Positions 1-64,000 of a stretch of DNA of 64,000 bases are shown one piece after another. Every line of letters begins with the position of its first letter. The first letter of the stretch is position 1. Position numbers and translations under genes: made by a program. The stretch is from Takakia lepidozioides. Lineage: Eukaryota > Plantae > Bryophyta. The notes under the pieces were generated by a model. The model searched no databases, was not told where the DNA came from, and worked only from the letters and a program-made list of their open reading frames with translations. Where the stretch lies: positions 60,326,001 to 60,390,000 of the forward strand of contig CM060732.1 of the NCBI GenBank assembly GCA_030704615.1, in the 5' to 3' direction.

Positions 1-154
1 CCCTAACTTTCCGGAGTCATGTAGTGATATCCATTACTACAAAGTCATAAAACTAAAACTGTAATGCATTTCAGCGCTCTGTAGTCATGTACCTAATGCA
101 GTTTTTATGACTCCGCCAAACCCGTAGTCCTAAAAACGCTCATCTCTTGTAGTG
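1..154. mobile_element. Terminus of a CACTA (En/Spm) DNA transposon; the rest lies outside the window
   Basis: 141-154 CATCTCTTGTAGTG is the reverse complement of CACTACAAGAGATG, a canonical CACTA TIR. It is preceded by short AGTCAT/ATGACT subterminal repeats in both orientations, and composition changes abruptly after 154. Confidence 0.7.
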
Positions 155-165
155 GTTGCAAGACG

Positions 166-1345
166 ATGGCCTCGGTGCGCAGTACTAGCTGTGTAGCACG
201 CAGAGAGGGAGAAAGTCTGTCGGTGCAAGTTGATTTGGTTTTTGAGATTGAGACTGACCCTGCTTTGGCAGTAGCGACTGATCTTGCTGTCACTAACCCC
301 TCTCGACGTGCGCTGCTTGGCATTGTTGCCTCGCCAATGTCACCCCGGCCTGAACCCAACACTGATGGTCCTGGTCTTGTCGTGCATCTGAATTCAGCTA
401 ACCCTAGATATGATGTTGATGTGAATGAAGCCGAGGTCTGGTCACCAAGAGATGAGAGGTCACCCAACTCTTTAGATAGCTATGATCCCGAGTACTATAA
501 TTTTGACAATTTCTATGATCCAGGTCCTGATTACGAGTGTCTGAGAGAACGGGAGAAGAGTTTGAGAGGGATATTGAGCGCTCTCAGGAGTATGATGAGT
601 CTCTAGGAGAGTTGCTTCCGGAGGATGTGCAGTGGTTTGAAAAGTTTGAAGCATCTGTTCACGAGGATGCTCGTCGTCTAAACAGTCATCACGAAGCGAT
701 TTTCGTGCAACCTGGGTCTAGTTCTGGCTTTGGGAGAGAGAGAGTGCGTTGTGCTAGACCCGAGCCGTCGTGGCCGTCAGAAACTCCCTGTGCTTGCGAC
801 CAGAAGTATTCAAGGCTCGTCTTCTTCATCATCGGCAGGTAGCCTGGGAAGCGCTCGGGCTCCACCTACCATTATCAGTTTGTCGTGAGTCGGGCCTGTG
901 GCAGACGACCGAACGGACAGCAGGCTCGTGACTCTCGTTGCTGCTTGAAGGCTCTGGAGCCTTGTTGTTGCGAGCTCTTCGATTTCACTCCCGGGTCTGT
1001 CGTTACAAGCCCACGACGGTGGACTTGGTGGATGGTCTCGTGGGAGGTAGTTTGCATGTGCAGTCGTCCGACATCGTGATTTTTCCAGGCACCTGCTTTG
1101 AAGAACAGCGTGTCCTCTGCCCTTGCGTTGCAGATCACCTGGATAGTTTTCCCAATTCCTCAGTGTTGTCCCGGACGTGGGAGGATAACGGCACGACGCA
1201 GGTGGGCTTATGGATTAAGGACGAGAGAGAGTGGGAGTGGCTGGCGTTGGCAGTATATAGTTCTGATTCCCACGACCTTCTCAAGCTTCTTTCTTGCTCT
1301 GTATGGACTCCCGAAGCTTCACGGGTGCCGAGCCCAAGGCCGTGA
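166..1345 (+). pseudogene. Frameshifted extra coding-like region upstream of gag, function unknown
   Basis: Successive + strand ORFs (166-606, 537-842, 938-1345) with protein-like composition (acidic Y/D-rich block; W-rich block WIKDEREWEWLALAVY) lie inside the element 5' of gag. No family recognised. Confidence 0.4.
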
Positions 1346-1402
1346 CTGCTCATCCCGGCGGCTTAGAGGTTCTTTTTTTTCCACAATTGTCTTTGTTTTT
1401 GC

Positions 1403-3343
1403 ATGCCAAACGCATCTGCAAGTTCTTGGTTGCGATCTGGTAGACAGAGGTTCATGTCTGGTTTGCAAGAGCCACTCGGGCCGCCTGGCAGAGGCATGCC
1501 TGATATCAGTGGGGAATCAGACAACCTCCAGGCAGGTAACGCCTTGACTGATGACGTTTCCTTGGACTCTGGTAATTTTGAGGAGGACTTAGAACTATTG
1601 CATGATGATGGTGTCGTGAGGATAGATAAGGAGGGCTCTGCTGTTTTGCCCATAGAATCGGGGGTGGCAAAAACCGCAATTCTTCCTACTCAGATTAGTG
1701 GGGCCATGGAGGTTCAAGGTAGTGAGCCCATGGTGCAATCTGGTCATGGACAAGGTAGAATCGGGTTGGTCTCAGACGCTAGGGCTATTGCGAGCAGTAT
1801 GCCGGCCCAGGTTGCTAACTTGAGTCCTAGTGTGTTGCCTGTTGTGAATTTCCCTAGTCCCACTCTCGGGGGAGAGAACTTGTTGCCTGCAAATTCAGGC
1901 ATGCATGTGGGCAGTTTTCCTGTGTTGAATGTGCATGGTGTTGTTCAAGGTGGGGATATCATGATGTAAGGGCCCTCTAGTGTGTCTACTGCTCCGACTC
2001 TTGCCATCACAGGTCAATCAGTGGGGGCCCTTTCTGCTCCACAGGCTGGGGTGCCACCACACCTTGTCTCTAGCTAGTCCATGGGTATACATGTTGGCAA
2101 TGTCCCTCCTAGTGGTCTCAGATCAGTGTCAACACAACCGGTGGGAGTGGCATCCACTCTTCCCATGAGTGGAATGCCACAAACCCACTTGCAGTCGACC
2201 TACCCTGCTGCTCAGCCAAATGTGGCAACACCTGCTCTCCCCATGGGCACGGTGGCGTCACATCTATCAGCTTCAACTGCTGTAGGATCAGCCAGCAATA
2301 ATAATATGGGTTATAATTATGCATCTAATATTGGATATGTGCATGGTAGTGCTGCTCCCATGATTCCCTGTTGCCTTGCTCATGGGTCTGGCCTCCCTGG
2401 TCACATTAACCATAGCCTGCCTTGTCATCTGATCCCTCAGCTGACTACTCAACCTTACCCAGAATATACCATGGGAGAAGACTTTGATAGATATCTTCAG
2501 ATGTTTGAGGTCATTGCTGGTGTCAATGGAGTGCCTGAGAATTTCAAAATGGTGATTTTTAGGATGAGCATGAAGGGACCAGCTCGTGACTTACTACATG
2601 CGGCTGTCATGGATGATCCCAGCCTCAACTGGACAACTCTGGTGGAATGGGAAAAGACCTTGTTCAAACCTCTTGAGAGGCCTTTGGATTGCTTTGCCAA
2701 GCTTTCTGCTAGGACTTACCAACCTGGGGAATCCTTGTGGAAGTATTACATGGATCTTAAATTTGCTGCTGTTGAAAATATCATAGACCCGGCAGAGAGG
2801 GATCGTATGGTTGAAAGGTATTTTCTCCTTGGGTTGCCTTCCACTATTCAGAATTGGGCTCAACGACGGCATTTTATCAATGACAAGACTATGTTAGCAG
2901 AAATTAATCTTAAAATGACAGACTTGGCTGACAGCAAATCAATGCAACATCATGCCAAGTTTCAAGCTCCAATGGGCTCAAAGCTTGGCATGTCTGCAAC
3001 ATCTTCACCCTATATTCCTCCTGCTATGACATGCAAAGCTGATGATTTTACTCTTCAGGGATTGGCTAATACTGTGGGAAGTCTTAGTGAGTATGTTGCC
3101 ACTCGGTTTGCTGCCATGCAGGCTCATCAACAGAGGTGGCAGCCTCGACATAGCCAAGGACCAATAGGTGGTAACAATAGAGGTCGAACCCAGATTGGGC
3201 AAGCTTATGAGGGTAATCGTGCTGCCTGTTACATTTGTGGATCATTTGAACACTCGACGAAGCATTGTCCAGACAGAGCAGGGCTACCAGAACTGATCAA
3301 GAACAAGAAGACAGCTAGTGGCTCTTCCCCTCCTTTAAACTGA
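1403..3343 (+). pseudogene. gag with long low-complexity N-terminus and two in-frame stops
   Basis: ORFs 1403-1969 and 2081-3343 share one frame, separated only by TAA (1967) and TAG (~2075). Capsid-like FDRYLQMFEVIAGVNG..MKGPA and a CCHC knuckle are present. Ends CCT TTA AAC TGA. Confidence 0.8.
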
Positions 3344-3434
3344 AAGATCTCTTGGAAAGGGGGCAAGAGGTCCATCATCTACCAACCCTTCTTCTGTTCC
3401 GATTCAAGCTATTTTATCTACTAACTTTAAAGCT

Positions 3435-3815
3435 TTGCATTGTCCTCTCAGTAGACAGACTGTTGGGCAGCAGATCAGTCCCCTCATGGCCCAGTGCCAT
3501 ATCCACGAGCTCAGTTTTCCCTGTGTGGTTGATACTGGATGCACTATATCTGCTATACCTTTAAGTGTTGTAAGAGTTCTTGGCCTTAAACTATGCCCTG
3601 CCATGGGTATTGAGGTGCTTATTGCAGATGGATCCAGGTATGAGCCCTTAGGACTAGTCAATGTTCCCATCAGAATTCATAAGAAAGAGGTTGTGGTGAC
3701 CTGCATAGTCACCATTGGAGATCAATTCCTTCTAGGCCTTGACTGGATGACTGGAGCTGGTGCCACCATCAGCTTAGCAGACTACACCCTTCTCTTTAAC
3801 AAGGGCATGAAGTAG
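3435..3815 (+). pseudogene. Retropepsin aspartic protease domain of pol
   Basis: FPCVVDTGCTISAI catalytic motif, IADG flap and FLLGLDW C-terminal motif. Confidence 0.9.
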
Positions 3816-4041
3816 TGGTTCCCTTGAAAGCAGTGAAGATCAAGGCTGGGTATGCCACAACCAATTTGTCCAGAGTCCAGGCCCTGGTCAAGGAGGTATA
3901 GCAGAACTCTCACTCCAACCTCAATTGGCATGATTTCTACAAGTATTAGCCTGATCTTCAACTTTTATATCAGTGGCATGATCCTGGTGCTAGAGATAGG
4001 ACAGGGGTGCCACCATAGCCATTCCAAAGAATTCTACTCTG

Positions 4042-4308
4042 ATTCGTGCACCTCTCAACATCACCATCCCCGCCTTGATCCAGAAGGTGGTCAAGTCTGG
4101 TCTGGCCTTCTTGTGTCCAGCTGCTCATTTCCTAGAAGTTGAAGGATGGAGGAAACTGACTGCCCTTAAGCATTGCCTGGTGGCCAATGGTGTTCTAGAT
4201 AGAGGATATCGGCAGGAAGTCAAGATTCTGATTGCTAATCCCGAGCGCTTCCCTGTGATTATCAAAAAGGGGCAGGTTCTGGCTTGCATCACTGCTCTTC
4301 CCATTGCT
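4042..4308 (+). pseudogene. dUTPase-like domain of pol with degenerate motifs
   Basis: Reads IRAPLNITIPP/QKVVKSGLAFLCPAAHFLEVEGWRKLTALKHCLVANGVLDRGYRQEVKILIANPERFPVIIKKGQVLACITALPIA (one frameshift). Follows the trimeric dUTPase pattern IPP..V.TGL..P / GVID.DYRGEI.V.L.N / I..GDRIAQ. Confidence 0.8.
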
Positions 4309-4529
4309 GACATACAAGAGGTGCAAGTTGGTTTTGGACTTGATGCCATTGGCATCCAACATGGCCCCTTAGATGAGGTTGTTGCTTTTGCTGCAGTTGC
4401 ACCACCACTTGTTCCTGATCTCAGCCTAGGAGGTAAGAAGGCCCTCACCAAAGTCTTATCTGAAATCAAGTTGGAAAGTGGAAATGCTTATTGCAAAGAA
4501 TCTAGATGTTTTCAATTTGGGATTCACTG

Positions 4530-5687
4530 ATTTAGGGCACACTCCTATTCTTCAACATGACATTGTCACTAAAGAAACAATTTGCTTACCGAGAGTATCA
4601 AGGAACGTGCTATAATCCAAGAAGAAGTCCAGAAAATGCTTGATGCTGGTGTGATTAAACCTTCAGTCTCCCGCTTCTGTGTTGACTTCAGGAAGTTGAA
4701 TGACATCACAAAAAAATATGCCTACCTTCTACCCAGGATTAATGAAACCTTGGATCAATTGCATGGTGCTACAATTTCCTCCTCTCTTGATCTTGCATCT
4801 GGCTTTTGGCAAGTTCCTCTTACTGAAGCAGCCAAGGAAAAGACCTCATTTGTGTGTCGCATGGGTAAGTACCAATATGAGACCATGCCTTTTGGTTTGT
4901 GCAATGCCACCTCTACATTCCAACGCCTCATGGACATTGTCTTGGGCAATCTTCGCTGGGAGTGTGCTTTAATTTATGTCGATGATATCAATGTTTACTC
5001 AGCCAGTTTTGATGCTCACTTAGCTGATCTCCAGCGTGTTTTCAGCAAATTGCGCACTGCAGGTCTCAAAGTAAAGCCCAAGAAGTGTGAGCTATTCATG
5101 CCTGAGTTGCTCTTCCTTGGTCATATTCTGTCCAAAGATGGTTTGCTTCCTGATCCTGCCAAACTTGAGTCTGTTTGGGGCTTTCCTATCCCCAGGGATA
5201 AACATTGTATCAAATCCTTCCTTGGTCTGGCTTCTTATTATAGGCGCTTCATAAAAAGTTTGCTCACCCTCTGACCAAGGTGTTGTGCAAAGATGCCAGG
5301 TTTGAATGGACCTTCTCCTAGCAAGCTGCCTTTGACACCCTTTGCAAGGCTTTGTGTTCAGCTCCCATCCTGATGTTTCCCAACTTTGAGTTACCTTTCT
5401 TGCTTCAGACTGATGCATCTGATGTTGCCGTCTCTGCAATCTTATGTCAAGTAGTAGAAGGCAAGGAGCATGTCATAGCTTATGCATCTCGTCGTCTAGA
5501 TCGTCATGAAAGGAATTATTCCATATCTGATAAGGAGGGTCTAGCCCTGGTCTTTGGTGTGAAGCATTTTAGGCAATATATTTACATGGCAGCCGGTTTG
5601 TGGTAGAGACTGATCATTTTCCACTAAAGGCTCTTGTTAAGCCAAGGGAACTTCATGGCAGACTTGCTAGATGGGCTATGTACCTGC
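4530..5687 (+). pseudogene. Reverse transcriptase and RNase H N-part of pol
   Basis: RFCVDFRKLN, SLDLASGFWQ, MPFGLCNA, YVDD, FLGH, LQTDAS, ERNYS and RLARWAMYL are present. The SPW.SP.V.V.KKDG segment before RFCVD is deleted; several frameshifts. Confidence 0.92.
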
Positions 5688-6239
5688 GCAGCATGTAGCT
5701 GATCATCCATGACTGCACTACACATAAGAGGTAGACAATGGATTTTAGAGAAGGTGGTCTGGAGTGTCTGCACCTATGATCTCCAGCCAGGGATACCTTC
5801 ACCTCATTTGTTACTACTCATGGACATCCAAATCAGGCCTTGAGGCTCAGGCCAATAGTCACACCGGAGTGCAGCAGCTGAATTACAACAAACTCGGGGG
5901 GCCTAGGAAAGAGAAGGGATAAAACACAACAAGGAACTTCCACCAAACCATCCGAATTCTCGCTAAGCGATAGATCCACCACACATACCAACACACGAAT
6001 AAATCAACCAGGCTCATCTAGCAGGCTAGACCAGCCCCAAGCAGAAAATATGCCATGTGAATCCAGGGCTAAGGGTTGCTGATCTGCACAAAGAAGGTTG
6101 AGAAGAGGGGCAGCATCAGCAGCAACCAGGTCATCCAATGTGAGCATAGGCCTGCTGACAGGAGGATCAACCCGTGTGAGTGCATCAGCATTTGTATTTT
6201 CCTTGCCCTTCTTGTAGACTATATCCATGTCAAATTGCC
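5688..6239 (-). other. Internal 552-bp inversion of pol (RNase H C-terminus plus linker to integrase)
   Basis: The minus strand encodes QFDMDIVYKKGKENTNADALTR. Re-inverting 5688-6239 restores RLARWAMYL-RQFDMDIVYKKG at the left junction and SWMISYML-QSGRSPTGL at the right junction, both in frame. Confidence 0.88.
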
Positions 6240-7484
6240 AATCAGGGCGTTCGCCAACTGGCCTTTCCGAGTCCTTGCATAAACAAATTCTCTATCATGT
6301 GTCTATTCACCGTTTTATGGGTGATAAGCTTTTCAAGGAGTTCAATAGAGGGGGAGTGTCATGCTACTTGGAGGTGCTACCACGGAGCCAGTTGAATGCT
6401 TTATTGGAGCGTTTCCATTGTTCCTTGTATGCGGGTCACCTTGGTATCAAGAAAACTGTGGCCCGCATCCAAGAGGTATACTATTGGCTGGGAATTCACG
6501 GAGTCGTCACCGAGTTCATCTCTAAGTGTGAAGGTTGTCGTGCTAACATTGCTCTCCCTAGGGCCCGGATCTTGTATGAGCTGCAGCCTTTGCCTGTCAC
6601 CCATGCTTTTGCTCGTGTTGGCATTGACTTGGTAGGACCCCTCGCACTCACGTCAAAGGGTCGAAGCTACCTTTGTGTTGCTACCGACTACTTGACTAAG
6701 TGGGTAGAAGTCCGGCCTTTGCGTTCCAAGGCTAGTGATGCTGTAATCAGTTCTTCTTCAATGGGATCCTTATGCAGCATGGGGTGTCCTCGGGAGATAC
6801 TCACGGATCAGGGCAAGGAGTTTTGTAACCAACTCCTCACAGTGGTTTGCTTCAACTTCGGTGTCAAATGCCCCATACCATCCCCAGACCAATGGCCTTA
6901 CGGAACGCTTCAACCAAACTCTTTGCCGCATGTTGGAGAAGAATGGCACACTTACCAGGGAGTGGGGTACCTTTCTTCCTCCTATTCTCTTTGCTTATCG
7001 CACCGTTGTGCATGCTAGCACCAAAACTCCTTTTGAGTTATTGTATGGTCGCAAGTGTGTTTCTCATTTGCATTCTACCTCTCTTATCTCTACTGTTGCT
7101 GATCCGGTTGATCTTGATACCTTTGTTGAGGATCTTCATGCTCGCCATGCGGTGTTTATCCATGATGCCAAGACGAACATTGGTAAGGCTCAACTAACCC
7201 AGGCCCGTACTTTTAACAAGCGCGTCAAGTATTCTAACCTGTTTCAGGTGGGACAGACTGTGTGCGTTCGATTACAACATGGCAAGCATGCATGCAAATC
7301 TAAGCTCAAGATTGACGGTCCCTACTTGATCTATCAGATTTTACGTGGGCGACGTGCTCTTCTTCTTCCCCAAGGCTCTAATACTGAAGTGCGGGATGAA
7401 CCTGTTTCCTTGACAGACTTGGTGCATTCTGAGCTTGTTTTTTATCTTACATGTATCAATGTGGAAGGGCGCACGGTGGGGTGA
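6240..7484 (+). pseudogene. Integrase of the gypsy element, no chromodomain
   Basis: HHCC (FH..AGHLG..CEGC), D-D-E core (IDLVG, TDQG, YHPQTNGLTERFN), TPFELLYGR and GPY motif; two frameshifts. Confidence 0.92.
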
Positions 7485-7788
7485 TATCTTGATCTTCTTA
7501 GCAATCTACTTCAGCTAATCCACTTAGCGGCTTAGTCTTAGTTTGTGGATGATGACTCTTGGGGTCCTCGGGCTTGCCCTCTCTAGGACCTAGAACATTT
7601 CTATGACATCTCACCATTTGTACTCCCTGCACGGTTTTCCTAGCCAAGGGTTTTGTCCTCGGCCCAACTTGCAGGTGCTAGGTTTTCCCTTGGTAGGTTT
7701 TTCACCCAACGGTGGAGGGTGATATTGTCCCCTTATTTGTTTTCCTTCGTGGAGCTCAAGATTTTTCTTGGGGGGTAGGCTTCATAGA

Positions 7789-8363
7789 TGTAAAGCCCCA
7801 TACTTGCTTAAGCCTGGAAATAACCCGTTTCATCCAAAACGGCGATACACATCCATAGTATATTTTTTTGGCGTATAAAGCCGTTAATCCGTTAAAATGA
7901 TATCTAGGTTAGGGTTAGTTTAGGCTGGTGGCTCGATCCTGGCCCTTCATCAGATCTAGGGCTACAAGGCGGCGTCGTGGGTTTTGGCCTATGATGCCTC
8001 GCCACGCGGCAGGCCACTATGGTTAGGGCTTTTGTATAAAGACGGCGCCCTGACACAAGGTCGGGGCGGTGTATTCAGGTGTTAGTGTATATGTGATTTG
8101 GGTGTACAAACTTTGGATGAGAGCTCCTGTGTGTGTCAGATCCGTCTGCTTGATCCTCCTCTCGCGCATTGCCTGCTCTTTCGCTTGCCCCTTTGTTGTG
8201 AAAACACGTTTCTTGAGTATATGCTTCAGGCTCGTTTTGAGGCTTCACAGGCTGGTGATTTATTAAAACTCTTTAAGTTTGAACTCTGCCATAATTGGTA
8301 AAACCTACCGAGCTTTATAAAAAGACCCAAGTGGGCTGACTGTACAACTGGGTATCACCTACA
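7789..8363 (+). repeat. 3' LTR of the dUTPase-bearing gypsy element
   Basis: Starts TGTA just after a GGGGGG purine tract, ends CCTACA (TGTA/TACA inverted termini) and contains a TATAAA near 8035. The partner LTR is not visible, so boundaries are unconfirmed. Confidence 0.6.
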
Positions 8364-8399
8364 GCTTGAAGAAGGTCAGACTACAAGAAAGAGGATGGA

Positions 8400-9380
8400 T
8401 CAGAGAGTGTCGGGAGGCGAGATGAAGCCGCCCCAACAACCTCTGCCCGACGTAAAGATAGATTGAGCTTGAGCCTTTTGCAGAGCAACAGAAACTCGTT
8501 GTCTAAAGAAAGCTACAAGAACAGAGGCGTGTAGGCTTCCAAGGCTTTTGTTTTCCGTTGCACGATGGGCGCATATGCGAAGGAAGTCGTTGAACTGATG
8601 ATGCAAACAACCAAATCTCCACTGCCAAAGGAAGGAATGTGTCTGTGGAGTGACGTGCCCGATAGTCACGCTCATTTCCCTGCGCAACTACTGAAGCAGC
8701 AACTCCCTATGATGAGGCTGCGCGGGGAAGGAGATCCGACCTAGTAGGATCAGCGATGGCAACGTCCGCCACTGTACGCAATCCGTCGTGTGAGAGAACA
8801 ATGTCACCCCGTCATTGAGTGGAATGGTGATCGTGGGTTGATGGGAGTACGTGCACTTGCTCACAAAGGACATGTCGCACAGGGCTAGGCCCGGCAGGAA
8901 TACCCGCGCTCGGGGATCGGGTGGGTGTACGTGCTGCAGCTAGCTCCTCGGGACCCCAACATTGCGAGCAACCGCGGTTGCTGCATCCCGAACAACATCA
9001 TGGGTCGCAGTGCGTTCTCCACCACAGGGGCAACGAAGAAGATGTATGCCGAGTGAATCAATAGGATGGCGACAAACACACTGTTGTAGTCCTAATACAT
9101 AGGGATGCGGAAGACCCAGTCGAACCCGTAGGGAGGTGATAAATACAACATAAGACATATGGAAGGGTGCAATGGTTGGTCGTACCCGTGAGCCACGCGC
9201 CTGCTCTAGGCCCGACGCACAAGAGAAGTCTGGCCCGATGTGTATCTGAAGGAGCATCGGAAAGCATGCTGGAAAAAGAGTGTCGGTGCACACATTCTAT
9301 GATGGTATCCTGTAAGTGCTCAAGACCTTGAGTGACCTACTGTTCGAAGGGTGGCAGACAAGCCTGTGCTTGTGTCCTCT
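8400..9380 (-). mobile_element. 3' remnant of an RLE-clade (CRE-like) non-LTR retrotransposon
   Basis: Minus-strand frames give GAWL..P, zinc knuckle CVCRHPIDSLGIHLLRCPCGGERTATHDVVRD, restriction-like endonuclease RGDIVLSHDGLRTVADVAIADP..VAASVVAQ..FLPLAVE-FG and terminal FRQRVSVALQKAQA. Confidence 0.82.
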
Positions 9381-9587
9381 ATGACCTGAAAACTCTTACT
9401 TCTTACTAACTGAGCCTTTGCCTATGCAAATGTGTAGGCCAGCTGAAGGAAAGAAGAGCAGCACGTGGCGCATATTTTCATTGAGAGAGTTACACGCACC
9501 TCCTCGTGGTGGGGCTTATTTCGGTAATCCCCTCCACTTGAAGGCTTACCGTGCGTGAAGAACGCACCGGGGACGCAGAGGGAACGC

Positions 9588-9669
9588 TGTAATGCACTGG
9601 CCAGCCTGACAGGTAGATTATAGGCTTGTGTAACGCACTGGCCAGCCTGGCGTGTAGATTCACAGGTTT
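9588..9669. repeat. Two-copy ~41-bp tandem repeat
   Basis: TGTAATGCACTGGCCAGCCTGACAGGTAGATT followed by TGTAACGCACTGGCCAGCCTGGCGTGTAGATT. Confidence 0.75.
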
Positions 9670-9933
9670 AAGGTCACCAGGTTCATTTCAGGGAAAAATC
9701 TGAAAGTTCTTTACGAACCTTACAATCTCATCCCCACATAGGGTAAAACACCCTATGACCGTTATAGTTCCTATGACCGTTCACCTCATAATTGCTTGGG
9801 TCAGGCCTGCATGAGCGACCATGGCTGGGCCCAACATTGCTCATTTTTGCCACTTGGCAAACAGTTGTTTGATAGAATCCCCAAGAAATATGAGTGGTCA
9901 TAGGGCTCAAACTTCACACAAGCATTCGGATTG

Positions 9934-10658
9934 TGTCGCGGCCCTTTGCCTTGAGGGCAGGGGGTCGGGACACAAGAGGGGCCGCCCCTGTGGTGGGGGC
10001 AGTGGCAGCGATAGGTATGGGGGGCTGAAGCACCCTTGAGTGCCCAAAGCACTCAAGGAGGCGGAGGCGCTCACTAGGTGGAGCCCCGCACACCGGGTTG
10101 CGGTGGGGGTGGCTCCACAAGGGGTGGTGGTAGCTTAGCGGGACTTAGTGGGGGTGGCATAGGACTCACCCTGGGGCGGAGACCTCGTGGTGCGAGTCGT
10201 GGGGAGTCTTGGGACTCATCACGGTCCATAGGGGCCGTGGTGGGTGGGCCAAGACTCACCACGACTCATCACCGGGAGTCGAGGGTGTTCGTGGTGGTTC
10301 GCCATAAAATGGCATGATTGTTTGTGAAACCCCCGCGGACAGCTACAGAAGTATATATAGGGAGTAGTAACCCCGAGAACGGTGTAAGCCCGTTGGTGAC
10401 CAAAAACTAGTGAGTAAGCGAGCGAGCCGGAAAGCGACCAAAGAGTGGGGAGCTGTTCCGGACTGCCAACTACCAAAGGGAATTCCGCTGGCCCCAAATC
10501 GTTGGAGGGTTCTTTGGGAGATCAAAGGGGGACCGTTATGCCCCGGTGAGCAGCCGGAGCTCCAAGTTGGCCCGGCGGCCAGGTTGGGAGTTAGGCGCGT
10601 GCATCAAGCGAGTAACTATGACTTGAGGGGGGAGCTTACCGAAGTGAGGTGCGCGACA
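9934..10658 (+). repeat. 5' LTR (725 bp)
   Basis: Near-identical to 16160-16874; TATATA box near 10352. Confidence 0.95.
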
Positions 10659-10660
10659 CT

Positions 10661-10672
10661 TGGTATCAGAGC
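10661..10672 (+). promoter_or_regulatory. Primer binding site complementary to initiator tRNA-Met
   Basis: TGGTATCAGAGC two bases after the 5' LTR. Confidence 0.95.
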
Positions 10673-10713
10673 TTAGAGTTCAGTACGCAATCGTCCTTGG
10701 GATTGGCCTCATC

Positions 10714-13700
10714 ATGGGGTCGGGCAAGCCAAAGCAAAAGCGGAACGGCCCAAAAGATGATGATCCTGGTGAGCCCAATGGGGGCGATGTGTCACCGAGG
10801 CGGCCGTTTGAGGAAGCAATGCATGTTTCCGAAAACGAGGCCGCTCAAGAGTGGGAGGAATCTGAGGAGTCGGAGCCTGAGGAATCCCTGAGAGCTCCGA
10901 CCGACCAACAGATGCCGTCCATGCCAGCAGCCTTTTGGGAAGGGTTATTGGCGCAATTTGGCGGGACGTTGAAAGACATGTTGAAGGCGGCTAATGCCAC
11001 TTCCACTAAGGCAAAGTTTAAGGTGAAGCCTAAGGAACCCGACACCTTTGAGGGTGTCCGAAATCGGAAGGCACTCAACACCTGGCTCTTGGAGCTAGAG
11101 CAGTACTTCCGGGCGGCCAAGTTGAGTGATGAGGATCGGGTGGAAGTGGCTCCCACCTATTTGAGGGGCTATGCTCAACAATGATGGCATAAACGCCTTC
11201 ATGACCGAGGTCCAAGCCCGGAAATCTTGAACTGGAGTGGGTTCAAGGAATTGATGAAGAGGCAGTTTGTGCCCCTCAACGCGTCCTGGCTCGCCCGGGA
11301 CAAGATGAGGAATTTGAAGCAAACAGATGATATTCGGGGATATGTCCAAGCTTTCAATGTGTTGTTGCTTGAAGTCGCGGACATGGCAGAACCAGAAATG
11401 GCCTTCAACTTTGTGGCAGGACTGGCCCCATGGGCCAGGCGGAAGTTGGAGGAGAAGCCACCTAAGACTTTGAACGAGGCAATTGAGAGGGCTGAATGTT
11501 TCTCGGATGTCCCTAAGGGTGAAAGACAAGGCCGTACGGAGCTGAACCACAAGAAGACCCGGCGGGAAGGTGACTCCTTCCGACCGGAAAAGAAGTGGGA
11601 TAGGCCACGCAGTGACAATGGCACGTGGAAATCGAAGGGAGGGCCTTCACAAATCAAGGCGGCACCCGGTGCTTTGAAAGGAAAAGCGGGTGGAGCGGCC
11701 TATGGCGGACAGAAGACGACCTTTGATGGAGTGTGTTTCAATTGCGGGGAGCCCGGGCACATGGCCAAGAAGTGCACGAAGCCCCGACAATTGAACATGA
11801 CTTGGGCAACCACAGAGCTGTCGGAAGATACCATCAGTCGCTTGGTGGAAGCGGTGGTCGCCAGGACTTACAAGGTATGCAAATTTTCTTGTGAGTTGTA
11901 TCAGGAAACTGGCGCCTTACGTAAAGGGAGTCAGTTATTGTTCGTGGATGGGATAATATCCGGGACTAACGTGTCGTTGTTGGTGGACACAGGAGCGTCG
12001 CATTCCTTCATGACACCGGCAACGGCACAAAAGCTGGGACACCCGACAAGTGACGTGGGGGCCTCTATTGAGGTGCATTCTGCCAAAGGAGAACCGCAAT
12101 TGGTGACAAGGTTGGCGTTTGATGTTCCTCTTCAACTGGGGAGTTGGGAGGGACGTGAGAATTTCACCATCTGTGAGATCGATGGAGTAGATCTCATTTT
12201 GGGGATGACCTTTTTGAGCAAATCCGGAGCGGTCATAGATGGCCGCAAGAGAGTAGTCACGCTGCCATGTGGGAATGGTGGCGAGGTCTTACGAGTGTCG
12301 AAAACGCCCAAACCCGTGGGAGGGCGAATAAACCTTCTGTCAGCAAGGGAGTGGGCCGTGGAGGAGGCACACGAGCCCCAGTTTTTGCTCTACATTAGAG
12401 AAGTGAAGGGAGAAGGCGATGGGGAGCCGAGCCCAAATTGGATCAAGGGGATTTTGGAGAAATACCAGGATGTGATGCCGGAAGATTTACCAAGCGGCTT
12501 GCCACCGCGAAGAGGAGTTGACCACAAGATTGAGGTGATACCGGGATCGGAACCGCCTGCCAAGGCGCCCTACCGGTTGAGCCACAGAGAGTTGGTCGAG
12601 CTGAAGACTCAACTCAAAAATCTAATGTCAAAGGGGTACATCCGGCCGAGTAAGTCACCTTACGGAGCCCCGGTGCTATTCACAGACAAGAAGGATGGGA
12701 CGCTGCGGATGTGTGTCGATTACAGGGCTTTGAATAAGGTGACTATCAAAAACCGGTACCCTTTGCCAAGGATCGACGACCTTTTCGATCGGTTGGCAGG
12801 AGCGAAGTATTTCAGCTGGATCAATCTGCGCTCCGGCTATCATCAAATTCGAGTGGCGGAAGGAGATGAGGAGAAGACCGCGTGCAGGACAAGGTATGGT
12901 TCATATGACTTCTTGGTGATGCCTTTTGGACTCACCAACGCTCCCGCGACCTTTAGCACGCTGATGAACAACCTTTTCCAGGAGTGGTTGGATGACTTTG
13001 TGATTGTGTACATCGACGACATCTTGGTGTATTCGAAAACAAAGGAGGAGCACCTGGAGCACCTTAAAAGGGTGTTCCAGAAATTGCGGGAAGGGAAGCT
13101 GTATGCCAAAGCTTCAAAGTGTGAATTCGGGGTCACAAAAGTGGAGTTCCTGGGGCATGTGATCACACAAGATGGGATCAGAATGGATGACAGGAAGTTG
13201 AGGGCAATCTTGGACTGGGAGCCTCCGTCTTCGGTCCCGGGAGTGCGATCCTTCCTAGGACTCGCCTCCTATTACCAGAAGTATGTGAGAAATTTTGCTA
13301 AGATCGCGGGGCCGCTGTCAGACCTTCTGTGTAAATCCAAAGTCTGGACATGGAACACATTTTGTGGCCAAGCTTTTGCTGAATTGAAGCAGCGGATGGC
13401 GGAAGCTCCAGTCTTGAAAATCCCGGAGTTCGATCGTCCGTTCGAGATTCATACAGATGCGTCGGACTTCGCGATTGGGGGTGTACTGATGCAAGATGGA
13501 CGTCCAGTGGCTTACGAAAGTAAGAAACTGAATGAAGTGGAGCGACGGTGGCCGACGAACGAGAAAGAGATGAAGGTGGTGGTGCACTGTCTTGAGCTTT
13601 GGCGCCACTATGTTGGTTCCAACCCAGTGAAGGTGTTCACGGACAATGTCACGGTGAAGTATTTTGCCACGCAGCCCAAGTTGTCCCCAAACAACTTAGG

Positions 13701-15269
13701 TGGCAAGATACTTTGGCGGTGTTCGACGTGGATATCCAGTACAAACCGGGACGGGACAACGTGGTGGCCGATGCTTTAAGTAGAAAACATCAGCTCTTGT
13801 TGGTGTACAGGGGCGAGACGGCGTTCCAAAGGAAGATCCGGAAGGCTTGCTGGAAGGATGAGCTGGCGAAGTCCGTGATGCAGGACTTGAGGATGGGGGT
13901 TAAATCGCAGTTCCACTTGCAAAATGGACTGCTCCGGTATAAGCAAAAGCGTCTCTACGTGCCGAAGGGAGGGATCAGAGATAGCCTCTTGAGAGAATGC
14001 CATGATAGCCCGCTTGCGGGCCACGACGGAGCCAAGCGCACTGCGGCACTCTTGAAGAAAGAGTATTTCTGGCCCAAACTGAGGGAGGAGGCAGAGGAGT
14101 ATGTCAAGACATGCACCACATGCCAACAAAACCGGAGCGAGTACAAAAAGCAAGCGGGGCTGTTACAACCCTTGCCGATTCCAGAGGGGACTTGGGAAAG
14201 CGTCTCGATGGATTTCATGACTGCTATGCCGCTGTCAAAAGGATTCGATGCAATCATGGTGATGGTGGATAGGTTCAGTAAAATGGGCCATTTCATCCCC
14301 ACCAAGGAGACGGCAACGGCGCAGGAAACAAGGCGACTTTACTTCGTCCACGTCTTAAAGCATCATGGAGTCCCGAAGGATATTGTCTCGGACCGCGATC
14401 CAAAGTTTACGAGTAAATTTTGGAGGGCACTTTGGAAGAAGATGGGGACGAGGCTGAAGATGAGCACCGCCTTCCGACCGACGGCCAAACGGAAAGAGTG
14501 ACTTCCGTAGTGAAGCAGATCTTGCGGAATTACGTGTCGGTAGACCAAACAGACTGGGTGGAACACTTAGACGCGGCAGAGTTCTGTTATAATAACACAG
14601 AACACTCCGCAATGGGAGTTTCCCCTTTCGTATTGGTCTATGGAAAAGCACCTCTGGTGCCGACAAGTTGGGCCGCCCAGGACGTTGAGAAACCGGCAGT
14701 AGCGGCGGTACTGGAAGAACGCGAGCGTTTAGTTGAAGCTCGCAAAGTACAACATTGCCAAAGCTAGGAAACGGTATGAAAGGCAGGTGAATCGGAAGCG
14801 GAGGGAAGTGAAGTTTGAGGCAGGTACGGAGGTCTGGTTGAACATCAAGAATTTTCGACTACCTCCGGAAGTGAGTCCAAAGTTCGTACCTCCATATGCG
14901 GGACCCTTTCGCATCCGGAAGGTTATGAATGAGGATGTGTATGAATTGGAGCTGCCGGCAAACAGCAAGATGCATCCAATATTCCACGTCTCCCTTTTGA
15001 AGCCTTACTTCAAATATGAAGCGCGTCCGAATCGGCATCAAGTGTTGCGTCCGCCACCTGTGCTGTTGGATCATGAAAATGAACCTGAGTATGAGGTGGA
15101 GGCAGTACTTAAGTCGAGGAGGTTCAAGAACCGAGAAACGGAGTATCTCGTCAAATGGAAGGGCTATCATCATGTGGAGGCATCTTGGGTGCGTGCCTCA
15201 GAAATGGGAAACGCATCCGAGGCGGTTGCAGTTTTCGAAGGGCGATCCCAAAAACGGAAGAAGCGTTGA
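10714..15269 (+). pseudogene. gag-pol polyprotein with C-terminal chromodomain; one stop and three frameshifts
   Basis: [28 protein letters not shown], integrase HHCC/DDE and chromodomain EYEVEAVLKSR..EYLVKWKGY..SW. TGA at 11182 (likely from TGG); frameshifts near 13690, 14480 and 14745. Confidence 0.95.
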
Positions 15270-16159
15270 TGGGGACATCAACCTTGGAGCGTGGGGGAGG
15301 AAATGCATGCTTAGCCCGGCTTAGCTAGCTTAGGAATCCGATTGCAAAAACTTGTATTGTACAAAAATTTGTTATAAAGGAAATGGGTTCCAAATGTTGT
15401 GCGTCCTATTTTGTTTGGAATGGTAATGCATGGTGTGGTTGGCTAGTGTGTAGAATGCATGCTAGCTTACAAAAGTGGGAGAGGTAAATTGGGTTAATCG
15501 TGTCGCAGTGCCGAAATTGGGTGACTCCCATCCAAGGGGCAAGGAAACTTGCGCCTTCCTTAGGAGTTGCGCACCTGGCGCCTGCGCATACTATAATTGC
15601 GCTACCGAGGGGGTTGCTTTGTAGTGCGGGCTAACGCGGAAGCTACGTGCTTCCGTTCACGTACTATAATCGTGTAGCCTCGGGACGAAGTCGTAGTGCG
15701 GCTTCGGCGTGTTCCCGTACCTCAGGCCAGCATTCCAAGGCGGACCCAATTGTAGTGATTGGGGCGCGCGGTTGGTTCAAGGTTATCTTCCTAGTCAAAG
15801 AGGGTTCGAGGTGAACCCTTGCTCAAGGTGATGCCAAAAGCGGCATCATGAGCGGTCACAAGCAATGTTGTTGCAGTAAGGCGATTCGATCCTCGGGGAG
15901 GATCGTTCCTTGGCCTTGAAGTAGGCCAAGAAGAGTGCACTGGATGAGCTTGAGAAGCTCCACCCTTGGCCGGGACTTGGAGGAAGTCGGCCGAACTAGC
16001 TAGTGGAGAGTAGAGTCAAGTGTGGGGTTTGGTTTTTTTGCCATGGGACGCCATGGTACGGAAACAAACTCCTTGACGTGGGACGCCACAACTTGGATGT
16101 TCGTTTCCACAAAATGGACAAGCCGATGAGGACATCGACTCCCTGTTGGTAGGGGTGTG

Positions 16160-16874
16160 TGTCGCGGCCCTTTGCCTTGAGGGCAGGGGGTCGGGACACA
16201 AGAGGGGCTGCCCCTGTGGTGGGGGCAGTGGCAGCGATAGGTATGGGGGGCTGAAGCACCCTTGAGTGCCCAAAGCACTCAAGGAGGCGGAGGCGCTCAC
16301 TAGGTGGAGCCCCGCACACCGGGTTGCGGTGGGGGTGGCTACACAAGGGGTGGTGGTAGCTTAGCGGGACTTAGTGGGGGTGGCATAAGACTCACCCTGG
16401 GGCGGAGACCTCGTGGTGGGAGTCGTGGGGAGTCTTGGGACTCATCACGGTCCATAGGGGCCGTGGTGGGTGGGCCAAGACTCACCGCGACTCATCACCG
16501 GGAGTCGAGGGTGTTCGTGATAAAATGGCATGATTGTTTGTGAAACCCCCGCGGATAGCTACAGAAGTATATATAGGGAGTAGTAACCCCGAGAACGGTG
16601 TAAGCCCGTTGGTGACCAAAAACTAGTGAGTAAGCAAGCGCGCCGGAAAGCGACCAAAGAGTGGGGAGCTGTTCCGGACTGCCAACTACCAAAGGGAATT
16701 TCGCTGGCCCCAAATCGTTGGAGGGTTCTTTGGGAGATCAAAGGGGGACCGTTATGCCCCGGTGAGCAGCCGGAGCTCCAAGTTGGCCCGGCGGCCAGGT
16801 TGGGAGTTAGGCGCGCGCATCAAGCGAGTAACTATGACTTGAGCGGGGAGCTTACCGAAGTGAGGTGCGCGACA
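16160..16874 (+). repeat. 3' LTR (715 bp)
   Basis: About 11 substitutions and one 10-bp indel relative to the 5' LTR by manual comparison. Confidence 0.95.
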
Positions 16875-17106
16875 GATTGGTTCAACTTTGAAACCCCATA
16901 ACTTTATGTGGATTTCATGAAATCATGCACTTCCAAATGTGTTGGGATGCCCCAGATGTGGGGCATCTTATCAATTTATCCAGGGTAAAAACGACAAAAA
17001 ATCACCGTTAGATCTTCCGCCATCTTTAGATGAACGGTCATAGGGTGTTCTACCCTACAAAGAAGAACACCCTCACAAAGCATGGGCAAATTTGACTATT
17101 ATAAAT

Positions 17107-18033
17107 GGAAGACAATAGGAATAATGTAAGAACTTAATGGACGCGTGTGATCTGACGTACTTTCGGCGGATTTCCTCCGACGGGGCCCTGTCAAATCCTC
17201 CCCACCCCCTCTTACCTCGGTTTCAATATTAAATACTTAAGAATCCAAGTGGGTTGCAAGTTGTGGTGGGTAGTGTGATGGTAATGTGATAGCATTGCAG
17301 GCGGTGAGGTTCGGGGTTTGATTCTTGATGGGGCGAAGCTCTTGTACTGTAACCCCGATCGGTGTAACCCTCTGTAACCCGGTTTCTCATGTAACTCTGG
17401 TTAGTCCATTTTAGGGTCATTTTATACTTAGTCAAATTTCGAGACCAAGTGTGAGTTACAGAGTGAAGTTACATACTTCGTCGTGTAAGAGCATCCCCAC
17501 CCTACACTGAACCCAGCATGCCAACGGAACATGAGGGTATGGTGGGCGGGAAATGTCCCCCACCCATGCACTGAATCCTATATCCCATGAAAAGCGCACA
17601 CTGAATATCGTTCTGTGCACTGAACTCGAGCGCTGTATTCTGTGCACATAATACATCCCTGAATCCAAGTCAACGTGACCAAGCGCGGCCCTGTCAGCAT
17701 CTTGGCGGAGATCTCGCCCCTTCCGGCCAATGGGAGGCGAGGTGCGCGGGGATAGCGTGGGCGATTTAGGGACAAGGGTGTGCGCGAGTCGGGCTGCCGC
17801 GCCACAGAACCCAGTAGGCACTGAATCGATGACACTATCTTTAGTGTTACATGGAGTTTTTCGGGCTCAAGGGTGGTGATGCTCTAACCCAATGTAACCC
17901 CAACTGGAGTTTACACTCCTTCAGTTCCATGTCACTCTCAAGAGAGGGTGGGAAGATTTGACATGCCGAAGGCGTACCATCTTGTTAGATCACACGCATC
18001 CATTAAGTTCTTACGTTATTCCTATTATCTTCC
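17107..18033. mobile_element. Non-autonomous Mutator-like element (MULE)
   Basis: Long imperfect TIRs (~100 bp) starting GGAAGACAATAGGAATAATGTAAGAACTTAATGG and ending CCATTAAGTTCTTACGTTATTCCTATTATCTTCC. 9-bp TSD ATTATAAAT / GTTATAAAT (8/9). Confidence 0.85.
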
Positions 18034-18932
18034 GTTATAAATGGGAAATTATAACTTTTACATATAACATAAATTGGAGCCCAAGTGAACATTGCATAGG
18101 AAAAATCGGTTTGACCATGGTATTTGCCAATTTCCACATTTTTCTTGAGTGAATGGCCTCCAGATTCGGAATGAGGAGCACATGGCAGGTGGTCTCTGAA
18201 AATTTTGGACTGAAAGACCTAAAATGTAGGGGGTGTGCTTTTGTATGTGTAATTTAATCAGCCCAACGCTCCTCAGGTGTGTAGAAATCTGGTTGGAATC
18301 CAGATTCCAATGGTCACTCTACGCAAAAGCTGCAATGCAAAGTACGCTGCCCAAAAACATTTCAAGTTCAAGTTCCAAGTTGGATGGGGATTTTTGTGAA
18401 CTTTCAGGCCATTGCCAAGTCAAGCATTTGGGTGCCGGACTGGTGCCCTCTCCGGGCCATTGTTTGGGCGGGGCACGTTATAAGTGAAAACTCTCGGTTC
18501 CATCAGGGTTCTCAGTCAAATCCTACATTTGGCCGGGAACCACCCTTGAGCAACCCGCCTATCCAACCCGCCCAACTAATGTCTCTCAACCACCTGCTCT
18601 CTTCACTTCAGCATGACAAAACGCAACCTGAACTGAGGGGGAGATCATGTACGGGGCAGTCGGACAGCCTCCATGCCCTACCAATGCAACAAACCATGTC
18701 ATGCCCCAAAACATAGCAAATCGTTCAACCAAATGAACAACCTAGTCTGTAGTGTATCCTACGATCATCCACCCCTAACCAAAACAACAAAACAAAACGT
18801 TTTCAGCCCAACAATGCATACTTGACCCCAACAGCAAACAACCAAGTGAACGAAGAGCCCAACTCATCAAATCTGGAAATCCCAGTGTTCATCTAGGGGG
18901 GGGGGGGGGGGACTATATGCACAAAGGGGCGG

Positions 18933-21903
18933 ATTATGAGGTAGCCTCCCGCCAACACACACCAAGGCATAGAAATGACTCGTTGCACTACAGACAGTAG
19001 TGATGCGTCCAACGATGGCAAACCACGCACAAACGACGAAGGGTGGAATGTAACATCTGGTGCACATTTGAAGCCCCTTGCACCAAGACAGTTGTCATTC
19101 CAACGTTGCCCAAGTGCCTGATGTAAGTGAACATGCCATGGCCAAGCAAAACTCCAAGTGAAACATAGCTCGCATGATGCAATATCTATGAATTCATCAT
19201 AGTGGTGTCAAGAATGAAAAAAAAAATCCTATGCCACCACTTGTGGATTTTGAGTTGCATACTATAAGCTCGTCGGAGCTGGTCTTGCACGTCCACACCA
19301 CGCTGGTCTGGTATTGCACATGCATTGGCTCAGACGGCACCGAGACCCCTAACATTCCCCACAAATTGCTTCACACTCATACTAGGTGAATTCGGGCTCG
19401 ATGTTGGTCAAGCAATAATGCCACCATGAACACTCCATTTTTATCCCACCAGAGAGATGCAACAAGTTGTCAGGTGTTATATTGCATTTTGAACCAATTA
19501 TCTCCTCCTTTAGTAGCCTTACTTTTCTTCAAGCATGTCGATGAAGGAGGGAGTCCCTTTCTATTCAACCTTACTGTCCCAGTGGCCCAAGTCCATTTTA
19601 AAGCCAATTCATACAACAAATGGGGAGAAGTGAAGTAATTGTCAATGATCACCGTGTGTCCCTGCCATGCAATCCAGACATTAAACGGGTTACTACATCA
19701 TAGCCCTCTCATTTACCCGACTTCTGTCTCATGCCAAGGGGACCTCCATTTTTCCAACAATACACATTGAAATCACTTACATAGCTAGTATCAGAATCGA
19801 CAAGAGCCCACACATTTTATGCCCCACTTATTCTTTGGTATATATTGGTGGATCACACAATATTTCCCTTTGTACTAGATCATGATCTCATCCACCATCC
19901 ATATTTTGCCCAAATTCTAGTGTGACCTACATTTCATAGCAACTTCGACCTCACACAGCCCTCGCACCTTCCCCAACTTGACAAATTGGTCACTGCTTCC
20001 ATCAGAGACCACTGTCTCAATGCCCATTAAATGCAAGCACCACAATAGGATTCATAGCGGTCTCGAGTCATGACTTTTCTCATGACATGATAGGAAAAAA
20101 AAACTTGGGACTGCTGCCAATAACACCGGCTGTTAGATATTTATTTGATACCCATGAACAAACAAATGTCAAACATGCTCGAGCCAAGGTTGATGGCGAC
20201 CAAAACAAAGTAAACAGAGTAAACAAACTCGGGTGTACCAGGTTACCCATAACAAGCCCAAGCACATGCCCCATTATAAATAACTCTCTATTGCTACAAA
20301 ACGTAGACTCCTTGCACTCCCACGTTTTTGAGGCAAACAAATTTGCAAAAGAAGAATCGACAAACTCCTCTACCTCCTCACTCTCATCATCTACATCATC
20401 CTATTCCATTTCCTCTGCCAAATCTCCCTCATACACACCCATGCTGGCAGTGTCCTCCTGAAGATTGAATTTTCAAAACCCCCAGCAAAATGGTGAACAA
20501 GACTACATCGCACATTCATACAAACAACATTGGTTGCATGGGTCGAGATCTCGCGCAATGGAGAGCGAACAGGGTGTGTCATGGCAATACAATGCGGACC
20601 AACATCAATAAGGGGCAGGTTTGTTTTCCGACGACAGGTGCTCGAGGAAGAGACGACTGGCATTGGCTGCCCAAGATTGATTGGTCCGAGCTAAGTCTCT
20701 CAATTGCTTGAGAGTCGGCATCGGGGCAGATCTCTTCCCTCACAACCAAATTCAGTTCGGCAGAAAACCCCTCTGGATCCCCCTCTTCCCTCATCTCTTT
20801 CCAACCCAAGATTAGACCAACTTGTCTCCTAAATAGAAAACAAAATTATGCGCTGTATGACACTTAGGCCAACGTTGCGCGCGAGGAGGCGTCGGCAAAC
20901 TCAGCAAGTACTCTACACTCCAACAACAAAGAATATCTCTCAATTGACGCTCTGTGCAGTGTTGTCGTTCCGAGATTGTAATGATACCCACCACGTGAAT
21001 ATGTTGCAACAGAGGAGGTGGTGGCTCAAGTGCTTCAATCACCATGCACTTGGGAGCCATGAGCACATGTGCCCAAACCTATGCAACCCAGATCTTTTGA
21101 AGGAATGTGCATGGGGCTAATACACCTTTGAAATACACCGTCGGCTCATTATATGCAATGGACTGTACAAAAGATGCAACACTGTAGGGTTATTGGAGAC
21201 AGCCAACAGTGACACATTAGCAGTATTCACCCTAACACCACAAGAAACATAAAGCAAACCATGAAAGCAGGGATGAGACAAAATGCAAAGTGGTTGCGAA
21301 TATTGCTACTGCAGCTGCAAACTGACGCTTCCCTGGGCTAAACCGGGTTACAAACAGAGCATGTGATTGCGCCAGGGGAATCGCCGTCCATGCACAACGT
21401 GTAAACGCCATCACAACATCCCTAATGTGTGTCAGGCAAAGCTCAAAGTCGAGCTGCAGGGGAGTGCATGAAAGAGAAGGAGGCTATGCCATTTGTGCGT
21501 GAAGTCTCTCGTCACTCGCCACCCTGCACTGCCACCCTCGCTTGGGCGGGTGGCTTTCCAACATAATGGCGGGCAGGCGTGCAGGGCAAACACCCACACC
21601 CACAGTTGGCCACTGCACCAGTGCCCGTTGCACAGGCGCTTTCGACCTGCCATGTGGGCGGTCAAAGTGCGTTGATACCTCCAGAACCACAAATTTCCTA
21701 GACCCCCACACACTTCAAAATTCCAGCATAGAATGGATTTGGTGTTTTAATGTGCCGTTTGCTGGAGTTTACTGGAGTGTGTAGAGTACAACGAGAGGTA
21801 GGTTTTTAATTTAGACATGACTTTCATCCAACTTCATCCACTGAAGTTACGCCATGGATGAAAATGGATGCGACCCGTTTTAGGTCGCGTTGTCCTTCAA
21901 GGA
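18933..21903 (-). mobile_element. piggyBac-family transposon remnant with transposase pseudogene (~18933-20460, possibly extending to ~21070)
   Basis: Minus-strand motifs in order: acidic N-terminus, MTRDRY, VDEIMI*YKGKY, IDNYFTSPHLL..ATGTVRLNRKGLP, GVDVQDQLRRAYS..KWWHRIFF.ILDTT..NS, Cys-rich CVVC..C..C..LC..C. Candidate end TTAA|TCCTTGAAGGAC (minus) at 21903 with a GCGACC/GGTCGC hairpin; the other end was not found. Confidence 0.85.
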
Positions 21904-21960
21904 TTAATCAAATTCTAAAATTCTGACCATATATATTGATCAACTCCTAAGCGTTCAAAC

Positions 21961-23008
21961 CAGTGTTGTGCGGGTACCCGCTTAGGCGGGTTGGAACCGG
22001 CGATTCCGGTTCCGGTTCCTCGGAACCAGTACTGGAACCGGAACCGGAACCCGAACCGGGGGAGCAGACGAGCCGGTTCTAGAACCGGACCCGGCAGGTA
22101 TGGGTTTTTCTAGGAACCGGCTGGGAACTGGAACCGGGGGGTCAATGGCGGTTCCGGATCCGGTTTCCGCACCAGGGTTTTTTTTTGTTTTTTTTTTCTC
22201 GTGATCTGTCGTCTCTCACCTCCAATCTGTGCGATTTGCTGCAGTAGCGCGACTTCAGTGCGGGAGAGGGAGCAGCGCATAGCAGCGCGGGGAGGAAGGA
22301 GCAATGCACCTCAGCGCGGGGGAGAGGGATCAGTGCGTGGGGCAGCGCATGAGGGAGGGAGCACCGTTTTTTTTTTTTTTTGGTTGGTTTTCCTGGTTCT
22401 GTAGTCTCGCACCTCCCACCTGGGCGATGTGCTGCAGCAGTGCGAGCATCGGCACGGGGGAGGGAGCAGTGAAAGGAAGTAGCAGCATCTAAGGCAGCAG
22501 TTTTTTTTTTTTTTTTTTTTCACACGTTCTCACGTCTGTTTTTGAATAGTGAGGAAGTCCACTTAGATGACAACGAGGAGTTGATTGCAGAGGCCGAGTT
22601 GTTTGAGATAAAATGATTTCTTTGTGTCATTAATTTATACTCGCTTACATTGCATTATTATTATTTCATAAATTTGTATATGAATGTTGTGTTGTTTCTT
22701 TTCAACATGGTCAAAAGATTTGATATAACTAATGGGGATTCACAAATCATTTTCAGATTTATAAAAAACGATAATTTTTTTAATATATATTTTTAAATTC
22801 GAAAAATAGAGAACCGGAACCGGAAACTGGAACCGGCGGTTCCTTCCCAAAAAATACCCGGAACCGGAACCGGAATCTGCTCATGAATTTTGGAACCGGA
22901 ACCGGAACCGCTTCATAAAAAAGAACCGGATCCGGAACCGTCTCTTTAAATATACCAAGGAACCGGAACCGGAGGTTCCTTCAATATGGCAAGAACCGCA
23001 CAACACTT
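21961..23008. mobile_element. Non-autonomous hAT element with GGAACC subterminal repeats
   Basis: TIR CAGTGTTGTGCGG / CCGCACAACACTT, 8-bp TSD GTTCAAAC / GTCCAAAC (7/8), and dense GGAACC/GGTTCC arrays at both ends. Confidence 0.88.
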
Positions 23009-24320
23009 GTCCAAACCACATTAATTAGGTTTACTTTACCTCCTAACAAGGTTAAGATGGATTGGACCAATTTTTGGTTCGTTTGACTGCAAATTGGTTA
23101 GACACCTATTGATGCTATTCAATTCCTCATGCTGCCGATTAGGTCCTGGGAGGCCGGATCAACATTTTGGATGAGTTTTGAGGGCAAAAACTGTGAACAA
23201 GCTAATGTGACATATCACGCTTAGGTATGCGGGAGCTAACAAGAGGGTGGCGATTGTCCTACCTGACACTCAGAAGTGCTACGACACCTTGAATCAAAAA
23301 AGGCTCAAAGGCATCCATTCGCAGAAGATACATGATCAACTTAGTGCGAGTGCCTGCCATTTGGTGCCACAAAATAGATGGTATGGGCTCGAGACAAAAC
23401 AAGTCAATACCTTATTAGATGGACATGATTTGTTTTTAGGACGTGGCAGATGCTGCAATGTTAGGCTGGAGTGGAGGGATTGGGCTGTCGTGTTTGGTGA
23501 ATTGTTTTATAAATATTTGAGCTGCCCAAAGGAAAACAATCCCATTTCAACCCCTTGTAATGTCAATACAAAGCGCACAGTGGTCGATACCAATCCAATC
23601 TCGGAAGGTCTTAAATATACTAGAAAACCCCAGGGAAACTCTTCCATCATTTCCATCTTCCCCTGTAAAACTGACAGTGGGAATGTACCTCAACCAACTT
23701 CCAAGTAAATTCTTCACTGAGCCACTGAAAAGTGCTTCAGGAAGTCTGAGTTAATTCATTTGGTGTGTGATCTTGCCTGGTAGAAATTAGTGTTGTTGAC
23801 GAGTTTTATTTCCGAAGGGTTGTGGACTGAAGATGTAGGAGGAAGGAACAAACACAAGTTGCATGTACCCACTAGACCTTCCATGACTTTACACCTCATG
23901 ATAACAAGCAATAAATGCAGTTGCCATCCTTGGGCTGCCTGTTCAATGAACTGAGTACTCCCCAGCTCTGTGACCCCTCAACTCTCTATATAAACGCTGG
24001 TCCCAAATAAGGGGCTCTTCAAAAGGATGATCTTCTCAACGTGTTCCTTCATCCCCCGAAATATGAATGCTACATCACAGGTGAGCAGGTGAGCAAGGTA
24101 ACGTGACCCACAAATTCTAAACAAGACATGCAAGATTGCACAACAGGAAATAGGCTCAATGCTGTACAGATGGCACTCGCATGGAATATGAAACACTACC
24201 AAACAACATAAGGTCCTGATGAGGTGGGGAGTGGCAGCTCTCATCAGATCTGAACCTAAAGTTGCCGATTAACTGGCCTCACTATGTACGCTCATGTGGA
24301 TTGTATTATCACTGCTCCCA

Positions 24321-27300
24321 CTATTGCTCTTGCGGTTGGGCATTCCAACCTCTACCCTCTGTGAACTTTCTGAATCCCAATAACCCGTCCCCCAATAAAC
24401 TACCTACTCCCTTCTCACTACCAGCCTTACCCATGTGTCCTCCTTTACTATGAGCCAGTTCATTCATGTTTGAGAATACATCTCTTGCTGAGTCAGGGAT
24501 ATCAATGTGAGCAGTCGAATGTTCACTGGGAACAGTACTCAACACTGTGTCTGAGTGGCCTCTAGGTTCACCCTTTGCAACTTCCTCTAAATGCCTGGCA
24601 CCCCCTGGCACGGCCCTTGGACTCGTGTTTGAACTGTGACTAAGAGAGTCACCAACATCTGTGGTCAAAACTGCCCTGGACATCATTTCCAACTCTCTGG
24701 ATGCAGATTCCAAATGCACACTCCTAATAAAATCAGAGGTGCCACCAGGAGCCCCCACAATCACACTAGGAGCCAGGTTTGATACCTGGCTTAAAATGGA
24801 ATCGCACCCTCGACCCTCCTCATTTTCGATCCTTGATATTGCTCTGTTCTCTTTATCATCATCTGCATCTGGAGCTTGGAGTGAAACAGGTGGCGCTGAC
24901 GTGTCCTGCAACAACACTGTTGACAATTCTGGCAACTCTGATCCCTTGGCATTTGCCACCGTTGACCTAACCCCCCCAAAGTCTTCTCCCCCCATTACAT
25001 TAGCCCGTTCATTGGAGTTCTTGGAGTGGTGCTTCAGGTGTCCTTCCGGTCTTAGTCTCTTCGAAGCAGCAGTATTGGGGTCATCTCTACTTGCCGAAGG
25101 GGCCAGAGCTTTACGCTTGGCAACAGTATGATCTTCACTTTCAGGCCAGAAGGGATCTGAGGTAGGGGTAGTGCGAAGGCCTTGAGACTTCCTCTCCAAT
25201 ACTGCAGTACCATCCTTGCGATTGCCACCTGCCGGAATGTCCTCATCTTCATCGTCATAATCCACAAGCCCAAATGTGCTGCTCCTGCAAACAATTTCAT
25301 GTCAGTTCTCTGCTTCAGCACGTCCTACTCTTCTTCACATTGATAGGAGCACCCTGCATTCGTAACACTTTCAACAAAATTTCTGAGAGTTCAGACCACT
25401 AGTGGATTTCTTATAGACAGGACCACTTCCTAAAGTGAAGATCAACTCATATAGACAAGCATCTGTTTTCAACTTTACTATGACATAGTCACCAGCTTTG
25501 GCTGGTACATCGTGTTCAGGTCAGATAGATGAACAGACAGGATCAATTGGTAGGGCAGAGTCTCTTAGGAGAGGGGGCATAAAGGGGAGAGCTATATGAA
25601 TTGGAAGGCCGGTGAGTGTAATCAATCAAGAAAATCATCCACAAACATTAAGGGAAGGCAACAAGTGGGAGTCAGCCAGTAAGAGCAGAAGAAATTGACC
25701 TGAAAGGCCCATCCCCAAGTGTAATGCCATTGACAATAACAGCAGGTGTGGACTGCGAGTTCGAAGATGTGCCAAGTCTTGCAGTGGCTGTGTCCTCCTC
25801 GTCATCGCTGCCAGCATACATTCAAACATGATGAGGTTATGCAACTTACTTTCAGGTTGCAAGATATAAACAAGTTGACACAGCTAATGCTCCCCCACAA
25901 ACTTCCAAGCGAAAATAGGCCGACACCCTGTAAATACATCTGGAGAGGAAGTACTTAAAATGGTAAGAGGGTGCATAAAGCTGATGGCTTGGGCCTAGCA
26001 CATCAATCACATGGTTGCCAGCATGCTACCAGCAAAAGACGAACAATGACCATAACAGGGCTCAGGCTGTGATGTCTACCAGATTTCAGGGGGCTATACC
26101 TGTCCTCATTGAAGTAATCCTCCTCCTCCTTGTCCAAAGTGCGTTCATCTTTCCTCTTGCGTCTGTCCCGGTTAGAGCCCAAATGGTTGAGCCTATAACG
26201 CATGCGCTGCATAACATCATGTTCTGGGCTCCTACTGCTCCCAGCCCTCCCTGCCTCCCGTGAACTCACAGGAGGGACCTCCAATGACTGCACAGTTAAC
26301 CTCTGAGACTGTCAGTTGATTTGCTAATAAGCCTGGTAAATACCTAGATCATTTCTCCAACAGCAGCATATAAGAACCTGAGAGGTATGGATGTTCACCA
26401 ATTATTGAATTTGAGCACTCCATACACTTAGAACGCTGTGTAATTAAGGTTCAGGAGGAGAACTGTTTGGAGACACAAGTCCCATATATTTATTCAGGCT
26501 CTTCTTTCCAACCATAAATTCATTGTTCATCTGCTGGCAGACCTCTTAATCATCATAAACCTTCAACATTCTGAGCGTCGCTACCTGGCAAATCCAGGGG
26601 ATCATTTTCCCGTATAATCCTGTGTTAGCATGTCCTTTGTTTGTTTTTGACTCTTTTGTGTCTCACATGACTGCATCTATCCCTAGTGACCAGATCATCC
26701 CATTCTGTCCACATGGTGCCTACCTGGCAGTCAGTACAAGCGACCCTCTAAAAGGACCTCCATAAAATGAAAATGTTAACCAAATATATTTTTGTTATAT
26801 TTCATACATGTTAAGAAAGGTCAGTTAATGGTACATCCATGTAGGGCAGAGTAAACTCCGCACTTACATTTCACTTATAACTGCATCAAGGAGCAAGAGG
26901 AGACCACATTGAACAAAAAATAGATCTTCGCAAGAACATAAAGTACACATATCCAACATAAAGTAGCAAAGAAGAAAGAAAAGAAATTACAAAAGCACTC
27001 AAATTGAGCTGCCATGGACTCCTCTGTCAAGGGAGTATGACCAAAGGCAGGGAATGAGTTTCACCTGCTCATACTTCAGCTTCAGTGAGCGGAATGTATC
27101 AACATAATCAATTGACTCCAATTTGGCACTGAAGTTCTCCACTAAGTAGAGAATAAGACTCTTGATGCCCTCCTGCCATAAGCAGACAATCTTGTTAGCA
27201 GCACCATGTTACGAGTCCAATAGTAGTGAGATTGAAAATATCACCAATGAAGACGACCAGAACGTTCCTGGGAATCTTTACAACACTCTTGAGCAGGAAA

Positions 27301-30300
27301 ATTACTAATGTTATAAAGGCATCAAGAGTCTACACTGCAGGATTCAGGCAACAGGTTCATAACAACTAGGTCTGAAAAAGACACGGGTTTCTTCTACGCA
27401 GGGGCACTCCCTACTTGTCTTGGGAAATTCTGGATTATGAAAGATGATATGAAAGTATTCCTGAGTCATACAAACCAGTCAAAGAGCTTATCCATCTCCA
27501 AGGTCTTCCACCGGTCGTTTCTGAAGTTCTCAGTTGCCATCTCCGCAGAAAAAGTTGCAAAATCCATCCCAGAAATAACTGCTACTAATGAGTTATGCAG
27601 AAGTTGTTTGATGGGTGTGTGCATGCATGAGAGTGAAGCAACACAGAGATAGAGTTTGCAGCATACTTTTTGGATGAAATCGATAAGCTCCAGAACAGCC
27701 GAGTTAAGAAGATTATAGCGATTCCCATTAGCCAAAAAGACTTGTATTACTGGTTCAAACAAGTTGTGTTTAACTATGAACCGGAAGTAAAATTCATCCT
27801 GCACCCACCAAGAGCCATCCAATGCACAAATCCACACATTAACTACCTTGGCAAGATTCTGAAAGGTACTGAAAGTCAAAGAGGCCCCATCTTTTGTTAC
27901 AGGCAAGAGGTCACTGCAATTTGTGCCATCAGCAACCACCTAATTGACAGTAAGTCTCATGAAGACAAGGTAGAGATATGCATGTCCACAGATCCTCTGG
28001 CAAAGAAACCAGCCACTGAGTGGCCAGATTCTAGATGCTGGTAAACCAAAGCTACACGAATGAAAATTCACCTTTAAGGAAACACAGGTACGGAGAAATC
28101 GAACGGCTGCAACGACCAGGTATTTTTCCCTCCTGTGAGTCAACCGTAATATCTTCTCCACTACATTGTTACGCATTACATAATACCTGTTGATGCAGAG
28201 AGAACCAGAGAAGCAAGCAATTCCATGATCAGTACCTCAAGAACTTGCCCCCTTTGGAAAACCATATGTCATTCACAATAACTCGGCAAGGACTAAGCCA
28301 ACCTTTCCAAAATGGGTTTCACACTTTAGCCATGAAAAGGACAATCATGTTCAATGAACAGAATGAAAAGCTGATAAGCACCCAAGCATTTCACATGATG
28401 GACAACACTTCAGAATCTGAAAAGTAACATTGTGCTCTGCCAACTTCGTGGCTCTGGTCTTCATGCAAACAAGTACAAGCGGAGTAATTCTTCCCAAATG
28501 ACTCTGTTTGAGTGACTGGTATGAGCATCAACTATCCCGTTTATAGAAAGTAAGACATTTGTCTGGACCATATAAATAACAGCAAGTATGAGTCCAAGAG
28601 GATTCCAACTCTCTTGGGACCACTCAAGGGGAGCGCAATGGTTTCCACACCTTGATAATCAAACATCCGCAAGCAAGGATGAAAACTGTCTTACTTTATT
28701 CTAAATCGATGATGCTGCACACAGAAACACATTAGTTCGCAGATGTTTCCAAGGATTTCGGGTGAACTTCGATCTCTCCCTTTCACGACCTCTTTTCCAA
28801 TACAGGTGGGGAGATCCTTGGGAAGCTCTGTGCTGCCTGCTTTCGGAGGGCATCCGGCAATGAGCATTTCAACCATCTGGTCCATGTACTTCTCATAGAA
28901 CACATCCAGAAACGTGCTTTTTTCAACCTGGGGCTGTATAATCATGGGCCAGACAAATGTTACTGACTGAACAAGAATCAAGCGACATGAGCATAAAGAT
29001 ATTTCCTCTTCACTCACAGTTTCTGACACATCTCTGAGAACAAGGTGACAGTCCAGAAGGTGGCCAGGAGAGGTCTACAGCATACATCCATTCTCCCATC
29101 CCCTTCCATTTCCAATTTCCCCACCAAGGAAAGCAATCGATTGAGAAAAAGAAAGCAATGGGTGGAACTCTTATCAGTTTCTGAGATGAAGTATGGCAAT
29201 GTACCCCAAGCATTTCCTGACTGAAAAGTCAAGCCATAGTCTCTTCCTGTTATTGAGCTGTAATTAGAAGGGCAGGGGGCTCTAGTCCAATCAAGTATAG
29301 CAGTCAACTCAGGGGCAGACTTGCTGTCCACAATAGATCCTCTACCAGAAGTCTCTTTGAGACAAAGAGTCAGCAATTACACACCCTAAGCAACAATGCA
29401 ACCTCAAAAGTGCGCAATTGGATACCTCCATAGTGTCAGAGTCCAGAAGCATCCGCATTATCTCCAGCAATTGCACTTGCAATCCACCTTCAGTGTGTGT
29501 CAACATCCCCCCCACCTGCAGGTTATTTCAGCACTACATTATGTTACAATCCTCTGCCATTCATGTGCAGTCACACTACCCTCCCTGTGCAGCGAGCCCT
29601 CCCCAAGCCAGAGCAGTGTGGTGTACTCCCAGACAAAGGAGAATGAAAGGGCAGGGAGAGGAACATTCAAATACACATTTTCACAGTAAGCAATTCAAAG
29701 AATAACTAACACCACCAACACAGTCTACAGGAACATGATCCAACGTTTCAATCCGTCTCCTTTACCCATCATCACAATACTTTTATCTCTATAGTGCACT
29801 GCACCTGCTCCCACATTTCCCTCTTAGGCCCCAAGAAGCAAACTTCTACTCTCCTCTGCCTCCTGACTTCCTCTTAACATTCCTCCACTCCTTCCACTCT
29901 CCTCCAATTACCCCCTCCCTCCAAGACAAATGCAGCCACAAAAAGGAAGGAGACAGTGTTTGAGAGTAGACATACCAACTCACTGAAAAGAGCGTGCTGA
30001 TGCTGGTGCACCAGGAACGAGCGCAGCAAGGCTGGGTCATGATTCAACACAACCATCAAGATGTCACACCTGTATCACCATGCCCACGTCCAGTCAGAAC
30101 CACCTCTCACCCCAGGGAGCATCCTTTCTTTAAAAAGTGCTAGGGGCTACACCGTAGGTCAGATAAACAAGGTCGCAGGTGACAACTCCTAACCCTACTG
30201 AAAGACTCGTGCTATCGAAGGAGGACTTGCTGTCTACATACATAGAGGTCCTGTCTCCAGTTTCCAACTTTTCATACTGATGCCTTGTTTGACTGCTGCT

Positions 30301-33300
30301 GTCATAACACAAAAGAGCTGCAAGCACAAGAGGCGAGTGGGAAAGGACAAATCAGAGTACCTAGAACTGACGAGAAAAATTAGTCGCTAGGCAAGATGTG
30401 CTTCATGAGGGGAATCTAAGAGTCATTGGTGGAAGGCTTCTTATGATCACAAAGTCCTCATCACATACACACTACTCAAGTTGGACAATCCATATGAGAG
30501 TCCTTTGCTGAGTCATTGAAACCGTGGCTCTCTAAACGGCTCCAAGTATAAATTGTATGTTCGGGCTTCAGAAGCACAACGTGTAACCTTGTTCTGATGG
30601 GAAAAAATCCGACCCATCACTTTGTTTCACCCTCTAACTTGTGTTTCAAGGTTTTCACTTCCATTGACGGAAAACATAAATAGACTATTAAAATTAACAA
30701 GATTTTTTATCTTCAATAACCATACAATGGACCATATGCAAGGAGTCACAACACAAAGACCATACCCGCTTAATCGAACACTTTCCTCAGAGCTCTTGAG
30801 AATTGTTGTGACGATCTCGAACAAACCCTCTTTGACCAAGGCTCTGGAAACACAAATACCCCACTCTTCATTGATAATGTCACACAAAAAAACGTAATCC
30901 ACACATAGACCTATCATGCAGTCAGTACACAATTCAGCGAGATAGTGAGGAAGTTACAGAGCACTATATGAAAGGAGTAGTATACCCTTTAGTGTAAGAT
31001 ACTGCTTACAATCATAGATCTGAGATTCAAGAGCCAAGAACAGCTGCATCGCCTGAATATTGACCTCCCAATCAGCTCAAATTCACAGAGTATCTCAACG
31101 AGTTGAAGGAAAGAATGTTGGGGCCAATTTTAACCATCCTGGATCTCTATCCACAGAATTACATACCCAAAAAGCTGACTCCGGAGGGAAGCCTGCAAAT
31201 GTTTACTCAAATTACAAAACTCCTGGATGAAGGAAACCTGTTGCTCAGTCCACCACCAATCAACAATGTTACCTTGCTTAATTCTCTCACACAGCAATCA
31301 AACAATCCAGCAAGCATTTGGATAGTTGCTAAATCAATAATACTAAGTTTCCCGCTTTCTTTTAAGAACAGCTCATGCTACTGTCAAGGGAAAGGGAGAA
31401 GCAGGCATATCCTGCAGCTTACCAGGTCTCGCCTGCTTGGCTCAGGTGTGTCAGGTGAACGTAGCTTGGAAAACAACTCTGACAAAAACGCATTGTCGCT
31501 TTGAAGAGATGACACGACCTACCAATTTAAAATAAATCCAGACATGACAAAACAAACAGTACACAAAATCAAACCCTTAAGCATTGCCAATCAAAGAGGT
31601 TTGGCAGATTGCAACAAAAACTAAAGGACCTCTGAAAGTCCTGACTTGGACCAAGGGTACTAATATCCATCACTATTTCAACGTTATACAGGTAACAATC
31701 AGAGCTGTTGTGGCTAACGTATCCATACAGTATATGTAACATTTAGATATACAAGCTGCACAGCAAATGAACCATTTTGCCTCACAACTTGACTTCGACT
31801 GTCTCTCTGGTGGCACATTCCCACATTGAATAAGAACTCACTGCCACATTGTTGAAGAGCATGATGGAGTTGATAGTAGCAGACGTTTGATCGTCCAGCA
31901 CTCTTGGTAGTATTACATCCTACCAAACACATGACAAGTTTTAAGCTTTCAATATCCAATGCAAGGCTTAAGATTTCTGACAATACAGTTCTACACAAGC
32001 AAAAGTTGTACACCTCTACGGTCAACTGTAAACAGGTACTGCAGGAGATTTCAATTGGCACCATCTTGGTTCATCGATGTACAGTCAGTTGGAGGTAAAA
32101 AGGACAGGCCAAAAGCTCAGCAAACATGATGTATGATCATGATGGGTTTTGATTGGCCAAGACTTACACCCACCTCCAAGAGGTGGGTACAGATTTGGTC
32201 CCAAGTCAGCGCCACCTAGGCGCCAACTAGATTTATTTCATTTTGGACCAACTGTAATGCCCAGTGACCAAAGAGCCGTCTGATTTTCCACACCACTCAT
32301 CCCCTAAGGTACAGTGACCCTACAACACAGATTTTACACCAGAAGAAAGATAAGGCGCATGCCCTAGTCACAATTTACAATAGCTGGTCTACTTGGTCCC
32401 AGAAACTGCAATGACCAGAGACCACTGGATCTCAAGCTCCCAAGGAGCACTAGAATTACCTTGATGTATCCAATACGATATGTTTGGTGTATCTTTGACA
32501 AAACTGCAGAGTCATGAATGGGAACAACCTGCATATCCACCACTCTTCATTTTATTGCAAGCTCCTTCTTCCTTGGAACAACAGAGTGAAAACCCCCATG
32601 ATGCAGCAGTTAAAGCCCAGTTTTCTAAGCGGTGATAAGTATCTATGATAGCGCCCTTGCTCACTTTGTGAGTCATGAAGTCGCAGCAGAGAAGTACAAG
32701 AAATTCACAGTTGCACAAAGCCAGAGAGAGAGGTAAAGAAATTCTGTCTACGGGAGGCCATGGGAGACTCCTTGTGCAGGTAAGGCCGCTAAGGGATTTA
32801 ATCCACATAGCCACTGCCAGGGATTAGGAAGGCACCAGTATCTGCCTGAGATCTCATAGCACGCAGTGCACCCCATATTCAGTTACTGTTCAACAGTCGG
32901 CCTTCCAAACTTTAGAACCAGGTTTGTATATTTTATTCTGGGGACATGAGGCTCAGTAAATCATAGGTGCATCAGCAACAAGATCATGACGTTGGATGGC
33001 ACAATTATTTAGGATGAGAGTCGAACCTCTTTGTAAACAACTTGCTCTCTCAAAAATTTACGGTGATCTTGGTGAGATGACAACTCAGGGTCATCTGAAA
33101 CACCAAACAGGAAGTAGTTGATGAGAACTCTTCGTCTTCAAAGCATTATGAGTAGAGTGACATAGGAGATCCACAAACCTCTAGAGGCTAATTTCCAATG
33201 GTTCAATATGGCTTCACCTCCACCACCACCTTCACCTCCATATTGAATTCTTTGACTGAAGAGCATGTCTATATGTTTGATATCTAGACATTTGACTTGT

Positions 33301-36300
33301 AAGATCCAGAACCAAAGCTTGAAATTAGGCCAATTTAAGTTCTTTGCCTACTAACCAGCAGTCATATGAAGCAAGCAACGTCCGCGGGAAGGGGAACACA
33401 GGTGGAGGTGACCTTTTTGGGAGCATAAACTCATCTTTAGGGGACAAAGAGGTGTAATGAACAGAAAACCAGAAAAGGGTCTTGGACATACATTCCAGAG
33501 CCCCGACAATGTCCATGATATACTCATCACTAAAAATTATGTCAAAGATGTGACCATCATTCAGCGAAACTGCAAAAAACCCCAGATATCAGTGGTTGCA
33601 CCAGATTATCGGATCCAAAGACAGTTACCATTGCAAGACTAATAACTGTCTCCATCCATCATTCAACAGCTACAATCGCTTTATCGACTGATGGGTGAGA
33701 GCTGGAGCTCAAGAATCACTACAGGGTAACACATTGAGCCTAAATGATGACCCCTGAGTTGAGCTCCAAATGTTCTCACACTGGCAGGGTTGCACCTAGA
33801 ATCAGGCAAAGGCTTCCTTGAGCACAAAGAGGTGAGGAAACAGGAGTAATGTCCATGCCAACTTTGAAAACAGTACTAAAGAAAGTTAACTTATATTCCA
33901 GTTCCTATTACCTGAATAACTAAGTCACTGTCCGAGATGCACACAATGATACACCTACCGGACACAATGAGGAAGGATGCGCTGTGGTCAAGTCCACTTG
34001 ATCATCCAAAATGGGACACTGAGGACTAATATGTTCAATTAATAGAGGTTCATATGGAGATTTCATTGTGATATCTGGCCCATCATCAGAAATGAAGTCA
34101 TCTGTGAGAAGCAGGCATTTTGAGGGTGTTTCACTTCCAGGTCCTCCCTCAGTGCCTTGCTGGTGGCAAGCATCCACTACATCATCACCAAACAGACCAC
34201 TTGCAGTTGGAACAAAGTGTCTGAAATGAGGGGAGTCACACTTACTAACTCCTTTCACTATTTTGAACATCATGTGAAGACCTTCTAGATTCTTCAGATC
34301 TTCACAATTGCGAAATAGCTCAATCAGCTTGCGTATGTAGTTTTGCTGAAATGGTCCACATGCCAACAGTCACTGTCACAGTAATAGAACTCACCCCAAG
34401 GTGCAAGGTAGGACATTCATACAGCAAAGCAATAAGATACAAATGTGCATGGTGGGTACAGATGCTCAAAACTACCACCGCTGCACAGATATTGAAACCA
34501 TCAGACCACTTCAACCAGTTCTATGCATGGATGAAGAATATTTAAGATGAATCTTAACCAAGTTTGTATACGAGATATTGCTTGCAGCTCCCTCGTTTTA
34601 ATCAGATGTTTGGCATTGGCATCACAAGAACTTCTGACACCCAAGACTTGCCAGAAGGTAAATCTTTTCAGAATTCATGACCCTTGGATCTTCCGGTACA
34701 TACTACAATGGAAAACAAGCACACTACTGACATGCTATAACAATGCTCCTCTCCTAAGGATTAAAAAAACAACAACTGAACTTACTTCATGAACAACCAA
34801 AGATGCAACCCTGTCACGATCGGTGGGCAACACCTCCGCAATAGTCTGCAAAACATGTGTCATAGTACCAAAAAAACTCAAAAACCAAGATAATAACAGG
34901 TATGACTTCTTCAAAAGCAATCCAATGATCATATGGGAAATTGACACATACTTCCAAACCATATTCCAACACGCAGATCCTCTTCCTTCCACTTTACTTA
35001 CTTTTCAGTGCCCTTCGAAACTGGCGGGGGAAACACAGCAACCTTTGTCAGATCTGTTTCCAACTAGAAGATAGGGCACCACTGCTGGAATTACTACTTT
35101 ATAGAATAATGTAGTGCCAGGATATGCGTCAACAGTCGACTCTCTACAACCTGATAATTGTCAACTCGAGCAAGCACTATGGCAATTTGGGGTTGACGTA
35201 AATACCACTTCAGGCAGAAATCCCAGGAATGGCACTGGGAAGGTTAGTGCTGTGCCCTTAGAGTGCACCACAGCTACCAGTCCAGGGAACAGTCAATGAG
35301 CACGTACTCAGAAAAGTAAGCGGAACAACCCAAAATAAAATTTAACCTAAGGACCTTGATCAAAACACGGCAAGCCATGTATGCCAGCCCACTTGAGAGA
35401 CAGGCAAAGTGCAGCCAGCAGTGGCAGATTGGTCAAGCTGACCAATCTCACCCACCCTCTTACTCTAAGAAGCTTCTTCTTCTACTTCTCTCCTTCTGCG
35501 GTTCAATGGATCCATAGGCTCTCTGTATCTAAGTTTGACACTCTTTATTTTGATTATGGGGCAATCTTCAATCTTCAAACTTCCCATGTGCACCAGACAT
35601 GGTGATCCGTGAGCGACCTTACACCAAAAAATCACGTGTCCAATGACAGTAAATTCATCATCCAGCCTTCTTACCTCTCCTCTTTGTTCTCATATCCTTC
35701 TTTAGGAACAGGATAACTTTACACTCAGTCCTGTGAGGCCGATCATTTTGCCTTTCTAAGATCCACCAAAGATACTCTTGAGATTCATCGGCCTTGGTAG
35801 AGGCCTTCAGTTAGGAGGATTTGAGTGTAACAGCTAACCTACACAAGGCTTGGGGTCTGAGTTCTGTTTCTGTAGTTCTAGAGTGCTACAGTCATACATG
35901 GGCCCTTTGAGCCGTCCAAGGACATAACAACTGTCGTCTTCTCTCTCTCACCTTGCCTGAGCCAAAAGCCCAGGCCCTCCTGAGGCCTAGTTTTTGGGCA
36001 AATCACACACAGCAGATTGATGCTTGTGTGAAGGGATTTCTAGAGGATATCTGGAAAACCCGGATTAATGCTTTATATGGAGGTAAGTCTTACTACCAAC
36101 GTCAGCCCCTGACAGAGGTAGGTTCTGTCCCTTTTGTTCCCGCTCAAACTGGGCGCGGGGTCAATGGCCACAAGGCTACGGCAAACAACGTCTTATGAGT
36201 ACAATCTCTCTCACCTTGTCTCTGGTCGCTGTTTGGTGATATTTTAGGAAAATTCTTGTTGCTCTTTGCCCTTCCAGCTCACTATTGAGGTGATGGAATC

Positions 36301-39300
36301 CATCCTTCTTTCTCCATCCATCCCTTTTTTTGGTTATGTTTTGTAATACTCTTTGTTGAATTGGCCCTCTAGGTCCTCCACAGATGTAATAAAATTGTTC
36401 TTTTCTTTTCGTTCTCTCTGTGCTGTCCATAGGACTAACGCCAAGGCGTGCTTTTGAAGCAAAAACTGCTGAAAGACATTGCTGTGTAGGACTTACAAGC
36501 AGCAAGTCGCACCAAAAGTAACTTTGCTGGCAAGACCTAATTTCACACGTCTGGCACCTCCACCTTGTTGCACTCGACTTTGAAGGAATGCTTCAGAAAT
36601 TTCTCCAGAATGCTAAGAAGCAACAGTCCAGCAAAGGTAGCCTACACAAGCTTCCGAAGACAATTCACAGTTCCAATTGGTGCCTCATTTATGGTAGGAA
36701 CACAGAAGAGGTCAACCTTTGGACTTGGAGACACCCCAAGTAGCTCCTATGTGGGAAGAACAAAAGACACCTGACGGCAACTGAAATGGTCAACTGCCCA
36801 TAAGGTAGGGAGTGTTAATGTTTAAGCTTGGTGGCACACCTTAGCAATGTGGGGGAGTGTAGCAAGCTCCACTGCCGGGAGCTCAAGCACTTCAGGGCCT
36901 GCACCTTCATCTGTGAAAATGCGTAGACAGAATCATGATTGAGACGCCCAGCAGTTGACCCAGCATGAATGATGTACATTCCTCCAAGTCAAATCTCGTG
37001 GCTAACACCGCCTCTTAAGTCTCTCACTGGGTCTCATCAATGACAAATGTGAGTTCTGGGGTACGATATATTACATTGGCGAGTATAAGACGGTCTTCTT
37101 TGACTCGCCCCTGAGCAGGACTCTTGTAACTGGACTTATATTATAAACTCAGTGAGATGCCAGGTTTCACCATTGGAAAAGGAGGGAAAATAAACTGGCT
37201 ATGTTTGGGTTAAGTGTGTTCCAGGAAAAGTGGCTTCGGTTGGTTTAACCTGGGATCAGTGACTGTTTTGCTAATTTGCCTGCATCATTCAATGGGTTGA
37301 TAGGAGTGAACATCCATTTCCCCTTTGCAAGGTTTCTTTGTTATCAGGTTTTCAAGGCACGGTCCCAACCGGATCTTCTAGCAGAAGTAAAGAATAGCAT
37401 CAGTTGTTCTACATGCATTTCCAATTGTAACTCTGAGCAAAAAACACTTACTATCATCTTGAGATGTACCAGAATGCTCCAAATCGTCAGTTGCTGGACG
37501 AGCACTACTCTCAAGACCTGTGCACATTTGTTGACCGGAACATCAGTCTTTCCCTTACAAACTGCATCTCTAGAATTGAGATAAAACGCTACAGGCTCCT
37601 TCAATACACAACAGTACGTACACACTGACTGCTAACAGCTCTCTGTAAACACACAGAGGCAATGAATTTAAAGTACATACACCACCTCACTTACCCTAAC
37701 TTCCCCACTTTACTTTCATGTTTTATGTTCAGCATGAGACCCCTAACTCCAACAAAGCCTAAGGAGTTGCCTGGAGACAGGTAGCACCCTCCTTTCAGGC
37801 GCATCCCCACCAGCACATTTCCGGCACACGTTTGTCCTCAGCAGCACTTTGCTTGTAGGCATCATATCGTAGTAATTATCATCTATTTGAAACATATTTG
37901 AGCCCGTAACATCTGACATACCCCGATGTACACTGAACAGACAATGGAGCTAAAAGACAGCCACAGTCCCATGAGAGTCAGACTGACTAGATCCAAAGAA
38001 AACTGTTTGACAAATAAACTGACAAGATTGACAGTAAAGAGCAGAACAAATGAACTGGAAAATAGAGACAAACCAAACCACTACCCGCAAGGATCCAAAG
38101 ACACAAAAGCAACCGCTTCAAACACCTCCAAGAAAGAGAGGCTGCCTTGAACAGAAAGATCCAAGTAACAACAATTCAGGTTCTCACCACTCACAGGTGG
38201 GAAACAAATGGACCGTTGTACACTGTAAATCTGGTCCCTGCACAGGTCCAGCCGAGACGTGCTAAAGTTATCTCCTGAATACAAGACAGTTCCCTCGTTT
38301 GCCCTACATGGTATGCAACAGACTGACATGAGTAGCTATTGTTAAGAACAACAAGCATGTGAAAACATAAAAAGAGACCTTCTTGATACACCTCCTCCCA
38401 AGTGGTGAGCTAATGAGGGAAAGAACAATCTGCAAGTCTTGCAGAAAGAATGGTAAATCATAACCATTAGTTGAAATCACAATGACCCCCAATCAACTCC
38501 TTTTTGCCGACTCCAGAAGCTGCTACACAGAAAGAAACACAATCCAAAGTCGTCCACACAACAAGATCTCAGCTTAACAACCTCTCTATCTTTCTAGTTT
38601 TCTTGTGCTCTCCCTCTCTGCTTAGTATAGGCATGAGAATTTTGAGACGTCAGCACCAAACACTTCTATAAGGGCACTATTACTACTGGACTACAGCTTC
38701 CAGTGAAGGCACTTGACCCTCTGCTCATCTTCCTCCCCGGCAAATGTCACAAAAGTTTCCTTCTTTCCATCTCATTTTCTTCCGTTCTGTCTGCAAAGGA
38801 AGGGGAAAAATACTGGAGAAGAAACTTCATTATGGAGGTTCTGATCAAGGTTCTCGCCTCTCCTCTTGGAGTCAGAACAGTTGCTTTTCTCATGGTCTTA
38901 GACAATTAGGTGTCAGAGGGAGCTACTGCTGTCCTTGGTAGAGGCCTTCAACTCTGAGGACCCAGAGTCCTCACCAGCCTGCATGAGACGTATGTCTAGG
39001 AGCAACATTTTCCAACATTTCTCTAGTTCCACTGTGTTATATAGGCCCTCCGGGCCTTCTGTGGAAATAGTAGATATCCTGTTCTCTCTCTCAAAGAATT
39101 CTCCTCCTGCGGACGTCCCTCCTCAGTTTCTTCTCTCACACAAAAATAATAACAATTAGAGACCACATTAAGGATAGCTCAGAGTGATAAGAGCTCATAG
39201 TACTCTCCTATGTTGACTTTCCTCCACATACATACATACAATGAAAAACGACAAGGAAACAAAATACATACCATATAAAAGAACAGCCCATCGTCTCTTG

Positions 39301-42300
39301 GAAACTAAGGGCCAAGTCTGTTGCAACTTCAGGATCCGTCCACAAAATAATTGTATCTGAGGGTTGAGTGTCATGCATCCACAATGATCATCGACCTATT
39401 ATATATGGATCATCAATACACAATGTGCATAAAACATTATTAATGGTAGGCAAGCATTTGCAGGCTTCCGCAGCAAGAAGAGCTTAAAATGCACCACCAT
39501 CATCCTACTTTCCTGAGCAAGAAAGATGCGGATGTAGATCTACGGATCCAACACCTAACCATGATGATCAATGCCATTGAAGGAATGGATGGCACACTGT
39601 AAGTGAAATGTAATCATTGACTAAAACTTAGATGATATAAACCTTAAACTCACATGCAGTGAGAAGGATGTACTCACCCACTGTGAGTGTACGTACACGG
39701 GGCATGTGCTGTGTTATGGACATACACGAGCACTGCTGCATGCGAGTGGGCGACAGTGATAGAGAGAAGATCCACAGCGAGTGAAACCCCCCTATGGCCA
39801 CTCGCACAGGTTTTCTCATTATGTTTGACTCAAAATCAATCTAGACTACTGAGTTAAGCAATTAGATCTAAGAAAACTATCAAACAGCTCTGACTATGAA
39901 AAGCTCTTTGGGAAGTTGACTACCTTCTTGCCGGCGGTAGATATCATCCGCTGATATCCGGTGGACCAACAGGGTCTGACTGTCTTCCTCATCAATAACC
40001 ACCAAACCTACTGCCTCTGAGCGCTGCAGCAACCCAAACCACCAATGAGACCCTGACCCTCTCTCTCTCTCTCCTCTTCTTCAGATAAACAAGCACTTCC
40101 AGCTTTCCATACTCACAACATACCCCGCAGTTAAACCAGCTCCTCAGACCCAAGAATAAGCCATGTCACCTGAGCTCTTCTGAAAGCCAGGTAAAACGCC
40201 TGCACTACTTTTAAGTGCTTCTAACAGACAACATACCCCCTACTGGAGTTACAGTAAAGGTTATAGGTGGTTTGCAGATCAGACACAATGTCAAAAACTT
40301 TTGCCAAGAAATGTGACACTCCTGTAGCACCAGAATCGACTACCATCTGAACTTGATTAACACCTGGACAGTTTTTGGCTGCATAGACAGTTTTGTATCC
40401 CAAAAATTTGCCGTGTGCAGCCAAAGCAACCAAAGACCTGTTTGTAAACCCTCTTCAATGGGTGGGGCACTAAGTAGAGCTCTAGGGCAGGATGAACCCC
40501 ACCTTCCGCGAAATAATCAGCTGGAACAGCTGGTTGAGCCATTGCGAAGAGCGGCATCAGTTACTGACCACACAAGGAGTAGGAACTATGGCACTTGCTG
40601 GTCTAACATGGCATATGTTAGATTTAGGGTTGGCTCCTTGAAGTTCGAACTTCAAAGCAATCTTGTGCCGAGTCAAGCGTAGTGTGGTAATCCCCACGGT
40701 TATCCGTCAAGGTGAAGACACTTGCAAGTCAAGTGGCTACAAATGGCGTTAAAAAGGGTACATGACTCGTGACCTGAATGGGCTGCATGAGCACCAGAGG
40801 TCAGAGAGCGTGTCCTAACTTGGATACACTTTGTGTAAGGCTGTGCAAACCAGTACTGTTCTGGAAAGAAATGAGTACAGTTACTAGAAGACCTCTGGAG
40901 ATGTAGGCTGAAGATGGTCACTAAAGCCACCTGGTTTTCGCAATTTTGCCACCGTGCTAGAGAGTGACCATGGCCAATTGCACTTCCATAGCTTATTGGC
41001 TCACTTTCCTGCTCCCATATGTGAAATCCACCAGCATTTGCACACAGATTTCTGAGAAGGCTGAATCATGTAGCTAGCAGTATGGCCTACGGCCTAGATT
41101 CTGAAGTTCCTTAGCCAGAGCACATGCAATGTTCTCTAGTGCCCGAGAAGGAAGGTTGATAGCATGGGCGTCTGTCTCAAATTTGGTACAAGGTTAGTTT
41201 CAATTAGAAAACAAAATCGATGTTGACAAGAATGAAGTGAGGGGAAAGGGAACGTACCTCTAAATATTCAACAGAGACATGACCAGTGCCCTTGTCATCC
41301 CATTTACCTTCGTCATTTAACCGATAGACCTTCACACGCTGCAGAGACACAACAAAGCGGTGATGAGTAGAAGAGTGGGTGTTCCCAAAGGAGCAGACAA
41401 CAGGACAGGAAACAGTACGGCTCCCAGGATCAAGTTGTATACTTCACTGATTAAGTGGGGAGGTGAAAAGTTGTAGAGATTGGATGAAAACAGCAGTCAC
41501 CATGAAACATCAGATCCAGCATAGGTTCATTTTAGTACACCAGACTTTCATGCCAATTATATCTTACAGATCCAAGCTCTCTAACCCTAGAACTAGTTCA
41601 CCATCCTGCAACACTGCAAAGAGTAGAGTCCACAAGTAGATCCGAAGGAATAAGCAGGCAGACGTGGGCAGTCAAAACAAACACACCCTTCGCAGCAAAT
41701 GCTCGCCCAATTGACAACCTTACATACCTACCTGCTCTTTGAAATGTTTGCTTTTGGAGAGACGATACATAGAATCTCCCAAAATCTTTACTGTCAAATA
41801 TTCTCACTACTAATAGCCATGGGTGTAATAGACTGATGTCACTAGATTCTAATGTATAAAGTAACACATAATTTGGAAAAGGTATTTCCAATTACAGTTT
41901 GACAGCATTTTCTTGCAGATAATGCGACAGGTGAGAATTCAAGTACAGCTCAGGTGTGACGGACAATAGGCTGCGTATTTACAACAGTGAATTTTCAAAA
42001 TAAAGGTAATAGCCGGTCTGAACTCTTGAATAGACCTAACACAGCTCTCTATAGGACAATACAGTCCCTTCAAAACCTAACTGCTACAACCTGTTGTGAA
42101 ACCCTAGCTATGTACCTCTGCTAAACCTAACCTTGAGGGCTGAGGGAACATCACACTATCTTAGTAGGGCTAGCCATAAAAGAAAGAGTAGGTTTCCCGC
42201 ACAAGCTTTCTTGCACAAAACCATGCTCCAATCGTGGTCAACAGCCGTAAGAGATGGAAATCTGAGGGACTGCATTAGTAACAAGGGACTAGCTCCTTCC

Positions 42301-42896
42301 ATAGGAAGTATGATCCAACTTGAAGTACACCTCTCAAGCTGAAACGCTTCAGAGTAGAAACTTGAGGGTACCCCAAGTGACACAAAACCTTATTACTTCA
42401 GATAAAGACACTGGTCTCACTTAAATCACCACTGCTTGTCTATTAGTGACTAAGTAGTCAACCATCACTGGCAATCTTAAGCATAGCTTCTAACATATAG
42501 AGAGATTTGGGAAGCAATGCGCAGGAGAATTTCAAAAGGACACAACAAGAAACAGCATTTGGCATGCTCATGCTCTGACAGCAAGATGGTGCTTATTCAC
42601 TTAAACAAAGAATTTCATTCTTAACCCTTTTATCACCACAAAAATACACTGCAGGAAGAACATGACACCCCTGACAAGTTCAGTGCCAGAAAAATGAATG
42701 ATTGTGGAGACACAGAAGCAATGCATGCAAGCAATTGTAGAGGAGCCAACATAAAAAGCACTCTATGGCGAGAGAGAGAGAGAGAGAGAGAGAGGGGCAC
42801 ATGGAACAGAGTTAGACCAAAAACACAGGGACAACTGCAACAAACCTGAAGATTATTGAAATCCATGTGAATTGAGCGTCCAGGTACGGCGGTCAT
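24321..42896 (-). CDS. PP4R3: Serine/threonine protein phosphatase 4 regulatory subunit 3 (SMEK/PSY2-like), 24 coding exons, ~1057 aa
   Basis: EVH1-like start [66 protein letters not shown] and GLVDYDDED. Phase-consistent GT-AG exons: 42896-42846, 41338-41258, 40023-39924, 39356-39272, 38237-38188, 36910-36840, 34845-34786, 34345-34246, 33569-33492, 33094-33027, 32528-32460, 31919-31842, 31518-31423, 31237-31167, 30843-30766, 30069-29976, 29515-29426, 28933-28695, 28186-28072, 27798-27667, 27172-27065, 26287-26100, 25807-25700, 25284-24321. Confidence 0.95.
35930..36420 (+). mobile_element. Probable 3' fragment of a non-LTR retrotransposon in PP4R3 intron 6, antisense to the gene
   Basis: [40 protein letters not shown] resembles LINE ORF2 C-termini (recalled), followed by a T-rich 3' UTR with AATAAA. 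Confidence 0.45.
42770..42793. repeat. (GA)n microsatellite in PP4R3 intron 1
   Basis: About 12 GA units. Confidence 0.9.
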
Positions 42897-44488
42897 ATGC
42901 ACTGCCTCTCTCCTTCTCTGCTGTGAAGAAGTATACTGAATGGGCAGAGAGACACTTGGGGAATGACAATCGGGGTTGGAGTTTTGATAAAGGTAGGGAC
43001 ACCAAGGCTCCTGTAGAGAATCACGACGCACTTGCCAGTTCCAACTCCAGTGACGTCGTACGTCAGGGAGCCTTATCAAACAAATCGATCCAATCCCATC
43101 CAGGCCTCTTCCCTATCCACATACTTTCATCCATCTCTGAGGCTCCAGCTCAGAAGAATGCACTCGGCAGGGATCACGGACACAACCCTGTAACCATTCA
43201 CTGGGACGAATTTTATTACTTGCACACGCTCCGCTTACAGCAGACTCGTACAAAGAAAACTGTTACACCACATCTCCTCGCATTCACGTGCCCTAATATC
43301 TGTTATCCCTATCCTGGCTCCCCAGTCTCTCAGACAGACAATTCACCGATGCTCGGATGCATACACCTAACGATACACCTTATGGCCTGCTCGGAACACT
43401 ACAAACACCCTACTCACATCACCTATGCCACACAATTCACGTAAACATGTCCAAACTGTGCTGGAAGCCAGCAGCCCTATCATACAGCCACCCGCAGGGC
43501 CTGATGAACATATACGCCTCAAATCGATAAGCAAATCGATAAGCACTCACCACTGCAGTTGATGTGCTTCATACTCCCACACATCCCCTCAACCGTGGTT
43601 GCTCACCGCCTCACCGCCATCAATCTTGGGAAACACGTACACAATTAATCGGCTGTGGTGCGCTAGGTATTACGAGAAGCTCCAACTGCTCCCTCGCAAT
43701 GCAAGATAGTGCCCTGCATAGCGGGGAAGACGAGCCGGCCGCGACGACGATCGAGAGCTCTCTGGCTATGGCTCCCACGCCCGCCCGCCCCGCGCGGGAC
43801 CGCACCGCCTGCTGCCGGTCACCGCTAACAACCCGCAGTCCTCCAGGGATCGAATCCCCATACCCTGCCTTGTCTACTATGAGATACTAAGTTATTTTTC
43901 TAGTTACTCTCCCAGTGACAGATTTCTGTAATAGATGGTCCGAGCAGGGATTGTTCAAAAAGACTCCAGTGAAAGAACTGTGGAAGATGCAAGAGAGAGT
44001 TCCAGTGTCTGCAAAGGAGTCTGACAAGAGCCTCAGATTCCTCTTAGGGATGCATTGGGCTTGTATTTCTTCTTTCTTCTCGGCGGGCTTCTGGTGCTGC
44101 GTACAATCAGGATAGAAGTGCTCAGTCTCCAAAAGATTAGGGTGATCAAGGGAGGGTGGCTAAGGCCATGAGCAGCTAAACAAGCGGCTAGTCGCCACCC
44201 TAAGACTCCAAGTAGAAAATTTCCTTAAAACGTTATTGAGATAAGATCACTACTTGGTAAACAGGGGGCAGAAGCCCTGGATTGAACTTTATTACAGATT
44301 ATTTGAAGGGAAAAAAATTAAAACCCTTGATTGTAATTTATACTTTAAGCATGTTCTGCATAAGAGCATGTTTTGCATGTTCTATTTTCATATATATTTT
44401 AAACATGTTCTGCATAAGAGGAACATTTATTTATTTATTCATTTATAAAGCCGGGAACAGACTCAGGGCCTGGCAGAACTTTATTGTA

Positions 44489-44898
44489 CTAGAGAAGGGG
44501 CCGTGTTTGGCCGATTCTAGCGGCCTTTGGGCGAGCCCTATGGCCGCGCACAGGGCAGAGTCGGCCAAACACGGCCCGTTCACTCGCGTTACAAGCAGGT
44601 GTGGCGGATTCTCGCCGCTACGTGGCGCAATATGATTGCGGTTCAATTATCCCATAATGATTGCCCAGATTCAGAGCCCTGGAGAGGATATAATCGGGAC
44701 CAGCCTCAGGGAAGGCGGGAGGGTTGATGGCTGACGACATGGGGCTCGGTGGTTAGGTCTGCCGTCCTCTGTGCCTAATCGGCCATCCCTGCCGATTCTG
44801 CCCTGGGTGACCGATTCGGCCTGAGAATTAGGCCGAAAAAGTGGCAGAATTTGCCACACGTGCTTTTTAACGATGTATGAAGTAGTAATCATGTATGA
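44489..44898 (-). mobile_element. Small non-autonomous Helitron (~410 bp) upstream of PP4R3
   Basis: On the minus strand it begins A|TCATACAT..TAAAAAGCACG and ends CTAG|T. A GC-rich hairpin (GGGCCGTGTTTGGCCGA / TCGGCCAAACACGGCCC, 44498-44578) lies just before CTAG. No TSD. Confidence 0.72.
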
Positions 44899-45419
44899 TA
44901 ATGCAAAACTGATATTTAATTATTGAAATATTGAAATGCTTGTTGAACTATTAACTAAAATATTGAGAATAACTAGCTGAAATATTGAAATACTTGCTGA
45001 AAATCTGGCTGAAATACTAAGATACAGAAATACCAGGGTCTTCCCAATAATAATTCTGTCAATAGTCCAATGCTCTCTCTCCAATGGTGGCAACAAAACA
45101 GATAATGGTGATGGTTGGTCCAACCATAACAAACCACAAGCAATTCAGAGAGGGGGTGTCTATCCAGAATTTAGAGAGCCCAGACCTTCATCCCACTACA
45201 TGCAAGTCTTTTGGCAAGAACTATATACATTTTGGTGCCGTCGTGTTTCCCGGACTTTCCCCCTCCCCCCCCCTCTACCCTCTGTTGTTGGAAATGCGGT
45301 GCCGCATTTCCATCTACGGTGCCGTAATAGGATAAGTGTCCCCTTCCAGCCTGTATCTTTGAATTATGGTTTTGTCTGCTAATGGATCAGTGTAAAGCAT
45401 TCATTTTTTGGAGATGTAT

Positions 45420-45680
45420 TCTCTATACAATCATTCAACTTCTTATAGTTCACACAAACTCTCAGTTTGCCATTCTTCTTGGGAACTATCACAATGGGTG
45501 ATAGCCAAGTTGTATACTCTATCGGGTATATGAACTTAGCCTCAGCCAACTTCTTGATCTCCTCCCCAACTTTTTGTGCATAGTTGGGATTTATCCTGTA
45601 TCTTGCCTATTTAATTGGTACTGACCCTAGTTCCAATTCAATCTTATCTGGCAGATCTCAGGTGGTATCCCTTTCAAAGA
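45420..45680 (-). mobile_element. Fragment of a Ty3/gypsy RT N-terminus (non-chromoviral, Athila/Tat-like)
   Basis: LKGIPPEIC / KIELELGSVPIK*ARYRINPNYAQKVGEEIKKLAEAKFIYPIEYTTWLSPIVIVPKKNGKLRVCVNYKKLND, absent from the ORF track. Confidence 0.88.
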
Positions 45681-48021
45681 GCGCCCCACTGCTTTCCATT
45701 TGTGGAGGCTGCCCCTGTTCTGCCGATATTATCACCTCTTGCCGCAAGTTGGGTATAACATCTGCATGAATGACTTCCTTGGATAATTGATCTCTCAAAT
45801 TCAAGGCTTAGGGTTTATGGGATGTACACCTGAAATCTTGTATAATTAACTTTCTGCAAGCTCCATTGGACGTTTGGCTAGTTCCGAACATACCGATCAT
45901 CATTGGATATCAAGCAGTTCTGGCAAAATGAGGTACCCAAGACCTACCACCTCATGTTGACTCCCCATTTCCCACTGTTATGCAACTTTCCGATGTTGAA
46001 TGAATTATATACATTGATGTAGAATTAATCTCCAAGTGTTTTTACCAACAGTGCAGCAATACGCAAGGGATACTAACAAAGCACGAGAGAAAGGAGAGAG
46101 AAGAAAGAAAGAAATGGCAGAAAGTAGAGCAAGAAATGTCACTCCGAGAAGACGTGCCTTGTGCATATAGGCTGCCAGGCACTTCTAGTCCTAAAAGCTG
46201 AAGGCTTCTCCCATTCAAGAAATTTCTTACGCCCACGGAAGGCCCAGAGATCATTACACACATAACAAAGATGGAAAAGAAACAAAAAATAGGGTTGAGA
46301 CTTCAGACCTGATTTCTGAGTCCCTCCTCGAAAATGTGAAATAATTTGGTCTGTTGCAAGTGACCGGTTTCCATTTCAACCAGTAAGTGGTACTGAACAA
46401 CATACATATCCTCCGATACAGATACAAACATACAAACATATATACAGACACTGCTTGACACAATTGCTGGAGTTGATATTACACACCCTGCAATCCGCCA
46501 CAGTAGAAGATTTGCACGGACTCACCGAAAGGACAGTATAGATCAACACACACAATAATAACTTGGACAAAATAGAAACCTAGGTCTTGCGGGTCTTCAG
46601 CTTGTTGTGTAGCCCAGCAGTTGAAGCACTCCACACATAGAGGGATGCTTTGCAAATCCAAGCCATATCGTCTATATTCTTGAGTAGACCGCCCTGATTT
46701 GGAGGGTTTCAGATATAACTTGGAACGAAGGTCAAACTTCGCAGTGGCATTGGACCACTCCCAGCCCATTACAAGTGTAGAGAAGGTAAAAAGCAACACA
46801 AAGGCTGACCATATCAACAACCACAGGAGGATCAATAAGGAAGCTACTTACTATGATGGCCTCGCACCGTCGCTCAAGTCTTCCTGCCAAGCGTTCTTCC
46901 CTTTTCTCCTTTAAGAAGTCCAAAGGCCAGGCTTCCCACACAAACTGTACATATGACACTCCTCTCTGCTCCCAGGGGCAAGACGACGAAGGCCAAGGTT
47001 TTGCTAACATGAGAGTAGGGAAGAAAGGGAAGAAGCTTTCAGTGGTCTCCAACCATTTCGTTACTGGTTAAGAATATATTTCACAAAAACAAAAACAAAT
47101 ACAAATTAATATTTGATGCTCATTAATATCAAAAGCAATGTTAACTAGTGAAGGTATATATGTGAAGTTTGGGTGTTTTCCGGTGTAGGTATATCAGGAT
47201 CTTCCCCCATTTTGGCACTGATGTGTGGTCTCCTCTTGAGGGAGGAGCCAATAAACTGAGAAATCTACCAGTGACGACATTTTGATGACTTGAAGTGCAC
47301 AAGTTGAGGTAGTGCACATAGATTGCATGTACCTAGTCTCTTCGGCTTGTTGGGTGAAGTACACATATACAAATGTGAAAAGCGAGAAACTGTACACTCG
47401 ACATGGGGGATGATACTCTTTCACACACTTATCCCCGCAAACTTCTCTACAATGTACAAAGAGTAAGCCTCGAATAGATGCTCGTGGTAAAAAAAATGCT
47501 TAACAGCCGTGTTTTGAACTACCATTACATACATGTGGATGCCTCTCAGCACTCAGCCCTGCTGCAATGAGATGCCTGCAACCAACAATCATCATAATGT
47601 TTTTGGTAAGAAATAGGAGAGAGAAAATGTACTAGTAGACATTGTTTGTTGTAGTCTATTAGTAGAGAAAGAGAGACAGAATATACTCATAAGATGTTGT
47701 TTGCCGTGGCCTTGTGGTCATTGAGAAAGAGAGAGGGAGAGAGTCTTTATACCTGAGAGCATAGTCTCCGCAAGCCCACTCTAAGGTTTGTAGTTTGTAC
47801 CAGTGTGGAAACTAACCCCAAAATTGCCACTGCCAACATACAGGTACTTGAGTGTTGATGTCCATATTCAGTGACTTTGTGTTTATGTGTGAGAGAGAAG
47901 AGAGATGCAAGACACTGATTATTTCCATTGGATTTTACATACCTATGGGACACAGTGGGACTACAAGATACTACCAAAGGGCAAAATGGAGACCCCAAAT
48001 GCTGCCCAACGATGTAGAGCC

Positions 48022-51000
48022 TTATGCAGGATGGCCTGACACCGCAGAGAGAGAGAGGGACATGCAAACCTTCTTCAGTTCAACAGGATTTTTCTGGGAA
48101 GAAAGGGAAGTGTACCCTCTAGGAGACGAGAGCTTACCAAAACTGAGCACTGGTGCCATATGCCTAACCCCCTCATGCTGGTCAGTGGTTTTGTCATCGT
48201 GGGTTTCAACAACTGTGGCAACTGTTAGCCCCGTCAACGGGCCATTGCCTCTATCACCCTCAGGCTCATCAAATCCATCCAGTTCTGTATCATTAAAAGT
48301 GAGGCGGCCAGGCACAGAGCCTCGGGGCAACTGCACAGGGATGTCAAGGTCAATCCCTGTTTCCCTGCGCCGATGCTGGGGCGGGTCCATGAGCTCAACT
48401 GCATTAAGCTGTTGAGAGCTTGTGTCATACGGACCGATATTGAGAGCGCGAACAATAAATTTGGTGGGGTCTGCCAGGCTCAAGGGAGGGGGACGATCCA
48501 GTGGCTTGTCAACCACACCGTCTGGGGAGCCTTTTGACAGCCCAACCTGCAGTTGCCTTTCATTCGGTCAGAGATGATTGCCAAGCAACAAGGAAAAAGC
48601 TACGGGGGTGAGAAGAGAGGACACCGATGATTCTATGCATTCATACAAATACTCAGGATTCATGCCGAAGTTGCCATGGAGCCCAAATTGCTTAGCCACA
48701 ATCAACGCAATGGATTCAGAGATTTTAGCAACAGTATCTCTCTCCCATCTATGAGTACACAAGGTAGCAGAAAAAGATAGGATGTCCTGTCTCCCCTTCT
48801 TGCATATACAGTTCCTATCCTCATGACATGTACTAACCCTGTAGATTGCGTTCAACCAACTCCAAAAGATGTGAACAAGGTGGCAGGGAACTAGGAAGAC
48901 GTGACAATCCAGTCATCTCTGATGTGTTAGAAACATTTTTGTAGAATTGGAGCTTTGGTGAGCTGGTGAATCTGGTGCCCTAGTCTTTTCAGTGAACCGG
49001 GTCCTTCACTTGGCCTGGAGCAACACTATTAGAGCTGTCCAAGCCAAAAGGGTCTGGCTCTGCAGAGATGCCGATATGCGGACTTTCCAAACACATATAG
49101 ACCTTAGGAGTTCGATTTCATTTGGACCATCCAAAATCTCACTTGAATTCATGTTGGGACAGGGTTGCTTAAGTGCCAACTGCAGCCCCCTTTCATTTGA
49201 TCGTATTAGGCTGGGGGGACTGGTCGCCCCCCTCCCCTCTTTGTACTCTGGTGTTCTGAAATGAATTGGCATCTCGACTTTCAAAACAACAGAAAACAGG
49301 CAAATCTTTTGCAGTACCTGAGCTAGCTCATTTAGTCTCAGCATACATATTAGTTCAGCATCCATCAAGTTACTAATGCATTTAATTTGATAATATAATA
49401 AAGTACAGACCCTTCTAACCTGACCTGGTTCATTGAAGAAAGCCCGCTGCTCCCCTTGTCTCCATTGAGATGAGGCGACGACTCCGAATGGGCTCCGCCA
49501 CTGCCACTAGTGCTGGTGGGCTCACCACCAGAGAGCCTGGCAAGCTTTGCGTACCGTTGGATTGACCGCCGCTCTCTCCGTATAAGATCAGCCTCCTCTT
49601 GCCTCAGTTTCGCAAGCTCTTTCTGTGCTTTAGCAACATCTGCTCTTACTTGATCCGCTGTGGCGAAATCCCGGTCCTGAAACCAGCAAGCACATTTCTG
49701 GCCTCAAAACTTTATACAGCAAGATGACATCAAAATGTTATGTGGGTATTGGTAACTTAGTCGTATTGATAACTTAGTCATTATGACCTTCAGTTCCAAA
49801 AACCAAATCCAATAAAACAAAGCCACTTGATCCGGGGCCAAAGAGTGCCAAGGCATAATGGAGAAATAGCCAGCCAGAGCAGCAGTTTTGGTGACAATAT
49901 TTAGGCTAAGAAAATAAGAAATAAGAGAGAAGGACGGAATCGAATGAGCAGTAAAACATAGAAGAACTTGAATTGAAAAAAGGTTTCAATGGTAGATATA
50001 GTAGATGTAGAAAATATGAACCCCATCATTTGCAAGACCAGGCTTTGACTGCATGTTCATTTTCTGGTTACCTCAGTCCCCACCTTTTCTGAGCCAAAAT
50101 TCCCAGCAAACCCAGAGTGCAAGAAAGGAGACCTGTTCTTCCACACGCTTGAGGCTCTCTTCCTTCTGGCGGATGTGCTGCTCAGCCAGCAGTATATCAT
50201 TCTTCAGTTCCTCACGCCGTTCCATTCGGGTGTCAGCATTCCACTTCTTCGTCTCCAAGTTTCGCTTACGCACTAGCGCCCTTGGCCTAGGTTCTGCATG
50301 CTGCAACATAGAGAGGCCACCACATGTTCAAATGCATTGACAACTACTCAGTATCAACCTTAGCATTTGAAATTGAAAACTCTTAATGTCTCAATTTACA
50401 TCAAACAAAGAATGAGACCAACCTGGGAGCGTGAATATCCATGCTTGAAGGAGTAGGTCTTCCGAATCTGGAAAAGGCATGGGTGTCCATATCAGTAGCA
50501 GTAAGGTCTACCATTTCGAGGATGGGGAGGTCTAACCCTGGGCCGTGAGTAGCCATGCTTGAACAGTTAGGTCTTCTGAACCTACCCACCAGCATTGTCT
50601 TTCCCTCTTTGAGACAGGTTCTATACTACACCATTCTAGCCCATAGGAGTATAAACAGCACCTGTATACCAAAAAGGTTAAAATGCTCCACCACGACGAA
50701 TGGGTCAGAAATCCAAAATGTTCCTGTGATTGGGCAGATATCAACTAGTGACATTACATGGTGACAACTACGACATACAGATTATAATCAGTAAGAATTC
50801 CGTCAAATCGACTGACAAATGCATGACAGTAATCAAGAGGGTCAGAAAGTGACCGGGTAGCATCCAAATTGCAGTCCATAGATTGACTGAGATACATTGC
50901 AACTGCAGACGACCCTCTGACTTGCTTACAGATCAACTGGTGGTAAGTAGCAGGAGAGGAAGGGGAAGAAAGGACAAAGACATGTTGATTCCAGCTATAC

Positions 51001-52141
51001 TCTAGATCCCTATTGGACAAACATACGAGATCTGATGTTGTTGCAGTTCCGTCACACCGTCGAGCAACTATACCAAGAATGTTGCCTACCATGTTTGCAG
51101 CTTCTCTCATGAGATCAGCACGGCGCCCCTTCTCCACCAAACAAGGGTCCCGGAGAGCAATCTGGAGAGCTGCCTCATTCATGAGCTTCATGTGCCCTGT
51201 CAGCACTCCATTTTTCCCTTTGGAATATATACGTGCCCGCCTCTCCAGATCTCCTCTGAGAGTGTTGTCAGTCAAAGTCTCGGTAGGGGATGGGACATTT
51301 GCTGAGACTGGCTCTGTTGAAACCCAATGCACCTCTTTGTTAGACCCAAAGTAGACTTTTCCATAGTTGTTATTCCAAGAAAAGCTCCAAGAAAACCACA
51401 AAAAAAAGACTGTCATTTTCAAATGAAAGACATTTTCAATCTGTCACCTGAACATCTTGGCATGTCCAATGCTTTAGCTCAATCTGATAACATCTCAAAG
51501 TGTGGGGAGTTGCTTCATTACTGGAATAAGAAGTTAAGTCTAATGTTCAGCCTAATAAAGTTGATGTACACCAACCTGTCCGATTGAAGTTTTGCAAAAA
51601 GGGTGTCTCTGACAGGGGTGGGCTTTTGCTATCGCGCTCCAAATCTCTTTCCAATATGAGAGTGACTGGTTGTACATCTTGTCCTTCTAGCCCAACCATA
51701 GTCATGTTACACTGGAGAAGTGAAAACGAAACTGGGAGCTATGAACAACACCAGTTAGATATCATAAATATTCAGCATGTACATTTGAGAGAAAACAACA
51801 TCCCATGAAACCTTACCCCGTTCAACTGGATTGTCAGCACGAATGCGCAAGCTGGTAATTGACTTGGGGTCAAAAAGTTCCAGATCTTCCACCTCGGCCC
51901 ACAATTCATCTACCAAATGTGCCGCCTGCCCAGGGGCAGCATCCCCAACCTTCATCTCTAGCACAATGTGAGCTGCTTCTTTAGCCAAGACGAGTTTTGC
52001 CTTGATTTTGCCACGCAGATCATCAAAAGACTCGACTGCTGGAATGTAGACCATTTTCCGCTTCAGGCCCACCATCGGCCCCGGCATCAGCAACAATTTG
52101 TAGGAGTTTCCAGCTGCCCCGCCCATTTTATGTTTCTCCAT
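48022..52141 (-). CDS. Uncharacterised spliced gene: N-terminal beta-grasp-like domain, NAB NCD2-like domain, coiled coil and disordered tail
   Basis: Phase-consistent exons 52141-51817, 51686-51576, 51313-51090, 50467-50423, 50300-50133 and 49676-49425 (or 49420). These give LERRARIYSKGKNGVLTGHMKLMNEAALQIALRDPCLVEKGRRADLMREAANM|IRKTYSFKHGYSRSQ|HAEPRP..EEQ|DRDFATADQVRADVAKAQKELAKLRQEEADLIRRERRS. The 3' exons (~49256-49100, 48546-48069/48022) and stop are uncertain. Confidence 0.72.
50537..50581 (-). pseudogene. Degenerate tandem duplicate of the 45-nt exon 50467-50423
   Basis: AG|VQKT*LFKHGYSRPR|GT versus the open copy AG|IRKTYSFKHGYSRSQ|GT. Same length; TAC>TAA stop. Confidence 0.8.
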
Positions 52142-54135
52142 CTCTTCCCTCACGCAAGTTTCTCCAACACCCTCAGTGCCCAACGTGCATCAACACCTGT
52201 GCTCCTACACTAATCTTCCATGATCTGTTTCCATAGCCGACTCGACGATTTTCTCTACGGTGTACAATCCTTTCACTTTCGCCATACAACTCTTCCAAAT
52301 TACAGCCACACTATCTACTAGGCAATGCCATCCGATTCTCCCATCGCCGCATGCAATTGACCTGTACAGAAAACGCCAAAAATTACACTTTGTCTTACAG
52401 AAAGGGATACCGACCCTGCCGCCGGGGCAGAGGTTTTCGAACAAACAGAGTACGAAACACAGCCCAAATTGATACCAACACAACTACCATTGGCGCACAA
52501 CGGAATACTCCTGTAAAACAGTAGAGTTAGAAGCAACCTGAGTAGTCTCTCGCAAAGAGAGAGGGAGAGAAATGAAGGAGATGGAGCTAGAGCGCACTAC
52601 CTTGAGCTCAAAAGCATATCGTTCACGTAATCTTCAATGCTCAGCTGATTGAGACTGGCTTGCATTGCAAACCCTTCATTCAATTCTGCAAGCTTCACCC
52701 GAAATCTCCACCCAATAAGCTGCTAGGAGAACTGAAGGACGGCTGCAGAAACACAGAGAGCAGAATCCATCAAATTTGAAAGTTTTGTGGATTTATCACA
52801 AGACTTGGTGGGCGAGGTGACGTTGAAAGACTCCCGGCCCGGCAGCTGCTTTGTCCATTGCTTGCTCTGGGGTAGGGTTAGGGGAGCTGCCATCTCTCCC
52901 CTCCCCTCCTCCACCCTCACCCCTCCCCTCTCCCATGGGATGCACGCACACATCCATTCTCCAACTCGGATGAAGGACGCTCGGGGATGAACGTTCGACG
53001 ATTCAAGGATGAGAGGCGATAGGATGAAAGTAAACTGTAGCTCTGTCATCAATGTGAGTGTAGCAGTAACCTTTAGACTTCAGATGGTCTACTACTTGCC
53101 GTTGTATCACAGGCGATCAGGCAGGCTCTGGAGCTTCAAACTATCCCTGTTCAAATACATGATTCCTTGACCACCAAAGAGAAGGGTTACAAATCATACA
53201 AAGAGGCAACAAGCCTGTACTCATTAGGCTCAAAATTCAGCGAACACTGTCTCAGACTGCAAGTAAAGCGACAGTACCAATTGTCATCCAATTAAAAAAG
53301 AAATAGATGTATTTTTGCAAATGCAAAACCCATACTAACCTCCGCCAGTCTGACATTTAACTGTAGTTAGATGGACAAACAACCTGGAATATATACCTCC
53401 TCTCTTATTCAAAATTTACAGGGAAGGTCCTCAAAAGCTCGAGTTGACATTTTGATTGATAGTGTCTACATACACTCTGGGGCGAGAGTACAGCACTCTG
53501 GTCTGTAACAACATCCAGACACCTCAAAGGATTCTTAGCAACGCAAAAACTATTTACAGATCATCTGCAAGTATCAGTGCATTTACTGGAGGGCCTTCCG
53601 AGGGTGAGTGATTTCAAGTTCGCCATTAAGGGCCTGCCACACAACCAGATGCCAACACACTCAGTCATGACCCTCATACATGTAGCGTGCAGATGTATAG
53701 AGAGAGAGATGCACTTTTTCAAGTTATTTGTAGATATATGATCTGACAAACATTTGTCCACTAAACAGGATTCCTCTTCTCATAAGACAAGCAGGCCAAA
53801 GAAGCTATGATGCATAATGTGAACGGCAAGTATGGAGGGATCTGGTGAGGCGAACAACCCCCTTACATGCGGCATTTTCCATCGCCATTTGCCAAACTCT
53901 TGCCCAAGAAGCTTCCCATAAGGAAGAACTTGCATACAATCCAAGCAAGCTGACAACAAGCCATTCTGTTTCCTTCTGCTGGGCAGTTTCATTCTTTTCA
54001 AATGTTTGCTGGTGTGTTCCCGAACTCACTAATGAATAGGTCGAATTTGGATATTGTGAAAACCTCAGTGAGACTAGGGAAATTCCACTTTTGCTCAGGC
54101 TCAAATCCACTTCTAGGCTCATCAAACTAAGCTAA

Positions 54136-55610
54136 TCAAGACCAGGGTGTCATAATCCAGAAAGGAGGCTGTACCTTGGTCACCCATGAGGAAAGGCTCA
54201 TGCTGCTCGTACTCTCCCTCCCCTCTGCTGCTAGGTCATTGCAAGGAGGGGCAGACTCGAAAGAAGCCTTGGAGAGTCTCTTGGACAAGAAGCCAACCTC
54301 AAAGTAGATGTAGGGAGATTCAGGAACGTCCACATGGATACCAGTGACTGGCAGCCACACAAAATATTCCTTTGCTTGAATGCCAGACAGACTTTTGATT
54401 GCACCAAAAGCAATCTGTCCCTTGATAGTGTCATCATAATATACCTGCACAGGTTTCAAGCACAATCAGATAAAATTTCAGTAGTATCAAACAGTGAGCA
54501 AAGTTTTATCTGTTGCAGGTAACATCCTCAGCATATCACGTCTTCCAAGAACAGAGTAAGATGTGTCCTGCATTGTCACATGGACTGTCTTCAGGTCTTA
54601 AGGATGTGACAGCCCTCCTAATGTCTTTAAACTACGAGGAGCCGATTGCCAGCTCTATCTCAGCATCTGGTTAGATGACTAAATCAAGCAGAGGCCCTGA
54701 TAGCATCATAGCTTCACATCATCTACAACTAAATGCTTAATTGTACACCTAAAATCCATAACTGCTAAGACCTTTAGAGTTTCCAGTATGGACAGTGACT
54801 TCCAAGTCAGTGCAGTTGCCAGAGAATGGTATGAGCTTTAAATGAACGAAAAGCTGGTAGTCCGTTACTCACAACTGGACATATGCCAGGTTCTCTATCT
54901 GTTTTGTGCAAAATGCCAATAGCATATGCATCCCTTCCTGTGATTTTCGTAATTTCCTTTCAATTTTTTTCAGACGGCCATGGATGTTCAGGGAACATTT
55001 TTAGCGCACAAATCAACCTGGTTAGTTTTAATCTGTGATACTTCCTGTGCCGCATAGAGATTACGTTATTCTGAGGTCTTAGCACAAAGAGGACAAATGG
55101 AAGAAGCGCAATAGAAATGCAGCCATTATTAGATCCAAACAGAGAATATACGAAAAAGATCGCCAAATGGCATGGTTTAGGGTTTATGTACATGCATGAT
55201 ATCTGTGCGAGAACTCCCTTAATAGATTGACTGGCAGGAAAGAAGGTTTACGCTCAACAATTTCAGGAACAGGGAATGAAATTCTTCGATACGATGTACA
55301 TCAACATTAGCAGCCAAATTAAATGGATGATCGAAGACGCATGCGGTCTAAGGAACCACAAATCCTGAATTTCCGAACAAAGCAACACACAAATGAGAAA
55401 GGAGTAGTATACCTGATCCTCGAAATTTGCATAGCACGATTTGGTCAACTCCACCTCAAATTCCCCGTTCTTAGACAGGGAGTAACTCTTCACAGATGCG
55501 GGAAGCAAGCCGATCGGCAGGCCGTTGTCATCCAGGATGTCGTAAACGGAGGCATCCACCAGTGCCACAAGGAGCACCGCTACAGCGACAATTACCATCA
55601 TTCTCGCCAT
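54136..55610 (-). CDS. Secreted DUF538-family protein, 2 exons (55610-55413, 54444-54136), ~168 aa
   Basis: Hydrophobic signal peptide, then SVYDILDDNGLPIGLLPASVKSYSL..FEVEL..CY|VYYD..I.G.I..G.I..LSGIQAK..FVWLPVT.I.VD..IYFEVG.LSK..FE..P.C, the DUF538 pattern. Confidence 0.92.
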
Positions 55611-56608
55611 GACTGCTCAAGATCTTTCACTGTAAGGATTTCTCAACATGAAGACGGGAAAAAAGCAGAAGAGGATAAGACGCAGCATCTCATTCGACAC
55701 CTAGAAAAGATATCAAGACACCTCGATAGGGACCTGGAAAGTTGACCGTCATCTCAATGGATGAATGGACGAGCGAAGTCCCTTTGGATGAGAGAGCGAA
55801 GTTCCTCATCCAGGTCCAGCGGATGGATGATGGGTCACTTTCCATCTAGATGTCATCCACGGATCTTGAACGGTAGATGTCCAGTCAAGTGTTGACTGTC
55901 CTCCTCAACTCACTAGTAACATGTGCTTTTGAAATTTGTACTAAAGGAAATGAAATAATTACAGGAAATTAAGATTTGAAAGAAAATGTACAAAATAGTT
56001 ACGGAAGAGTTGACCGTTTGAGAAAGGTGACGGACAGGCGTGGAAGGGATGGGGGGCCGTGAAGCCGCACAGTCGCGGGGGCCTGGTCCGTGGAGACCTG
56101 CAGCCTGATGAGTGAGCACTGTATAAAATAGCTTGCTTGTCAACCCATCTTCTCATCCTCACTGAGAAGAATGTGAAGCTGAATTGTAGAAGAGGAGGAG
56201 AAGTCAGTGGCGTTACAGTTTTGCGGAGGGAGTTTGAGAGAGTCATGAGGACGGATCAGCTGTGACTTCTAGCGTACTGTTCATGGTCACTGCAGTTGAA
56301 GTGTTATCAAGGGTCCAGATACTGGGTTCCAGGTTGCTGAGGGGTTTCATTTGGCTTAGAACATTTGAGAGACCACTGGTGCAGATATAGTTACTCGCCA
56401 TCTGACGGATTTGACCAAGTACCAATTGTGTACGTATACGCTGCTGCATAGTGATATCGAAAAGAAGAGGAACAGAAAATTAGCTCCGAAGAATTTCATG
56501 GAAATCTGAGGAGGTCACATGTTGAGACTGTGCTTAGAAAGATTTGTAGTAGATTTCACGTTCAGCTGAAGAGCTTACGAGACGTTCTGAATAGTTTCCA
56601 CCGGCTAC

Positions 56609-56615
56609 TATATAA
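56609..56615 (+). promoter_or_regulatory. Candidate TATA box of the peroxidase gene
   Basis: TATATAA about 250 bp upstream of the ATG; a second TATAAATA lies at ~56122. Confidence 0.35.
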
Positions 56616-56867
56616 CACTAGAGATATAACATTGCTTGCTAGAGACCGTCGAGAGACCGGCGAGCGACTAATTGCTAGAAGTACGTTCTTGAGCACCTTC
56701 TAGATCGTACATGTATGACATCTTGCTACCTTATTAATCTGATAGAGCTCGAATCTCGACACGGAGTTCAAGTTATGACAAACGATTCAGGAGGCACGTA
56801 CTCAGCTAGTGCTCAGTCTGATTCAAATGCAGGATCGTAACTGATCATACCTTTTTTCTCTTAGGCA

Positions 56868-59215
56868 ATGGGTGATCGACTGGCATCTGCAACCGCCATG
56901 TACTCGGCCACGGCCTGCACGGTTGTGATGATGCTATTGAGCTGTGGGAAGGCCCACGGGCAACTGAGCCCGGAGTCCTACTACGAACACGCATGTCCCG
57001 ATGCCCTGGCTGTTGTGCAGCGTGTGGTTGCTGAAGCCATGGGACGCGAGCGCCGTGTTGGGGCCTCGTTGTTACGCTTGCACTTTCCTGATTGTTTCGT
57101 CAATGTATACCATCGAGAGACCAGAGCCGCTGTTTTAGTGTTTCAATGAGCACTCTCTTCTTTTGTGTTGACATTTGTAGACCATTCTCCTTTGTCGATG
57201 TCGAGATAGAGAAAGAGGGCTGATCGACAGCCTAGAAATGTTTGTACACCTAATCTCCGGTGATTCACTTGTACAGGGATGCGATGGTTCAGTATTGCTG
57301 GATGACACACCGATGTTCACAGGTGAAAAGACAGCAGGCCCGAACCTCAATTCTGCGCGGGGTTTCAATGTGGTGGACGAGATTAAGGCAGAGCTCGAGA
57401 GCGTATGCAGCGGGACAGTCTCATGTGCTGACATTCTGGCCATCGCTGCTCGGGACTCTGTTTTCTTGGTACAAACTACATCATTTGCACATCTCATTCC
57501 TTTTCTGTAAGACCGAAACTTCAAAGTAAAGATGAATTAGCTCCGAGCTCAGGAATCATTATCGAAAAAAACGCCTGCCTAGGCCATCGCAAACGTTCTC
57601 AAGCGAGAGTGCAGTCCAGACACCGGCCCCAGCTCAAGATAGACCCGATGGATCAACACGTGTGTCAACATATTGCCCAGATGGGTATCATTTTAGCTCT
57701 AATTTGTGTGCAGTAATCGAGGCAGTTGCTAACAAAGCATTAAGAGAGGCTATCAGACGATCTCTTGAAAGCGATCTGTTCTATACGAGATCAGCGTCGT
57801 GGACTTCTCGGCCCTTAACCTCCAGTCGAGAAGTCGTGGCATGCACAGTTTACAACTTTGGATGAACAATGCAATCTAAGATTGAACTGCTATCTACTTC
57901 AAAAGGAACCCATTCCTAGAAAATTTCCCTGAGAGCTCCCACAGTCACAACATTGAGCTAACAGCACCTCACTGTTACAAAACTGCCCTGTCTGGAATGA
58001 TTTAATTATACATCAACTTACATTATAGTACAGTATGTATACATTTTCACTATGTCTATATATATTGTTTCGAATTACACAAGGAAACTCCAGCCCCTGC
58101 AACTGGGCATTGGAGTCCACTCAGGGCACTATAGTTAAGATTGACTTGGACTTTGATCTAGAATACAATGTGTAAGTTTCAAAGTACATGTGATAAACTC
58201 ATGTGAATCCGAAGGCAATTGTAGAATAGTCTGGAATATTTTTCACAGTTTTGCACGATCACTCTCAAAAGTATGGTGTGTTGGCAGAGTGGAGGCCCAA
58301 TTTGGGCCGTGCAGCTTGGAAGGCGCGATAGCAGCACTGCCAGTACAGCCAAGGCCAACACTGCTATTCCCAAGCCCACACTGAGCGTGGCACAGATTGT
58401 ATCCACCTTTAAGGCACTGGGTCTTTCTGAGCACGACATGGTCACGCTCTCAGGTAGTCCCAATTTTCCACAGTTGAAGTTATACCTGAGCTGATCTACC
58501 ATGACTTCCAGTCTCATTGCGACGAGCTATTGTGCACTGTATTTGCGCTGTCAGCAGAGAAGTAAGTAACAGACTTTTGATATTCTTTTCGACTTCGGCG
58601 CCCAGCTGCTAGTTGTAATTGCTCCCTAGCAGCTGATTCAACCGTTGGGAAAGGTGAAACCTCAAACGATTTTAGTGTGGTGGCCCTCATGTCTCAAGAT
58701 TACCGCCTATCCGGCTTGCACATGCATAGTTTAATTCCCTCCATTTTCCTTTCCAGTATCAATAGAGAAATTGATGTTCTTTCTGTACGTAAACAGGCTC
58801 ACACACCATTGGAAGAGCACGCTGCACGAGCTTCTCAGCACGCCTGTACAACCAGAGTGGGACTAGACGACCAGATCCGTCCCTCCCGCAATCATATCTC
58901 TCTCAACTCCAGCATTTGTGCCCGCAGAATGGTGATGGAAACACGACCACAAGCCTCGACATTTATTCCCAATATTCTTTCGACAACCAATACTACAAGA
59001 ACCTGCAAGATGGGAGAGGCCTCCTAAATTCCGATGAGGTGCTCTTTACTACATCCGGTGAAAGCCTCACGCTGGTCAACTTGTATGCCAACGATGAAGA
59101 GGCTTTCTTCCAGAACTTCGCCACATCCATGTTGAAGATGGGAAACATCGGAGTCCTTACTGGTAGTAAAGGACAGATACGCAGAAACTGTCGGAAGATC
59201 AATTCTGGAAGCTAG
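56868..59215 (+). CDS. Class III secretory peroxidase-like protein, 4 exons (56868-57104, 57277-57468, 58288-58453, 58797-59215), ~337 aa; distal His replaced by Pro
   Basis: Signal peptide, [10 protein letters not shown]|[37 protein letters not shown]|SHTIG, FDNQYY, GLLNSD, MLKMG..GQIRRNC. Canonical 192- and 166-nt internal exons and all 8 conserved Cys. Confidence 0.95.
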
Positions 59216-62049
59216 TGAACTAGTGAAGCTGGGAACTTCGACAATTTAGCAGTTGTATAGTGCTCAAGATGCATCCACTAATCTTCAATCTTAACACTAA
59301 CAAGTTGTACATGGGAATGATATGGTCCGAAAACATTAGAGGAATTACTGAATATTGTTACTGACTATTGAACAGTAGTCAGTCGACGTTGTGGGATACT
59401 TAGAGATGAGTATGTTCATGAACAGATCTAGCTCGTTATCTAGGTCGGAACGTCATGCTTAGTTTTTCAGGGCGAACACTCTGCATAGGAATGAATTTAT
59501 ATCAAGGGGCCTACTTGTAGTTGATCTAGCGTGTACGTGTACATGTATATCAAGTGGATGCGACTCATGTAAATGGGCGCCGTGGCCGTCAACAATTATT
59601 GTAAGTGGGAAGATAATCTAACAGATTCTCTGGTTTGAAGGTTCTGAGGCAGAACATCATGCGCAGACGTCCAACAATCCTGCACGATAGCTCTAGTCCA
59701 CTCTTGACAGGCGTGTTATCTGCAGTCTTTCCAGATTTTCCGGATCAACGACAACCGCACAGTTTTACTATGACAGACCTGTGATACAACCTTCAATTGA
59801 GCATGAGATTACAGTATCAAACTTAGCTGGTATGTTCCAAGGTGGTTGAAGGACGGACATGTGAGAATCTGACGCAAAGACTTTCGGTTCCGTCCCTGGA
59901 TCGACAAGCACAAAACGTGATCTTTATCTCTCTAGTACTTTCTTGGAATCTGATTGTCTGCCGGCAGTAAGGATCAGAGATTGGGACTATGATGTAATGC
60001 AAAGTTTGAATTGGACCTCTGTACAGGTGCTTGAGTGATGACAAGACTCTGATTGGCAGGAGGCTGGAACCTTCCCTTGGTACTTATACGAGACTTATAC
60101 CAAGGTTACTGATGTTGAATGGAGACAAGCAGGGAGCAAGGGCAAAGAGGGGGGGCGGGGGAAGACTGATCCGTGACAATGATCTGATCTTTCAATGCCT
60201 GCAAGATAAGGGAAGGATAATCTTCTGGATAATTACCCTACAGCTGGGTAATTGAAACAGCACTCGTCACAGTCTTTGTGATATGCGCATGGAGTGCAAC
60301 CTCATCCTTTTAGTTGTGGGTAATATAACCCCCCATAGTGAGATTTTTTCCTCTATCGATGGGGCACTGTATGAGATTATGATGTGTCTGAAATGAAAGA
60401 AAGTCGAAGGATACAGTGGCCATTTGGAAGTACGTTCATTTGAAAGCTACGTGAAACTGGATACTTGGAGATCACACTGACCGGGTCACATACATTAGAA
60501 ACACTCTTGATTCAAGACTTGCTGTATCACAACGAAAATCCGTTTACTGCAGTTCAGTCCGTCCAAACTTCGATAGGTACCAAATGCAAACTCTAAGAGA
60601 TTACCTCTTTCAAAGCTTTCTTTGCTAAAATGAACCTAGATCCTAGTTCTAAGTCACAGAAGGTCACAAGTGTAATGCCTTGTCACCACATTTAAAGTAA
60701 CCGTCGACTAGGAGAAGCATACCTGCAGCATGGCAGCAAATACAGGGATGCCTGGGTGAAGAAAAACCTTATTCGTCAGTGTTCTAAAAAGAGCTGGTAC
60801 ACCCTGTTTATTGTATAACACTAAATAATTCCCATGGAAAACAACACGCGGTTTAATTAAGTCCTCCACAATACCTGCCACAACGCTGGAGGATGACTGA
60901 CTCTCCCGACATACTTGCTTACTATCTCAAAGAATCATCTAAGAGCCAAGCTTGTTTCATGTAGAAAACCCTGTGGTCACCCCTTGACAGTAGGAGCTGT
61001 GAGTTCAGGCTGAGACTTACACAGATCCATTTAAAAACTACCCAGAGGTAGCATTGAATCTTCAACGTTTTTGAGGCATATGGCCTACAATAATGTCTTG
61101 TTGTTGTCAGTTGAGACTTGAGACCCGCAAAATCACATCAATCCAGCTGTTGGGTGCACTAGCAATAGGCCGGTTGAAACAATCCTGAAAACAACAGTAA
61201 AAAACAGTTGAACCCAGCACAGACCATTCCTACTGTGTTTCTCAAATGATGTCGGGACTATACTGCACCACAAGACCACTACCACGAGCATCGTAATGTA
61301 TACTTGATAGCACTCAGATCCTCCATAACGCAGATAAACAGATTAACAAACTCAGAAGATGAGAGATCACATGAATGCGGTGATAGAGCCTTCGTGTGTA
61401 GAAATCCTCAAAGTCTCTGCAAAGGGGTGCATAGCCCTGCCACATGGTGCTCGTCAGAGATTAGTACCAGGCGTACCCAGAGACTGAAATAGCATTCACA
61501 AAATTACATGACCCATTTTTCTTCCAGACCTGCAATGTGCAAAGCGCTAATATTGACCAACCAACCAAAGATAACCTCAACGAGAATGGATTGATGTGGG
61601 ATGTGGACATCGCCATTACTTTGACTCAAAGGCACTTGAGACTCCGACCAAAGCCATCCAGCCTAAATAAGAGCCTCTTTTCCTTTGCGGGTTGCCCTGC
61701 GGGGCTTACACATACTCATAGGGTACAAGTGGACACCCCAGGCGAGCATGGAAGGAGAGAACCTACCTCCTTGGCCTTCTCCCTATTCATGAAGGTGCGA
61801 AAGAAGTCTCGAAAAAATGGCCCATTCTGATGGTACATGTTGATCGGGAGCAGGAAACAAGGCTCACTCCTGATGAGGTCATTGGGGTACTTCAATGGAT
61901 AACACCCGTGAGGAAATGGAGAATTACTTGCGGGGTTTTCGTGACTACGAGAAATCGAACTGGTTTTGAGCTACAATCTCATTACTGTGCAACAAAAATA
62001 GGAGAAGGGAGATTGGCCAGCTATGAAGATGGCACACCCTGATTATTTC

Positions 62050-63480
62050 TTGCAAAAGAGACAGGCAGCCAAAGGAAAGAGGAAGAAAGAACCTTCTCAA
62101 TATGCTGAACTGGGTAAATCCCTGTGCGACTCGGCTCCAAACCTGACATTTGCTTGTCCTCAGGAACCAGTGTCGCCATTGCTTTTGGGCTCATCAGTTT
62201 ACCCCCTGGGACACCTCTCCATGTGGTCAAGAATCTTCGGGTGTTTGGTGACTGCCTTATCTCAAAGATTGTTGGGCGAGCAATTGTTGTGCGCGATGCC
62301 AACCATTTTCACCACTTCCAAGATGGGGTCTGTTCTTGTGGGTATTACTGGTGATCTGAACAACAATCTGTATCTGGAATTTGATGTATGTTACTGATAA
62401 AGAGAATTGGGTGAAATCGAGGTTGCGGCAGCAGAAACAAATCATACTTGTTTGTGTCCACTCAGGCTAAATGCAACCAGTGATTTCATACATTCTAAAA
62501 CCAACTTACCCACTCACGGAACTTTTTGCAGCATCGATACATTCATCGTCGTCAACATCATAGTTCCATTCTTGGTTGACAACTGTGTGGTACAAGTTGA
62601 GTAAGTTTACCCTGGTTGACAATTGAGGAGCCAATGTACTCTTAAGTGAACTCTTTAGTAGTTCCAGAAATCTGGTTCCAAGCAGTTGTGAATCAATAGC
62701 AATAGTGAATATTGTGGCAAAATTTGCAGCACATTCCACCTCCCACCATCAACAAAACCTATAAAGACATAAAACTTCAGCTTCTTGCATTCCATATAAA
62801 TCCTGCAGAACAGTTTAAGCTACATGGTGCTCATCAAACAATCGAACGCCTCAAAAGCTGTGATCTGGCTAAAATGGAGGCAAATCTATTAAGAGCTCAT
62901 GAAGAAAGGCAGGTTCTTGCACCAGCTATGTCCAGAGCTGTCTCACATAAGTTTAGATTGCAATTGAATGCATGGTTGCAAAAGAATAACCTTTGTTGAT
63001 AGCCTTGGTGGGTGGTGCATCGCACTTGCATGTGAATTATCCCTCTTCCAGATCATTCATTGGGGGGCCAGTCTTGGTTGAAGTATCACTCGGTGCTCAT
63101 CCGCCTTGATCCAGGAATCATCGTCACATGCATTTTCAGTCTGACGTCTTGGGAGCGAAGGATTTTGCAGTGCACCTCCTTTCCAACTAAAAATGTCAGA
63201 CTCACAACACGCTATGTCACCATACAGTTTGGAACCCATGCAAGTACTTTTAAGACCAAGGAATGTGTGGTTTAGCTCTGGCACATTACAGATTGATTCG
63301 GCCAACATGACATCAACACTAGAGAGGGTCCTACACTCAGCAATGGCCTGTACAGTACATAAAATCTACCCAATCCTTCCATTTGACTTAACAAATATGC
63401 CACAAACATGGGCAAGTGATGAAAATGGGCAACTGCACAAACCTTGTCGCAAGGGCTACTCAATGGATGGAACTTAAGAC
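62050..63480 (+). mobile_element. Highly decayed L1-like LINE ORF2 (AP endonuclease to RT start)
   Basis: Scattered across frames in the expected order: [30 protein letters not shown], a helical linker (62712-62999) and RKGYSMDG (K.PG.DG-like). Confidence 0.5.
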
Positions 63481-64000
63481 CTGAACCTCATTTGAATTAC
63501 AAAGAAGGGAGGTCCAAGCAAGTAGGAGATTGGGTCAGTGCTATGAATGCGCCCGGTTAGCATTTGGAAGTACATAGCTCAATATTTGCTTTCTTAAGAA
63601 AAGAATTGCCATGCCTGTTTTACCTGCCATGGTAAGTAGATCGACATCCAGCGCATCCATGGGCAGGTGTTAAATGTACTTCTGCATCTGTTCAGGCAAT
63701 TCTTTTCAGCCATGGACTGTTTGGATGTGGATAATCTGTTATTGGTTCTTAACCCAGTGAGGCCATTGTTGGGCTGACATCCAGGGAGAAATGCAGCTCA
63801 ATGCCGATGTTGTGAGGAGCTCTGACATCTAATGGGGGCTTTGTTGTGCGCAGGCTGGAGGCATTTACCTCTTGGCTTCTTCACAATAGGAGCTCTGGTG
63901 ATCACATTATTGTTGCTATCACTGTATTCGTGATATAAAGAGCGATTCAGGTGATCGTGTAATTGTTCTTATCCTTTTATCATGCCCGACAATAGCAGTT

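What the first reader, a model, noticed from the sequence alone, without database searches (positions are those of the whole stretch)
49425..52141. Plant gene encoding an animal NAB-corepressor NCD2-like domain
Seen: the spliced product contains RARIYSKGKNGVLTGHMKLMNEAALQIALRDPCLVEKGRRADLMREAANMIRKTYSFK. Known: NCD2 of NAB1/NAB2 (NGFI-A-binding EGR corepressors, regarded as metazoan) reads approximately [61 protein letters not shown] (recalled from memory). The pattern IY...LT.H....NEAA.Q....D..L..RR..L...A is shared with matching spacing. Land plants have no described NAB/EGR system. The gene has ordinary GT-AG introns and open exons, so it looks like a resident nuclear gene. Inference: an undescribed plant NCD2-family protein, from ancient retention, horizontal transfer or domestication of a transposon accessory ORF.
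Basis: partly seen in the sequence, partly recalled or inferred. Interest (0 to 1): 0.9.

Follow-up and report, generated by a model that had tools for sequence, protein, structure and literature searches.

The report
Plant relative of animal NAB domain
This moss-like plant has an intact, spliced gene, shared with the green algae closest to land plants, whose core is very probably a distant relative of a domain known almost only from animal NAB gene-regulator proteins, here built into a different protein that lacks the NAB partner-binding half.

Summary
Confirmed. RNA contigs from two studies show every CDS junction of a - strand gene (384 aa main isoform, ATG 52141); the quoted peptide is exact. 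Orthologues exist in Chara braunii, Mesotaenium and Spirogloea (about 75% identical in the core; one intron position shared with Chara); all unnamed, and no paper found. NCD2 ranks first in four comparisons, none decisive alone: Pfam (E 0.053 for exon 4; 0.001, 19.6 bits, under the 25 cut-off, for the Mesotaenium orthologue), PDB sequence search (2YUF, E 0.086), ESM Atlas features (0.83), and a template-free model against 48,161 chains (2YUF, Z 6.2, rmsd 4.3, 27% identity). Homology to the C-terminal core of NCD2: about 0.85. It is not a NAB protein: NCD1 (SAM, EGR-binding) is absent, replaced by a conserved, probably beta-grasp (PB1/CIDE-N-like) domain; a basic patch and a coiled coil follow. 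No transposon, viral or prokaryotic link was found, and nothing suggests recent transfer. Best reading: an old streptophyte nuclear scaffold/co-regulator with an ancient eukaryotic NCD2 core, apparently missing from databased model land plants. Function untested. Not noted before in this scan.

The parts
52601..52794 (-). 5' UTR exon 1 (5' end approximate); a 73-codon uORF starts at 52665, crosses intron 1 and stops before the main ATG
   Evidence: contig joint 52359/52599, intron 52362-52600 GT-AG, uORFs
51817..52361 (-). exon 2; ATG at 52141; encodes aa 1-108
51836..52102 (-). conserved N-terminal domain (aa 14-102), probably beta-grasp (PB1/CIDE-N-like), with a basic strand and an invariant acidic stretch at 51869-51910
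   Evidence: 59-70% identical to algal orthologues; weak Pfam PB1 E 0.093 and CIDE-N E 0.087; ThiS/MoaD structure hit TM 0.51 by target; model pLDDT only 30-58
51576..51686 (-). exon 3, unconserved linker; alternative acceptors at 51686 and 51683 (one residue difference)
   Evidence: both joints seen in contigs; no significant match to orthologues
51090..51313 (-). exon 4; NCD2-like helical core starts at about 51260 (aa 164-220)
   Evidence: Pfam NCD2 E 0.053; 2yuf_A sole PDB hit; 72-77% identical to Chara, Spirogloea, Mesotaenium; donor site shared with Chara
50423..50467 (-). exon 5 (45 nt), end of the NCD2-like core with the invariant FKHGYSRS motif (aa 227-234)
   Evidence: in the Mesotaenium orthologue this motif raises the NCD2 score from 15.4 to 19.5 bits and extends the match to model position 123 of 125
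50537..50581 (-). degenerate tandem copy of exon 5 inside intron 4: 33/45 identical, AG and GT kept, in-frame TAA at codon 5; not used in the contigs
   Evidence: (family D4)
50133..50300 (-). exon 6: basic NLS-like patch (50244-50270) and first helix of the coiled coil
   Evidence: 43-50% identical to algal orthologues; basic residues conserved
49425..49676 (-). exon 7: second coiled-coil helix (to about 49533), then low-complexity tail
48022..48546 (-). alternative exon after exon 7 (open for 174 codons, 549-aa isoform if terminal; a donor-like site at 48137 would shorten it); 3' end unresolved
   Evidence: joint 48544/49423 in one run
47546..47575 (-). coding part of the last exon of the main 384-aa isoform; stop ends at 47546
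   Evidence: loose contig ends of both runs match 47545-47574

Best explanation
A vertically inherited streptophyte gene for a nuclear, self-associating scaffold or transcriptional co-regulator. Shown: the gene, its splicing, its conservation from Chara and zygnematophytes to this plant, and its three-part build (N-domain, helical core, basic patch plus coiled coil). Strongly indicated: the helical core is homologous to the C-terminal core of animal NAB NCD2. Inferred: the N-domain is a beta-grasp module that oligomerises head to tail through its basic and acidic faces (as PB1 and CIDE-N do) or docks a partner, so filling the role that the SAM-type NCD1 has in NAB; the basic patch takes the protein to the nucleus; the NCD2 core presents a conserved surface to a general, pan-eukaryotic chromatin or transcription factor; the coiled coil dimerises or recruits a further partner. 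It would be brought to DNA by other proteins rather than by EGR.
For: Splicing. Orthologues at E 1e-20 to 1e-22. Purifying selection: against Chara, exon 4 has 6 second-position against 41 third-position differences in 64 codons, and 30 of 51 identical residues use different codons. NCD2 first in Pfam, PDB sequence searches, Atlas features and structure (rank 1 of 48,161, Z 6.2, 74 aligned, 27% identity against at most 20% for all other listed rows). Three weak, concordant beta-grasp hints for the N-domain. Core plus patch is basic (23 K/R against 12 D/E). NCD2 is the transcription-regulating domain and NCD1 the EGR-binding one in NAB; Nab2 does not bind DNA (PMC2768752, PMC8230482).
Against: No NCD2 score reaches the Pfam cut-off; the Spirogloea and Chara domains get no Pfam hit alone. 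Foldseek on PDB and the Atlas shape search did not list 2YUF or NCD2. Z 6.2 with rmsd 4.3 is within what helical bundles reach by common arrangement and is under 1 Z above a sigma-factor domain. The four comparisons share the same sequences and are not fully independent. The N-domain model is low confidence. No localisation, partner or phenotype data; shared fold does not show shared function.
Confidence: 0.55

Rival explanations
1. The core is a true NCD2 homologue, but the protein is not a transcriptional co-regulator: NCD2 is a generic protein- or nucleic-acid-binding module and the plant protein is a cytoplasmic or RNA-associated polymerising adaptor.
For: All NAB-specific context (NCD1, EGR, CID) is missing; beta-grasp plus coiled coil is common in cytoplasmic adaptors (own knowledge); NAB1/2 are largely cytoplasmic in some cells (PMC12393881); the core is basic.
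Against: Conserved basic clusters directly behind the core look like a nuclear localisation signal; the only characterised relatives act in transcription.
Confidence: 0.28
2. The NCD2 likeness is convergence or chance between short helical bundles; the gene is a streptophyte-specific family unrelated to NAB.
For: Sub-threshold scores; Foldseek blank; unrelated PdxS and ABC-transporter chains score close to 2YUF in the PDB profile search (15.4 and 14.7 against 16.1 bits); rmsd 4.3.
Against: Pfam E 0.001 over 24,736 models; the same target is first by sequence and by a template-free model among 48,161 chains; the match is collinear over 55 residues up to the end of the model and gains score from a separate exon; PdxS and ABC chains do not appear in the structural list.
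Confidence: 0.12
3. The NCD2 core entered streptophytes by an ancient horizontal transfer from an opisthokont, or was domesticated from a transposon or virus, before Chara and land plants split.
For: Patchy range: found only in Chara, two zygnematophytes and this plant among 1.84 billion representatives; none in chlorophytes or protists at E 0.001.
Against: Low identity to animals (27%) against about 75% inside the family; no terminal repeats or transposase near the gene; ordinary neighbours DUF538 and PP4R3; no relatives in viral, prokaryotic or metagenome contigs. Single-sequence searches are too weak to exclude intermediates in other eukaryotes.
Confidence: 0.15

Closest known systems
NAB1/NAB2 (NGFI-A-binding) co-regulators, Drosophila Nab, C. 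elegans MAB-10; Pfam NCD2 PF04905; PDB 2YUF
   Same: C-terminal core of NCD2 (model positions 69-123 of 125), same predicted helical arrangement, 27% identity in the structural alignment; NCD2 lies behind an N-terminal interaction domain and before a variable tail.
   Different: No NCD1/SAM domain; the N-terminal ~65 model positions of NCD2 are not matched by sequence; a beta-grasp-like domain in front and a conserved coiled coil behind; no CID; scores under the family cut-off; host lineage has no described EGR/NAB system.
PB1 / CIDE-N beta-grasp oligomerisation domains (ARF and Aux/IAA, NLP, SOSEKI in plants; CIDE in animals)
   Same: About 90 residues, strand-strand-helix start, conserved lysine on the first strand and an invariant acidic stretch; weak Pfam and fold hints.
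   Different: All hits weak (E about 0.09, one member each); no known PB1 or CIDE-N protein is joined to an NCD2-like domain (own knowledge).
Unnamed algal proteins: Chara braunii GBG75005 (CBR_g19519), Mesotaenium ME000540S08420, Spirogloea SM000098S25117 / SM000130S27104 / SM000037S13559
   Same: Orthologues: same domain order, 59-77% identity in both domains, shared intron after the core in Chara.
   Different: Annotated as hypothetical; the Chara model reads through the shared donor site and so lacks the motif of exon 5 and the coiled coil; tails differ in length and sequence.

Membership tests
NAB family | N-terminal NCD1 (SAM-like) domain that binds EGR and multimerises | tested here: not met
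   No NCD1 hit at E up to 10 for any exon or orthologue; the N-domain has strands and beta-grasp hints instead
NAB family | NCD2 domain above the Pfam gathering score (25 bits), full length | tested here: not met
   Best 19.6 bits, model positions 71-123 only
NAB family | Binding to EGR-type zinc-finger factors; repression or co-activation | not testable with these tools
   needs bench assays
NCD2 fold/superfamily (remote homology) | Significant profile similarity to NCD2 | tested here: inconclusive
   First-ranked in every search; E 0.001 (Pfam, Mesotaenium), 0.053 (exon 4), 0.086 (PDB profile), Atlas 0.83 with 172 shared features; no hit for Spirogloea or Chara alone
NCD2 fold/superfamily (remote homology) | Same three-dimensional fold as 2YUF | tested here: met
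   Rank 1 of 48,161, Z 6.2, rmsd 4.3, 74 aligned, 27% identity, core pLDDT 68-81; moderate strength, and not found by Foldseek
NCD2 fold/superfamily (remote homology) | Profile-profile match and common clade with animal NCD2 | not testable with these tools
PB1/CIDE-N beta-grasp (N-domain) | Ubiquitin-like fold with basic and acidic faces | tested here: inconclusive
   PB1 E 0.093, CIDE-N E 0.087, ThiS TM 0.51 by target, ATG12 among weak Foldseek rows; pLDDT under 60; PDB profile search blank
Transposon accessory or domesticated gene | Terminal repeats, transposase linkage, copies in mobile elements or viruses | tested here: not met

The most novel reading that the evidence does not exclude
NCD2, treated as an animal co-regulator domain, is an ancient eukaryotic module that streptophytes kept in their own unrecognised co-regulator family, where a beta-grasp polymerising domain replaces the SAM domain; the residues shared across kingdoms mark the still unknown effector surface of NCD2 and point to a partner common to plants and animals.
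Probability: 0.45. Interest if true: 0.75.

Novelty: new variant of a known kind. Interest (0 to 1): 0.6.

Why it matters
NCD2 is called the repression or regulation domain of NAB proteins (myelination, worm maturation, the NAB2-STAT6 tumour fusion), but in the papers read here no binding partner is assigned to it. A well conserved relative in plants would push the domain back toward the last common ancestor of eukaryotes, and the few residues kept across that distance give a short list for mutagenesis and pull-downs. For plant biology it adds a conserved, unnamed streptophyte family, present in Chara and non-flagellate zygnematophytes and kept in this moss-like plant, but not found in the databased model land plants: a candidate ancestral regulator lost repeatedly on land. 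The limits are real: remote homology, four species, no function shown.

Tried and rejected
Word-based homologue search with the exon-4 region and with the domain alignment for short fragments: blank. Atlas features for exon 4 alone: blank. Single-sequence fold of exon 4: two long helices, pTM 0.28, not used. Foldseek on PDB and viral structures, Atlas shape search, and the second look at Foldseek's list: nothing significant; 2YUF was not among the listed rows. Metagenome, viral and prokaryotic genome scans: no relative. P0004 (Agrococcus repeat protein) rejected as a low-complexity artefact. PdxS, ABC transporter and Orc1 lid hits in PDB rejected as weaker and absent from the structural ranking. 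N-domain and core are not repeats of each other. NCBIfam: only a coiled-coil artefact. Cilium-linked retention rejected because Spirogloea and Mesotaenium lack flagella (own knowledge). Downstream Chara exons were not found within 10 kb of the donor. Literature searches for NCD2 with plant, PF04905, streptophyte, non-metazoan and the orthologues' accessions found no description; the two original NAB domain-mapping papers are not held. Animal NAB sequences had no reference id, so profile-profile comparison and a tree were left out.

Full report
Observation. The finding lies on the - strand in an ordinary gene-rich stretch, between a DUF538 gene upstream (54139-55610) and a PP4R3 gene further downstream; LTR elements are confined to the first 16 kb of the window. 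Contigs of two public runs from two studies lie on the exons at 99%+ identity and skip seven or eight GT-AG introns. The spliced frame opens at ATG 52141 and gives 384 aa when exon 7 joins 47575 (seen in both runs), or up to 549 aa when it joins 48546 (one run; 3' end unresolved). A NAGNAG acceptor adds or removes one residue in exon 3.

Host. Not given. Earlier notes call it a moss or moss-like plant. The scan has 5,084 windows of 64 kb (about 325 Mb) and this piece is longer than 54 Mb (offsets); a review lists Takakia lepidozioides at 325 Mb with an 83-Mb N50 (PMC13120521). Takakia is therefore a plausible host; this is inference, not tested.

Family. An exhaustive phmmer run of exon 4 over 1.84 billion representatives gave three real hits, at 75-77% identity: Chara braunii GBG75005, Spirogloea muscicola and Mesotaenium. 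A search with the Spirogloea protein over the 90% clusters (219-697 aa) added only another Spirogloea copy. All are unnamed. Exon by exon, the conserved parts are the N-domain (59-70%), the core (72-75%), exon 5 (67-73%) and the coiled coil (33-50%); exon 3 and the tails are not conserved. Chara has a GT donor at the same codon boundary as intron 4 here, and its gene model reads through it. Differences from Chara fall mostly on third positions (13/6/41 in the core, 25/13/45 in the N-domain), so the gene is under purifying selection and was inherited from the common ancestor of Chara, zygnematophytes and land plants. No Physcomitrium, Marchantia, fern or seed-plant protein appeared although NCBI and UniRef proteins are in the collection; loss in those lineages is likely but rests on absence in two searches with limits of length and clustering.

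Is the core NCD2? Pfam: NCD2 is the only family for exon 4 (14 bits, E 0.053). With the Mesotaenium orthologue, which supplies the exon-5 equivalent by reference, the score rises from 15.4 to 19.5-19.6 bits (E 0.001) and the match runs to model position 123 of 125; the cut-off is 25. Spirogloea and Chara alone give no hit. PDB sequences: 2YUF (human NAB1 NCD2) is first with the exon (E 1.3), the orthologue (E 0.33) and the family profile (E 0.086, 21 matching positions in about 57 columns), with unrelated chains close behind. ESM Atlas features: the one usable hit is an NCD2 cluster, 0.83, 172 shared features, which the tool rates as a lead only. Structure: a template-free AlphaFold2 model from eight plant and algal rows has a helical core at pLDDT 68-81; aligned to 48,161 representative chains, 2YUF is first (Z 6.2, rmsd 4.3, 74 residues, 27% identity), ahead of sigma-factor domains at Z 5.4 and below with 8-13% identity. 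Foldseek and the Atlas shape search, run on the half-disordered whole model, found nothing. No single result is decisive and they share inputs, but one target heading the sequence, feature and fold rankings is hard to get by chance. I put homology with the C-terminal core of NCD2 at about 0.85.

What else is in the protein. The N-domain (aa 14-102) is as conserved as the core. It has no SAM/NCD1 signal. Its weak hits all point to the ubiquitin-like beta-grasp: PB1 (E 0.093), CIDE-N (E 0.087), ThiS/MoaD (TM 0.51 by target), ATG12. It keeps a lysine on the first strand, a KRK motif and an invariant acidic run, the two-faced pattern of head-to-tail PB1 and CIDE-N polymers (own knowledge). The model there is poor, so this is a hypothesis. 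Behind the core come a conserved basic patch (aa 246-254) and about 80 residues with a heptad pattern (61% hydrophobic at a/d in the best register).

How it probably works. In NAB, NCD1 binds EGR and NCD2 regulates transcription, and Nab2 does not bind DNA (PMC2768752, PMC8230482); NAB proteins form homo- and heterodimers (PMC12393881). The plant protein has the second module but a different first one. The simplest reading is a nuclear adaptor that oligomerises or docks on a plant factor through the beta-grasp domain and uses the NCD2 core to engage a general, conserved partner (0.55). Rivals: true homologue with a non-transcriptional role (0.28); chance likeness (0.12). On origin, recent transfer from animals is excluded by age and divergence; transposon or viral origin has no support; an ancient eukaryotic domain with many losses fits best, helped by a published, unverified Pfam NCD2 hit in Rhizopus delemar (PMC4102429), though an old transfer cannot be excluded without a tree.

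Membership and novelty. It is not a NAB family member (NCD1 absent, NCD2 partial and sub-threshold). It is very probably a remote NCD2-fold protein in a new architecture. Rating: new variant of a known kind, interest 0.6.

Left out. The joined spliced protein was not sent to any search or fold tool; it was translated only in a local script to check the frame. Animal NAB sequences had no reference id and were not typed, so HHalign against NAB and a phylogeny were not done.

Noticed in passing
window 50537-50581 (-): Degenerate tandem copy of the 45-nt exon 5 inside intron 4, with AG and GT intact but an in-frame TAA; could act as a poison exon. Not used in the two runs' contigs.
   Followed up: partly
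window 52665-52208 (-), across intron 1: The 5' leader holds eleven upstream ATGs, among them a 73-codon uORF in the main frame that stops about 22 codons before the main ATG; possible translational control. No Pfam hit for its exon-2 part.
   Followed up: partly
window 48022-48546 (-): Alternative exon after exon 7, open for 174 codons; its first 75 residues align with the Spirogloea N-domain end and linker (1 of 1000 shuffles as good) but not with the other orthologues: chance or an old partial duplication.
   Followed up: partly
window 47746-47800 (-): Short stretch ending in a donor-like site between the two alternative last exons; possible further cassette exon, not covered by the reads laid.
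   Followed up: no
L001 49109 onward (Chara braunii): The Chara gene model GBG75005 reads through a canonical GTGAGT donor and is probably truncated by mis-annotation; its first intron is about 38 kb long, and the missing exons are not within 10 kb downstream.
   Followed up: partly
window 1400-7500 and 10660-15300 (+): Two Ty3/gypsy-type elements (gag zinc knuckle, protease, RT, RNase H, integrase; the second with a C-terminal chromodomain-like ORF), with frames broken.
   Followed up: no
window 48838 and 49280: One run shows 15- and 14-nt insertions in intron 7 relative to the assembly: allelic or population variation.
   Followed up: no
window 44491-44584: 28-nt inverted repeat, 89% complementary, 38-nt spacer, near short AT-rich tandem repeats; possible MITE or hairpin.
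   Followed up: no
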